The notes below the pieces were generated by a model that was not told the DNA's origin, did no database searches, and saw only the letters and a list, made by a program, of their open reading frames with translations. Source: an uncultured Bdellovibrionales bacterium (lineage in GTDB: Bacteria; Patescibacteriota; Minisyncoccia; Moranbacterales; UBA1568). Taken from it: 33,117 nt of DNA. The translations under genes and the position numbers were made by a program. Below are positions 1 through 33,117 of the stretch, piece by piece. Numbering within the stretch: position 1 is the stretch's first letter; each line of letters opens with the position of its first letter. The stretch is taken from contig CAYVDI010000004.1 of the NCBI GenBank assembly GCA_964450795.1, positions 4,207-37,323 of the forward strand, in the 5' to 3' direction.

Positions 1-1472
1 AAATCGTCGCCTCGGACGGACGCTCGTCGCTCTCGGATCCGCAGCCGATATCCGACTTCATCATCGGGGAGCATCTCCCGTTCGCCGCGCTCTCGATCCT
101 CTCCGGAGTCTCGTTCTTCTCCGCATTCCCGATCAGCGTGCTCTTTCTGGTGAATCTCCTTTCGCTCATCGCGCTCATGGCACTCGCGATCCGTCTTTCC
201 GAAAACATCCTCTCCGAGAAATCAGGCTTCACTCCCTTCGGAGTCGGGCTCTCCGTTCTTCTTCTTGCCGGGCCGCTCTTCGCCTTTTCCTCACCAGAAG
301 CGAAGTTCGTCTCCGGTGGTGTGGTCGGGAACCTGCTTGGAGACCTCTTCATTCCGCTCATCCTCCTCGCATCCTTCCGATCCCTCCGGGACAAGGATCC
401 GAGATTCCTCGGCATCGGGATCTTCCTTTCCTTCGGCCTTGCCTACACGCATCATCTTTCTTCGCTCGTTCTCGCCTTCATCCTCGCCGGAATCGCGCTC
501 TCTCTCGCCATTCTCTTCAGACGGGAAATCATCCCACTCGGAAAACGGATCGGGAAGCTCTTTCTCTCTCCCTATCCCGCGGGAGCACTTCTTTTCGCGA
601 TTTTCTTCTTCCTTCAGGTCGCCATGCCGACCTATATCGAAACGAATGCCGCTAGCACCGCCCTCGGGGCGCCTTCGAAGGCGACAAGAACGGGACTCTC
701 CTTTTTTCAGGCATCCGACTCGGTCGGAACCTCCAGAATCGCGGTCGGACTCGCCGCTCTGCTCATCGCGCTCTCTCTCCGCGGCGTTCGGAACTCGTCC
801 GCATACGCGTTCGTCCTCGGTTGGACCGGTTCCCTGCTGGTCATGACACTCTATCCCCACCTTCTCCTTCTCGACATCCCCTCCAATCGGATCGGGTCGT
901 ATCTTTCCTTCCCCGTCGCGCTCCTTTCAGGAATTTTCGTCTCCACCCTGCCGTCCATTCTCCGCTCATCGGATACCAGGAAACCGGCATCATTCCTTCC
1001 GGGTCGTTTCTTCTTTTTCCTGATTCTCCTCGTCTTCGCGTTCGTCACCTGGAACGGATTGGCCGACAATCGCGCGTCGCTTCCCGAAACCGGGAAAGCC
1101 CAGTCGGCAGTCGAAATATTCAACGCATCCTCATATCTCGCGGAACGCGCCACCGATACCGATCTTTTCCTCAAGGATCACAACTATCTCCCCGCCGATT
1201 CATGGATGAAACTGTTCTTCATGCGGGACTACAATTATCCCCTCTCGCGCGGCTTCTTCAAACGCTATGAGGACGAGACGAAACCGCGGGAACAGTGCAC
1301 GCTTCTCATGATATCGACGCCGAATCTCCCGGAAGGAAAAGCCTGCTACGACGACCTCCGCGTGAATCTCGTTGCCGTAAACCCGTCCTACGATGCCACG
1401 CAGTTCGAAAAATCGTCATCGTTCTCGCGTATCTACGCAAGCGATCTGATACACATCTATGAACGGAAATAA
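1..1472 (+). CDS. Polytopic membrane protein, 5'-truncated at the window edge (possibly GT-C-like; family not recognised)
   Basis: Frame 3 is open from base 3 with no stop before the listed GTG at 138, so the CDS probably begins upstream of the window. It has many hydrophobic helices (LFLVNLLSLIALMALAI, FFFFLILLVFAFV and others) followed by a soluble C-terminal part of about 130 aa. It overlaps the next ORF by 14 nt, which suggests an operon. Confidence 0.6.
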   Translation, partial: IVASDGRSSLSDPQPISDFIIGEHLPFAALSILSGVSFFSAFPISVLFLVNLLSLIALMALAIRLSENILSEKSGFTPFGVGLSVLLLAGPLFAFSSPEAKFVSGGVVGNLLGDLFIPLILLASFRSLRDKDPRFLGIGIFLSFGLAYTHHLSSLVLAFILAGIALSLAILFRREIIPLGKRIGKLFLSPYPAGALLFAIFFFLQVAMPTYIETNAASTALGAPSKATRTGLSFFQASDSVGTSRIAVGLAALLIALSLRGVRNSSAYAFVLGWTGSLLVMTLYPHLLLLDIPSNRIGSYLSFPVALLSGIFVSTLPSILRSSDTRKPASFLPGRFFFFLILLVFAFVTWNGLADNRASLPETGKAQSAVEIFNASSYLAERATDTDLFLKDHNYLPADSWMKLFFMRDYNYPLSRGFFKRYEDETKPREQCTLLMISTPNLPEGKACYDDLRVNLVAVNPSYDATQFEKSSSFSRIYASDLIHIYERK

Positions 1473-1914
1473 ACGGAAAAATATCAAATTTCAGGCACGC
1501 GCCGCGGCTCTGGTACGGGCGTTTCGAAGCGCCGTATCGTTCCTTCGGGCGAACATCCTCACCGAAGCCGGCATTCTCGCGACATTCTTCGTGCTTTTCG
1601 CAAGCAGTATCCTCTTTCTCGACATGAAAATCGGACGAGATCTGGATCCGGATATCGGGAAGAACTGGTGGGCGGTCTCCTTCGAAGATCGGGATCCGTG
1701 GTCCGTCGCGTTCTCCATCGAAAATCATTCGGACAGAGACGGTTTTTCCTATTCCGTTTCCCGCAACAAGATCGTTCTCGATGCCGGAACCGTCTCCATC
1801 GGAAAAGGCGAACGGAAGATCATCGCTCCGAAAGAAGACGGCGGCATCGGTCGGACGACCATCACCGTCGAATCCGACGACGGCTCGAAAAAATCCATCT
1901 ACCGCGAACGATAG
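1459..1914 (+). CDS. Hypothetical membrane-anchored protein (one N-terminal TM helix plus a small soluble domain)
   Basis: 151-aa ORF overlapping the upstream stop by 14 nt. It has a basic N-terminus, then the TM segment AGILATFFVLFASSILFL. A hairpin follows the stop. No family was recognised. Confidence 0.5.
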   Translation: MNGNKRKNIKFQARAAALVRAFRSAVSFLRANILTEAGILATFFVLFASSILFLDMKIGRDLDPDIGKNWWAVSFEDRDPWSVAFSIENHSDRDGFSYSVSRNKIVLDAGTVSIGKGERKIIAPKEDGGIGRTTITVESDDGSKKSIYRER

Positions 1915-1924
1915 AAAAAGAAAA

Positions 1925-1949
1925 AACGCCCGACATGAGTCAGGGCGTT
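1925..1949. terminator. Bidirectional intrinsic terminator hairpin between convergent genes
   Basis: AACGCCC (1925-1931) pairs perfectly with GGGCGTT (1943-1949) around an 11-nt loop. An A-run lies upstream on the + strand, which gives a U-run for the minus-strand gene ending at 1966. The + side tail is short (TTT). Confidence 0.6.
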
Positions 1950-1965
1950 TCGGTACCGATCCGGA

Positions 1966-2370
1966 TCAGAACTGTCCGTATTGCTTACGGATTTGTTCGA
2001 GATAATCGGCGAACGCATCCCGCTTGATTTCGAGAAGGATCTTTACTTCCTCCTTCTTCTCATCCCACATCCCGACGTAAACGAAATAGCTCGAAACGAG
2101 CGAGAATACGAGAAAGACCCAGAAGATCCCAAAACAGGCGAAAAGCGAGAGCGAGAGCGAGTGTCCGTCGAACAGATCCGTCCGAAGACTGATATACGCG
2201 ACGATCATCACCACCCAGAAGCATCCCCGAAGGAAAAGCCGGATGAGCTGCTCTATCGGGGCGGGCGTACTGATCCCAACGATAAGCGCACGATGATTTT
2301 TTCTCGCCTCGCGAAGAAAGAACCAGATGATCATGAATGTTTCAGAAAACCCGAGCAGACTCCATTCCAT
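1966..2370 (-). CDS. Small hypothetical membrane protein (about 3 TM helices)
   Basis: 134-aa ORF with hydrophobic segments (CFWVVMIVAYISL, LFACFGIFWVFLVFSLVSSYFVYV). It is followed by the 1925-1949 hairpin and a T-run on its own strand. No family was recognised. Confidence 0.5.
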   Translation of the reverse strand: MEWSLLGFSETFMIIWFFLREARKNHRALIVGISTPAPIEQLIRLFLRGCFWVVMIVAYISLRTDLFDGHSLSLSLFACFGIFWVFLVFSLVSSYFVYVGMWDEKKEEVKILLEIKRDAFADYLEQIRKQYGQF

Positions 2371-2507
2371 TCTTACTTCTCCTCTGTATATTTTCGGAAA
2401 CTCCCCAACCGGGAAGAAATGAGCTACAATACACGAGCGGAATTCCGGGAGCGTTCATCCTTTCAAAGAACCGGGCAATAGAGCCATTTACCCATAAAGT
2501 CACACAT

Positions 2508-3629
2508 ATGTCAATGCGCAACGTCCTCCTCGCCACCCGTCCGCTCGTACCCCCATGGGACGAGGCATCGAAAAATTTCGCCTATTTTCTGGCGAAATCG
2601 ATCCACGGATCCAAGCTCACCGTACTCTCCACGAAAGAGAAACTGTTCGAACTTCCGGACACGGTCACGCAGGTTCCCGTTTATCCGTCCGCACATCTCG
2701 GATTCGGCGCGAAGCTCTCCCTCCTCCGGTATCTCCGCGACCGACGCGACGATTTCGATATCACGCACTATCTTTTCACCCCGGCAAAACGGAATGCGCT
2801 CATCATCAAGAACCTTGCTCGCCCGACGAAAGGGAAAACCATCCAGACCGTCGCGACGCTCCGCGAGGACCTCTATTCGCCGGACGAACTGAAGAAGCTT
2901 CTTTTCGCCGATGCCATCGTCGTGTATACGGACCGATCGAAAAATCGCCTCACCGAACTCGGATTCACGAACGTGCGACGCATCTATCCCGGCATCGACC
3001 TCACACTCTACCGCCCGAAGGAAAAGGACCGAGCCCTTCTCGAGGAGTTCCATTTTACCGATCAGGATTTCATCGTCGTCTATCCCGGCGAATACTCGCG
3101 ACTCGGCGCAACCGATATGCTTGTCGAGTCCCTGCTCTATCACTTCAACAAGCACCCCGAATCGAACCTCCGCTTCATCTTCGCCTGTCGCGTGAAGAAC
3201 GATGCCGACGCGAAGAAGAAAGCCGAGGTCGTCGCGGCACTCGATGCGGCCGACCTGCTTCCGAAAGTTGCTTTCACCGATACGATATTCGACATGCCCG
3301 CGCTCTACAATCTCGCCGATGTCATCGCTTTCCCCGTCATGGATATGAAGGGGAAGTTTGACGTGCCGCTTGTCATCATCGAAGCGTACGCCTGCGGAAA
3401 ACCGGTCATCCTCTCGGACCTCCCATCCTTCGCCGAGTTTTCGAACAAGGATATCTCGGTTACGGTGAAACGAGGCTCGAACGAGGAATTCATGAAAGCG
3501 GTCACCACGCTTCAGGCGGATCCGGAACGACGTGCGACGCTCGGAAAAAACGCGCGTTCCTTTGCGGAAAAACTCTTCGATCTTCGTGAAACCGCGGACC
3601 AGTACGACGAACTTTACCGGTCGATTTGA
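2508..3629 (+). CDS. Glycosyltransferase family 4 (GT-B fold, Glycos_transf_1)
   Basis: I place the start at ATG 2508 (MSMRNVLLATRP...), because the listed 2337 start would overlap the divergent gene. The C-terminal GT1/GT4 signature is EAYACGKPVILSDLPSFAEF (E-x7-E type). Length (about 373 aa) and layout are typical. Confidence 0.85.
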   Translation: MSMRNVLLATRPLVPPWDEASKNFAYFLAKSIHGSKLTVLSTKEKLFELPDTVTQVPVYPSAHLGFGAKLSLLRYLRDRRDDFDITHYLFTPAKRNALIIKNLARPTKGKTIQTVATLREDLYSPDELKKLLFADAIVVYTDRSKNRLTELGFTNVRRIYPGIDLTLYRPKEKDRALLEEFHFTDQDFIVVYPGEYSRLGATDMLVESLLYHFNKHPESNLRFIFACRVKNDADAKKKAEVVAALDAADLLPKVAFTDTIFDMPALYNLADVIAFPVMDMKGKFDVPLVIIEAYACGKPVILSDLPSFAEFSNKDISVTVKRGSNEEFMKAVTTLQADPERRATLGKNARSFAEKLFDLRETADQYDELYRSI

Positions 3630-3645
3630 AACGTCTGAAAAGGCG

Positions 3646-3681
3646 AAAGGCCGCCTGCCACGGAGCTGGACGGCTTTTTTT
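3646..3681 (+). terminator. Weak candidate intrinsic terminator after the GT4 gene
   Basis: GCCG (3650-3653) pairs with CGGC (3671-3674). The stem extends through A/T pairs into the T7 run at 3675-3681. The stem is short and imperfect. Confidence 0.3.
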
Positions 3682-3690
3682 GACGCGGGT

Positions 3691-4503
3691 CTATCGTCGG
3701 ATGATCTTCCGGACAAAGAATGCCGACCCGAAGAGTACGCCGGCAGAGAGGACGATCGTCCCGCCTGACGGAAGATCGAAGAGATACGACAGGACAAACC
3801 CGGAAAGAAATGACGCCACCGAGAAACAGACGGCTATGAGCGCGGTACTTCGGAATCCCTTTCCGAACTGAAGCGCCGACAAGACCGGAATCACCATAAG
3901 CGCGCCCAAAAGGAGCACGCCGACGATCTGAAGCGATGCCGCGGCGGTCAAGGCGGCCACTCCGATGAACGCTCCGTTCACCCAATCGACCTGGATCCCG
4001 GACACCTTCGCCAGATCCTCATCAAGCGAGAGAAGGAAAAGCGGCCGATAGAATCGGAGAAAGAACAGCCCGGAAACCGCGACAATTCCGGCGAGGAAGA
4101 GAAGCTCCGTCCCGGACACCGTCGCGAGACTCCCGAAGAGATAACTCATGAGATTCACATTCGGGACGCCGGACAGGGAGACTATCACCACTGCCGCCGC
4201 GAGCGAGACGGAAAGGAACAGCGCAAGCACCGCTTCCGTCATGACGCGACCCGACGCCCGAACCCGATCGATGCCGAACGCCGCGAGAAGCGAGACGACC
4301 ACCGCGCCGAGCGCCGGCGAGACCCCGAACACGATGGAGCCCGCGACGCCGAGCAAGGAAACATGCGCAAGCGTATCCGCAAGGAATGAGAGGCGACGAA
4401 CGACGAGAAAGATGCCGACCATCGGAGCCAGCAGCGACATGAACAGTCCCGCGAGAAACGCCCGGAGAAGAAAATCGTATTGGAATATATCCTGGATGAC
4501 CAT
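3691..4503 (-). CDS. znuB: Metal (Zn/Mn-type) ABC transporter permease, ABC-3 family
   Basis: I place the start at ATG 4503 (MVIQDIFQYDFLLRAFLAGL...), 10 nt after the upstream ATPase stop. It is polytopic with ABC-3 style segments (RRLSFLADTLAHVSLLGVA). It is the last gene of the zur-znuA-znuC-znuB operon. Metal specificity is not determinable here. Confidence 0.85.
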   Translation of the reverse strand: MVIQDIFQYDFLLRAFLAGLFMSLLAPMVGIFLVVRRLSFLADTLAHVSLLGVAGSIVFGVSPALGAVVVSLLAAFGIDRVRASGRVMTEAVLALFLSVSLAAAVVIVSLSGVPNVNLMSYLFGSLATVSGTELLFLAGIVAVSGLFFLRFYRPLFLLSLDEDLAKVSGIQVDWVNGAFIGVAALTAAASLQIVGVLLLGALMVIPVLSALQFGKGFRSTALIAVCFSVASFLSGFVLSYLFDLPSGGTIVLSAGVLFGSAFFVRKIIRR

Positions 4504-4513
4504 ACTGATCCGA

Positions 4514-5254
4514 TCAATGTATGTGACGCTCGGCCGATTCGGCCGACTTTCTCCGACGGAACGATCCGTTCTCGAGGGAAAACACCGTCTTCGTCTGATC
4601 AAAAACTGTATCGAGATCGTGCGATACGAGGACGATCGTCATGCCGGATCGATTCAGCGCAGCAAGAAACGCGAAGAACTTTTCCTGCGACACCACATCG
4701 ATATTGGCCGTCGGCTCATCAAGGACGAGAAGCCGCGGACTGGACACGAGCGCCCGCGCGATGAACACGCGCTGACGTTCCCCTCCTGAGAGTTCGCCGA
4801 TGAGCCGATCCGCGAGATGTTCGATCTCGGCCACCCGGAGAGCTTCATCCACGGAATGACAGTGCCCCATCCCGAAACGGCAGGAAATCGATTCCGTACC
4901 CGGAGCATGACCGCTCTCGACGATCTCCCTCACCGTGGCAGGAAACTCCCGCTCCCGCTGGAAGACATACTGCGGAACATATCCGACCGACTCCCATGCC
5001 GAAAATTCCCCGATCGGCGTTCCGAAGAGGCGGATATCCCCCTCGGAAGGTCGAAGCAATCCGAGAAGAAGCCGGAGTGCCGTCGTCTTTCCCGAACCGT
5101 TCCCGCCGACGATCCCGGCATACCCGCCCTCTTCGATCGAAAACGAAAGCTCCCGGAACACCGGTTCCGAACTCCCACCATATCCGAATCGTACTTCGGA
5201 AAACTGTACGGCTGGCTGGTCCATGTGGATGGCCTCAGGATTTACGGCGTGCAC
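4514..5254 (-). CDS. znuC: Metal ABC transporter ATP-binding protein
   Basis: Walker A is GGNGSGKTT, the ABC signature is LSGGERQRVFIARAL and Walker B is LLVLDEPT. An alternative start is ATG 5224. The 5254 start overlaps the znuA stop by 13 nt. Confidence 0.9.
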   Translation of the reverse strand: MHAVNPEAIHMDQPAVQFSEVRFGYGGSSEPVFRELSFSIEEGGYAGIVGGNGSGKTTALRLLLGLLRPSEGDIRLFGTPIGEFSAWESVGYVPQYVFQREREFPATVREIVESGHAPGTESISCRFGMGHCHSVDEALRVAEIEHLADRLIGELSGGERQRVFIARALVSSPRLLVLDEPTANIDVVSQEKFFAFLAALNRSGMTIVLVSHDLDTVFDQTKTVFSLENGSFRRRKSAESAERHIH

Positions 5255-6174
5255 TCCATGGCTTTCGAGAGATTCGCGAGATTCTCCCGCATGATGGAAA
5301 TGTAATTCTTTCCGGCGGCGGCGTCCTCCTTGGAAATTCCCTCGATCGGATCGAAAACGAGCGTCTCGGCACCGATTTCCCGTGCAAGTGTCTTCGAAAC
5401 CTTCGGCGACACGAGCGTCTCGAAGAAAATATACCGTATATTTTCCTTTTTCGCGAGGTTCGCGAGATCTGCCATCCGACCTGCGGACGGCTCGGCTTCG
5501 GGAGACAGGCCCGATATCGAGTGCGCCTCGAATGCGTACCGTTTCGCAAGATAGGCGAATGCGTCATGGGACGTGACCACTTCGTTCTTCGAGCAGTGAG
5601 ACAGGGTATTCCGATACTCGCCATCGACCGCCTCCATCTCCGAGAGGGACTGCGCGGCGGCGGCATCGAAAGAAGCGGTTCGGGACGGATCCTTCTCGGA
5701 AAACGCGACCCGAAGCGACCCGATGATGCTCTCCGCGAACACGGGGTCGAGCCAGAAATGCGGATCTGAAACGCCTTCGGACAGCGGAAGAGCCGTCACG
5801 GATTCCGAGGCATTCACGACGACGATCCCTTTTCCCCGAAGCGACGGAGTGAGTTTTTCCGCCCACGGATCCATCCCTGATCCGTTGAAGACGAACACGT
5901 CCGCCTGTTCGATGGAGATGATATCCTTCGGCGTCGGATCGTATTCGTGAGGCTCTGCCCCGAAAGGGACGATTGTCGTCACGTGGACCGCATCTCCGCC
6001 GGCCATTCTCGAGAACTCCGCAAGCGGATAAAACGTCGCCACGACCCGGAGACGTCCCGTCTCCGGCGCGATATCCCGCCCGCCTTCGTTTCTCCCGAAA
6101 AGGAAAAACGCTGCGACGATCAGGATCGTCACCGCAAGCGCTCCGAAGAATACGAATTCCCTTTTCATTCTCAT
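5242..6174 (-). CDS. znuA: Metal ABC transporter substrate-binding protein (ZnuA/TroA cluster-9 family)
   Basis: I place the start at ATG 6174 (MRMKREFVFFGALAVTILIVAAF, a signal-anchor-like N-terminus). TroA/ZnuA-type motifs are GAEPHEYDPTPKD and SDPHFWLDP. No His-rich loop is visible, so Zn versus Mn is uncertain. Confidence 0.85.
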   Translation of the reverse strand: MRMKREFVFFGALAVTILIVAAFFLFGRNEGGRDIAPETGRLRVVATFYPLAEFSRMAGGDAVHVTTIVPFGAEPHEYDPTPKDIISIEQADVFVFNGSGMDPWAEKLTPSLRGKGIVVVNASESVTALPLSEGVSDPHFWLDPVFAESIIGSLRVAFSEKDPSRTASFDAAAAQSLSEMEAVDGEYRNTLSHCSKNEVVTSHDAFAYLAKRYAFEAHSISGLSPEAEPSAGRMADLANLAKKENIRYIFFETLVSPKVSKTLAREIGAETLVFDPIEGISKEDAAAGKNYISIMRENLANLSKAMECTP

Positions 6175-6200
6175 ATCATGTACCTGTATAAATCGTTGGC

Positions 6201-6641
6201 CTACGCCTTTTGGCGACAACCTCCGCAAAGACCAAGGAATTCGAGCGAATGGTCGATAATCCGGAATCCTTCCTTCCGTTCGATTCTCCGCTCCTCACGC
6301 ACAAGCGACTCGTCCGGAACCGAGACGTCCCTGACCGTACCGCAATCCACGCACACGAGATGGTGATGATGCGGACCGGCGAGCTCATAGAGCGCGATAT
6401 CGTTCCGGAGCGTCAACTCCTCCACGATTCCTATTCTTTTCAGGAATTCGAGTTCGCGATAGACCGTCGTCTTGTTCGGACGTTTCCCCTTCTCTTCAAG
6501 GGACTCAAGCATCATCGGGACGGACAACGGCGCCGAAGCCTCCGACAGGAGAGCGAGAACCTCCCTGCGCGTCCGGGACAGACGGACTCCGAGGTCGGTA
6601 AGTTTCTGAAATACCGGATAACGATGATCGGTTTGTCTCAT
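6201..6641 (-). CDS. zur: Fur-family metalloregulator (Zur-like)
   Basis: I place the start at ATG 6641 (MRQTDHRYPVFQK...). It has a winged-helix N-terminus (RTRREVLALL) and Fur-family metal sites HHHHLVCVDCG ... LCGGCRQ (two CxxC pairs). It is the first gene of the metal-uptake operon. Confidence 0.85.
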   Translation of the reverse strand: MRQTDHRYPVFQKLTDLGVRLSRTRREVLALLSEASAPLSVPMMLESLEEKGKRPNKTTVYRELEFLKRIGIVEELTLRNDIALYELAGPHHHHLVCVDCGTVRDVSVPDESLVREERRIERKEGFRIIDHSLEFLGLCGGCRQKA

Positions 6642-6672
6642 TTCCGTTTCCGCTTTATACGAATGTGTATCC

Positions 6673-6702
6673 ACTATAGTGCAACTCAGTTGCATTTGTC
6701 AA
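6673..6702 (-). promoter_or_regulatory. Sigma70-type promoter of the zur operon (TTGACA-18 nt-TATAGT on the minus strand)
   Basis: The + strand reads tgtcaa at 6697-6702 (TTGACA on minus) and actata at 6673-6678 (TATAGT on minus). The spacer is 18 nt and lies about 30 nt upstream of the zur ATG. Confidence 0.6.
6680..6694. promoter_or_regulatory. Candidate Zur/Fur-family operator: palindrome TGCAAC-tca-GTTGCA
   Basis: This is a perfect 6-3-6 inverted repeat. It lies entirely inside the -35/-10 spacer of the zur promoter and overlaps the -35-like TTGCAT of the divergent rtcB promoter. Confidence 0.5.
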
Positions 6703-6716
6703 ACGCATGGTATACT
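6690..6716 (+). promoter_or_regulatory. Candidate extended -10 promoter for rtcB
   Basis: TGG-TATACT lies at 6708-6716 (a TGn extended -10). A -35-like TTGCAT lies at 6690-6695, giving a short 15-nt spacer. The site is about 85 nt upstream of the rtcB ATG. Confidence 0.4.
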
Positions 6717-6802
6717 GGACATGGAAGCGCACAGGATCGGTCCTTTCAGGAAATCGGTTTCCGTGTTAGCATGTTCCGAAGTTAAAACATGAAAAAGCCG
6801 CT

Positions 6803-8302
6803 ATGAATCCATCGGATACCAGGGAAATAACCCCCTACAAACGGGAGATGCGGACCGAAAGGATGAAGGTCCCGGTCGTCTTCCATGTGCAGGAGTCGCT
6901 CATGCCGAACGAGGCGACCCTGAGACAGCTCGAGAGCGTCGCCGGCAATCATTGCGTCTCACATCATATCGCCGCGATGGCGGACGTGCACAGCAAACTC
7001 GGCCGCAAGAACGCGACCGGTACGACGGTCGTTTCCGAATCCGCCATCCTGCCACAGCTCAACGACTCAGATCCCGCCTGCGGCATGCGCCTCGTCCGGA
7101 CGAATCTCACCGAAGACAACACGACACCGGAAGAGCTGGAAAAACTTTTCCAAGCACTCGTCCCCCGAGTCCCGACGAAAGCCTATGTCGGAACCTATCT
7201 CCCCTTCCGCGTCATCGTCGACATCGCGCGCAAGGGCATCGCGCCGCTCATCGAATATCTGGGTATCACGACGAAATACGAGGCAGAAAATTCCCTCGAC
7301 CGCGGCAACTTCTTCGCCGAGGAAAAATCATCGCGGTATATCAAGGACATCATCCCGTCGCTCTTCCTCTTCTTCGCGCAGTTCCGCTCGGGTATTCTCG
7401 GAGCCGCCGGCAACCACTTCCTCGACCTCATGAAGGTGACCGACATCGAGGATCCCGTCCTCGCGGAGAAGCTCGGCGTGAAGAAGGGTCAGTATCTTTT
7501 CATGATCCACTGCGGATCCGGGATCCTCGGGCAGTACACCATGTACATGTACACCGCGAAGAAACGCGAGCACAAATCGACCGCGATCCTCATGAACATC
7601 GGCCGGTTCTTCTGGCGCACGCCCTTCCGCAAGACCGTCGACGCGATCGCCAAGAAGATCCGCGAGTCCGACTTCGGAAAGAAGGAGCCGCTCATCGAAT
7701 TCACCGGCGAAGAGGCGGACCTCTACATGGCCGCGCGCAACGCCTGCTCCAACTTCGCCCACGCGAACCGCGCCGTCATCGCGCATAACGTCTCGGAAAC
7801 GATCAAGGAAGTCCTCGGGCGCGATCCGGAAATGGAGCTCCTCTACGACATGCCGCACATCCTCGTCTCCCGCGAGGAACATTTCGGAAAATCGCTGTGG
7901 GTGCACCGCAACGGGACATCCCGCGCCTACGGTCCGTCGCGCATGTCCGACCACCCGGTGTTCAAGGAAACCGGCGAACCGGCATTCATCCCGACCTCCA
8001 TGTCGACGGAAGCCTATCTTTGTGTCGGTCAGGATGGCAACGACTCCACATTCTACTCTTGCAACCACGGCGCCGGAAAATCGAAGGAGAAGACGGATTC
8101 CGTCGTCCCCGAAAACAAATCCGAACTCGACGCGAAACTCGCCACCAAGGGCGTCACCCTCTACAACGGTCGTTCCTCCAAAGTCATCGAACAGGACTCC
8201 TCGCACTACAAGCAGGCGGCGGACGTCATCGCGAGCGCCAAGGAAAACGGCGTCGTCAAACCCGTCGCCAAAATGCAACCCGTCTCGGTCATAATGTATT
8301 AG
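6803..8302 (+). CDS. rtcB: RtcB-family RNA 3'-phosphate/5'-OH ligase (divergent member)
   Basis: RtcB motifs appear in the canonical order. They are MADVHSKLG (PDxH-like), SDPACGMRL (D..C metal site), AAGNHFLDL (GNHF), HCGSGILG (HSGSRGLG-like), NFAHANRAV, DMPHILVSRE, IPTSMSTEAYL (IPGSMG-like) and SCNHGAGKS (the HGAG guanylyl-His motif). Confidence 0.85.
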   Translation: MNPSDTREITPYKREMRTERMKVPVVFHVQESLMPNEATLRQLESVAGNHCVSHHIAAMADVHSKLGRKNATGTTVVSESAILPQLNDSDPACGMRLVRTNLTEDNTTPEELEKLFQALVPRVPTKAYVGTYLPFRVIVDIARKGIAPLIEYLGITTKYEAENSLDRGNFFAEEKSSRYIKDIIPSLFLFFAQFRSGILGAAGNHFLDLMKVTDIEDPVLAEKLGVKKGQYLFMIHCGSGILGQYTMYMYTAKKREHKSTAILMNIGRFFWRTPFRKTVDAIAKKIRESDFGKKEPLIEFTGEEADLYMAARNACSNFAHANRAVIAHNVSETIKEVLGRDPEMELLYDMPHILVSREEHFGKSLWVHRNGTSRAYGPSRMSDHPVFKETGEPAFIPTSMSTEAYLCVGQDGNDSTFYSCNHGAGKSKEKTDSVVPENKSELDAKLATKGVTLYNGRSSKVIEQDSSHYKQAADVIASAKENGVVKPVAKMQPVSVIMY

Positions 8303-8344
8303 GTATTTGGTATTTGGTATTTGGTATCCCGTATCATGTATAAA
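8296..8344 (+). repeat. Tandem heptad array A: seven GTATnnn units (three perfect GTATTTG) overlapping the rtcB stop codon
   Basis: The array reads GTATTAG GTATTTG GTATTTG GTATTTG GTATCCC GTATCAT GTATAAA. The TAG of the first unit is the rtcB stop. CCCGTAT (8328-8334) can pair with ATACGGG (8349-8355). Confidence 0.9.
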
Positions 8345-8377
8345 ACGCATACGGGGAGAAAACCGAGACAAGAAAAG

Positions 8378-8415
8378 ACCGCTTCGTCATGTTGACCGAA
8401 GCGGTTTTCGTTTGT
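8378..8415. terminator. Bidirectional intrinsic terminator (rtcB on +, RHH gene on -)
   Basis: ACCGCTTCG..TCA pairs with TGA.CCGAAGCGGT, a stem of about 12 bp with one bulge. TTTTCGTTTG follows on the + strand. An A-rich run (agaaaag) precedes it, which gives a T-run on the minus strand. Confidence 0.7.
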
Positions 8416-8450
8416 GTGGAGACTTCCGGTCTTATTCAAGACCAAGAAAG

Positions 8451-8732
8451 TTACACATCATTGTTTCGACGTACCTGGACAAGTTGCAGGAAAATCCTGA
8501 TAGACATCGGCCTTCCGAGCGCTTTGATAACAGGAATCATTCCTTCAACATCCTCGACTGTCAACAAGGTATCGTGATTTGACTCGGAAGTACCCTGCCC
8601 CTGCGAAGCAAGGTATTGCTCAACAGCCTGATTGATGAGGTTTGAAACCGTTGATCCATCCCTCTCCGCCAACTTCTTCAATGCCAATTGAGATTCCTTG
8701 GACAATCTAACCGTTACAGGAGCCTTTGTCAC
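8451..8732 (-). CDS. Ribbon-helix-helix (CopG/Arc/MetJ-like) DNA-binding protein with an unassigned C-terminal half
   Basis: A GTG start at 8732 is preceded by a strong SD (GGAGGTGAT, 7-nt spacing). The N-terminus APVTVRLSKESQLALKKLAERDGSTVSNLINQAVEQYL fits the RHH beta-strand plus two helices. The gene is visibly AT-richer than its neighbours. Confidence 0.7.
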   Translation of the reverse strand: MTKAPVTVRLSKESQLALKKLAERDGSTVSNLINQAVEQYLASQGQGTSESNHDTLLTVEDVEGMIPVIKALGRPMSIRIFLQLVQVRRNNDV

Positions 8733-8782
8733 GGTATCACCTCCATATGAAAATGTTAAAAAAGCAATTTTACTGACCTAGG

Positions 8783-8811
8783 AAAATAGCACGATTCATC
8801 GATTTTGTCAA
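8783..8811 (-). promoter_or_regulatory. Sigma70-type promoter of the RHH gene (TTGACA-17 nt-TATTTT on the minus strand)
   Basis: The + strand reads tgtcaa at 8806-8811 and aaaata at 8783-8788, with a 17-nt spacer. The -35 overlaps the stop codon of the O-antigen-ligase-family gene. Confidence 0.55.
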
Positions 8812-10124
8812 TACTTTCGCGCCACGAATCCGGCGAGCAGGAAGAAAAATAATAGCCCGAAATGCGATGACCAGAACCAGTGGTCGAGGAGGAGGCTCGG
8901 AAGAAGAATGAGAAGGATTGCGGATTTTTGGCTGAAGATTCTTGATCGAAAGACAGAAACCAGGAAGCCGACAAACAGGATCAAACCGATCACTCCAAGC
9001 TCGGCGAAAACGAGCGCAAAAACGTTATGCGCCGGCTGAACGCTCCAGACGGGACGAGTCGGCTCGTTTTCCATGACCACCTTCGTGAAGTTTCCCGCAC
9101 CGACCCCGATGATCGGATGCGCCGCGATGAGCGTCTTCGCATCGGCAAGCGACACGATCCGTTCCGATACCGATCCTTCCCGCGTGATCGTCGCCCCGTC
9201 GAACCGCGGAAATATCTGGTCGCGGAGAACAAAAACGAACATGAATAAGGCAAGAGCAAGTACCCCGAGTATCCGCGCACGCTGTTTTCCCCATACGTGA
9301 TACCTGATACAAGACACACAATACGCGACGATTCCCATCGCCGCTCCCAGCCATGCCGCGCGGGAGAACGTGAGGATGAGACCCAAGAGAAGAATGGCGA
9401 ATGAGGAATAGCAAATGATGAATGAAAACCACGATTCCCGATTCCGTATACGTGATATGTGATACGAAATACCCAATACGAAAACTGCCGCCAAGAATCC
9501 CCCGAGCATGTTCGGATGTGGAAAGGATCCATATGCGCGGAGAAAGCGCTCCGTCTCGAGTTTGAGCACCGACGTTCCTGCCCACCACGATTCATGGGTG
9601 CTCATACCGAGGAGTGCGGACGCCGGACTCGACTGATAGAGAAACTGCCCTACCGCAAGCATGCTTTGCAGCACCGCCGCCGCGAGCAGGACTTTCACCG
9701 CGGTTTTCATGTCCACATCATCCAATGACCGGACAAGAAAAAACACGCCAGCCCCGAGAAGAAGCTTCACGAAGAAGTACCCTGCAAGCACGGCATCCTG
9801 CACCCAGAAAATAGAAAGACCGGACCAGAGAACAAGAAGGATAAGGGCTGTATCTTGTATTTTGTATTTCGTATTATGTATTTCCCCATACGTGATACCT
9901 GATACGAGATACTTGATACCAAACACGCGATGTTTCTTCAACCAACCAAAAACAACAAACACCAATGCACCAACCACGAACACGTCGGTTAAATACACCC
10001 CGATCGTTCCGTACTGCCACTTCTCCCCGTTCACAAACGGTTCGCGCAGCAAAAGCACCGTCTGGGACGGAAGAAGGAAGAGAAAGGAAAAAAATAGGTT
10101 TCTTGAAAGTTTCTTGAAGTCCAT
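8808..10124 (-). CDS. O-antigen ligase family protein (Wzy_C domain), carrying three repeat-derived insertions
   Basis: It is a polytopic protein. Wzy_C-type motifs are LRAYGSFPHPNMLGGFLA and TFSRAAWLGAAMG. Three loop segments (CIRYHVWGK, GISYHISRIRN, GIKYLVSGITYGEIHNTKYKIQDT) are encoded by GTAT/ATAC heptad arrays. Confidence 0.85.
   Translation of the reverse strand: MDFKKLSRNLFFSFLFLLPSQTVLLLREPFVNGEKWQYGTIGVYLTDVFVVGALVFVVFGWLKKHRVFGIKYLVSGITYGEIHNTKYKIQDTALILLVLWSGLSIFWVQDAVLAGYFFVKLLLGAGVFFLVRSLDDVDMKTAVKVLLAAAVLQSMLAVGQFLYQSSPASALLGMSTHESWWAGTSVLKLETERFLRAYGSFPHPNMLGGFLAAVFVLGISYHISRIRNRESWFSFIICYSSFAILLLGLILTFSRAAWLGAAMGIVAYCVSCIRYHVWGKQRARILGVLALALFMFVFVLRDQIFPRFDGATITREGSVSERIVSLADAKTLIAAHPIIGVGAGNFTKVVMENEPTRPVWSVQPAHNVFALVFAELGVIGLILFVGFLVSVFRSRIFSQKSAILLILLPSLLLDHWFWSSHFGLLFFFLLAGFVARKY
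9290..9324 (+). repeat. Heptad array B (five nnnATAC units) inside the Wzy_C CDS
   Basis: The array reads CCCATAC GTGATAC CTGATAC AAGACAC ACAATAC. Positions 9286-9310 are identical to 9881-9905. Confidence 0.9.
9445..9479 (+). repeat. Heptad array C (five nnnATAC units) inside the Wzy_C CDS
   Basis: The array reads CGTATAC GTGATAT GTGATAC GAAATAC CCAATAC. Confidence 0.85.
9850..9926 (+). repeat. Heptad array D: five GTATnnn units followed in phase by six nnnATAC units (imperfect 77-nt palindrome) inside the Wzy_C CDS
   Basis: The array reads GTATCTT GTATTTT GTATTTC GTATTAT GTATTTC CCCATAC GTGATAC CTGATAC GAGATAC TTGATAC CAAACAC. Confidence 0.9.
10098..10119 (+). repeat. Tandem 11-mer (GTTTCTTGAAA GTTTCTTGAAG) at codons 3-10 of the Wzy_C gene
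   Basis: Two adjacent 11-nt copies match at 10 of 11 positions. On the coding strand they read TTCAAGAAACT TTCAAGAAACC directly after ATG GAC. Confidence 0.8.
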
Positions 10125-10162
10125 ACATTGCTTATACTAGCACTTTTTGCTACCCTGCGCAT

Positions 10163-10783
10163 ATGCGATTCATCACCATTTCCGGTGTTGACGGATCCGG
10201 AAAATCAACCCAGCTCGCACTCCTCAGGGCGCATCTCGAAAAGACCGGGAAAAAGGCCGCCGTTTTCAATGCGGTCGAATTCTCGCTCGCGAACCGTCTC
10301 GCCCGTTTATTCAAAGGAGACAAGACATTCGAACCGGGAAAGGAAAAGGCTGTCACGAAGGCTTCGTGGCTGTCCGTCGCCCTCCGGGAAAAATTCCTCT
10401 TCGTCGACTTCATCCGTTTCCACTTTTTCAGGCGAAGACTCGAAAGGCAAGGATTCGACTTTCTCCTCTCCGACCGTTCGTTCTACGATTCGCTCATCAA
10501 CATCGCTTACCTTTCCGACTCCCGGGTTCTTCGGTTCGGGATGCGGACTCTCGAAGCATTTCTCCCCAAGACCGATACGGCTCTGTACCTGGATATCTCC
10601 CCGGAAGTCGTCATGCGTCGCGATCGGATACCCGAACAAGGAATGGACTACCTCGCTCGGAAGCGCTCACTCTTTCTTGAGAACCGTAACCGGTGGGGTC
10701 TCGTCACCATTGATGCGGATCAGCCGAAGGAAACCGTTTTTTCGGAAATACGGCGCCAGACAAAACTCGCAGGAGACGCTTGA
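10163..10783 (+). CDS. Thymidylate kinase family protein (dTMP-kinase-like P-loop kinase)
   Basis: The N-terminal P-loop is MRFITISGVDGSGKSTQ. It has a DR..Y motif (DRSFYDSL) and a LID-like YLDISPEVVMRRDR. The length of about 206 aa is typical of Tmk. Confidence 0.7.
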   Translation: MRFITISGVDGSGKSTQLALLRAHLEKTGKKAAVFNAVEFSLANRLARLFKGDKTFEPGKEKAVTKASWLSVALREKFLFVDFIRFHFFRRRLERQGFDFLLSDRSFYDSLINIAYLSDSRVLRFGMRTLEAFLPKTDTALYLDISPEVVMRRDRIPEQGMDYLARKRSLFLENRNRWGLVTIDADQPKETVFSEIRRQTKLAGDA

Positions 10784-10808
10784 CAGGGATCTTCCGCTGC
10801 GATACAAT
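10780..10808 (+). promoter_or_regulatory. Perfect consensus sigma70 promoter (TTGACA-17 nt-TACAAT)
   Basis: TTGACA lies at 10780-10785, followed by a 17-nt spacer and TACAAT at 10803-10808. It overlaps the last codons of the kinase-like gene. No convincing ORF follows for about 350 nt. Confidence 0.65.
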
Positions 10809-10814
10809 ATCTCA

Positions 10815-11135
10815 GCTGTCCTTTTTCGGAATCAGCTTCCGGAAAGCGCTTTCTCTGTGAGAAATCGGTTTCCGGAAGCGGAGATGCACGAAGTGTCGCA
10901 ATTTCGGGCGGCGAACACGTCGGGAGACCGGATTACCACTCCTGGTTGACGGTTCCCCATGATCGGCGAATGTGGTCCGGTGAGCAGGCAAGGTGACAGT
11001 CCACTGTGGCGCGCCAAGGCCGATGCTCCCGAAACCCATCCGATCCACGTCGTTACGCCCCTCGGCTCCGACACGCATTTCCGCTTCCGCCCCACTTCCA
11101 AGGCTTCCCAACGCGGCGGCCTTTTTTCTTTTTCC
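10815..11135 (+). ncRNA. Candidate structured RNA (free-standing sRNA or long cis-regulatory leader of the flippase gene); class not recognised
   Basis: It starts about 7 nt after the consensus -10. A 19-bp hairpin spans 10835-10879. A long-range helix pairs 10874-10887 with 11075-11088 (14 bp, one G-U) and 10893-10898 with 11069-11074 (6 bp). It ends in a T6CT5 tract. Only low-quality ORFs cover this region. Confidence 0.45.
11100..11135 (+). terminator. Candidate intrinsic terminator ending the structured RNA or leader
   Basis: A short GC stem is possible, either AAGGC 11100-11104 with GCCTT 11119-11123 or CCGCC 11087-11091 with GGCGG 11115-11119. TTTTTTCTTTTT follows, about 25 nt before the flippase ATG. 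Confidence 0.45.
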
Positions 11136-11159
11136 AGGAATTTCCGCTAGAATAAGGAT

Positions 11160-12641
11160 ATGAAAAACTTCTCAAAAGCGCTCGTGTGGCTGACCGCCTC
11201 CGAAATCGTTTTCAATCTTGCCGGCTACGTCGTCCAATCGGCGGTCGGACGGATCCTCGGTCCCGCAGACTACGGCCGATACGGCATCATCGTCACGCTG
11301 ACGACCATGATCATCATCCTCGTCGGAAACGGTATCCCGACAGCGATGTCGAAATATCTCTCCGAGATCATGGAGCGCGACCCCGCACAGATTCCCGGCA
11401 TAAAACGCCAGGCGCTCCGCCTGCAAACGATACTCATGCTTGGCGTCACGGCCGTCTTCTTTCTTTCATCCCCGCTGATCGCGTTTCTCCTCCATGATCC
11501 GAGCCTGACACCCCTCTTCCAGCTTTCCTCGCTTATCATTCCCTCGTTCGCCGCAGCGTCCTTCTACTTCTACTATTACACCGGGCTTCATTTCTTCCGT
11601 CTCCAGGCGATGCTCAAGATGACCCGCGGCCTTGCCCGCATCCTCTTCATCGTCGGATTCACCTACTTCTTCGGAGTGAAAGGAGCCGTTTCCGGATACA
11701 TCGCCGCACCACTCCTCGTCTTCGCGATCGCTTTCGTCGCCGATAGGCTTTTCACGCACCGTTACTTTCCCGAGACGAGAGCGCAGAAATCGGAAGTCGC
11801 CGCCTTTTCCTCAAAAAAAATTCTCCTGTACGCCTGGCCGCTCACACTCTTCCTTCTCTTCTATGAGCTTATCACCACCATCGACCTCTACCTCGTGAAG
11901 AGCATCCTCCAAAGCGACTACCAGACCGGACTCTACAACGCCGCCATCACCGTCGGCCGGATCCCCTACTATCTCTTCTATGCGCTCACCATCATCCTTC
12001 TGCCAGCGATATCGAAGACGACCGCCGAGCGGAACCACGAGGAGACTGAACGCCTCGTCAACAGGTCGCTCCGACTCCTTATCCTCCTCCTTTTCCCGAT
12101 GGTCACCCTCCTCATCGCATACACCCCGCAAGTCCTCGACCTCTTCTATGGCGCACGGTATGCGGCGGCAACCGTCCCGATGCGGATCTTCACGCTCGGT
12201 GTCGGATTCATGACGGTTTTCTACGTCCTCTCGTTCGCGCTCAACGGCGCCGGACTCGTGAAAATCCCGATGAAGCTTTCCCTGTATGGCCTCGTCGGTT
12301 CCGTCGCCCTGAACATCCTGTTCATCCCACGGTTCGGTCTTGTAGGCGCAGCCGGAGCGACCACCCTCGCTTCGCTCGTACTCATGATCGGAATCCTCAT
12401 TGCCACCGAACGACACTTCAAGGTGAAAGTCTCCGGACTCGCCGTTTTCCGCTCGATCATGGCGGCTTCTCTCATATTCTCCCTCGCCTTTCTTCTTCCA
12501 GAACGACACCTGTTCTTCATCGCATCCGGAATCGTGCTTTTTGTCGGTTATTTCTGGTTTTTACGGCTTATCGGCGAGCTTTCCGATGAAGACCTTTCCC
12601 CGATCAAAAAACTCCTCAGCGGAAAAGGATCTGCCAAATGA
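11160..12641 (+). CDS. Polysaccharide/oligosaccharide flippase (Wzx-like, MOP superfamily)
   Basis: It is 493 aa with about 14 hydrophobic helices. The N-terminus is typical of Polysacc_synt proteins (KALVWLTASEIVFNLAGYVVQSAVGRILGPADYGRYG). An SD-like AAGGA lies 4 nt upstream of the ATG. Confidence 0.85.
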   Translation: MKNFSKALVWLTASEIVFNLAGYVVQSAVGRILGPADYGRYGIIVTLTTMIIILVGNGIPTAMSKYLSEIMERDPAQIPGIKRQALRLQTILMLGVTAVFFLSSPLIAFLLHDPSLTPLFQLSSLIIPSFAAASFYFYYYTGLHFFRLQAMLKMTRGLARILFIVGFTYFFGVKGAVSGYIAAPLLVFAIAFVADRLFTHRYFPETRAQKSEVAAFSSKKILLYAWPLTLFLLFYELITTIDLYLVKSILQSDYQTGLYNAAITVGRIPYYLFYALTIILLPAISKTTAERNHEETERLVNRSLRLLILLLFPMVTLLIAYTPQVLDLFYGARYAAATVPMRIFTLGVGFMTVFYVLSFALNGAGLVKIPMKLSLYGLVGSVALNILFIPRFGLVGAAGATTLASLVLMIGILIATERHFKVKVSGLAVFRSIMAASLIFSLAFLLPERHLFFIASGIVLFVGYFWFLRLIGELSDEDLSPIKKLLSGKGSAK

Positions 12642-12647
12642 CGGCTC

Positions 12648-12676
12648 TTGACGGGAAATGAACAACATGCTACACT
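12648..12676 (+). promoter_or_regulatory. Candidate promoter of orphan gene 1 (TTGACG-17 nt-TACACT)
   Basis: TTGACG lies at 12648-12653 and TACACT at 12671-12676. It shares the 10-mer TTGACGGGAA with the promoter at 13054. Confidence 0.5.
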
Positions 12677-12730
12677 ATCCGAGTCCCAGAAGGACTTTTT
12701 TATTTGTTCACAATAAGGAAGGAGATAGTA

Positions 12731-12985
12731 GTGAACCATGAAGAAAGGAAAGAAGTGATACTTCACATCGTTTACAGCATCGTATGCCAGAAGCAGGGCC
12801 GGCAACGGTGCAGTCACGATCAAGTATTTCTGGAATGGTGCGCCGAATATGCGACCATCATCAAGGAACTCTTCACCACTGAACTCGTGGAACAATACCG
12901 GGACGCAGTGATCGCCGAGGACAAGATGAGGATCACGCAAGACCTCGCTGAGAAATTCTTGGAGAGTACCGCACTCGCCGCCTGA
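12731..12985 (+). CDS. Hypothetical small protein (orphan, about 85 aa, predicted helical)
   Basis: A GTG at 12731 sits 5 nt after AAGGAAGGAGA (12715-12725); the ORF track start is TTG 12704. It has its own promoter and a strong terminator. No family was recognised. Confidence 0.45.
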   Translation: MNHEERKEVILHIVYSIVCQKQGRQRCSHDQVFLEWCAEYATIIKELFTTELVEQYRDAVIAEDKMRITQDLAEKFLESTALAA

Positions 12986-12995
12986 AATCAGGCCG

Positions 12996-13038
12996 AAGGC
13001 CGCACCCGATATCGTTCGGGTACGGCCTTTCTCTTTTC
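12996..13038 (+). terminator. Strong intrinsic terminator
   Basis: AAGGCCGCACCCGA (12996-13009) pairs with TCGGGTACGGCCTT (13016-13029), giving 14 bp with one mismatch and a 6-nt loop. TCTCTTTTC follows. Confidence 0.7.
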
Positions 13039-13053
13039 ATCACGTTTCGGAAA

Positions 13054-13082
13054 TTGACGGGAACAGGATAAAATGATATAAG
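13054..13082 (+). promoter_or_regulatory. Candidate promoter of orphan gene 2 (TTGACG-17 nt-TATAAG)
   Basis: TTGACG lies at 13054-13059 and TATAAG at 13077-13082. Confidence 0.5.
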
Positions 13083-13151
13083 GAATCGAAACCTCGGTTC
13101 GGTTTCAAGGGGAAGTTCTTTGTCGCCTTTTTTTTATTTCTGGAGAAAAAC

Positions 13152-13466
13152 ATGAGCAAGAAAGCTCATCATCCGACACTTTCAGACGAACAGCTCGTCG
13201 CCGCAGTCGCCGACATCGCGCGGTCCAACGGACCAAACATCGGGAGAAGCTTTTTGCAGAAAATCGACAACGGCGAGGTACGCATAAAACGGATCCTTCC
13301 GAATAATGAGCAGTGCATCTGCCAGATCCGCGGCATGAGCTACTGCATCTGTCTGAATGAGAACAAGCCGAGCATCAGGATATTCGATCCGGCGTATACC
13401 GCCCGAGGAGACGGATGTCGGGCTATCGGCCACGGCGGCGCCGGGAGAACGACCGAGAATCGTTGA
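13152..13466 (+). CDS. Hypothetical small protein (orphan, 104 aa) with a CxC-x8-CxC cluster
   Basis: The ATG is preceded by GGAGAAAAAC. It has its own promoter and a downstream terminator. The Cys cluster is CICQIRGMSYCIC. The C-terminal 25 aa are low complexity, so the coding status is moderately uncertain. Confidence 0.45.
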   Translation: MSKKAHHPTLSDEQLVAAVADIARSNGPNIGRSFLQKIDNGEVRIKRILPNNEQCICQIRGMSYCICLNENKPSIRIFDPAYTARGDGCRAIGHGGAGRTTENR

Positions 13467-13485
13467 CCCCGCCGATACCCACTGG

Positions 13486-13527
13486 AAAAACCCCACAGGA
13501 AACACCTGCTGGGGTTTTCGCTTTTTC
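13486..13527. terminator. Bidirectional intrinsic terminator between convergent genes
   Basis: CCCCA-CAGG (13491-13499) pairs with CCTG-c-TGGGG (13505-13514), giving 9 bp with one bulged C. It is flanked by A5 upstream and TTTTCGCTTTTT downstream. Confidence 0.6.
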
Positions 13528-13552
13528 CGTACCCGGAAGATCCGAGCGATTC

Positions 13553-15121
13553 CTACTGGGACACCTTCCACCGGAATACCGAGACGTCTCCACGGATGAG
13601 CGGGTGACTCTGCCGCTCCATATTCTTCTCGATGAACCGTTCTGCCGCGGAGGAAACATAATCCATATCGTTGTCCGATGCGATGAACCACCCCGAAGGA
13701 TGCCTGGCCATGAAGGCCTGGATCTCTTCGACTGAAAGTTTCGATGTAGAGAGTTCGCCTCCGAAATCAAGCACCTCGGTCCCCGTCCCGGACCAGTAGT
13801 AATTCCGGAAGTTCCGCGCCACAAGCGCATCCACCTCGCTCCGGTTATTCCGGAAATACTGGTAGATCTTCCGATAATTCGCATTGCTTCCGGACGACGT
13901 CTCGTGATAGGTATTGTTTTCCCAGAACAGGTAGTATCCCCAGTTCGGGATGATCACGAACAGCACTGCCGTCGCCGCGCATGCGGCCCGCCTCCACCTC
14001 GAAGAGAACTCTTCCTTCACGAACCGGACGACCCCGTATCCGCCGATCGCCACGAGTATCGACATGAACGACTGCGCGAAGAAGATATACTGCTGTCCCT
14101 CGTTCCGTCGCCAAAACCACACCGCCATGAGAAGCGGCACGAGCGACGACGAAAGGAGCCACGCCGTCTCGCGTTCCTTCCCGAGCTTCCTTGCGAGATA
14201 CCACGCGCCGAAAACGAAGAGGAACACGCCGAGCACCGGATGCGCGAAGTCGCGAACGACGTATCGGAAATACGCGTAGTGATTATCGAACAGGACGAGC
14301 GCGCTGAAAAGCGACTTTACCTTTTCCGGGGCAACCGTCCATGAAACGATGGCGACTACGAGACCGAGTGCCGCCGTCGCCATATATTTGTCGCTTGTCC
14401 GGACTTTCCGCCGCCAGGAAATAACTATCATCGATCCGATGTACACGGCAAAGATCGGAACGATATTGACCGAGAGCTGATGCGTCTGAAAGGAAAGTAC
14501 TCCGAAGAGGGCGAGCGGGAGAATGAACATCGGATTGACCTCGAATTTTTCCCAAAATGTCCGAAGTATCTTTATCTTACCGGAATATGCCCGCTCGTAG
14601 AGAGCGAAGAGCGCGAGCGAAAAAGCCAGAAAGAGCGGAAAGAACATGGCGTACATTCTGAGCTTCCGATCGAACTCGACTCCTGGGACCGATACCGCGA
14701 ACAGGAACGCCGAAAAAAGACCGACGAGTTTCTTCCCGGAAAAGAACCATCCGGCGAAGAACATCGTGAGAATCGAAAGAACGCCCCAGAAGGCGGACAC
14801 GCTTCGAGCCACCCCCTCCGTCGGCGGAAGAAAGGAAAAGAGTTGTGCCACCTGCCACTTGTAGACATTCGCGCGCTCATCACGCGCCGCGTTGATATTC
14901 ACCTCGGAAGGACGGTTGAAATTGAAATCCCATGCCTTCCATTCCCCAGTCTTCGCATACCCGTATGAGGAATTGATATCGAGGAATTCGTCGGCGACGA
15001 ACGAGTTGTTCCCAAGCCCATAGAACCGGAGGCCGGCCCCGAAAAGGAGTATCCCCCCGAGGATGAGAAGCGTCTTCCTCCAAGAAAGTTTCTGCATACC
15101 GTTCATCATTAAAGATTTCAA
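13553..15121 (-). CDS. GT-C fold membrane glycosyltransferase (GT39/ArnT/PMT_2-like)
   Basis: It is polytopic, with a first-loop acidic motif NSFVADEFLDINSSYGY (the DE motif of polyprenyl-phosphate-dependent GT-C enzymes) and a soluble C-terminal domain. The start is ambiguous: TTG 15121 or ATG 15109/15106. It begins 6 nt after the upstream paralog-class gene. Confidence 0.8.
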   Translation of the reverse strand: MKSLMMNGMQKLSWRKTLLILGGILLFGAGLRFYGLGNNSFVADEFLDINSSYGYAKTGEWKAWDFNFNRPSEVNINAARDERANVYKWQVAQLFSFLPPTEGVARSVSAFWGVLSILTMFFAGWFFSGKKLVGLFSAFLFAVSVPGVEFDRKLRMYAMFFPLFLAFSLALFALYERAYSGKIKILRTFWEKFEVNPMFILPLALFGVLSFQTHQLSVNIVPIFAVYIGSMIVISWRRKVRTSDKYMATAALGLVVAIVSWTVAPEKVKSLFSALVLFDNHYAYFRYVVRDFAHPVLGVFLFVFGAWYLARKLGKERETAWLLSSSLVPLLMAVWFWRRNEGQQYIFFAQSFMSILVAIGGYGVVRFVKEEFSSRWRRAACAATAVLFVIIPNWGYYLFWENNTYHETSSGSNANYRKIYQYFRNNRSEVDALVARNFRNYYWSGTGTEVLDFGGELSTSKLSVEEIQAFMARHPSGWFIASDNDMDYVSSAAERFIEKNMERQSHPLIRGDVSVFRWKVSQ

Positions 15122-15127
15122 AAAGTC

Positions 15128-16912
15128 TTATTCGGCCTCCTCCTCGTCGTTTCCGCTGTCGTTTTTCCGCTCCCACCATTCGCGCCAGGTATAGCGCGGG
15201 AGCGCGGTCGGGTTATCCTTCACTTCCTTGGGCGCTCCGAACATCTGTCGCTTTTCCTGTATGTATTCCCCCTTCGGACGGAATTCTATCATCGTGAGCG
15301 TACCGAACGGATGTTTCGCGACGACATCATACTTCTCGAGATATTTCCTCATTCCGTCAGCAAGGTCCGACTTTGATCGGAGTATGAGCACGTATATCCC
15401 CTCATCATAGATCTTCCCCTGCCCGAGCACGTCGTTTTTCACGCCAGCGCGCTCGAGGAGGTACTTGATCGCACGACGATGCTCCGGTTCGCTCTGCATG
15501 TAGACAGGATAACCGGTTTCGTCGGACCGTCGCTTCAGATACTCCACCATCATCATCTGTTGCGCAAGCGTCACGCGCGTCCGCTCCTTGAGGATCCGAT
15601 CCGTCGGCGTCGATATGGATTCCGATGCAGCGGCTTCAAGTTGCCCGAAACGCGCTGAAAGATACCAAAGATTCGAAAACGCGAGTCCAGACATGCCGAT
15701 CACGACCATTCCGATCGCAAACCGCTTCCACCGACAGAAGCGGACGACAGTTTCTGAGAGGACTCCGAGCAGGATGAAGGGAATCGGAGCCGTCACAAGA
15801 AAAAATCTCGGCGCAAAATCATAAGAGAGCGGCAAAAAGATCGTGAACGAGACAGAAAACCAGATACCGACAAGCAGCAGCGCATCCGATTTTCTCCGGT
15901 CACGTTCCCGCCACCAGAGAAACAGGAGCGAGAGGATTCCAAGCGAGAAAACACCGATCGCGCCCGCTCCGAAAACCCACCCGTTCCGACATCGCGCTTC
16001 GCACACCACCCTGATGCCTTCGCTGTCGGTACCGAAGCGGAAGAAATCGCCGCCCTCGTATCCGCTCGTGACGACGAGATAGCCGAGACTGTGCTCGACG
16101 ACATTCTTCACGAGTTTCGCAGCGATCGAATGTTCCTCTTTTGAGGATTTTTCGGTCACAGCGGAGAGGAAGGCTTTCGAATTCGCCCCATTCGTTTCTA
16201 CCTCGTTCAGGATCACCGGAATATAGAACACGAGAAACGCGGCGACGGCTCCAGCCCAGGCTTTCCAGGAAAATCTCGGCCGACGGATCGCCAGAAAGAC
16301 GAACGCGACCGCCGGCAACGCGACGAAGGCAAGGAAGTGCAGATGCGTCGCGAATCCAATGGAAAAGGCGGAAAGGACGAACCAGCGCCCCGGATGACGG
16401 CTCCCCGGCGTGACCGACCGGAGGAGCGCATAGAACCCGAGAAGCGAAAAGAACGGGATCGGGTTCGGATTCCAGGCGAATCTGCCATACATGACGAGAA
16501 ACGCCGATACGGAGAACAGAAGCGCGAGACCGAGCGATATCAGAGTACCGAAAAGTCTCCGCGCGAACAGGTACAAGAGCGCGATCGACGCGACGGAGAG
16601 AATCGGGATAAAGGCGGCCATGCCGGACGGCGTCTCACTGAACACGAGCGCGGAAAGATATTCGGCGTAATAGAACCCGGGACCGAGACGGAGCGATGTG
16701 CCTCCGGCCTTCATTCCTAGCAGGGTCAATTCGCCAGGTCCGCCCGTCACCGCATGATCGACGACCCGTGCATCACGCGACTGATCGAGCTCGAAATGGA
16801 GCCAATCGGTGAAATGGTGAGTCCGGAGGAATCCACCGAGTACAAGAATAGCAAGCAGGACAAGTGTCGTCTTCCCGATTCGAGGCAGTGATGCTTTCTT
16901 TTCTTCTGACAT
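15128..16912 (-). CDS. GT-C fold membrane glycosyltransferase (GT39/ArnT/PMT_2-like)
   Basis: It is 594 aa and polytopic. The first loop is HFELDQSRDA (an acidic-loop variant). It has a COG1807-like layout with a C-terminal soluble domain. Confidence 0.8.
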   Translation of the reverse strand: MSEEKKASLPRIGKTTLVLLAILVLGGFLRTHHFTDWLHFELDQSRDARVVDHAVTGGPGELTLLGMKAGGTSLRLGPGFYYAEYLSALVFSETPSGMAAFIPILSVASIALLYLFARRLFGTLISLGLALLFSVSAFLVMYGRFAWNPNPIPFFSLLGFYALLRSVTPGSRHPGRWFVLSAFSIGFATHLHFLAFVALPAVAFVFLAIRRPRFSWKAWAGAVAAFLVFYIPVILNEVETNGANSKAFLSAVTEKSSKEEHSIAAKLVKNVVEHSLGYLVVTSGYEGGDFFRFGTDSEGIRVVCEARCRNGWVFGAGAIGVFSLGILSLLFLWWRERDRRKSDALLLVGIWFSVSFTIFLPLSYDFAPRFFLVTAPIPFILLGVLSETVVRFCRWKRFAIGMVVIGMSGLAFSNLWYLSARFGQLEAAASESISTPTDRILKERTRVTLAQQMMMVEYLKRRSDETGYPVYMQSEPEHRRAIKYLLERAGVKNDVLGQGKIYDEGIYVLILRSKSDLADGMRKYLEKYDVVAKHPFGTLTMIEFRPKGEYIQEKRQMFGAPKEVKDNPTALPRYTWREWWERKNDSGNDEEEAE

Positions 16913-16963
16913 TGTGATAGAGTGAAGAAAAATAAGGCTTTATAAAGGCTTTCTTTGTAGGAA

Positions 16964-16992
16964 AGTATACCGCTTTCCCCCGAGGAACGCAA
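16964..16992 (-). promoter_or_regulatory. Candidate promoter for the minus-strand GT-C pair (TTGCGT-17 nt-TATACT on the minus strand)
   Basis: The + strand reads acgcaa at 16987-16992 and agtata at 16964-16969, with a 17-nt spacer. It abuts ATG 16999 of the divergent gene, which favours the later start at 17041 for that gene. Confidence 0.45.
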
Positions 16993-16998
16993 ATCGCT

Positions 16999-19281
16999 AT
17001 GTACCCATTCAAGAGCGCAGGAAGACAGGAAACGCGGACGATGACAGCGCTGTCCTTCGTTTTCGGTACGATATCGCTCCTCTTCATCGCCCGGCATATC
17101 CCGGGAGTTCCCGAGTGGATATCCGGACTGCCGCGCGATTTCTTTCTGGCAGCCCTGCCGTCTTCCGCGATCGCGCTCCTCGCCGGAGTATCCTATTTCA
17201 CGCCGCTGCGCCGATTTGAGTCATGGATATCGAAGACGTTGTTTCTCATCCTCCCTGCCATGATCGCATTCTCCATCGGATGGCACTTCCAGAACGCGAT
17301 ACCGGATACAGCGAAGATCGCCGTCACCTTTTACGTATTCGCCATCGGATTGTTTTTCTTCGTCGGATTGACACGACGGAAAAATTCCGGAATCCACGAC
17401 CCGTTTATTCAGGAACCGGGTATGCGCCAATGGCTCAAGGCGCAAGGATGGATACGCCTGGCCGCGATAGTGACGCTTTCCGGACTTTTTTTCGGATTTG
17501 CCGTCCAGAACCTCGGGAAATCGGCGAATGTCGACGAGGCGCTTTGGCTGTACGGCAGAATCCCGAAGTACTGGAACGCACTCGGCAATCTGGAATTCCA
17601 GAAGACGAGCATCAGTGACAAGCCCGGAATCACGGTCGCGATCATCTCCGGCGCCGGATTGCTCAGCGTGGAAGACCCACTCCCCTGGAAGAGTCTCCGC
17701 GGGAACGATCGCGGTCTCGACGAATTCTTCTTCACTTTCCGTATCCCGATCGTCATCGTGATCACGCTTCTCCTCCCTCTCTTCTACTACCTCCTCGAGC
17801 GCGTCGCCGGGCGGACCCGCGCCCTGTTCGCCTTCGGATTCATCACGCTCTCTCCCGCAACGGTCGGCATGGCGAAAATCATCAATCCGGACGCCCTCCT
17901 CTGGGTGTTCACGCCGCTTTCCCTCTTCGCATACCTCGCATACCTCAAACGTCGCCACGCCGGATTCCTCCTTCTCTCCGGCGTTCTCCTCGGACTCGCG
18001 CTTCTCACGAAATACGTCGCGAACATCCTCTTCGTCTTCGCGCTCGGCATCATCTTCCTGGAGTATCTTTTCCGTCGGAACGAGGAGCGGTTCCTCCCGT
18101 ACCTGAAACGATCCCTCCTCGCGTACGCGGTCTGGACGTTTTCCGCGATCGCCGTTTTCTTTCTCCTTTTTCCCGCGACCTGGCTCAAGCCGGAGAAGCT
18201 TCTCGACGCAACCATACTTTCCCAGGCCTTCGAAAGCACCGCGGCGATATTCCTTTCGGTATTCGCAGCCATCCTTCTTGATCGCCTTCTGAACCGGTCA
18301 CGATTTTCAGAGACCGTCATGCTGTTCTTCCGATCGATCCGCCTGAGTGTCGCGAGAATTATCGGCATCGCATGGATCGCATTTCTCGGATTCATTCTCT
18401 TTAACACCTGGTCGGGTATGGCGCAGTACGATTTCCCGACACTCCTCGCCGCACCGAAGACCATCCTTTCCGAAACAAGCCTCTTCGGAGTCTTTTCGGC
18501 GAATGCCTACCCGCTCCTCTTCGGCATCACCCCGGTCGTTTTCCTCTTCCTCCTTCTGGCGCCCCTCTTTTTCTTCCGCGAAAAATCGCTCGAAAGCGCC
18601 ACCGGGAAAACCATCGTCTACGGCATCGTCTTCATCGTCCTCTACTTCCTCGGAAGCGCCATAAACGGTGTCGGCGCCATCACTCGCTATGAAATCATAC
18701 TGTTCCCCATCGCCGCGGCCATCGCCGGTTTCGGCATCGGAACCATGGTGAAATCACTGGAAGCCGTTCTCCCCGTCCGGTCCGAAACGCTCGGAATAGC
18801 GATGAAAAAATATTCCGCCTCGGCGCTCTTTCTCGTCGTCATGGTCGCGTCGGTATTTTCACTCGCGACGACCCCGTTCCCGCTCAGCTATGCCTCGGTC
18901 CTCCTTCCGATGCGGTATCACACCGACGTGAAGGACATGGGCCCGGGAAGCTACGAGGCGGCGGAGTACCTCAACGCGCTCCCCGATGCGAAGCACCTCA
19001 CCGTCTGGAGCGACAAGGACGGCGTCTGCAAGTTCTTCGTCGGGCGTTGCAAGAGCGGTTTTTCCTGGGATGCCTACGAGAACATCCGATTCGACTACAT
19101 CGTCGTCTCCTCGGGACGGGAGAGCCGGACAAGCAAGCGCGTCGGGACCGCCGTCGAGGATCTCCGGAAGAATACGATCCGTTTCGACACCTATTATGAT
19201 CGGACCGAAGGTGCCGCCTGGGAACTTCTCATCAACGGTCGTCCGTCGCACTACGTGAAGATCTATCCGTTCATCCCCTAA
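16999..19281 (+). CDS. GT-C fold membrane glycosyltransferase (GT39-like), tandem paralog 1
   Basis: The acidic loop is ANVDEALWLYGRIPKYWNAL..ISDKPGITVAIISG, followed by IINPDALLW and LLTKYVA. It is clearly paralogous to 19287..22112 along its whole length, including the C-terminal YEAAEYLNALPDAKHLTVWSD..VCKFFVGRC. An alternative start is ATG 17041 (MTALSF...). Confidence 0.85.
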   Translation: MYPFKSAGRQETRTMTALSFVFGTISLLFIARHIPGVPEWISGLPRDFFLAALPSSAIALLAGVSYFTPLRRFESWISKTLFLILPAMIAFSIGWHFQNAIPDTAKIAVTFYVFAIGLFFFVGLTRRKNSGIHDPFIQEPGMRQWLKAQGWIRLAAIVTLSGLFFGFAVQNLGKSANVDEALWLYGRIPKYWNALGNLEFQKTSISDKPGITVAIISGAGLLSVEDPLPWKSLRGNDRGLDEFFFTFRIPIVIVITLLLPLFYYLLERVAGRTRALFAFGFITLSPATVGMAKIINPDALLWVFTPLSLFAYLAYLKRRHAGFLLLSGVLLGLALLTKYVANILFVFALGIIFLEYLFRRNEERFLPYLKRSLLAYAVWTFSAIAVFFLLFPATWLKPEKLLDATILSQAFESTAAIFLSVFAAILLDRLLNRSRFSETVMLFFRSIRLSVARIIGIAWIAFLGFILFNTWSGMAQYDFPTLLAAPKTILSETSLFGVFSANAYPLLFGITPVVFLFLLLAPLFFFREKSLESATGKTIVYGIVFIVLYFLGSAINGVGAITRYEIILFPIAAAIAGFGIGTMVKSLEAVLPVRSETLGIAMKKYSASALFLVVMVASVFSLATTPFPLSYASVLLPMRYHTDVKDMGPGSYEAAEYLNALPDAKHLTVWSDKDGVCKFFVGRCKSGFSWDAYENIRFDYIVVSSGRESRTSKRVGTAVEDLRKNTIRFDTYYDRTEGAAWELLINGRPSHYVKIYPFIP

Positions 19282-19286
19282 ATTTC

Positions 19287-22112
19287 ATGCCTCGTTTCAG
19301 TCGCTCCAAGATCGGAATATCCGTCGGAAGTTGGAAATCGGAAATCGGAAATTTTTTTTCAAGAGTACCGTTGAAGAGATGCGGTTCCCTCGCTTCGCTC
19401 ACCGTCATTCTCACGATCCATTTCTTCTTCGGCCTCCAGCATATCGGCAGTTTCATCACCGCCGATGAGCATTACTGGGTCGATGAGCGGATCCCGCAAT
19501 ATTGGGAGGCCTGGTCCGAAGGAAAGTGGCGGAAAACGCTCATCAACGACAAACCGGGAATAAGCCTCGCGCTCATCTCCGGTCCAGCACTCCTCCTGAA
19601 CGAAAAAACGGCGCTTCGCTGCGAAGAAAAAGACGGGTGGTTTTCGGGATGCGATCCGGAAAAAACCTCCGCGCTCTACGCCTCGTTCCGGATTCCCATA
19701 CTTCTTCTCAATGGCGTTTTTCTTGTTCTCATCTTCCTCTCGATACGGGTGATTTCCGGACCGATTGTCGCCGCCGCATCCGCGGGACTTATGGCGCTTT
19801 CCCCGAACCTGCTCGGGATATCACAGATCATCAATCCGGACGCGATCCTCTGGTCATCCGGATCGACCGCCATATTCGCATTTCTTGCGTTCCTCAAAAG
19901 CGGGAGGAAACCGTACGCGTTCCTTTCGGTCGCCGCGCTCACGTTCGCATTGCTTTCGAAATACACGGCGATCATCATCATCTTCTTTCTCCCGTTCGTC
20001 GCGCTCTCGATACGGTTCCTTGATCCCGGATTCTCCCCGATTCCGCTCAAGAAAAAACTCGCGTCCCTCGTCGGAATATCGACGATACCGTTCCTTCTCT
20101 TTCCTATGTTTGTCCCCGGCGTCCTTTCTTCCGAAGAAAGAATCACCGCCTTTCTCACCGCCGGAACCGGGTCGTTTCTTCCGTGGATCGGCTACGCGGC
20201 GCTTCTCGGCGTACTGACAGCAGTCGCAGTCCTCCGTATCCCGAAAAAGACCGAAGTCCTCCTCAGGAATACGACCCGATACTCGCTTCGCATACCGGCG
20301 GTGGCATTCGTCGGACTCGCTGTCTGGCTTGTCATCGGAAGAATGACGATTCCGAACTGGAATATCTTCACCGCCATCCCGTTCGATATCAAGGATCTCA
20401 CCAATGCCCGGTACTATCTCCCGGATCCGCTTTCCCCTCTCGATATCGCCTTTCTCGAGATATCCCCCTTCATCTACGGCCTTCCGCTCGTGACCGCGCT
20501 CTTCGCGCTCTTTGCGGTCGTTCTCGCTGCCGTATCCAAAAAACGTGACGAGTTGCCGATAACCCTGATTCTTACTTTCTTCGTCATCCTGCTCATCGCC
20601 GCGCTCGGATTCTCGAATGTTTTCGCGATTCCCCGATACGTCATTCTCGCATTCCCCATAGCATCCTATATCGCCGCCCTCGGCATGAAGGAGGCCTGGG
20701 AACTTCTCCCGAAACGATCCCGGTCGGGAAAATTTCCGATTATTCTCGCCGGAATCGTCGCTCTCGTCTCGCTCGGGAGTCTCCTCTCAAGCAAGCCGTA
20801 CTACGCGAACTTCGCGAATATGCTCCTCCCGAAAACATCGCTTATCTCGCACTCCTGGGGATACGGCGGATACGAGGCCGCCATGTACCTCAACGCGCTC
20901 CCGGACGCAAGAAACACCACCATCTGGAGCGACTACTACGGCGTCTGTGAGTTCTTCGTCGGCCGATGTCTCACCGCCTACACCTTCGACCCGAAAATCG
21001 CCCCGGACTACTACGTTCTCACCCGCCGCGGACAGCTCCGCTACATGCCGAAATACGAAAAATGGGAGGAAAAGTCAGGACTTGTCGCATACCAATACTA
21101 CGACCGTACGGATCCGCTCTGGAGTCTCAGCATAAACGGGAAAAATGAGAATTTCGTGAAGGTCTTCCGCGTCGATAACGAGCTCCGCGCGAGCGTCATC
21201 ACCGACATAGACCATTGCGTTTCCCGCGCACCGGTCCCGGAATCCCTTTTCGGGAACTTCACCTCATTTTCCGATGAAACCGGGTCGGATTTCATCATCA
21301 GCCTCGGGGACAACATCAGTCACCGGCTCCAAGGATGCTCGAAAACCGCCGCGACCGATCTCCCGTATGTCATGAATCGTCTCGATCGGGCCAGAGCCGA
21401 AGATCACTATGTTCTCGGGGACCACGATCTCGGAAGCAGCAAAGAGTCATACCAACTGTGGCTTTCCCTCACCGGACGGGAATCCACATACTATTCGTTC
21501 GATACGAAGGGGGCGCACATCGTCGTGCTCGACACCATCACGGGAGGAGAACCGATCGTTCAGACCTGCGAAGAAAGCTCCGAATGTGACAAGAGTCACA
21601 AGGAAAAGGCGAAGCTTGATGCCATTCTCCGGGATCCGAAACTCCTTTCCGCCTACCTCGCAGAGACGGGGAAAAGCCGGGCCGAAACGCTCACGGACCG
21701 CGCGAACATCACGAAACACTACCGAGACGAGCTTGCCGTCATACACATGGTGCGCGATGCGAGCGACCGCGACCGCGGGATGGTGCTCGACCGCGAACTC
21801 GATTGGCTCGAAGCCGACCTCGCAAGAACATCCGCTGATCGCGTAATCGTCTTCTCCGACCACCCGCTCATCCCCTTCTCATCACCGAAAAAGAGCTACG
21901 ATATCCTGAACGGTGCCACGGTCCGTGAAATTCTTGAAAAGAGCGGCAAGGAAGTCGTCGCCATTTCCGGCGAGGCGCATCTCTGGCATGAGGAGGAGCG
22001 AAACGGGATACGCTATTTCATCGTCAACCAGTTCCGGGCATCTCCCGGTGGAACATGGGCGTCCGTCTCCTGGGACAAGACCGGATTCCGGTTCGAACGC
22101 GTAGAACGATAA
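19287..22112 (+). CDS. Fusion protein: GT-C (GT39-like) membrane glycosyltransferase plus a C-terminal metallophosphoesterase-like domain
   Basis: The N-terminal 620 aa or so are paralogous to the preceding gene (ITADEHYWVDERIPQYW..INDKPGISLALISG, IINPDAILW, YEAAMYLNALPDARNTTIWSD..VCEFFVGRC). The C-terminal 300 aa or so carry Metallophos-like motifs in order: DIDH (21204-21215), GDNI (21306-), GDHD (21417-21428), SDHP (21855-) and GEAHLWH (21969-21989). The start may instead be TTG 19371, downstream of a heptad array. Confidence 0.85.
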   Translation: MPRFSRSKIGISVGSWKSEIGNFFSRVPLKRCGSLASLTVILTIHFFFGLQHIGSFITADEHYWVDERIPQYWEAWSEGKWRKTLINDKPGISLALISGPALLLNEKTALRCEEKDGWFSGCDPEKTSALYASFRIPILLLNGVFLVLIFLSIRVISGPIVAAASAGLMALSPNLLGISQIINPDAILWSSGSTAIFAFLAFLKSGRKPYAFLSVAALTFALLSKYTAIIIIFFLPFVALSIRFLDPGFSPIPLKKKLASLVGISTIPFLLFPMFVPGVLSSEERITAFLTAGTGSFLPWIGYAALLGVLTAVAVLRIPKKTEVLLRNTTRYSLRIPAVAFVGLAVWLVIGRMTIPNWNIFTAIPFDIKDLTNARYYLPDPLSPLDIAFLEISPFIYGLPLVTALFALFAVVLAAVSKKRDELPITLILTFFVILLIAALGFSNVFAIPRYVILAFPIASYIAALGMKEAWELLPKRSRSGKFPIILAGIVALVSLGSLLSSKPYYANFANMLLPKTSLISHSWGYGGYEAAMYLNALPDARNTTIWSDYYGVCEFFVGRCLTAYTFDPKIAPDYYVLTRRGQLRYMPKYEKWEEKSGLVAYQYYDRTDPLWSLSINGKNENFVKVFRVDNELRASVITDIDHCVSRAPVPESLFGNFTSFSDETGSDFIISLGDNISHRLQGCSKTAATDLPYVMNRLDRARAEDHYVLGDHDLGSSKESYQLWLSLTGRESTYYSFDTKGAHIVVLDTITGGEPIVQTCEESSECDKSHKEKAKLDAILRDPKLLSAYLAETGKSRAETLTDRANITKHYRDELAVIHMVRDASDRDRGMVLDRELDWLEADLARTSADRVIVFSDHPLIPFSSPKKSYDILNGATVREILEKSGKEVVAISGEAHLWHEEERNGIRYFIVNQFRASPGGTWASVSWDKTGFRFERVER
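19326..19353 (+). repeat. Tandem heptad array: GGAAGTT GGAAATC GGAAATC GGAAATT followed by T8
   Basis: Four in-phase 7-nt units lie at 19326-19353 and run into TTTTTTTT (to 19359). The array sits inside the annotated 5' end of the GT-C/phosphoesterase gene, or 11 nt upstream of the alternative TTG start at 19371. Confidence 0.9.
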
Positions 22113-22127
22113 AAACCGTCACCTATC

Positions 22128-23066
22128 CTATTTCTTCCCACCTTTTTGCCGAAGATAGTGCGGAAGCGCACCGAACGAAATGAGCATCTGGAGGAAACGC
22201 GCGAGAATGGCGACCGTCACCGCCGTATCGCCCGATATTCCCGCAATCGGGAAGAATGTGAAGTATGCCCATTCCTTGATGCCGATGTTGTTTATCGAGA
22301 GCGGAACGCTCGAGATGATCGTCGCGAGGAATATGACCGAGAAGAACGCGAGCGGATTTATGGTGCATCCGCCGAGACTCACGAAGAGCGTCAGATTCGT
22401 CAGTCCGACTCCGACGAAGGCGAAAAGCACGGCGTAGAGACTCGATTTGGTCCAGATCCGCGTTTCCATGTAGTGCGACACCTCATCGAAGAGACGCCGG
22501 AGCGGAAACGGAAGCCACTCGATATACCTCCGGAGCCACGGCTTGTGATACGCCCATGTAAGGATGCCGTCCACAAGGAGAAAGAGCACGAGCAGGGAAA
22601 ATGCCACCCGAAGCGGAACTTCCCACGCCGGATGTTCGAAGAAGAAGAGCGAGAGGAACACGAGCGCAAGGATCGCGGTCACCCACAATCCGATGAAGCG
22701 ATCGAATACGACCGTGGAGATCGACGCCGCCTTCGCCTCCGTCTTCCGGGCGAGCCACAGCCCGCGATAGGCATCACCCCCGATCGTCGAAGGAAAGAAG
22801 TTGTTTATGAACGCACCCGAGAGGTATGCGAAAAAGCCCTCCTTCACGTCGAAACGGAGGCCCTTGAACGCCGCGATGATCTGCCACTTCTTCGCCGAGA
22901 TGAGCACGCCGAGCAGCTGCAGGACGACGTACAGGAAGAGAAGCGGCCATGAGATCGTCCGGAGCTCCCCTCCCACCCGGACCCAATCCACCTTCCGCGC
23001 CAAAAGACCGATCAGAAGGGCCGCCACCGTAAGCTTTATGAGGAAAAAAAGTCTTCTCTTCGACAT
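22128..23066 (-). CDS. Lysylphosphatidylglycerol-synthase-TM-region-like (flippase-like, UPF0104/YbhN family) membrane protein
   Basis: The N-terminus is typical of the family: KRRLFFLIKLTVAALLIGLLARKVDW...LFLYVVLQLLGVLISAKKWQ...FFAYLSGAFINNFFPSTIGGDAYRGLW. It has about 8 TM helices. It is the last gene of the minus-strand operon. Confidence 0.8.
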   Translation of the reverse strand: MSKRRLFFLIKLTVAALLIGLLARKVDWVRVGGELRTISWPLLFLYVVLQLLGVLISAKKWQIIAAFKGLRFDVKEGFFAYLSGAFINNFFPSTIGGDAYRGLWLARKTEAKAASISTVVFDRFIGLWVTAILALVFLSLFFFEHPAWEVPLRVAFSLLVLFLLVDGILTWAYHKPWLRRYIEWLPFPLRRLFDEVSHYMETRIWTKSSLYAVLFAFVGVGLTNLTLFVSLGGCTINPLAFFSVIFLATIISSVPLSINNIGIKEWAYFTFFPIAGISGDTAVTVAILARFLQMLISFGALPHYLRQKGGKK

Positions 23067-23075
23067 GAACGTTTC

Positions 23076-24245
23076 CTAATGGTCGGAATCGGAAGGGGTG
23101 ATTTCCAAAAATTTCGCGGCAACCCGCTTCCAACTCATCTCCTCCGCCTTTCGGCGGCTCGCCCCGCTCATCCGCTTCCGGAGATCCTCATCCGCGATCA
23201 GCGTGCCGAGTTTCTCCGCGAGATCCTCCGGAGACCGCTGCTTTACGAAAAGACCGTTCTCCCCGTCACGGACAAGCTCTTCCGTTCCTCCGGTCACCGT
23301 CGCGACGATCGGAAGTCCCGCGGCGAGCGCTTCAAGCACGGTATTGCTCATCCCCTCGTTAAGCGACGGGAGGCAGAACACGTCCGCAAGACCGTAGTAT
23401 TTCGGAAGCTCCTCGTGCGGCACCGCCCCGAAAAATTTCACCTCCTCGGAGACGCCGCATTCTTTCGCGAGCATCTGAAGCGAGGATTTCTCCTCTCCGT
23501 CACCCGCGACCCACAGCTCGACTTTCTCCCGGGTCTTCTCCTTGAGGATCGCCATCGCCCGAACAAGGAACCCGATACCCTTTCGCGGCGTAAGTCGGGA
23601 TACGACCAGGATGCGGAAAAATCCGTCGTGCTCACGTTCCGGATCGGGAGCGAATTCCTCGGTATCCACGCCGTTCGGAATGATCGCGAATGCCTGTTTC
23701 GGCGATGTCTTCGCCGCAAGTTCCGCAAGACCACGACTGTTCGGCACGACCGCGAGGGCCTTTCGCCATACGAGCCTGACGAGCGGTGCAAGGAACAGGT
23801 AGAGTTGATCGTACTTCTCGCTGTATCCGGGAACATCGGACCCCCGCAATGAAACGACGTACGGCATATCGAACTGCCACCGGAACCAAAGCGCGAGTGC
23901 CCCGCACGGGATGCCGAAAAACGCGATCGTCCGATCGAACGGCTTCTCTTTCCGCCACGAATCGCGGATAAGCCCGGAGGAAAAGCGCCATGCGCGAAAG
24001 CTGTACACGAGCAGGTCACGTACCGATTGCGAGTGGATTTTCTCCGGATCCTTGCCGATCGGCAACCGATGCACCCACACCGATCCGCCGACGTGTTCCT
24101 TCTCATATTCTTTCCCCATCCCGCTCGTCACGAGATGAACCTCGACATCCGGCATACGGGAAAACTCGCGCAGGATGTACCGCGTCGCGTTCGCCGCCCC
24201 GCCCCCGAGCGGAGGATACTCGTAATTGAGGAAAAGTATCTTCAT
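23076..24245 (-). CDS. Glycosyltransferase family 4 (GT-B, Glycos_transf_1)
   Basis: The N-terminus is MKILFLNYEYPPLGGGAANATRY. The C-terminal domain reads PSLNEGMSNTVLEALAAGLPIVATVTGGTEELV (EX7E-type). A 3-nt gap separates it from ugd. Confidence 0.9.
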   Translation of the reverse strand: MKILFLNYEYPPLGGGAANATRYILREFSRMPDVEVHLVTSGMGKEYEKEHVGGSVWVHRLPIGKDPEKIHSQSVRDLLVYSFRAWRFSSGLIRDSWRKEKPFDRTIAFFGIPCGALALWFRWQFDMPYVVSLRGSDVPGYSEKYDQLYLFLAPLVRLVWRKALAVVPNSRGLAELAAKTSPKQAFAIIPNGVDTEEFAPDPEREHDGFFRILVVSRLTPRKGIGFLVRAMAILKEKTREKVELWVAGDGEEKSSLQMLAKECGVSEEVKFFGAVPHEELPKYYGLADVFCLPSLNEGMSNTVLEALAAGLPIVATVTGGTEELVRDGENGLFVKQRSPEDLAEKLGTLIADEDLRKRMSGASRRKAEEMSWKRVAAKFLEITPSDSDH

Positions 24246-24248
24246 GCG

Positions 24249-25559
24249 CTACACTCCGATACCGAAATACGTGAACCCGGCTGCTTCCGCCTCCTCCCGC
24301 TCGAGGATATTGCGACCGTCGACGATGACATTCCCCTTCATACGCTTGCTAAGTTCCTTGTAGTCCGCCGTGCGGAACTCGTCCCACTCGGTGACGATGA
24401 CGAGCGCGTCCGCCTTGTCGAGCGCGTCATACTGTTTCGCGACGTATCTCACTTTCGGATTCCTGCCGATGAATCCCTTGGCATTCTCGGTCGCCACCGG
24501 ATCGAACGCCGACACGGTCGCCCCCACCCTCGTGAGCGCCGCGATGATCGAAAGTGCCGGCGCCTCACGGGCATCATCGGTCCGTGGTTTGAACGAAAGC
24601 CCCCAAAGCGCGATCCGCTTCCCCTTGAGCGTCTTGAGTGATTTCTTGAGATGTACGACCGGCAGAAGCTTCTGCTTCTCATTGGCAGCCTCCACCGCTT
24701 CAAGGATGGTGAAGTCCATGCCGTGTTCCTTCCCGGTGTGGATAAGTGCCTTCACATCCTTCGGAAAGCACGAACCGCCATACCCGATTCCGGCATAAAG
24801 GAACCGCGAGCCGATCCGGCTATCGAAACCCATCCCGCGAGACACCTCCTTCACGTTGCCACCGGCCTTATCGATGAACCGAGCGATCTCGTTTATGAAG
24901 GATATCTTGGTTGCGAGGAACGCGTTGCTCGCGTACTTGATGATCTCCGCGCTCTTCACATCGGTCAGCACCACCGGACGCCCGGATCGGGCGATGGGAC
25001 GATAGATCTTCTCCATGATCTCCCATGCACGCTCACTGTCCGCACCGACGACGACCCGATCCGGATTGAGGAAATCCTTGACCGCCGCACCCTCGCGGAG
25101 AAATTCCGGATTCGAGACGACATCGAACTCGAACTTGCCGTCGCTCGCCCGCGCGATCGCCTCACGGACCCGTTCGGCCGTCCCGACCGGGACCGTGGAC
25201 TTGTTCACGAAGATCTTGTATCCGTTCAGGTTCTTCCCGAAGGTTTCCGCCACCGCGAACACGTACTTTAGGTCCGCCTCGCCGGTCTTGGGATCCGGAG
25301 GCGTTCCGACCGCAGAAAAAATCACGTCCGCCTCACGGATCGCGCGTCCGACATCAGTCGTAAACGAGAGGCGCTCCTGCCGCACGTTCTCCTTGACCAG
25401 TTCCTCAAGCCCGAACTCATAGATCGGGATTCCGCCCCGCTTGAGCTTGTCGATCTTCTTCTTGTCGATATCCGCGCAGATCACCTCATGCCCGATTTCC
25501 GCCATACACGTCCCAGATACCAGCCCTACGTACCCCGTCCCGATAAATGCGAGTTTCAT
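24249..25559 (-). CDS. ugd: UDP-glucose 6-dehydrogenase
   Basis: The Rossmann N-terminus is MKLAFIGTGYVGLVSG. The catalytic Cys motif is GYGGSCFPKDV. At 436 aa it has the full three-domain UDPG_MGDP_dh layout. Confidence 0.95.
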   Translation of the reverse strand: MKLAFIGTGYVGLVSGTCMAEIGHEVICADIDKKKIDKLKRGGIPIYEFGLEELVKENVRQERLSFTTDVGRAIREADVIFSAVGTPPDPKTGEADLKYVFAVAETFGKNLNGYKIFVNKSTVPVGTAERVREAIARASDGKFEFDVVSNPEFLREGAAVKDFLNPDRVVVGADSERAWEIMEKIYRPIARSGRPVVLTDVKSAEIIKYASNAFLATKISFINEIARFIDKAGGNVKEVSRGMGFDSRIGSRFLYAGIGYGGSCFPKDVKALIHTGKEHGMDFTILEAVEAANEKQKLLPVVHLKKSLKTLKGKRIALWGLSFKPRTDDAREAPALSIIAALTRVGATVSAFDPVATENAKGFIGRNPKVRYVAKQYDALDKADALVIVTEWDEFRTADYKELSKRMKGNVIVDGRNILEREEAEAAGFTYFGIGV

Positions 25560-25591
25560 AACAGTTAACAGTCAGCAATTAACAATAAACA
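25557..25591 (-). repeat. Heptad array E (minus strand: TGTTTAT TGTTAAT TGCTGAC TGTTAAC TGTTATG) ending in the ugd start codon
   Basis: The + strand reads CATAACA GTTAACA GTCAGCA ATTAACA ATAAACA. The ATG of the last unit is the ugd initiation codon. Its orientation is inverted relative to array F. Confidence 0.9.
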
Positions 25592-25606
25592 AAGTCTTTC
25601 ATTCCC

Positions 25607-25972
25607 CTATTGGTTATCTTTTGCAATCTTCTCCTTAATTCCCTGAATTCTCTTCCAAAGCATCGCCCCTATCTCATCTGTCAACGCCATAAGAGTTTCA
25701 TACTCTTTCTTTGTCATATACTTTTCTCGGGTACAGAAGAATATAAGGTATTTCGTCTCTTTCAGCGATCCATACGATATTTGAAGAAAGTTTTTCAGCT
25801 CCTTGTTCCCCGTTCTTGCGAAACCCTCGACATAATTGAGAATCACAGATAACGCCGCTCTTCGCAATTGCGAAGTAATCCCATAAATCTCATCCCTCGG
25901 AAATTTCTTTGTCACATCATAGACACCCTTCGCAAATCCATCCATTTTTTCTTTCAGGATATCTTTTTCCAT
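25607..25972 (-). CDS. Four-helix-bundle protein (23S rRNA intervening-sequence protein family; same fold family as DGR Avd)
   Basis: The family signature is SQLRRAALSVILNYVEGFARTGNKELKNFLQISYGSLKETKYL. It is 121 aa and visibly AT-rich compared with the flanking genes. Confidence 0.9.
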   Translation of the reverse strand: MEKDILKEKMDGFAKGVYDVTKKFPRDEIYGITSQLRRAALSVILNYVEGFARTGNKELKNFLQISYGSLKETKYLIFFCTREKYMTKKEYETLMALTDEIGAMLWKRIQGIKEKIAKDNQ

Positions 25973-25999
25973 ATCTGTTTTTGTTTCTTCTCCGTTTCC

Positions 26000-26034
26000 C
26001 GTTGACTGTTAACTGTTATTTGTTATCTGTTTTA
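26000..26034 (+). repeat. Heptad array F (CGTTGAC TGTTAAC TGTTATT TGTTATC TGTTTTA, then TGG), overlapping the 3' end of the GT2 gene on the opposite strand
   Basis: Five in-phase units lie on the + strand, and an ATG spans 26034-26036. The antisense of the array encodes the last residues (..IKQITNNS) and the stop of CDS 26009..26953. Confidence 0.9.
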
Positions 26035-26953
26035 TGGAATAGTTCATCCTGTTTCTCTGGCTGTAGTACGTCTTCACCGCGATATCCACGAGGATACCGA
26101 AGATGAAGAGCTGAACCCCGACCAAGACAAGCAGCGTGCCGACCAAGGGCCAGATACGCTCGGCGAGCGAAGCGCCGAGAAACACCTTCTCGACGAACAT
26201 CCATCCGAGTATCCCGATACCGACGACACCAAGGAGAAGCCCCGTCCCGCCGAAAAGGTGTATCGCTCGGTGCGAGTACTTGCGCCAGAACCAGATGAAA
26301 AGCATATCGACGAATCCTTTGATCGCGCGCTTCCAGTTGTATTTCGTCACGCCGTGGATCCGCGGGTGATGCGAGACTTTCACCTCCGACACGCGGAAAC
26401 CGTCGAGCTGGAGCAAGGCCGGCATGAACCGGTGCATCTCCCCGAAGAGGTCGACTCCATCGAAACATTCGCGACGATACGCCTTGAGACTGCATCCCGA
26501 ATCGTGGATCCCGTCCTTCACGAGTCCCTTACGGAGCAGGTTCGCCCCGCGGGAGAAGAATTTCTTCATGAGGGAATCCTTCCGCTTGAAGCGCCACCCG
26601 GAGACGATATCGTATCCCTTGTCCATCTCCTCAAGTAGGAGCGGGATGTCCGCCGGATCGTTCTGAAGGTCGCCGTCCATCGTGATGACGATATCCCCCG
26701 TCGCCTTCTTGATCCCCGCGTCGAACGCCGCCGTCTGTCCGAAGTTCTTGCGGAACTCGACGAGCGTCAAAGGTGACAGTTCGCGACACAGTTCGACCGT
26801 CTTATCCTTCGAACCGTCATCGACGAAGATGATCTCGAACGGTCGTCCGATCTTTTCGAACGCCTCCCGGATCCGCTTGTGCAACTCAACTACATTCCCC
26901 TCCTCGTTGTATATCGGCACCACCGCCGACAGATACGGTTTCCCGTTTTCCAT
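26009..26953 (-). CDS. GT2 polyprenyl-phosphate glycosyltransferase (Dpm1/ArnC/GtrB-like)
   Basis: Motifs are LSAVVPIYNEEGN, EIIFVDDGSKDKT and TMDGDLQNDP. Two C-terminal TM helices match ArnC/GtrB-type enzymes. Confidence 0.9.
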   Translation of the reverse strand: MENGKPYLSAVVPIYNEEGNVVELHKRIREAFEKIGRPFEIIFVDDGSKDKTVELCRELSPLTLVEFRKNFGQTAAFDAGIKKATGDIVITMDGDLQNDPADIPLLLEEMDKGYDIVSGWRFKRKDSLMKKFFSRGANLLRKGLVKDGIHDSGCSLKAYRRECFDGVDLFGEMHRFMPALLQLDGFRVSEVKVSHHPRIHGVTKYNWKRAIKGFVDMLFIWFWRKYSHRAIHLFGGTGLLLGVVGIGILGWMFVEKVFLGASLAERIWPLVGTLLVLVGVQLFIFGILVDIAVKTYYSQRNRMNYSIKQITNNS

Positions 26954-27003
26954 ACCGGTTTTCCCTAAAAGCTAAAAATCAGCTAAAGGCTGTCCTAGGC
27001 CAT

Positions 27004-27032
27004 ATTGTACCCCCATTTCATTCACTCCGCAA
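27004..27032 (-). promoter_or_regulatory. Candidate promoter of the minus-strand GT2-4HB-ugd-GT4-LPG_TM operon (TTGCGG-17 nt-TACAAT on the minus strand)
   Basis: The + strand reads attgta at 27004-27009 and ccgcaa at 27027-27032, with a 17-nt spacer. It lies about 50 nt upstream of ATG 26953. Confidence 0.45.
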
Positions 27033-27089
27033 ACTTCCCGAAAAGCCGGAAAGCGGATATACTCAAGAGAGATTCATCGGATCCACCAT

Positions 27090-27551
27090 ATGCATATCCA
27101 GGAGCTTCGCGCGAGGCTTGTCTCGAAATATTCGTTCCTTTTCGTCGGAAAGACCTCCCGGACCCGCATCCAGCTCCTCCGGTATCTCTTCGTCGGCGGG
27201 ATATCCGCAGTCATCGATACCGGCGTTTTCATGCTACTCACCGTCTCCGCTGACGCGCACTACATCCTCGCACAGACCTTCGGATTCATCGCCGGCATCA
27301 CCACGAACTATCTCCTCTCCATATCCTGGATATTCGAGCGAAGCCGGAAAATCCTCCCTGAAACCGGGCTCTTCCTCGCGACCGGACTCGTCGGCCTCTT
27401 CCTGAGCTATCTTCTCCTTTTCCTCCTGATCGATGTCCTGGGACTCACCGCTTTCGAGAATATGGCAGCCAAGCTCCTCACTATCGCGATCGTACTCGCC
27501 TGGAACTTCACCTCGAGAAAATTCCTCGTCTTCCATAAGAACACCCTATGA
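27090..27551 (+). CDS. GtrA-family membrane protein (polyprenyl-phosphate-sugar translocation family)
   Basis: The GtrA-like N-terminus is [25 protein letters not shown]. It has four TM helices and is 153 aa. Its TGA stop overlaps the next ATG (ATGA at 27548-27551). Confidence 0.85.
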
Positions 27552-29131
27552 AAAAGACCGCTATCATCATCGGAGGCGGACCGGCCGGGCTCACCGCCGC
27601 GCACGAATTCCTCGAAACCACCGACATCCATCCGATCGTTCTCGAAAAGGACGCTATTCTCGGTGGCATCTCGCGTACCGTCGAATACAAAGGGAACCGT
27701 ATCGACATCGGCGGACACCGGTTCTTCTCCAAGTCCGATGCCGTCATGACCTTCTGGAAAAAGATGATGCCCGTCCAAGGCGCGCCCGCCAAGGACGAAA
27801 TCGCACTTCACACCGAAACCGCGGGTCGGCTCGAACCGGGCGGCCCGGATCCGGAGCACGAAGACCGCGTCCTTCTCGTCCGCAACCGCCTTTCCCGCAT
27901 CTACTACCTCAAGAAATTCTTCAGCTACCCCGTCACGCTGAGCCTCTCCACGATATCGAACCTCGGTCCGGTCCGGATCCTGAAAATCGGCATAAGCTAC
28001 GTCTGGGTCCGTCTTTTCCCACGGAAACACGAGCGTTCTCTCGAGGACTTCTTCATCAACCGTTTCGGTCGCGAGCTCTACCTCACCTTCTTCAAAGACT
28101 ACACCGAAAAAGTCTGGGGGATCCCCTGCGCCAAGATAAAGGCCGAATGGGGCGCCCAGCGCATCAAGGGACTCTCGATCACGAAGGCCGTCCTTCACGC
28201 CCTCTCCTCCCTCGTGCCGAAGAAAAAAAGCTCCGGTATCGACCAGAAGGATACCGAAACGAGTCTCATCGAGAAATTCCTCTATCCGAAACATGGACCG
28301 GGAGCGATGTGGGAAACCGTGGCTTCCGGCATCCGGGAAAAAGGCGGTGAAATCCGGATGAACCGGGAGATAGCTTCCCTCGAACTTTCAGGCAGAAGCA
28401 TCGCTTCCGTGACCGTCCGAAACGGCGAGAACACATCGGAAGAACATGTCTCCGGCGATTATTTCCTTTCCAGCATGCCGGTCAAAGACCTCGTCTCACG
28501 GATGCGGGGCGACGTGCCCGAAACCGTCCGCGACGCGGCAGCCAAGCTCGACTACCGCGATTTCATGACCGCCGGCATCCTGCTCCGCAAGCTCGCCATA
28601 CGGAACGAAACCAAGATCCGCACCATGGGAGACATCGTCCCGGACAATTGGATCTACATCCAGGAACCCGGTGTGAAAGTCGGACGCCTCCAGATCTTCA
28701 ACAATTGGAGTCCCTATATGGTGAAGGATCCGGACACCGTCTGGATCGGCATGGAATACTTCGTGAACGAAGGCGACGAGCTCTGGAACATGGACGATAC
28801 CGCGTTCAAATCCTTCGCCGCGAAGGAACTGGCATCGATCGGCATCATCCGCGAGGAAGACGTGCTCGACAGCGTCGTCATCCGCGTGCAGAAAGCCTAC
28901 CCCGCCTACACCGGTGAGGGATACGAGCGGTTCGCCGAGATCAGGGAATTCCTCGACACCATCCCGAACCTCTTCCTCGTCGGGAGAAACGGCATGCACC
29001 GGTACAACAACCAGGACCACTCCATGCTCACCGCCATGGAAGCCGTGAGACTCGCAAACGGAGAAACCGCGTCGAAAGAAAGCATCTGGAACGTGAACGC
29101 GGAACAGGAATACCACGAGGAGAAAAAATAA
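27548..29131 (+). CDS. FAD-dependent oxidoreductase, UDP-galactopyranose-mutase-like (amine-oxidase superfamily)
   Basis: The dinucleotide-binding N-terminus is [19 protein letters not shown]. As recalled, [27 protein letters not shown] and [23 protein letters not shown] resemble eukaryote-type UGM motifs (GGHV.F, F.YP..GG.G..W, G.W.Y...NQDHS...G.EA). Confidence 0.8.
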
Positions 29132-30556
29132 CTACCTCCGGATGAAGAGATCCGGATACCGGTCGGATTGCTCATAGAAATCGGCGATAGCCGATTTCTT
29201 CGGCTTTATGAAGGAATCCGAAACAACCTTCGGCTTCCGCTCCGCGATACGATCATAGGCATCATACTCATACGGCCTTAGTGACTGATACGCGGCAAGC
29301 ACCCCTTTCTTCGGACGGACGGAGAACCAGAAATAATCCATATCCTTCCGGAAGATATTGAAATTCGCGTCACCGTCGTACACGAGATCATCCGGCCCGG
29401 TGATTCCCATGACGTACTCGATTTTTCGGAGCTGACCCACGTTTCCATCCCCCACCTCATCGAAAACGAGGTACACCGGATATATCGTGGACAACACGAG
29501 AAGCGCGACCGCACAGCGCAGACACTTCGTCGAAAGCGCGAGTATCGCCTGTGCCGCGACGATCGCGACGAACGGGAGCGCCGTGAGGTAATATTGGGCA
29601 AAAGGCGTCTTCGCGAGGAACACCGTCCCGAGCAACCCAAGCGAAAGGAATACGAAGAGATTCACTTCCCTTTTCCGGAACAGCAGTACGATACCGCCGA
29701 GATATGCGATCCAGAACACTGGATTTTCGGTGGACGAGATCCAGAGATACTTCAGTGGGAAGAACGTATTCAGAAGCACCGTATTCACCGTCCAGTTAAG
29801 AAAGAGATATTCCGACCATGAATACGCTGATGAAACGTATGCGACGAATCCGATCAGCATCGCGAGCAAGACTCCCCAGAGAATCAGAAAATCCTTTACC
29901 GGCATCGTCTTCTTGATGACGCGGTACAGCGTGTAGAGACCGAGAAGCGCGACGAGAAACACCGCCTTCTGGAGAAACAGGAACGAGACGAAAAGCGACA
30001 CAGGAACAAGCAAAAGGAAGATGCGCCGACCGGATTTCAGATACCGGAGGAAAAAAAAGACCCCGAGCATACCGAAAAGCGCCTGCGGAACATCGGGCCG
30101 CACTTCGATGACCTTATCGAGAAACATGAATGTCGTCGACAGGAGAAATGCCGAAAGAAGGGCTATTCCCCTTCCGAGCGTCATTTTCGCCAGCGCGTAC
30201 GCGAGAAAGACGATGCCTGCCGCCATGAGGAACGAAAGCATACGCGACGCGAGTATCATATCGGTATCCGCCCCGAACCAGGCGATGAGCCACCCGAGAA
30301 CATCATAGAGAAGGAAGTGGTGATGCTGGAAGAAATCGACATATATCCTCTCTCCCGAGAACATCTTCCATGCCGTATGCATCGCTTCGAATTCGTCGTG
30401 CCCGAACGGCCGCACGAATGCGTTCCAGAGCGACAGTGCGCCGAACACCGTCAAACCCGGAATCGCGATCCGCTCGACCCACGACCATCCCGAAACTATC
30501 TTTTTTATCCGCTCCATACGATTTGAGACTAAAAATGTGCTTTCATTATCCCACAT
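29132..30556 (-). CDS. GT-C fold membrane glycosyltransferase (GT39/ArnT-like)
   Basis: The first-loop motif is RPFGHDEFEAMHTAWKMFSGERIYVDFFQHHHFLLY. It is polytopic throughout. Its stop abuts the stop of the convergent gene with 0 nt between them. An alternative start is ATG 30517. Confidence 0.8.
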   Translation of the reverse strand: MWDNESTFLVSNRMERIKKIVSGWSWVERIAIPGLTVFGALSLWNAFVRPFGHDEFEAMHTAWKMFSGERIYVDFFQHHHFLLYDVLGWLIAWFGADTDMILASRMLSFLMAAGIVFLAYALAKMTLGRGIALLSAFLLSTTFMFLDKVIEVRPDVPQALFGMLGVFFFLRYLKSGRRIFLLLVPVSLFVSFLFLQKAVFLVALLGLYTLYRVIKKTMPVKDFLILWGVLLAMLIGFVAYVSSAYSWSEYLFLNWTVNTVLLNTFFPLKYLWISSTENPVFWIAYLGGIVLLFRKREVNLFVFLSLGLLGTVFLAKTPFAQYYLTALPFVAIVAAQAILALSTKCLRCAVALLVLSTIYPVYLVFDEVGDGNVGQLRKIEYVMGITGPDDLVYDGDANFNIFRKDMDYFWFSVRPKKGVLAAYQSLRPYEYDAYDRIAERKPKVVSDSFIKPKKSAIADFYEQSDRYPDLFIRR

Positions 30557-30599
30557 CCGCGCGGATTCCCCGAGACAAGTTGACTTTAAGACAGTCTTC

Positions 30600-31775
30600 T
30601 TACCTTATTTCTCCTCCCCAAATATATCCTTCGAAATTCGGAACTTCGGATCGTCCGACGAGACGATGTTTTTTTACGCCAGCAAGTTCCGAAAGTTTTC
30701 CAAGCTTCTTCCCATCCTGAAACACCGGAGATTCCTTCACCTCAAGCGCCACCTTGCCATCAAGAATGAAATCAATCTCTCTCCCGCTCTTCGTGGAATA
30801 ATACTGAATCAATCCATGATGTCGAAGCTGATTAAAGACAGCGTTTTCAAACTTCGATCCACTGCTCGTATCAGCGAGAATATCAAGTAATCCATTGTCA
30901 CAGAAATACAATTTTTTCGCTTTCACGATTTCCCTGTCCGGATTATTCGTAAGAACCGGGACGCGCGCGATGATGTACGTCTGTTCGAAAAAATCCATGT
31001 AGTTTTTCACCGTCTCCCTGGTCATCCCGGATAGTCTGGCCATTTTCGCATAATCGATCTTCGTTCCGACCCTCTGCGAAAGCATCTTAAGCAAGTTCTG
31101 GACATTATCCAGATTCCTGAAATCTGCCAGTGTCTTTATATCGATCCGTGTATAGGAATCAAGTATGTCAAAGAGCAGGCTTTTCTTATCTTCCGCTTTC
31201 GGAATCAGAACGACTTCAGGAAAACCACCAAAGGTTACATATTCTTCATAGTATCCCCTCAGCCGCTCATATTCATGGACGTTGAAGTCCTTTTCAAGAA
31301 AATCCGCGTCCGTATGTGGCGCACCCTTGAAGTCCAGAAACTCGGAAAAGTCCAGTGGGTAGAGCTCAAAGATTCTTTTCCGCCCGGAAAGTGATTCTGA
31401 AAAAAAATTCTTCAGATAATAGGAGCTCGAACCGGTAACGACAAATTTTATCTTGTAATGATCGTAAAGGTATTTGAGGACACTCGGAATATTTTTTACA
31501 AGCTGAATCTCATCAAGGAAAAGATACGACTTCTTACTAAGGTCAATCCCGAATTGCTCCAGGCTGTTCGCGATCGAATCATAATTTTTCTGCGAAAAGA
31601 GATCTCTATTGTCCAATCGCTCAAAATCCAAATACAGCTTGTTTTCAGATACAAGCTCCCCCATGAGGTACTTTATAGCGGTCGTCTTTCCGGTCCGACG
31701 CATACCGGTTAAAACGGTGATATGCGGACTTTCCAGATGCTCTTTTAAAAGCGGATATAGCCTTCTTGGAAACAT
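30600..31775 (-). CDS. AAA+ ATPase with a C-terminal DUF4143 domain (AAA_14 family)
   Basis: Walker A is GMRRTGKTT and Walker B is YLFLDEIQ. The family layout is typical and the length is 391 aa. It is visibly AT-rich compared with the flanking GT genes. Confidence 0.9.
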   Translation of the reverse strand: MFPRRLYPLLKEHLESPHITVLTGMRRTGKTTAIKYLMGELVSENKLYLDFERLDNRDLFSQKNYDSIANSLEQFGIDLSKKSYLFLDEIQLVKNIPSVLKYLYDHYKIKFVVTGSSSYYLKNFFSESLSGRKRIFELYPLDFSEFLDFKGAPHTDADFLEKDFNVHEYERLRGYYEEYVTFGGFPEVVLIPKAEDKKSLLFDILDSYTRIDIKTLADFRNLDNVQNLLKMLSQRVGTKIDYAKMARLSGMTRETVKNYMDFFEQTYIIARVPVLTNNPDREIVKAKKLYFCDNGLLDILADTSSGSKFENAVFNQLRHHGLIQYYSTKSGREIDFILDGKVALEVKESPVFQDGKKLGKLSELAGVKKHRLVGRSEVPNFEGYIWGGEIR

Positions 31776-31802
31776 ATCTATTTATTACTAAATGACGTCT
31801 AT

Positions 31803-31831
31803 ATAATACATAAAGTATTACTATTTGTCAA
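31803..31831 (-). promoter_or_regulatory. Sigma70-type promoter of the AAA+ ATPase gene (TTGACA-17 nt-TATTAT on the minus strand)
   Basis: The + strand reads tgtcaa at 31826-31831 and ataata at 31803-31808, with a 17-nt spacer. It lies about 28 nt upstream of ATG 31775. Confidence 0.55.
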
Positions 31832-31859
31832 CTAATCAACGCTAAAAACTCATATATCC

Positions 31860-31890
31860 ACTGGAAGTGAGCTTAAAGCTCACTTCCAGT
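31860..31890. repeat. Perfect 31-nt palindrome ACTGGAAGTGAGCTT-A-AAGCTCACTTCCAGT
   Basis: The 15-bp arms are exact reverse complements around a single central A. It lies in the AT-rich divergent intergenic region, about 30 nt upstream of the ATPase -35. Confidence 0.9.
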
Positions 31891-32008
31891 TCAGATAAAC
31901 GTAAACCAAGAAAAGTGCAAAATTGAACATTCGACAGAAAAACCACAAAACGAGCGCCGAATACTTGCATTATACCAAAAAAGAACAACTTCCACGATTC
32001 CTGCCAAG

Positions 32009-32018
32009 ATGCTACAAT
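32009..32018 (+). promoter_or_regulatory. Candidate extended -10 promoter (TGc-TACAAT) for the GT2/DUF2304 pair
   Basis: TG lies at 32010-32011 and TACAAT at 32013-32018. The -35 is weak (TTCCAC). It sits 22 nt upstream of ATG 32040, which is preceded by AAAGGA. Confidence 0.4.
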
Positions 32019-32039
32019 AAGCCACAAGAAAGGATTCCT

Positions 32040-32801
32040 ATGCCCCAAACCGAAACCCGCGAAATCCACTACGAAACCCGCGATGTCGAAATCGACATCC
32101 TTGAAACGGTCGTCCGCGAAGACACACCGTCCGTTTTCATCGTCATCCCCGCTTACAACGAGGAAACCGTCATCGGGGACGTCATCGCCGAGATCCGCCA
32201 AGCCGGATACGACAACATCCTCGTCGTCGACGACGGATCCAAGGATGCGACATATGAGAAAGCGAGGAAAACCGGCGTCCTCACATTCCGGCACGCTCTG
32301 AACCGCGGCAAGGGTGCCGCCACCAAGACCGGTATCGAAGCCGCAAAACTCAAGAATGCCGATATCATCGTCACCATGGACGGTGACGGCCAACACAGCC
32401 CCACGGACATCGAAAAACTCGTCGCTCCCATCCGTGACGGACACTGCGATGTCGTCCTCGGAACACGCCTCAAGAATCCCGAGGGAATGCCGAAATACAA
32501 AATCGTCCACAACTGGATCGGCAACGCCATCGTCTGGTATCTCTACGGTCTGTGGGTCAGCGACAGCCAGTCCGGCTTTCGCGCCTATTCCCGCCATGCC
32601 GCCGAAGTCATAAACACGAAAACGGACCGCTACGAATACGACAGCGAGGTCATCCGCGAGATCTACAAATACAAGCTCGCATACCGCGAAGTCCCGATCG
32701 AGGTCCGCTATACCGAATATTCGATGGGGAAACTCCACAAACAGAGCCTCGCAAATGGCATCAAGACCCTCTACCGCATGATCTTCCACATGTTAAAATA
32801 A
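32040..32801 (+). CDS. Glycosyltransferase family 2 (Dpm1-like; the type usually paired with DUF2304)
   Basis: I place the start at ATG 32040 (MPQTETREI...). Motifs are FIVIPAYNEETVIG, ILVVDDGSKDAT, NRGKGAATKTG and TMDGDGQHSP. The listed 31923 start would add an AT-rich, non-homologous extension. Confidence 0.9.
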   Translation: MPQTETREIHYETRDVEIDILETVVREDTPSVFIVIPAYNEETVIGDVIAEIRQAGYDNILVVDDGSKDATYEKARKTGVLTFRHALNRGKGAATKTGIEAAKLKNADIIVTMDGDGQHSPTDIEKLVAPIRDGHCDVVLGTRLKNPEGMPKYKIVHNWIGNAIVWYLYGLWVSDSQSGFRAYSRHAAEVINTKTDRYEYDSEVIREIYKYKLAYREVPIEVRYTEYSMGKLHKQSLANGIKTLYRMIFHMLK

Positions 32802-32809
32802 TCCACATT

Positions 32810-32833
32810 GTCATTCCCGCGAAAGCGGGGACC
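32810..32833 (+). repeat. GNRA-loop hairpin element GTCATTCCCGCGAAAGCGGGGACC
   Basis: TTCCCGC (32814-32820) pairs with GCGGGGA (32825-32831) around a GAAA loop. No U-tract follows. Confidence 0.8.
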
Positions 32834-32845
32834 AGTGTATTCCAA

Positions 32846-32880
32846 TGTTTATCGTTAACTGTTAACTGTTCACTGAATAT
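32846..32880 (+). repeat. Heptad array G (TGTTTAT CGTTAAC TGTTAAC TGTTCAC TGAATAT) ending at the DUF2304 start codon
   Basis: Five in-phase units lie at 32846-32880, and ATG 32879-32881 begins inside the last unit. It belongs to the same family, and has the same five-unit length, as arrays E and F. Confidence 0.9.
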
Positions 32881-33117
32881 GTCTCTCCACCTCTATCAGG
32901 TTGTCATCCTCGCTCTCGCCGCATTCATGATCTTTCAGGGTGGAAAAAAATACCTCACTCACGAGGACAGCCAGACCTTCCTCAAATTCGCCGTACGGGT
33001 CATCGTCTGGGGTGGCATGTCCGCTATCGCCGTCTATCCGAACTTAAGCAACCAGGTCGCCGGGTTCATCGGCATCGAGGGAAACATAAACGCGGTCATC
33101 CTCGTCGGATTCATCCT
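32879..33117 (+). CDS. DUF2304-family small membrane protein, 3'-truncated at the window edge
   Basis: This ORF is not in the supplied track because it runs off the window. My translation is MSLHLYQVVILALAAFMIFQGGKKYLTHEDSQTFLKFAVRVIVWGGMSAIAVYPNLSNQVAGFIGIEGNINAVILVGFI. It has two TM helices with the ..W....P.....A...GI.. pattern. Its position just after a GT2 gene is typical of DUF2304. Confidence 0.7.
   Translation, partial: MSLHLYQVVILALAAFMIFQGGKKYLTHEDSQTFLKFAVRVIVWGGMSAIAVYPNLSNQVAGFIGIEGNINAVILVGFI

What the first reader, a model, noticed from the sequence alone, without database searches (positions are those of the whole stretch)
9286..9926. Heptad-periodic palindromic element inserted three times inside the O-antigen-ligase-family gene, with one identical 25-mer translated in two different frames
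Positions 9850-9926 (+) read as five GTATnnn units followed in phase by six nnnATAC units, an imperfect 77-nt palindrome. Half-elements of five nnnATAC units lie at 9290-9324 and 9445-9479. The 25-mer TTTCCCCATACGTGATACCTGATAC is identical at 9286-9310 and 9881-9905. In CDS 8808..10124(-), the first copy is read as CIRYHVWGK and the second as VSGITYGE, which are different reading frames. The conservation is therefore at the nucleotide level, not the protein level. All three segments fall between hydrophobic helices, probably in loops, and the ORF stays open. This looks like a small repeat element that inserts into coding DNA and is tolerated when translated, much like Rickettsia palindromic elements. 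Its strict 7-nt internal periodicity is something I have not seen described.
Basis: seen in the sequence. Interest (0 to 1): 0.75.

Follow-up and report, generated by a model that had tools for sequence, protein, structure and literature searches.

The report
Heptad foldback arrays, relatives of IVS-cassette arms

Summary
Only lag 7 shows self-identity in the window. A 39-nt element occurs three times in the Wzy_C gene, and one copy is joined to an inverted arm to give the 77-nt palindrome. The shared 25-mer is read in two frames. An independent assembly of a 97.8%-identical strain carries two of the three copies unchanged.

The element is not confined to this gene. Similar arrays lie at the RtcB stop codon, at two other sites in the window, and as inverted arms around a PF05635 (23S_rRNA_IVP, four-helix-bundle) gene at 25607-25972.

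In 80 genomes from many phyla, PF05635 genes are flanked by inverted arrays of period 7 or 8 and of no other period. Arrays mostly have 4-5 units. 61 of 66 inverted array pairs spaced 300-520 nt apart enclose a PF05635 gene. A Falkowbacteria cassette has (GTATnnn)5...(nnnATAC)5 arms, the same as the Wzy palindrome.

In 84 Wzy orthologues such arrays cluster at four loops and use many different core motifs.

Best reading: these are ORF-less relatives of IVS-type cassette arms, translated where loops tolerate them. RNase III processing and binding by the pentameric protein are inferred, not shown. I rate this a new variant of a known kind.

The parts
9850..9884 (.). Left arm of the 77-nt foldback palindrome in Wzy loop 1: five exact GTATnnn units
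   Evidence: On the + strand the RNA hairpin folds at -30.1 kcal/mol (z -7.4); on the mRNA strand it folds at -20.0 (z -3.2).
9881..9926 (.). Right arm: five exact nnnATAC units plus a degenerate CAAACAC. 9881-9919 is copy 3 of the 39-nt element.
9429..9484 (.). Wzy loop-2 array: CGATTCC x2 followed by five nnnATAC-type units. 9441-9479 is copy 2 of the 39-nt element (77%).
   Evidence: identical in L001
9286..9324 (.). Wzy loop-3 array: copy 1 of the 39-nt element, carrying the exact 25-mer
   Evidence: identical in L001. Five-unit GTAT arrays occupy the same loop in L083, L084, L085 and L101.
8808..10124 (-). Host gene: Wzy_C (O-antigen-ligase family) membrane protein, 438 aa, ORF intact through all three arrays
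   Evidence: Pfam PF04932, E 4e-21; 359 homologues, mostly Candidatus Moranbacteria/Moraniibacteriota
8296..8341 (.). Seven GTATnnn units beginning in the last codons and stop codon of RtcB (6803..8302 +). A solitary arm.
   Evidence: The position is conserved in L084 (ATAC core) and L082 (CTGTTGA core).
25607..25972 (-). PF05635 / bAvd-like four-helix-bundle protein gene (23S rRNA intervening-sequence protein family), 121 aa
   Evidence: Pfam E 1.3e-29; PDB relatives 2GSC and 2RLD, each deposited with 5 chains
25999..26033 (.). Arm of the PF05635 cassette that lies upstream in the sense of the gene: nnnTGTT units on the + strand. It overlaps the last codons and stop codon of the GT2 gene (26009..26953 -).
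25556..25595 (.). Downstream arm of the PF05635 cassette: AACAnnn units on the + strand. It abuts the ugd start codon at 25559.
   Evidence: A 17-bp perfect stem with the other arm closes the folded cassette RNA.
32846..32875 (.). Solitary intergenic array (CGTT/TGTT core, GTTAACT units) resembling the arm of the PF05635 cassette
19317..19352 (.). Solitary nnnGGAA heptad array at the start of the PMT_2-family ORF 19287..22112
23066..23109 (-). Empty site. The junction between the GT4 gene and the downstream gene (annotated LPG_synthase_TM in L165) carries a second PF05635 cassette in related genomes L165/L166 and a solitary array in L002.

Best explanation
The three segments are copies of one short-period array element of about five 7-nt units, each with a conserved 4-nt core (GTAT/ATAC) and about 3 variable bases. 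In loop 1 two arms face each other as a foldback palindrome. In loops 2 and 3 only one arm is present.

[quoted passage not shown] The classical rRNA IVS is one example of such a cassette. The ORF-less arrays are far more numerous than the gene. Where they sit in tolerant inter-helix loops and their core has no stop codon, they are simply translated.

Proposed mechanism. Shown here: the cassettes sit in sense orientation inside operons, and their arms are complementary over 25-45 nt. Inferred: the arms pair in the transcript to form a stem of the kind that RNase III cuts in the Coxiella IVS. Hypothesis: the homopentameric PF05635 protein recognises the roughly five-unit arrays, one unit per subunit, much as the TRAP ring binds spaced GAG triplets.
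For: Same architecture in this window:
- A PF05635 gene at 25607-25972 is flanked by inverted (AACAnnn)/(nnnTGTT) arrays. Its folded RNA closes with a 17-bp terminal stem.

Generality across 80 genomes:
- Arrays within 200 bp of PF05635 genes occur at 2.06/kb for lag 7 and 1.6/kb for lag 8, and at 0 for lags 5, 6, 9 and 10. Elsewhere the densities are 0.18 and 0.095/kb.
- 66 of 76 genes have a lag-7 or lag-8 array above threshold on at least one side.
- The best ungapped pairing between the two arms totals 1603 Watson-Crick pairs against 283 mismatches.
- 61 of 66 inverted array pairs spaced 300-520 nt enclose a PF05635 gene. A further 39 pairs are ORF-less hairpins.

Direct match to the finding:
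- L028 carries (GTATnnn)5-PF05635-(nnnATAC)5.

Link between solitary arrays and cassettes:
- Solitary arrays resemble the arms of the local cassette in 26.7% of cases, against 1.8% for cassettes of other genomes (p 2e-14).
- Paralogous cassettes in one genome have different arms.
- The period (7 or 8) follows the protein's nearest neighbour in 49 of 61 cases (p 9e-7).

Unit number:
- It peaks at 4-5 for both periods and drops sharply at 6. All 11 GTAT arrays examined in Wzy loops have exactly five units.
- PDB relatives 2GSC and 2RLD are each deposited with 5 chains. A homopentamer is reported in PMC4990558, citing Lin 2006.

Orientation:
- The neighbouring genes are co-oriented with the cassette in 43 cases and opposed on both sides in 1.

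Gain and loss:
- At the junction after the GT4 gene, related genomes show an empty site, a solitary array or a full cassette.

Literature:
- In the Coxiella IVS the arms form a 28-bp stem cut by RNase III in vitro, and 2-3 GACAGAT heptamers lie in the 5' arm (PMC4990558).
Against: - No PF05635 gene with GTAT arms is seen in this 33-kb window. The link to the Wzy arrays is by architecture and by a cassette in another class (L028).
- Mismatches between the arms show no wobble bias: G-U 63 against A-C 77. There is therefore no signature of selection on the sense RNA stem specifically.
- The Wzy palindrome folds better on the strand antisense to the gene.
- Exact PF05635 proteins are always found in one genomic context across samples. 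No recent transposition is seen, and no target-site duplication was found.
- PF05635 has no known catalytic motif. Binding to the arrays is untested.
- The loop-2 and loop-3 arrays add no length to the loops. This fits overwriting or ancient insertion better than simple insertion.
- The detection threshold (about 35 nt) hides arrays shorter than 4 units, so the lower side of the 4-5 unit peak is partly an artefact of the method.
Confidence: 0.55

Rival explanations
1. The arrays are an independent non-autonomous mobile element (RPE-like or MITE-like foldback) moved by some unidentified enzyme. PF05635 genes are passengers that lodge in the hairpin loops and have no functional tie to the arrays.
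For: - ORF-less arrays vastly outnumber PF05635 genes: 204 arrays against 2 genes in about 430 kb of Wzy loci.
- ORF-less hairpins exist (39 pairs).
- One site can hold heptad palindromes with different cores in near-identical strains.
- Two inverted pairs enclose other small genes, rpmH and a YtxH-like gene.
Against: - 61 of 66 cassette-sized inverted pairs hold PF05635 and almost nothing else.
- The period follows the protein's phylogeny, and paralogues have their own arms.
- No transposase and no target-site duplications were seen.
Confidence: 0.18
2. The arrays arise and are maintained in place by replication slippage and by template switching within quasi-palindromes. They may act as contingency (phase-variation) repeats in a surface-polysaccharide gene, with no mobile element involved.
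For: - Identical adjacent units occur (GTATTTG x3 at 8303-8323).
- The downstream arm has more units in L002 than in the window.
- There is an apparent 21-nt (3-unit) in-frame difference between P0015 and P0032.
- Copy number of the Coxiella heptamers varies among strains (PMC4990558).
- Wzy is a typical target of phase variation (own knowledge).
Against: - Units differ in their spacers, which hampers slippage.
- The loop-2 and loop-3 arrays are identical in the two strains and keep five units across orthologues of 51-57% identity.
- There is a sharp cut-off above 5 units rather than a long tail.
- The tight association with one gene family is not explained.
Confidence: 0.12
3. The arrays are binding sites for a host nucleic-acid-binding protein (for example a cold-shock or S1-type protein, as proposed for TAACTGA repeats) and act in post-transcriptional control, independently of PF05635.
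For: - PMC4679880 proposes this for TAACTGA repeats upstream of start codons.
- 11 of 83 cassette arms have a consensus within one mismatch of TAACTGA, against 1.7% expected.
- The arrays abut start and stop codons.
- GTAT cores are conserved in all three reading frames across diverged orthologues, which implies selection at the nucleotide level.
Against: - Cores are extremely diverse between genomes, and even between cassettes of one genome. This does not fit a single conserved host factor.
- It does not explain the inverted symmetry or the enclosed gene.
Confidence: 0.1
4. The segments are a conserved protein motif of these Wzy proteins (an amphipathic [IV]xYxVxx repeat), or they are an assembly artefact.
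For: Orthologues share peptides such as RIRYHVWGK and YYVSxIxY.
Against: - The same nucleotides occur in non-coding DNA and at the end of the RtcB gene.
- The 25-mer is read in two frames.
- L082 carries the opposite orientation in loop 2 and another core in loop 3.
- Independent assemblies agree.
Confidence: 0.03

Closest known systems
23S rRNA intervening sequences (IVS) that carry an S23p/PF05635 ORF (Leptospira, Coxiella, Xanthomonas group; Ralph & McClelland 1993 as cited in PMC4990558; Warrier et al. 2016, PMC4990558)
   Same: - A small PF05635 gene is bounded by terminal inverted repeats that form a long stem.
- Heptameric tandem units (GACAGAT x2-3) lie in the 5' arm of the Coxiella IVS.
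- The element is transcribed as part of a host transcript.
- ORF-less hairpin versions are known at the same rRNA sites (own knowledge).
   Different: - Here the elements lie between, at the ends of, and inside protein-coding genes, not in rRNA.
- The Wzy copies have no ORF and are translated.
- The 7/8-nt periodic, roughly five-unit build of the arms has not, to my knowledge, been stated as a general rule.
- RNase III cutting is untested here.
Heptamer direct repeats: TAACTGA repeats of Beggiatoaceae, Cyanobacteria and Bacteroidetes (MacGregor 2015, PMC4679880) and cyanobacterial STRR heptamers (own knowledge)
   Same: - 7-nt tandem units, usually 2-6 copies.
- Mostly intergenic and close to start codons, occasionally inside ORFs and translated.
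- Horizontal spread is suspected, with no known mechanism.
- The cassette arms in this window are TAACTGT units, one mismatch from TAACTGA.
   Different: - Those were described as direct repeats of one fixed heptamer, with no inverted partner and no associated gene.
- Here the units have a conserved core and a variable spacer, come as inverted pairs, and flank PF05635.
Rickettsia palindromic elements (RPE; own knowledge)
   Same: Short palindromic DNA that sits in frame within coding sequences and is tolerated when translated, often in surface-exposed or loop regions.
   Different: - RPEs are 100-150-bp families specific to Rickettsia, without short-period internal structure.
- No sequence relationship is evident.
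- No associated gene cassette is known.
REP/REPIN elements and their RAYT transposase (own knowledge)
   Same: A single gene is flanked by inverted copies of a short palindromic repeat, and many ORF-less copies of that repeat are scattered in the same genome. Repeats and gene are matched to each other.
   Different: - PF05635 is a roughly 120-aa helical bundle with no HUH/Y1 motifs.
- The arrays are periodic rather than a single palindrome.
- No evidence of recent movement was found.
TRAP (trp RNA-binding attenuation protein) and its RNA target (own knowledge)
   Same: A ring-shaped homo-oligomer whose RNA target is a run of short conserved cores separated by non-conserved spacers, one core per subunit.
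   Different: This is an analogy only. TRAP is an 11-mer beta-sheet ring that binds (G/U)AG triplets. No binding data exist for PF05635.

Membership tests
IVS-type PF05635 cassette (arms plus gene) | A PF05635/S23p ORF lies between the arms | tested here: not met
   The Wzy palindrome has 0-6 nt between its arms, and the half-arrays have no partner arm. The cassette at 25556-26033 in the same window does meet this feature.
IVS-type PF05635 cassette (arms plus gene) | Terminal inverted repeats able to form a stem of about 20-45 bp | tested here: met
   The 77-nt element folds as a hairpin at -30.1 kcal/mol on the + strand, z -7.4. Cassette arms pair over 17-49 nt.
IVS-type PF05635 cassette (arms plus gene) | Arms built of 7- or 8-nt periodic units, about 4-5 per arm (a rule derived here) | tested here: met
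   Five GTATnnn units plus five to six nnnATAC units. The same core and unit number are seen in the L028 cassette.
IVS-type PF05635 cassette (arms plus gene) | Location in 23S (or 16S) rRNA helix 25/45 and excision by RNase III | tested here: not met
   The location is a protein-coding gene, and Rfam finds no rRNA in the window. RNase III cutting cannot be tested with these tools.
Rickettsia palindromic elements | Membership of an RPE sequence family and a Rickettsia host | tested here: not met
   The host is Candidatus Moranbacteria. The element has a 7-nt periodic build that RPEs lack. No sequence comparison with RPE consensus sequences was run.
Rickettsia palindromic elements | In-frame presence in an intact, conserved ORF | tested here: met
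   The ORF is intact and homologous on both sides of all three segments.
MITE / foldback transposon | Target-site duplications and a related autonomous element that encodes a transposase | tested here: not met
   No direct repeats flank the palindrome or the cassette. No transposase lies in the window ORFs examined. PF05635 has no known catalytic function.
Contingency-locus simple sequence repeat | Identical tandem units whose copy number varies between close strains and shifts the reading frame | tested here: not met
   The units differ in their spacers. The loop-2 and loop-3 arrays are identical in the 97.8%-identical strain L001. Read-level variation is not testable.
TAACTGA-type heptamer repeats (MacGregor 2015) | Tandem direct repeats of the heptamer TAACTGA | tested here: inconclusive
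   The Wzy arrays have a GTAT core and do not match. The window's cassette arms and the array at 32846-32875 are TAACTGT units, one mismatch away. 11 of 83 cassette arms elsewhere are within one mismatch.
REP/REPIN-RAYT | A Y1 (HUH) transposase gene flanked by the repeats | tested here: not met
   The flanked gene is PF05635 in 61 of 66 cases. No RAYT was seen.

The most novel reading that the evidence does not exclude
PF05635 proteins (S23p / 'four helix bundle protein', whose function has stayed unknown since the 1990s) are ring pentamers that read five-unit, 7- or 8-nt-spaced arrays on RNA or single-stranded DNA. Gene plus arms form a widespread selfish or regulatory module that lives inside transcripts, both rRNA and operons. 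The scattered heptamer repeats of Cyanobacteria, Beggiatoaceae, Bacteroidota and candidate-phylum bacteria, including those translated inside genes, are its ORF-less offspring and remain under its control.
Probability: 0.3. Interest if true: 0.85.

Novelty: new variant of a known kind. Interest (0 to 1): 0.72.

Why it matters

The data give a simple, testable rule. PF05635 genes carry inverted arms of about five units with a 7- or 8-nt period, and the period follows the protein's phylogeny. This points to a concrete binding experiment.

It would also show that candidate-phylum bacteria tolerate, and apparently maintain, nucleotide-level elements inside the loops of a membrane glycosyltransferase-type gene. 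That matters for gene annotation, for reading 'conserved' loop peptides, and for recombination at surface-polysaccharide loci.

Tried and rejected
- Rfam, gathering thresholds, whole window: no family matched.
- Wobble test for selection on the sense RNA stem: G-U 63 against A-C 77, so no bias.
- DNA-parameter folds of the palindrome are weak, -9.1 and -7.6 kcal/mol. The half-arrays do not fold on their own, z about 0.
- Search for recent mobility: the exact proteins P0121 and P0238 occur in only one genomic context each across many samples.
- Target-site duplications: none seen at the palindrome, the cassette, or the polymorphic junction after the GT4 gene.
- Concerted evolution among the three loops: only a weak signal. 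Mean scores are 24.7 within a genome, 22.6 for the same loop in another genome, and 20.2 as baseline.
- The L118/L121 indel next to Wzy is a 500-nt insertion with no evident relation to these arrays; it was read by eye only.
- Literature searches found heptamer repeats in the Coxiella IVS and the TAACTGA paper. None stated a general link between PF05635 and periodic arms. The library lacks many subscription-journal papers, so this absence is not proof.
- DNA for the P0005 locus could not be fetched.
Full report
OBSERVATION

The sequence is as described. Positions 9850-9884 hold five exact GTATnnn units. Positions 9885-9926 hold five exact nnnATAC units plus a degenerate sixth.

The 25-mer is identical at 9286-9310 and 9881-9905. 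The repeat finder shows that the repeated unit is really 39 nt, with copies at 9286-9324, 9441-9479 (77%) and 9881-9919 (87%).

The ORF 8808..10124(-) is a Wzy_C protein (PF04932, E 4e-21). It reads the two 25-mers as CIRYHVWGK and VSGITYGE.

The periodicity is far beyond chance and specific to 7 nt. 76 sliding windows reach >=20 of 28 matches at lag 7, and none do at lags 5, 6, 8, 9 or 10; shuffles give 0.07 regions.

An independent assembly of a strain 97.8% identical over 8.5 kb (L001) carries the loop-2, loop-3 and RtcB-end arrays unchanged. This rules out an artefact.

THE ELEMENT IS NOT CONFINED TO THE GENE

The same scan finds heptad arrays at four other places:
- 8296-8341: seven GTATnnn units that supply the last codons and the stop codon of RtcB.
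- 19317-19352: GGAA core.
- 32846-32875: TGTT core.
- 25556-25595 and 25999-26033: a pair in inverted orientation.

This last pair encloses a 121-aa ORF that is a clear PF05635 (23S_rRNA_IVP, bAvd-like) protein (E 1.3e-29). The ORF sits exactly between the GT2 and ugd genes. The cassette RNA folds with a 17-bp terminal stem.

GENERALITY

I built an alignment of PF05635 homologues and fetched 80 loci from species-representative genomes. They span candidate-phylum bacteria, Bacteroidota, Planctomycetota, Omnitrophota, Elusimicrobia, Acidobacteriota and others.

- Periodic arrays within 200 bp of the gene ends occur at 2.06/kb for lag 7 and 1.6/kb for lag 8, and not at all for lags 5, 6, 9 and 10. 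Away from the gene the densities are 0.18 and 0.095/kb.
- Of 76 full-length genes, 32 have period-7 arrays, 29 have period-8, 5 have both, and 10 fall below threshold. Most of those 10 still show short arrays by eye.
- The upstream and downstream arrays are inverted copies. The best ungapped pairings are mostly about 20-45 nt long and total 1603 Watson-Crick pairs against 283 mismatches.
- Conversely, among all inverted array pairs in the DNA held, 66 are spaced 300-520 nt apart. 61 of these enclose a PF05635 gene: 57 by tblastn and 4 more by Pfam. A further 39 pairs are ORF-less hairpins with gaps under 150 nt.
- Unit number peaks at 4-5 for both periods and falls sharply at 6.
- The period follows the protein's nearest neighbour in 49 of 61 cases (p 9e-7).
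- Paralogous cassettes in one genome have different arms.
- Solitary arrays resemble the arms of the local cassette 15 times more often than arms from other genomes.
- The cassette lies in sense with both neighbouring genes in 43 cases and against both in 1.
- Most directly, a Falkowbacteria cassette (L028) is (GTATnnn)5-PF05635-(nnnATAC)5. These are the two arms of the Wzy palindrome with the gene between them.

THE WZY GENE AS A HOST

Orthologue proteins carry peptides that are translations of GTATnnn arrays at the same loops. Orthologue DNA confirms this:
- L083 and L084 have five-unit GTAT arrays in loops 1, 2 and 3.
- L082 has the opposite orientation in loop 2 and an AATC core in loop 3.

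All 11 GTAT arrays compared have exactly five units. 35 nt is not a multiple of three, so the reading frame does not explain this number.

A metagenome scan returned 80 more Wzy loci. Across the 84 Wzy loci analysed there are 105 period-7/8 arrays inside the gene, at 0.98/kb against 0.26/kb in the flanks. They cluster at four positions (query residues about 60-100, 220-240, 260-295 and 390-415) and use very diverse cores. Many are inverted pairs.

Loop 1 length falls into three tiers: 29-32 aa with no array, 36-39 aa with one arm, and 48-53 aa with two arms. Loops 2 and 3 have the same length with or without arrays.

In strain L001 the loop-1 region (window about 9830-10040) is replaced by a different heptad palindrome, (GAATnnn)4...(nnnATTC)4. 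The rest of the 8.5 kb is 97.8% identical.

So the position is conserved while the sequence, core and orientation are not. The loops act as tolerant landing or retention sites. Only cores without stop codons, such as GTAT, ATAC, AATC and GAAT, can persist there, because successive units are read in all three frames (inference from the sequence).

In general these arrays avoid coding DNA. Only 20% lie inside long ORFs, against 67% for random positions. Wzy is an exception.

GAIN AND LOSS

At the junction after the GT4 gene, the window has a 10-nt gap. L002 has a solitary array there. L165 and L166 have a complete second cassette, (CAAnnnn)7-PF05635-(nnnnTTG)8. These genomes are 77-84% identical at the nucleotide level.

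Within species the cassettes are stable. Exact proteins recur in only one genomic context.

MECHANISM

Shown here: the architecture, its generality, the sense orientation of cassettes in operons, the complementarity of the arms, the bounded unit number, and the co-inheritance of period and protein.

Taken from the literature: in the Coxiella 23S IVS the arms form a 28-bp stem that RNase III cuts in vitro. Two to three GACAGAT heptamers lie in the 5' arm, with copy number varying between strains. The Xanthomonas family member is a homopentameric ring (PMC4990558). PDB relatives 2GSC and 2RLD each have five chains.

Inferred: cassette arms pair in operon transcripts and are processed like an IVS. 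The Wzy arrays are ORF-less relatives that are merely translated.

Hypothesis: each subunit of the pentamer reads one unit, by analogy with TRAP.

Against an RNA-only view:
- Arm mismatches show no wobble bias.
- The Wzy palindrome folds better on the antisense strand, -30.1 against -20.0 kcal/mol.

COMPARISON WITH WHAT IS KNOWN

Heptamer repeats are known. TAACTGA repeats, some inside ORFs, are reported with no mechanism (PMC4679880). STRR heptamers are known in cyanobacteria (own knowledge).

The cassette arms in this window are TAACTGT units. 11 of 83 arms elsewhere are within one mismatch of TAACTGA, against 1.7% expected.

IVS elements with an S23p ORF and inverted repeats are also known. 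I did not find a general statement of either of these points:
- PF05635 genes carry inverted arms of about five units with a 7/8-nt period.
- ORF-less versions of those arms populate coding loops in candidate-phylum bacteria.

The paper library is incomplete, so prior description cannot be excluded.

VERDICT

- The element is a new variant of a known kind: an IVS-type or foldback element, with heptamer repeats as its building blocks.
- The step from architecture to biochemical function remains untested.

Noticed in passing
L161 2460-2492, compared with L138 at about 2539: Two strains 99.9% identical differ by a 33-nt in-frame palindromic insertion (CCCCGTACCAGAACGAGTTCGGTACAGGGCAAG). It lies in the middle of the heptad array of Wzy loop 2 and is a different kind of small element, using the array as its landing site.
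   Followed up: partly
P0003 (Wzy orthologue), loop 1: This loop carries the peptide ...VAKQSRGKNGEW...GLPRRGLLAMT. It looks like the translation of another palindromic repeat, not a heptad array, inserted in the same loop.
   Followed up: no
window 8343-8807 and the same slot in L082, L083, L084 and the P0005 contig: The slot between Wzy and RtcB holds a different small gene in each lineage: an RHH/CopG-like protein of 93 aa here, a 91-aa unknown, YdjM, a 127-aa unknown, or nothing. It is bounded by heptad arrays (Wzy loop 3 and the RtcB end). It may be a cassette-exchange hot spot.
   Followed up: partly
window about 1955-1965, compared with L001: L001 has a 10-nt tandem duplication (CGGTTCTGAT x2) at the 3' end of a gene. 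The window has one copy, so the C-terminus differs.
   Followed up: no
window 19287-19352: A GGAA-core heptad array lies within codons 11-22 of the annotated start of the 941-aa PMT_2-family ORF. Either the true start is downstream, or a second membrane glycosyltransferase carries a translated array.
   Followed up: no
L019 8438-8825 and L020 5650-6191: Two cassette-sized inverted array pairs enclose something other than PF05635: ribosomal protein L34 (rpmH) and a YtxH-like protein.
   Followed up: partly
L053 4882-6536, window 24249-25972, L002, L165: A PF05635 cassette lies immediately upstream of ugd (UDP-glucose dehydrogenase) both in this lineage and in a genome whose ugd is only 50% identical. 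This may be a recurrent or very old association.
   Followed up: no
L083 11148-11194 and 11331-11377: A loop-4 array (nnAAATC) and an array just downstream of the Wzy stop codon (nnGATTC) are inverted partners. They enclose the last transmembrane segment and the stop codon, so inverted arrays can bracket parts of genes.
   Followed up: no
window 8368-8415: A 19-nt inverted repeat followed by a T-run lies between RtcB and the RHH gene. It looks like an ordinary bidirectional terminator next to the heptad array.
   Followed up: no

Follow-up and report, generated by a model that had tools for sequence, protein, structure and literature searches.

The stretch at 10780-11135 of the window (the whole 33,117-nt stretch of DNA that was analysed) is, as we read the compared sequences, probably a free-standing structured non-coding RNA gene of ca. 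320 nt that belongs to a narrow, previously undescribed family; we favour this interpretation with moderate confidence. The family occurs only in a single genus-level clade of Candidatus Moranbacteria (CPR). The RNA shows what is expected of a free-standing sRNA gene, namely its own conserved promoter and terminator, no coding signal, and a structure upheld by compensatory changes. A preliminary description of this DNA had offered two readings, a free-standing RNA or a riboswitch- or attenuator-type leader of the flippase gene downstream. The first was strengthened by the conserved promoter, closing helix (P1), and terminator, a tandem duplicate in one relative, and a separate -10 box for the flippase gene. 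The second was not borne out: the interior is unconserved, short members of the family lack the 5' hairpin, the terminator is untouched by the competing pairings, and most of the order is leaderless at this locus. In the literature, we found no description of this RNA and none of regulatory RNAs in CPR/Patescibacteria.

Genomic context of the RNA

The host is an uncultured member of Moranbacteria (CPR) with a tiny genome (ca. 0.9 Mb in such organisms). The two genes that flank the RNA (Table 1) are syntenic across the order. The upstream gene product has PDB thymidylate kinases as matches; Pfam Thymidylate_kin matches only its N-terminal part, and TIGR00041 matches it over the full length, yet with a score under the cut-off of that model. 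The TGA stop codon of this gene falls within the -35 hexamer of the RNA promoter. The downstream gene encodes the sole strong MOP match in the genome, and 37 of 37 relatives carry the flippase gene once per genome. rtcB is located 2.5 kb upstream of the RNA locus. In most of the order, the gap between the kinase-like and flippase genes measures 0-60 nt, so that the genes abut and no leader is present.

Table 1 Features of the RNA locus and its flanking genes (P1, long-range closing helix of the RNA; MFE, MFE structure of the window's copy).
Feature	Position	Strand	Description
Upstream gene	10163..10783	+	Divergent dTMP-kinase-family P-loop protein, 206 aa
Predicted RNA promoter, sigma-70-type	10780..10808	+	TTGACA (10780-10785), 17-nt spacer, TACAAT (10803-10808)
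5' hairpin	10835..10879	+	19 bp folded alone; long-form members only
P1 closing helix, 5' strand	10874..10887	+	GGAAGCGGAGAUGC; pairs with 11075-11088 in MFE
P2 helix, 5' strand	10893..10898	+	GUGUCG; pairs with 11069-11074
Variable interior domain	10899..11068	+	Two branched hairpins in MFE; sequence unconserved in relatives
3' strands of P2 and P1	11069..11088	+	CGACAC (P2) and GCAUUUCCGCUUCC (P1)
C-rich, G-poor linker	11089..11099	+	GCCCCACUUCC; unpaired, probability 0.99
Predicted intrinsic terminator	11100..11133	+	Weak hairpin 11100-11123, then T6CT5 at 11122-11133
Putative flippase promoter region	11141..11159	+	TTTCCGC, TAGAAT -10 at 11148-11153, 6 nt to ATG
Downstream gene	11160..12641	+	MOP-family (SpoVB/MurJ/Wzx-like) flippase, 493 aa

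Transcription signals and predicted fold

The promoter claimed for the RNA was confirmed, with 11 of 12 consensus positions matched. Near-consensus promoters number 36 in the genome against ca. 5 expected (our own estimate), and they lie mostly upstream of genes. Transcription would start near 10815. All relatives have kept TTGACA (TTGACC in L097A) and the 17-nt spacing, with free spacer sequence, and in every family member the -35 hexamer, 17 nt, and TAnnAT are followed downstream by a hairpin and a T-tract. The terminator noted earlier was also recovered, its T-tract preceded by a hairpin of -9.7 kcal/mol. The standard terminator of this genome consists of a hairpin with T4-6 C T4-6 behind it (113 sites), and the position of the RNA terminator is kept in all relatives, where it has a strong stem of 9-11 bp. 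Because the window's own terminator is weak, read-through into the flippase gene is possible.

The window's copy of the RNA (hereafter W) measures ca. 320 nt from promoter to terminator. The MFE of the whole element was -133.4 kcal/mol (z = -3.6 against dinucleotide shuffles); in comparison with 400 windows drawn at random from this genome, it ranked in the top 3% only, with a GC-corrected z of -1.7. The significance of the W fold as a single sequence is thus moderate. Both long-range helices put forward in the preliminary description are present in the MFE structure, P1 with 14 bp including one G.U pair and P2 with 6 bp. The 19-bp 5' hairpin also agreed with its description (-30.1 kcal/mol, z = -5.0), and its final 6 nt are shared with P1. 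The pairing of ATCGGC at 10962-10967 with 11019-11024, on the other hand, is not in the MFE structure, in which 10961-10966 pairs with 11040-11045 instead. P2 is an extension seen in W, and the short forms of the family are without it. The linker on the 3' side of P1 is a candidate seed or protein-binding site.

Words of the P1 type are common in this genome: the P1-like 8-bp core helix has 46 further occurrences, and TTCCGGAA-type words are 17-fold enriched. 'ATTTCCG' and TTCCGGAA were therefore not retained as special motifs, since the genome as a whole has a 5- to 17-fold excess of such words. In a genome scan, no other site combined the 14-bp helix with a promoter and a terminator.

Family members in related genomes

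Homologues occupy the same site, the gap between the dTMP-kinase-like and flippase genes, in six other lineages, which makes seven including W. The members are G001 and G003 of the same genus and the metagenomic loci L093, L094, L095/96, and L097. All have in common the promoter geometry, the closing helix GGAAGCGG/CCGCUUCC, the C-rich unpaired linker, and the terminator. Across nine family sequences, the linker is 7-13 nt long, with 54% C, 4% G, and an unpaired probability of 0.88-1.0. The interior exists in long forms (ca. 245-330 nt) and short forms (ca. 170-180 nt), the latter without the 5' hairpin. In L097, the whole promoter-RNA-terminator unit is duplicated in tandem (L097A and L097B). 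Aside from P1 and T-tract words, the long-form interiors have no 7-mer common to at least five lineages. The presumed homology of long and short forms rests on synteny and P1, because the two have nothing in common beyond P1, the linker, and the flanking signals. Of the RNA body, only 11069-11088 can be aligned with the same-genus loci L014 and L015.

Two of the five species in the genus (G002 and G004) lack the RNA family at the locus, and no member was found in the other 102 genomes of the taxonomic family. Given these absences, the RNA family is dispensable. A blastn search of the RNA against 60 relatives gave no match. Two covariance models, R1 (built from G001 and G003) and R2 (built from five short forms), each matched only G001 and G003 when run over 107 family genomes; R1 with filters off did not recognise the window's long form within 9000-13000, and neither did R2 with default filters over the whole window. 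GTDB pattern scans for the P1-terminator(-box) module returned known members and chance matches only. The flippase-based metagenome scan yielded relatives of at most 72% identity, and closer ones came from a protein search and exact look-ups.

Relatives also carry other material in this gap, including DUF559-like ORFs, a 67-aa ORF (our own reading of L009), and other structured elements. The gaps of L018, L035, L074, and L034 contain a TTGACA promoter and a terminator, the first three also a TAnAAT box; they were not counted as members, as no similarity to the family was detectable. In a sister clade, the same gap contains a 127-bp segment that occurs in either orientation and is flanked by perfect 29-bp inverted repeats. 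A tblastx search for a pseudogene remnant of other genomes' gap inserts in the RNA gave nothing.

Covariation and selection

The preliminary description had proposed that related loci be compared for conservation and covariation, and this comparison came out in favour of an RNA: seven lineages keep the promoter geometry, P1, and the terminator, with compensatory changes. In P1, 5 of 10 core pairs covary among nine sequences. In the alignment of short forms, 10 of 36 consensus pairs are altered on both sides, and 91.9% of cells are paired against 82.7% in shuffles (0/500 reach 91.9%); sliding the partners lowers the figure to 40-51%. Conservation extends to the interior of the short forms, and compensatory changes maintain four short-form helices. 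These covariation statistics are modest, coming from seven lineages in all, of which three independent ones have the short form. In the 5' hairpin, our reading of the sequences gives a compensatory change from G-C to A-U between W and L097A, and one from A-U to G-C between L097B and L093.

Between G001 and G003, the RNA core is 90-93% identical, as high as the flippase coding sequence, whereas spacer and terminator-stem sequences are 62-72% identical. The species is represented by assemblies from ERZ27283032, ERZ27282949, SRR6837583/71, SRR14610229/234/251, and JGI 3300015608. Among eight assemblies of the same species, the sole SNP inside the RNA is at 10856, in the triloop of the 5' hairpin; over 426 bp in these eight population samples, one SNP falls in the RNA and one more in the 3' end of the kinase gene.

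These data bear on the idea that the RNA is a functionless by-product, either of a promoter-terminator cassette that uncouples the flippase gene from the upstream operon or of a neutral insert at a hot spot. The occupation of the gap by unrelated inserts in relatives, the invertible segment among them, speaks for it, as do the narrowness and dispensability of the family and the high variability of its interior. However, a near-consensus -35, the 17-nt spacing, and P1 have been kept among lineages whose flippases are down to 59% identical, the G001/G003 RNA core is as conserved as coding sequence while the adjoining spacers drift, four short-form helices are upheld by compensatory changes, and variation within the species amounts to a single SNP in the RNA. 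We regard a by-product as quite improbable.

Could the helix be a DNA-level element, its 14 and 6 bp being inverted repeats that bound an invertible segment (phase switch) or a foldback or mobile element? The sister clade's invertible segment lies in the very same gap, and the compensatory changes in P1 would equally keep a DNA inverted repeat. Nevertheless, the segment has the same orientation in 8 of 8 same-species assemblies and 7 of 7 lineages, and there is no promoter-like site inside it on either strand; an inverton was rejected on these grounds. The G.U intermediates in P1 occur on the plus strand only; a G.U pair turns into an A/C mismatch at the DNA level and on the minus strand. The RNA's own promoter and terminator, moreover, lie outside the repeats. 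The preliminary description had named MITE-like ends as an outcome that would speak against an RNA helix, and the search for a MITE or dispersed repeat found only the locus itself in the genome, the element being single-copy. A DNA-level element is very unlikely.

Promoter of the flippase gene and the leader reading

Contrary to the earlier statement that no separate flippase promoter could be found, a conserved TAGAAT box lies 6 nt before the ATG. This conserved TTTCCGCTAGAAT -10 box, downstream of the terminator, is part of a promoter tail that aligns with L014 and L015 (z = 10-12). By our own count, the TTTTCNNTTT core stands 8-9 nt from TTCC in all relatives, and the -10 box keeps a near-constant distance from the terminator even where the ATG is 50-230 nt off. 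Genome-wide, TAnAAT peaks exactly 6 nt before the ATG (11 genes against a background of ca. 4). Since this spacing marks a class of leaderless genes in the genome, the flippase gene probably has its own promoter, although its -35 appears poor as we read it, and its transcript would be leaderless.

This arrangement weakens the reading as a cis-acting leader or attenuator, in which the consensus promoter would drive the flippase gene and the structured RNA and its terminator would set read-through, via a protein or alternative folding. Several observations are in line with it: the unit is always directly upstream of the flippase gene on the same strand, the window has a weak terminator hairpin, the 5' hairpin overlaps P1 by 6 nt in W, L097A allows a full alternative pairing with AUCCGCUUCC present twice, and the -35 of the putative flippase promoter is poor. 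Against these stand the lack of a conserved aptamer-like core, the missing 5' hairpin of the short forms, and the strong terminators of the relatives. The two serial units of L097 would place two terminators before the gene. In addition, the -10 box is fixed relative to the T-tract however far away the ATG lies, 10 other genes share the 6-nt leaderless geometry of the flippase gene, and the element is absent in most of the order.

The mutually exclusive pairings proposed earlier as a possible switch proved to be a 6-bp branch migration at the junction of the 5' hairpin and P1. Both helices persist, with core pair probabilities above 0.98 and an energy difference of 4 kcal/mol, so the competition in the window shifts a helix boundary only and leaves the terminator unchanged, unlike a riboswitch expression platform. 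Nor was a conserved ligand-binding core found, the interior being unshared and R2 missing the long forms. Because no aptamer-like core is conserved and the competition is merely this branch migration, the riboswitch reading is unsupported, and we regard the broader reading as a leader or attenuator as unlikely.

Tests against known RNA classes

In agreement with the preliminary description, in which no known RNA class fitted, comparison with the Rfam 15 covariance models gave no match at gathering score in the window; at E<10, only sub-threshold hairpin look-alikes appeared, and seven related or analogous loci gave nothing at E<=1. No SRP model matches the window. The RNase P RNA gene lies elsewhere (C11:10699-11103), as does the tmRNA gene, and ARAGORN found none in the window. 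No 6S RNA could be detected in any of the five genus genomes, and W was not assigned to it: there is no match to RF00013, the fold is branched, the RNA is absent at this locus in G002 and G004, and R2 finds none elsewhere. Hfq (PF17209), CsrA (PF02599), and the Ro/TROVE protein (PF05731) are absent from all five genomes of the genus; an Hfq-dependent sRNA, a CsrB/RsmZ-type sponge, and, despite rtcB nearby, a Y RNA were rejected for lack of these partners.

The RNA stretch contains no conserved ORF and no Pfam match, which upholds the claim that it has no credible ORF. This also concerns a small-protein mRNA, such as a type I toxin mRNA closed by a 5'-3' helix. The architecture is alike, with a strong promoter, a long-range 5'-3' helix, a terminator, tandem copies, and fast evolution, and on our reading the short forms carry GGAGG 9 nt before a hairpin-buried AUG. 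Yet no peptide is conserved: L094, L014, and L015 have only MP(D/G) in common, the L095 frame stops after one codon, and the window's frames run on through the terminator. None of the ORFs is hydrophobic, and the search for an antisense promoter was negative. As we read the sequences of G001 and G003, all substitutions within the one candidate peptide are non-synonymous. A type I toxin mRNA was rejected, and we consider a small-protein mRNA of any kind extremely unlikely.

Possible mode of action and significance

As a free-standing RNA, the transcript would be made at a high level, released at the T-tract, and act in trans without Hfq. The most plausible route is that the exposed C-rich linker and/or interior loops pair with G-rich ribosome-binding sites; alternatively, the RNA may bind a protein. 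The role of the P1 clamp would be to shield the RNA ends. Its place beside the flippase gene may be an inherited position and need not imply regulation of the flippase.

A further and rather doubtful idea is that of a 'clamp-and-cargo' RNA, in which the promoter, P1, linker, and terminator would form a fixed chassis and the interior would be swapped or rebuilt to specify different targets. Interiors differ among close relatives and between the tandem copies of L097, and such an RNA would act as a guide or decoy module. If this were true, the gap upstream of the sole MOP flippase gene would be a hot spot for rewiring surface-glycan export, an idea that also draws on the invertible segment and the other inserts which sister clades carry in this gap.

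The seven lineages offer a concrete small set for studying RNA regulators in reduced cells without Hfq or CsrA, although the narrow distribution of the family limits its value. The RNA sits beside the cell's only lipid-linked-glycan flippase gene. The logic of annotation is corrected as well, since this gene is probably leaderless with its own promoter and not riboswitch-controlled.

Comparison with known systems

Like the riboswitch or attenuator leaders of surface-polysaccharide genes (e.g., the c-di-GMP classes), the present RNA is a structured RNA with a terminator directly before a glycan-flippase gene. Unlike them, it has no Rfam match at gathering score, no conserved core, and no terminator/antiterminator competition, and the flippase gene here appears to have a separate promoter. 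With 6S RNA, it shares a strong (predicted) promoter and ends paired in a closing stem; however, it is branched instead of a rod with a central bubble, and two species of the genus lack it.

OmrA/OmrB and PrrF1/PrrF2 are free-standing, narrowly distributed tandem sRNA paralogues with conserved ends and variable centres. The present family resembles them in having its own promoter and intrinsic terminator, no ORF, a length in the range of 100-300 nt, and a lineage-restricted distribution, and also in the tandem duplicate of L097 and the conserved ends and variable middle. In contrast, its genus is without Hfq, its long covarying 5'-3' clamp helix is untypical of those sRNAs, and W, at ca. 320 nt, is large for a typical sRNA.

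The sRNAs of the RsaE/RoxS type in Firmicutes use C-rich motifs to base-pair, independently of Hfq, with G-rich Shine-Dalgarno regions. The present RNA has no similarity to them in sequence or by Rfam comparison, and its C-rich tract is a linker and not part of hairpin loops. In both cases, however, Hfq plays no part, and in the present RNA an unpaired C-rich, G-poor stretch adjoins the terminator.

Structure of the intergenic unit and its genomic background

The genome carrying the window (G000; 0.906 Mb, 54.5% GC, 66 contigs; window at C4:4207-37323) has 376 nt between a divergent dTMP-kinase-family gene and a SpoVB/MurJ/Wzx-like MOP flippase gene. The flippase is encoded once in each of the 37 relatives searched, and its adjacency to the kinase-like gene is kept throughout the order. 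Since the gap between the two genes is mostly 0–60 nt across the order, the 376-nt gap represents an insertion. In one relative (L098:1-1273), rtcB immediately precedes the kinase-like gene (order rtcB, kinase, flippase), unlike the window, where a Wzy_C gene separates the two.

The promoter, 19-bp hairpin, long-range helices, and T-tract given in the preliminary description were all found, as was the lack of a credible ORF in the gap (no Pfam matches and no convincing start). The local pairing of 10962-10967 with 11019-11024 was absent from the minimum-free-energy (MFE) fold. Hereafter, W denotes the window's copy of the RNA, and P1 and P2 its closing helix and second helix. Eight assemblies of the window's species differed at two positions over 426 bp, one at the 3' end of the kinase-like gene and one in the triloop of the 5' hairpin. 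In L109 (JGI 3300015608 scaffold, same species), a 29-nt deletion ending in NN, equivalent to window 11050-11080, spans the 3' strands of P2 and P1. This deletion is probably a scaffolding artefact at repeated ATTTCCGC words; alternatively, it may be real heterogeneity.

Features of the kinase-flippase gap and genes with the TAnAAT-6-ATG arrangement
Feature	Position	Description
dTMP-kinase-family gene, divergent	10163-10783	206 aa; flanks gap upstream
Promoter	TTGACA 10780; TACAAT 10808	17-nt spacer; matches 11/12
5' hairpin	10835-10879	19 bp; -30.1 kcal/mol; z = -5.0
P1	10874-10887/11075-11088	14 bp; in MFE fold
P2	10893-10898/11069-11074	6 bp; in MFE fold
T-tract	11122-11133	T6CT5
TAnAAT-6-ATG (flippase)	11148-11162	
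SpoVB/MurJ/Wzx-like MOP flippase gene	11160-12641	493 aa; flanks gap downstream
TAnAAT-6-ATG	C22:8210(-)	
TAnAAT-6-ATG	C2:27456(-)	
TAnAAT-6-ATG	C6:10837(+)	
TAnAAT-6-ATG	C14:17353(+)	

Compared with dinucleotide shuffles, the fold of W had z = -3.6 (plus strand) and -2.4 (minus strand). When 400 windows drawn at random from G000 were used for comparison, its MFE ranked in the top 3% (GC-corrected z = -1.7). Taken alone, W exceeds chance only moderately. G000 contains 220 copies of the palindrome TTCCGGAA versus 12.8 expected (17-fold enriched), and related words (TTCCGG, TTTCCG, and CGGAAR) are 4- to 8-fold enriched, also inside genes; this enrichment inflates apparent hairpins and "motifs". 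A P1-like 8-bp pairing has 46 further occurrences, and only at the site of W do a promoter, a terminator, and the 14-bp helix occur together. G000 contains 36 near-consensus promoters versus ca. 5 expected by our own estimate, and its standard terminator consists of a hairpin and then T4-6 C T4-6 (113 sites). The promoter and terminator of W are signal types that G000 really uses.

Homologues and covariation

No homologue of W was recovered by blastn or a first covariance model. Reading of the expanded gaps revealed a related shorter unit in two genomes of the same genus (G001 and G003), and a protein search with subsequent exact look-ups yielded closer relatives with 75–79% flippase identity, comprising long forms (L093 and L097) and short forms (L094 and L095/96). 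L097 has two complete promoter–RNA–terminator units in tandem (1148-1392 and about 1436-1762), at which a 94-aa minus-strand gene call is probably spurious. Its upstream copy (L097A) resembles W more than the downstream copy (L097B) does and carries AUCCGCUUCC twice, giving the 5' strand of P1 two alternative, equivalent partners.

We compared nine sequences from seven lineages. All nine have TTGACA (TTGACC in L097A) exactly 17 nt from TAnnAT with a free spacer sequence, a closing helix with the core GGAAGCGG/CCGCUUCC, an unpaired linker of 7–13 nt that is rich in C (54%) and poor in G (4%), a terminator made up of a hairpin and a T-tract, and a box TTTCCGCTAGAAT 8–9 nt past the T-tract core. 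Covariation, looked for in these relatives, was present: P1 is changed on both sides at five of its 10 core positions, and its G.U intermediates fit only the plus-strand RNA. The five short-form sequences could be aligned well, and their RNAalifold consensus contains 36 pairs, 10 with compensatory change; 91.9% of cells are paired versus 82.7 ± 1.7% after shuffling (reached in 0 of 500 shuffles), dropping to 40–51% when the partners are slid. The RNA cores of G001 and G003 are 90–93% identical, similar to the flippase coding sequence, whereas identity is only 62–72% in the promoter spacer and terminator stem. The 5' hairpin, found in long forms only, shows compensatory changes between W and L097A and between L093 and L097B.

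The interiors of long and short forms share no common word except P1 and the T-tract. A covariance model built from the short forms does not detect the long forms, and over 107 genomes of the taxonomic family it matched only G001 and G003. From this non-conserved interior and these confined matches, the family is a conserved chassis around a variable interior, narrow in distribution and dispensable. Two species of the genus have no W-type RNA; therefore, W is not a universal RNA.

Separate gene or flippase leader

W had been proposed to be either a free-standing RNA or a riboswitch- or attenuator-type leader of the flippase, for which no separate promoter had been seen. This last point did not hold, since a TAGAAT box follows the terminator in all members. 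Its distance to the terminator is nearly constant, whereas that to the flippase ATG is 6 nt in W, L095, G001, and G003 and 50–230 nt in L094, L093, and L097. Being fixed to the terminator and not to the ATG, the box behaves like a promoter. TAnAAT lies exactly 6 nt ahead of the first ATG in 11 G000 genes, versus ca. 4 at other spacings; most of these boxes are TAGAAT with a preceding T-rich tract, often at about -35. These genes, the flippase among them, look like a class of leaderless mRNAs, a geometry that argues against a leader. In this apparent class, the T-tract of a terminator often also supplies the upstream portion of the promoter that follows.

Control of the flippase by W and its terminator is unlikely, and we retain it because the terminator hairpin of W is weak (-9.7 kcal/mol), P1 has dual partners in L097A, and the flippase promoter has a poor -35. 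Against it, the proposed switch amounts to a 6-bp branch migration in which both helix cores have pair probabilities above 0.98, and forcing either the hairpin or the P1 form costs 4 kcal/mol and leaves the terminator unaffected. Furthermore, the 5' hairpin is missing from the short forms, L097 holds two units in series, and no conserved aptamer-like core was found. The free-standing reading is supported. The W family has a conserved transcription unit, a covarying clamp, an exposed C-rich linker, and a variable interior, and the flippase has a separate promoter.

DNA-level alternatives and other inserts in the gap

The possibility that the inverted repeats are ends of a dispersed MITE-like element was ruled out, since the element is single-copy in G000. 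A different conserved element lies in the kinase-flippase gap of a sister clade, immediately before the flippase gene. Between two metagenomic loci with identical flanks, L071 (Ga0210034_1000354) and L031 (Ga0051980_10003833), its 127-bp interior is reverse-complemented (125/127) within a perfect inverted repeat of 29 bp, ATATTTTTCCAAAACTTTTTTATTTTCTT. We regard this interior as a candidate invertible segment, although an assembler may have mis-oriented it. The element's conserved core GGTAACATTTCTGATGAG...GAGTCAGAAATGTTCGGCG recurs in L098, in L100-L103, and in a more diverged form in L027/28. The flipped interior raised the question of whether the P1 strands could also be repeats that mediate inversion. 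Several observations speak against this: a single orientation was seen in 8/8 population assemblies and 7/7 lineages, the W segment has no promoter inside, P1 contains G.U pairs, and the repeats enclose neither the promoter nor the terminator of the unit.

Unrelated inserts occupy the gap in other genera: a putative DUF559-like ORF in L007 and L029 (flanked by G/C-rich palindromes in L007), in L009, by our reading of the sequence, a 67-aa ORF accompanied by a terminator and a strong SD, a 205-aa ORF in L008, and CCTCCTCCCCTGCCAAGGGGAGG-type palindromic elements in L067 and L047. The cassettes in L018 (G014:C2), L035, L074, and L034 are analogous, but no similarity to the W family could be detected; each has a TTGACA-17-TAnnnT promoter, a structured 70–360 nt, and a T-tract terminator. 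A TAnAAT box precedes the flippase in the first three, and the L018 cassette has three CGGACCC repeats.

Known RNA families and possible function of W

As noted before, no known family fits W: Rfam 15 gave no gathering-score match, and E < 10 yielded hairpin look-alikes only. W was assigned to none of the named families tested, and the related loci had no Rfam matches. RNase P RNA and tmRNA were rejected as identities of W, both being found elsewhere in G000. These two RNAs were detected in the genus where the 6S (RF00013) and SRP (RF00169 and RF01854) models had no match anywhere in the five genomes. A motif search for SRP RNA gave weak candidates only, e.g., C13:5889(+); the genus either has a highly divergent SRP RNA or lacks one. 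Ro/TROVE, CsrA, and Hfq are not encoded in the five genomes.

These results support W as a new, narrowly distributed bacterial sRNA gene; no such regulatory RNA was found described for the phylum (CPR/Patescibacteria) in the literature. An abundant RNA would be released at the T-tract and act in trans without Hfq. It would most plausibly either bind a protein or base-pair with G-rich ribosome-binding sites through its loops or its C-rich single strand. The W family thus appears similar to known sRNAs that are free-standing, have tandem paralogues, and carry C-rich seeds.

Follow-up and report, generated by a model that had tools for sequence, protein, structure and literature searches.

The window analysed here, a stretch of 33,117 nt in a Candidatus Moranbacteria (CPR) genome, carries a cell-envelope glycan operon in which an AT-rich segment of 478 bp holds a 121-aa four-helix-bundle (4HB) gene between two inverted arrays of five heptads. 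The upstream operon gene encodes a family-2 glycosyltransferase (GT2; 314 aa, 26009-26953, minus strand; PF00535, E 6.6e-34) and the downstream gene a UDP-glucose 6-dehydrogenase (ugd; 436 aa, 24249-25559, minus strand, from profile matches), and the whole interval from the GT2 stop to the ugd start is occupied by this cassette. In operon sense the cassette opens with the 5' array (array F; 26000-26034, minus strand), five degenerate heptads reading TAAAACA GATAACA AATAACA GTTAACA GTCAACG, or CGTTGAC TGTTAAC TGTTATT TGTTATC TGTTTTA on the plus strand, for which TRF reported period 7 and 4.4 copies. A purine-rich spacer, GGGAAACGGAGAAGAAACAAAAACAGAT (25973-25999, minus strand), with a distant GGAG inside it, connects this array to the start codon of the 4HB gene (25607-25972, minus strand), which profile matches place in the 23S rRNA IVS protein/TIGR02436 family; in one orthologue (L009) an AGGAG lies ~10 nt 5' of the 4HB ATG. 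The cassette closes with the 3' array (array E; 25557-25591, minus strand), TGTTTAT TGTTAAT TGCTGAC TGTTAAC TGTTATG, which was recovered by TRF, by inverted-repeat search and in folds. The initial annotation of this stretch had reported the two arrays, and their sequences, coordinates and inverted orientation were all confirmed, as was the absence of an SD at a ugd ATG supplied by array E. The exact inverted-repeat core that it described at both ends is real and proved longer than given there, at 17 nt (ATAACAGTTAACAGTCA / TGACTGTTAACTGTTAT; 25558-25574 and 26003-26019, 100% complementary), and is embedded in arms of 31-33 nt that are 73-74% complementary. Searches with TGTTNNNTGTTNNNTGTT at up to one mismatch returned 9 matches against 0.05 expected by chance, and the 17-mer at up to three mismatches returned 4 against 0.02.

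Both arrays extend into the neighbouring genes. The GT2 TAA stop, located inside the core copy at 26003-26019, and the last 7-8 GT2 codons lie within the 5' array, as first described, and the ugd ATG (25559-25557) is the final triplet of the 3' array. The additional claim that both gene termini had been rebuilt was overstated. The last 6-7 GT2 codons do differ, with a tail of KQITNNS-stop in comparison to a consensus of REVREQ-stop in 313-aa homologues (one residue more), but GT2 keeps a conserved length of 313-314 aa, and the N-terminus of ugd is unchanged, with only its ATG inside the array. No promoter or terminator was found in the cassette, the arrays carried no consensus sites, and an Rfam scan of the window detected no known RNA family, rRNA included. 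GC content at 25500-26100 was 0.36-0.43 in comparison to 0.53-0.65 on either side.

Profile searches of the 4HB protein matched PF05635 (E 1.3e-29, 102.9 bits against a cut-off of 33.8) and TIGR02436 (E 8e-29, 100 bits against a cut-off of 24), in agreement with the family to which it had initially been assigned, and its domain matches were limited to PF05635 and PF22296, with no HUH/Y1 transposase. The AF2 monomer model (pLDDT 94.7) placed helices at residues 5-21, 32-52, 56-82 and 88-120, and Foldseek aligned it to XCC0516 (2GSC) with TM 0.87-0.94 and an rmsd of ~1 Å. No catalytic or nucleic-acid-binding motif was recognisable in the protein. The family is abundant, with 2,088 significant PF05635/TIGR02436 hits in a first search and at least 599 matching stretches in a genome scan. 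To our knowledge no function has been assigned to it, despite two solved structures. The RxxxSxxxNxxE motif known to be conserved in the 23S_rRNA_IVP family (PMC3936711) was found at R38, S42, N46 and E49, all invariant in an alignment of 42 relatives. The solved homologues 2GSC and 2RLD contain five chains each, and the Xanthomonas family protein has been described as a homopentamer (PMC4990558).

Weak bAvd matches (PF22296, E 7.7e-11; NF033474, 38.3 bits against a cut-off of 80) and a fold similarity to Avd at TM ~0.79 might suggest that the gene is an orphan Avd remaining from a diversity-generating retroelement (DGR). We consider this extremely improbable, as the NF033474 score falls far under its cut-off, the top matches are instead to PF05635/TIGR02436 and to 2GSC, the 33-kb window contained no second 4HB gene, and the glycan operon location is conserved in eight lineages; the DGR remnant was rejected on the low Avd score and on the lack of a reverse transcriptase among the scanned ORFs of the window. 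An integron-type cassette was also rejected, as the ORF has inverted repeats on both sides where such a cassette would have one attC-like site at its 3' end, and the scanned window ORFs included no integrase.

The flanks of 4HB genes were surveyed at 82 loci, drawn from the window, from relatives and from 80 representative species of many phyla, and a flank was scored as periodic when its 7- or 8-nt signal exceeded the 95th percentile of background. Of the 4HB flanks, 80% upstream and 80% downstream were periodic, in comparison to 15% of other gene boundaries at the same loci, and 95% of loci had at least one periodic flank and 66% had both. An identical period on the two sides was seen in 53 of the 54 loci, with 1-11% passing at control lags, and TRF assigned a period of 7, 8, 14 or 16 to 138 of 152 flanks. 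Array copy number clustered at 4-5 (median 4.6) with a median array length of 35 nt. 4HB genes elsewhere are almost always repeat-flanked, which supports the initial annotation.

Pairing between the two arms of a locus was also far stronger (-37.1 kcal/mol) than between arms of mismatched loci (-21.9) or in a direct-orientation control (-23.0), and 66 of the 81 loci favoured the inverted orientation (p 2e-12); three loci (L045, L065 and L094) had direct rather than inverted flanks. Similarity of flank k-mers increased with protein identity, cross-phylum pairs included, and this tracking of protein identity by repeat sequence indicates that array-ORF-array constitutes a unit. Each cassette type keeps its own repeat unit across genomes, and types residing in one genome differ from each other. 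Overall, these results showed that the module is an evolutionary unit across phyla, with arms complementary within a locus and a unit sequence that varies by type. Co-directional ORFs were found within 100 nt on both sides at 49 of 76 loci, showing that the cassettes sit co-directionally within operons, and none of the 80 loci from the genome collection lay in rRNA. The downstream ATG lies at or a few nt past the 3' array and lacks an SD throughout the orthologues, the window included, and at many further loci. In the openly accessible full-text literature searched, no paper ties 4HB genes generally to flanking inverted heptad arrays. Here, inverted heptad arrays are paired around one specific gene family, across phyla.

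A-type cassettes, the type of the window copy, occupy the same GT2-ugd junction in at least eight lineages, down to 74% protein identity, and diverge in step with GT2. Comparison of the 4HB orthologues gave dN/dS values of 0.01-0.06, with synonymous sites ranging from ~1 to saturated. These substitution patterns show strong purifying selection on the 4HB protein, and on the same sequence comparisons the window copy is judged to be old and not a recent insertion.

The junctions of the operon are nevertheless variable in close relatives, where cassettes have been gained, lost, replaced and internally deleted at GT2-ugd and neighbouring junctions. Two relatives (L097 and L099) carry a different cassette type with a truncated ORF at GT2-ugd, and additional 4HB cassettes occur in relatives at ugd-GT4 and GT4-flippase, both of which are empty in the window. 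The ends of the B-type (ACCA/TGGT) cassette are conserved at two junctions, GT4-flippase and GT2-ugd, and the A-type cassette was seen at one site only, plus solo arrays. From these patterns, mobility is shown for the cassette class, by the B type at its two sites, and not for the A-type copy. An empty GT2-ugd site, as the initial annotation had suggested looking for in relatives, was found in one genome (L098) that is 99-100% identical to the window over 2.8 kb upstream. Its identity drops from 99-100% to 81% from ~270 nt upstream of the junction, placing the presence/absence difference in a recombined tract rather than a clean excision; a candidate excision footprint in this genome (AAAACAAGTAACTGTTAAATAA, resembling one 5' unit joined to the 3'-array end) is weakened for the same reason.

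In the initial interpretation, the segment was a mobile mini-cassette that had been inserted recently and was betrayed by foreign base composition. Such an event would leave terminal inverted repeats, a near-identical strain without the gene (L098) and a fall in GC, here of 15-20 points, and the segment is indeed a discrete array-ORF-array unit. Recency is contradicted by the same-junction orthologues, which reach 74% identity in at least eight lineages, have saturated synonymous divergence and are equally low in GC. The compositional discontinuity is real but is a family trait, as in 84 of 86 loci, whatever the host, the flanks were less AT-rich than the 4HB ORF, and the insertion can therefore not be dated from the GC drop. 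Additionally, no target-site duplication was visible between occupied and empty junctions, and the sole ORF encodes the 4HB protein. A recent insertion is thus considered very unlikely.

Folding of the sense transcript placed the arms as the closing stem in both the MFE and the centroid structure (z -2.2), and RNAduplex paired the 5' array with 25557-25591. The arms again formed the closing stem in two further cassette types (z -3.7 and -2.9). Sense pairing was slightly better than antisense pairing (-37.1 versus -35.7 kcal/mol, sense better in 50 of 81 loci, p 0.04), a marginal difference such that a stem at the RNA level is not separable from one at the DNA level. Among A-type orthologues the own and cross-orthologue arm pairings were equally good, and base-pair covariation was not detectable among the eight compared because all of them carry one common unit; the support for arm pairing comes from differences between cassette types.

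We consider it probable that the segment is a resident copy of a widespread IVS-like cassette, promoterless, AT-rich and of ~480 bp, built as array, ORF and inverted array. Such a cassette would be co-transcribed with the operon, and its arms would pair into a stem of 17 bp perfect or ~40 bp imperfect complementarity that loops out the 4HB ORF, for which 23S rRNA intervening sequences, with stems cut by RNase III, provide a precedent. The stem would bring the GT2 stop in the 5' arm next to the ugd AUG with which the 3' arm ends, and the SD-less ugd could be expressed despite the insert either through RNase III processing or through unwinding by ribosomes that terminate on GT2. We infer both the RNase III cleavage and the GT2-ugd translational coupling from this arrangement. 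The 4HB protein, presumably a pentamer, would most likely act on the repeat arrays, as RNA or as DNA. A point against this explanation is that a stem by itself leaves the 7-8-nt tandem-repeat nature of the arms unexplained.

Heptad arrays in the window also occur away from the 4HB gene. A solo array of the TGTTAAC type, TGTTTAT CGTTAAC TGTTAAC TGTTCAC (32846-32873, plus strand), was identified by repeat search and stops 5 nt short of the ATG that opens a DUF2304-type gene; no 4HB gene lies close by. Its copy number varies in relatives, one of which has only GTTTATCGTTAAC (L009) and another no spacer at all (L098). GTAT/ATAC-type heptad arrays were located at 8296-8334, 9448-9483 and 9849-9919, the last of which is an empty inverted pair (TGTATNT x5 adjoining ATACNNG x4.6) with the architecture of cassette arms and no ORF between them. 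This pair lies in frame within an O-antigen-ligase-like ORF (8808-10124, minus strand) and is missing from a 92%-identical homologue (P0241), and array-encoded peptides resembling its product are present in homologues of ~55% identity. Arrays commonly occur solo or as empty inverted pairs and are not specific to the 4HB gene, which the initial annotation had missed.

It can be asked whether the arrays are host expression elements, serving SD-independent initiation or as regulatory leaders, with the 4HB gene merely occurring among them. The 3' array ends at or near an SD-less ATG in the window, in orthologues and at many loci, and the solo array at 32846-32873 likewise ends near an ATG. TAACTGA arrays end ~1 nt short of start codons, where SDs are few (MacGregor 2015, PMC4679880), and periodic arrays do occur at 15% of other gene boundaries. 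This interpretation is nonetheless unlikely, as it accounts neither for the inverted array upstream of the 4HB ORF nor for the enrichment of 4HB flanks (80% versus 15%), and leaves unexplained both the tracking of array flavour with protein across phyla and the arrays inside ORFs.

The widespread IVS-like cassette that we favour overlaps, and is not mutually exclusive, with a protein-repeat system similar to REP/RAYT, which we regard as possible though doubtful. Here the 4HB pentamer would partner the heptad arrays in a sequence-specific manner, and every paralogue would recognise its own flavour on flanks, solo arrays and empty hairpins and would maintain, spread or regulate them. In its favour, unit sequence is kept per cassette type and differs between types in one genome, array similarity follows protein identity, and the period is limited to 7-8 nt. 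The median of 4.6 array copies can also be set beside the five chains of 2GSC and 2RLD and the Xanthomonas homopentamer (PMC4990558), and the fold relative Avd belongs to a solved DGR ribonucleoprotein complex (8UB7). Solo arrays away from 4HB genes shared more 6-mers with the resident cassette (0.161 versus 0.066, p 3e-4), and 14 of the 103 solo arrays, in comparison to 1.2 expected, matched that cassette best of all, with ~3 kb of flank covered per genome. Local duplication could however account for cognate solo arrays less than 3 kb away, and the correlation between protein and repeat would already arise if ORF and arms were inherited together as a unit. The missing catalytic or nucleic-acid-binding motif also argues against such a partner, as do the GTAT-type arrays of the window, for which no matching 4HB gene was found within 33 kb. 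Moreover, a metagenome scan for GGTATNN x4 arrays found a 4HB gene at only 3 of 120 loci, the remainder being mostly heterogeneous, solo, microsatellite-like arrays. A protein-repeat interaction is consistent with these sequence data.

The cassette layout links the 4HB gene family to the heptamer repeats of bacterial genomes, and we tentatively extend this to propose that TIGR02436 4HB proteins could be trans-acting partners of bacterial 7-8-nt tandem arrays (STRRs, TAACTGA, CPR). The target of each pentamer would then be about five units of its own flavour in tandem, a gene between inverted arrays would parallel a RAYT gene between REPs, and rRNA IVSs would be a special case that landed in rRNA. 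If true, such protein-repeat elements, lacking a classical transposase, would form a new class. If the architecture is general, rRNA IVSs, stand-alone 'S23p' operon genes (including those in cas operons) and heptamer arrays would become one testable system. For genome annotation, it is important to note that arrays alter the last codons of upstream genes, provide start contexts for downstream genes and enter membrane-protein loops in frame.

In comparison to known systems, Neisseria Correia elements are transcribed MITEs that are cut by RNase III. The cassette resembles such MITEs and REP/RAYT systems in that few protein genes lie between inverted copies of a short repeat, which also appears to be dispersed as singles or hairpin doublets, and in its intergenic, presumably co-transcribed locations and internally deleted miniature derivatives. 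REP/REPIN elements and RAYT genes likewise involve a protein gene flanked by inverted short repeats (PMC3116915). The 4HB protein, unlike RAYT, does not belong to the HUH/Y1 transposases and is not known to have a catalytic site, and where REP has single palindromes the arms consist of 7-8-nt units in tandem. Terminal inverted repeats, and B-type ends conserved at different sites, are shared with TIR transposons and MITEs, from which the cassette differs in lacking a target-site duplication and an identifiable transposase. Similarity to Avd (4DWL, 8UB7) extends to the 4HB fold (TM ~0.79) and to five chains in the Avd entries as in 2GSC and 2RLD, but not to sequence, with only 15-18% identity in fold alignments, a sub-cut-off score, no RT and no TR/VR.

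Cyanobacterial STRR heptamers were reportedly described by Mazel et al. in 1990. The cassette arrays share with TAACTGA/STRR arrays their degenerate 7-nt direct repeats (2-6 copies in most sets), with TAACTGA arrays an end just upstream of SD-less start codons and an occasional location inside ORFs, and with heptamer arrays elsewhere a patchy cross-phylum distribution; the cassette unit TAACTGT differs from TAACTGA by one base. TAACTGA repeats are found in Beggiatoaceae, cyanobacteria and Bacteroidetes, almost solely as direct arrays with one 'indirect' case, and the 2015 study found no mechanism for their spread and reported no 4HB link (PMC4679880), in contrast to the inverted pairs around a specific gene family described here.

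The closest known counterpart of the cassette is the 23S rRNA intervening sequence, as found in Coxiella burnetii, where an S23p ORF lies in an IVS of 428 nt closed by a 28-bp terminal stem, at which RNase III cuts, and 2-3 GACAGAT heptamers stand in tandem 5' of that ORF (PMC4990558). A 23S rRNA IVS with an S23p/PF05635 ORF is also given for Leptospira (PMC4990558, citing Ralph & McClelland 1993), and 23S_rRNA_IVP genes have additionally been noted inside cas operons (PMC3936711). The differences are that the host is a protein-coding operon rather than helix 25/45 of 23S rRNA, that the cassette arms overlap a stop and a start codon, and that RNase III cutting of the cassette would follow by analogy. 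The cassette ORF is also under strong purifying selection, unlike the Coxiella ORF, which its authors suggested to be decaying and untranslated (PMC4990558). Nonetheless, both place a PF05635-family ORF in the loop of an element of similar size (478 nt here versus 428-444 nt), with terminal inverted repeats and a long stem, predicted in the cassette, enclosing the ORF within 400-750 nt overall. Both also reside within a transcribed unit, are patchily distributed and show ORF decay in some copies, and the Coxiella IVS shares with the cassette tandem heptamers 5' of the ORF in varying copy number.

The interval between the GT2 gene (26009-26953, minus strand) and the UDP-glucose 6-dehydrogenase gene ugd (24249-25559, minus strand) contains a 121-aa ORF (25607-25972) on the same strand as both neighbours, whose product matches PF05635/TIGR02436 (E about 1e-29), and from this similarity we assign the gene to that four-helix-bundle (4HB) family. 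The AlphaFold model of the protein (pLDDT 94.7) has four helices and superposes on XCC0516 (2GSC) with TM 0.87-0.94, and on Avd more distantly. As the initial annotation described, it is the only ORF between two inverted heptad arrays, which read CGTTGAC TGTTAAC TGTTATT TGTTATC TGTTTTA at 26000-26034 (plus strand) and TGTTTAT TGTTAAT TGCTGAC TGTTAAC TGTTATG at 25557-25591 (reverse complement). The exact inverted repeat reported at both ends was recovered by a repeat finder as 17 nt (25558-25574 and 26003-26019) within arms that span 31-33 nt, show 73-74% complementarity and are separated by 403-428 nt. Both the heptad pattern (9 matches with at most one mismatch, 0.05 expected) and the 17-mer (4 matches with at most three mismatches, 0.02 expected) occur in the window far above chance. 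The remaining features of that description were also seen, as the GT2 stop and final codons lie inside the array at 26000-26034, the ugd ATG is the final triplet of the array at 25557-25591 and has no SD, and the cassette forms an AT-rich island with a GC content of 0.36-0.43 in comparison to 0.53-0.65 in its surroundings.

By the names of its homologues, the window belongs to Candidatus Moranbacteria (Patescibacteria/CPR). Its genes mark it as a region for cell-envelope glycans and comprise GT2, GT4, GtrA, PMT_2-type transferases, an O-antigen-ligase-like protein, flippases and ugd; there was no reverse transcriptase among the ORFs scanned, no second 4HB gene and no match to Rfam families. 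Since no promoter or terminator consensus was found in 25300-26300, the simplest reading is that the cassette shares a transcript with GT2 and ugd. In its sense transcript the arrays are predicted to form a closing stem around the entire ORF (MFE and centroid; z -2.2); two other cassette types in relatives fold likewise (z -3.7 and -2.9), and RNAduplex gave 38-47 pairs in cassette orthologues. The GT2 stop codon falls within the 5' arm of a perfect 17-bp core and the ugd AUG closes the 3' arm, a geometry repeated in orthologues and among the other cassette types. The sense and antisense strands of the arms pair with nearly equal strength, so that on these data a stem at the RNA level is not separable from one at the DNA level.

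The generality of this architecture was surveyed by a genome-collection scan with a 42-sequence alignment of 4HB relatives, and 80 loci were taken from the matches listed, covering CPR phyla, Planctomycetota, Bacteroidota, Elusimicrobia, Omnitrophota, Ignavibacteria, Anaerolineales, Verrucomicrobia and others; none of the 80 is located in an rRNA gene. In the printed flanks, 7- or 8-nt tandem repeats stand on either side of nearly every 4HB gene, with a unit that varies from locus to locus. When the best-window score at lag 7 or 8 was compared with the background 95th percentile in 82 loci, 80% of upstream and 80% of downstream flanks passed, with both flanks passing in 66% of loci and at least one in 95%. 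Control lags (5/6, 9/10 and 10/11) passed at 1-11% and regions bordering further long ORFs of these loci at 15%, while upstream and downstream periods were equal in 53/54 loci. TRF assigned periods of 7, 8, 14 or 16 to 138/152 flanks (median 4.6 copies and 35 nt). The two flanks of one 4HB gene pair with a mean RNAduplex energy of -37.1 kcal/mol in comparison to -21.9 kcal/mol across different loci and -23.0 kcal/mol in direct orientation; inverted orientation was favoured in 66/81 loci (Wilcoxon p 2e-12), with direct-repeat exceptions in three (L045, L065 and L094). Flank k-mer similarity climbs as the proteins become more alike (0.013 below 50% identity, 0.20 above 80%), also in cross-phylum pairs, so that array, ORF and array are inherited and transferred as a single unit. 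In 49/76 loci the 4HB gene has a co-directional ORF no more than 100 nt away on each side, the median gaps to neighbouring ORFs (49 and 42 nt) are about one array length, and the 4HB ORF is AT-richer than its surroundings in 84/86 loci.

The history of the GT2-ugd junction was followed in related loci. Cassettes with the window's AACA/TGTT unit (A-type) occupy it in L017, L009/L010, L013, L014, L221, L222 and L223, with 4HB protein identities to the window of 93% down to 74%, roughly parallel to GT2, and an equal GC deficit. As dN/dS of the 4HB gene against the window is 0.01-0.06, synonymous divergence runs from about 1 to saturated, and the junction is shared down to 74% identity, the window copy is old and its protein functional. 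The suggestion of a mobile mini-cassette thus holds for a discrete cassette at a polymorphic junction but not for a recent arrival. Likewise, the proposed rebuilding of neighbouring gene termini is borne out only in that GT2 homologues differ in their last 6-7 codons (consensus ...MNYSIREVREQ* in comparison to ...MNYSIKQITNNS* in the window), as their length is constant. A GT2-ugd junction without the 4HB gene, sought among relatives, was found in L098, where GT2 ends in AAAACAAGTAACTGTTAAATAA, after which come an unrelated palindromic element and, ahead of ugd, AGGAGG. Between 29131 and about 26282 this locus matches the window at 99-100% identity; however, the presence/absence difference sits in a recombined tract, because identity drops to 81% in the final 270 nt of GT2 and 76-95% in ugd, placing a recombination boundary at about 26130-26290, just upstream of the cassette, in an otherwise single population.

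Cassettes of other types were found at this and neighbouring junctions. A B-type cassette (ACCA/TGGT) lies between GT2 and ugd in L097 (GT2 protein 96% identical) and L099 (82%), its ORF shrunk to 15 and 34 codons, respectively; it is full-length between GT4 and a flippase gene in L009/L010, where L098 has a copy with an internal deletion. The B-type ends (about 45 nt) align near-identically between the two junctions. A third type (ACACA/TGTGT) lies between ugd and GT4 in L013, where its arrays were read, and by tblastn in L017; it carries a second, divergent 4HB gene downstream of the first (L013 5762-6121; L017 4775-5143, by tblastn only). In the window the GT4-flippase junction is empty, as is the ugd-GT4 junction of only 3 nt (24245-24249). 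Taken together, these cases show that cassettes of this class insert at several stop/start junctions and decay to miniature, ORF-less forms; no target-site duplication was visible at the junctions compared.

Other parts of the locus also vary. A second repeat family, a GTCATTCC...GGAATGAC-type palindrome, occurs in the window at 32806-32835 (GTCATTCCCGCGAAAGCGGGGAC); a longer version at 6943-7005 of L098 fills the GT2-ugd spacer instead of the 4HB cassette and supplies the AGGAGG ahead of ugd. An AT-rich AAA_14/DUF4143 ATPase gene (30600-31775, minus strand; GC about 0.38-0.46) belongs to a second variable segment, as L009/L010 lack the ATPase, PMT_2, amino-oxidase and GtrA block and have two directly divergent GT2 genes there.

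Heptads are not private to the 4HB gene, as TRF detected solo period-7 arrays in the window. A TGTTAAC-type array (32846-32873) ends 5 nt before an ATG, and a GTATTTG array of 4.6 copies (8296-8334) begins at the RtcB stop codon (gene at 6803-8302). After this array come a small GTAT/ATAC hairpin and a stem that resembles a terminator and has a T-run (GACCGCTTCG...CGAAGCGGTTTTCGTTT), these features together occupying 8296-8340 and 8375-8415. Nearby, a small ribbon-helix-helix (CopG-like) ORF (8451-8732, minus strand) in a low-GC patch (about 0.45) may encode an antitoxin or regulator and has no obvious partner gene. The O-antigen-ligase-like gene (PF04932; 8808-10124, minus strand) carries in-frame arrays in loop regions, comprising ATAC-type arrays at 9448-9483 and an adjacent inverted pair at 9849-9919, which encode (S/G)I(K/R)Y-type peptides such as FGIKYLVSGITY. 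Similar peptides occur at three matching places in homologues of about 55% identity, and the first is missing from the 92%-identical homologue P0241. Because gain or loss of one 7-nt unit shifts the reading frame, copy change here could act as a phase-variation switch. TCGGAAA heptads (4.1 copies; 19324-19352, plus strand) at the 5' end of a 941-aa PMT_2-type ORF encode SKIGISVGSWKSEIG.

Solo arrays were common in related loci as well: 508 kb yielded 103 that were 4HB-less after exclusion of those beside any 4HB-like region. Their 6-mer sharing was 0.161 with the resident cassette in comparison to 0.066 with other cassettes (p 3e-4), and the resident cassette was the single best match for 14/103 (1.2 expected). 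Empty inverted pairs of the cognate unit occur, for example, in L037 (4560-4637), L069 (3981-4048), L063 (1761-1820) and L092 (588-704). A metagenome scan for four copies of GGTATNN returned mainly solo arrays, with a 4HB gene in 3/120 loci.

The data establish the unit, its generality, arm complementarity, operon embedding, polymorphism and the selection on its protein, and they are best read as an IVS-like cassette that resides in the operon. On this reading the cassette would be co-transcribed and its arms would pair into a stem within the mRNA; processing by RNase III and/or unwinding by ribosomes would then link termination of GT2 to initiation of ugd, and the putatively pentameric 4HB protein would act on the repeats. 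Units confined to 7-8 nt, array copy numbers of 4-5 and flavour specificity point to selection on more than a stem, and repeat binding is the obvious candidate role for the 4HB protein. Two questions of long standing, what S23p-type proteins do and where heptamer arrays come from, thereby become a single testable hypothesis.

No description of the general array-ORF-array architecture was found in the full-text literature searched, subscription journals apart. TAACTGA heptamer arrays that stop just short of SD-less start codons have been reported in Beggiatoaceae, cyanobacteria and Bacteroidetes, in a study that offered no mechanism and drew no 4HB link (PMC4679880). Genes for 23S_rRNA_IVP were noted 18 times inside cas operons, e.g. 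between cmr3 and cmr2 (PMC3936711), and such ORFs are also held by some insertions in CPR rRNA genes (PMC11270868). In Coxiella, the IVS is 428 nt long, sits within 23S rRNA and carries an S23p ORF, two or three tandem GACAGAT heptamers 5' of that ORF, and a terminal stem of 28 bp cut by RNase III (PMC4990558). The window element, in contrast, lies outside rRNA, the location that defines an IVS, and for this reason we do not file it as a 23S IVS but regard it as working like one.
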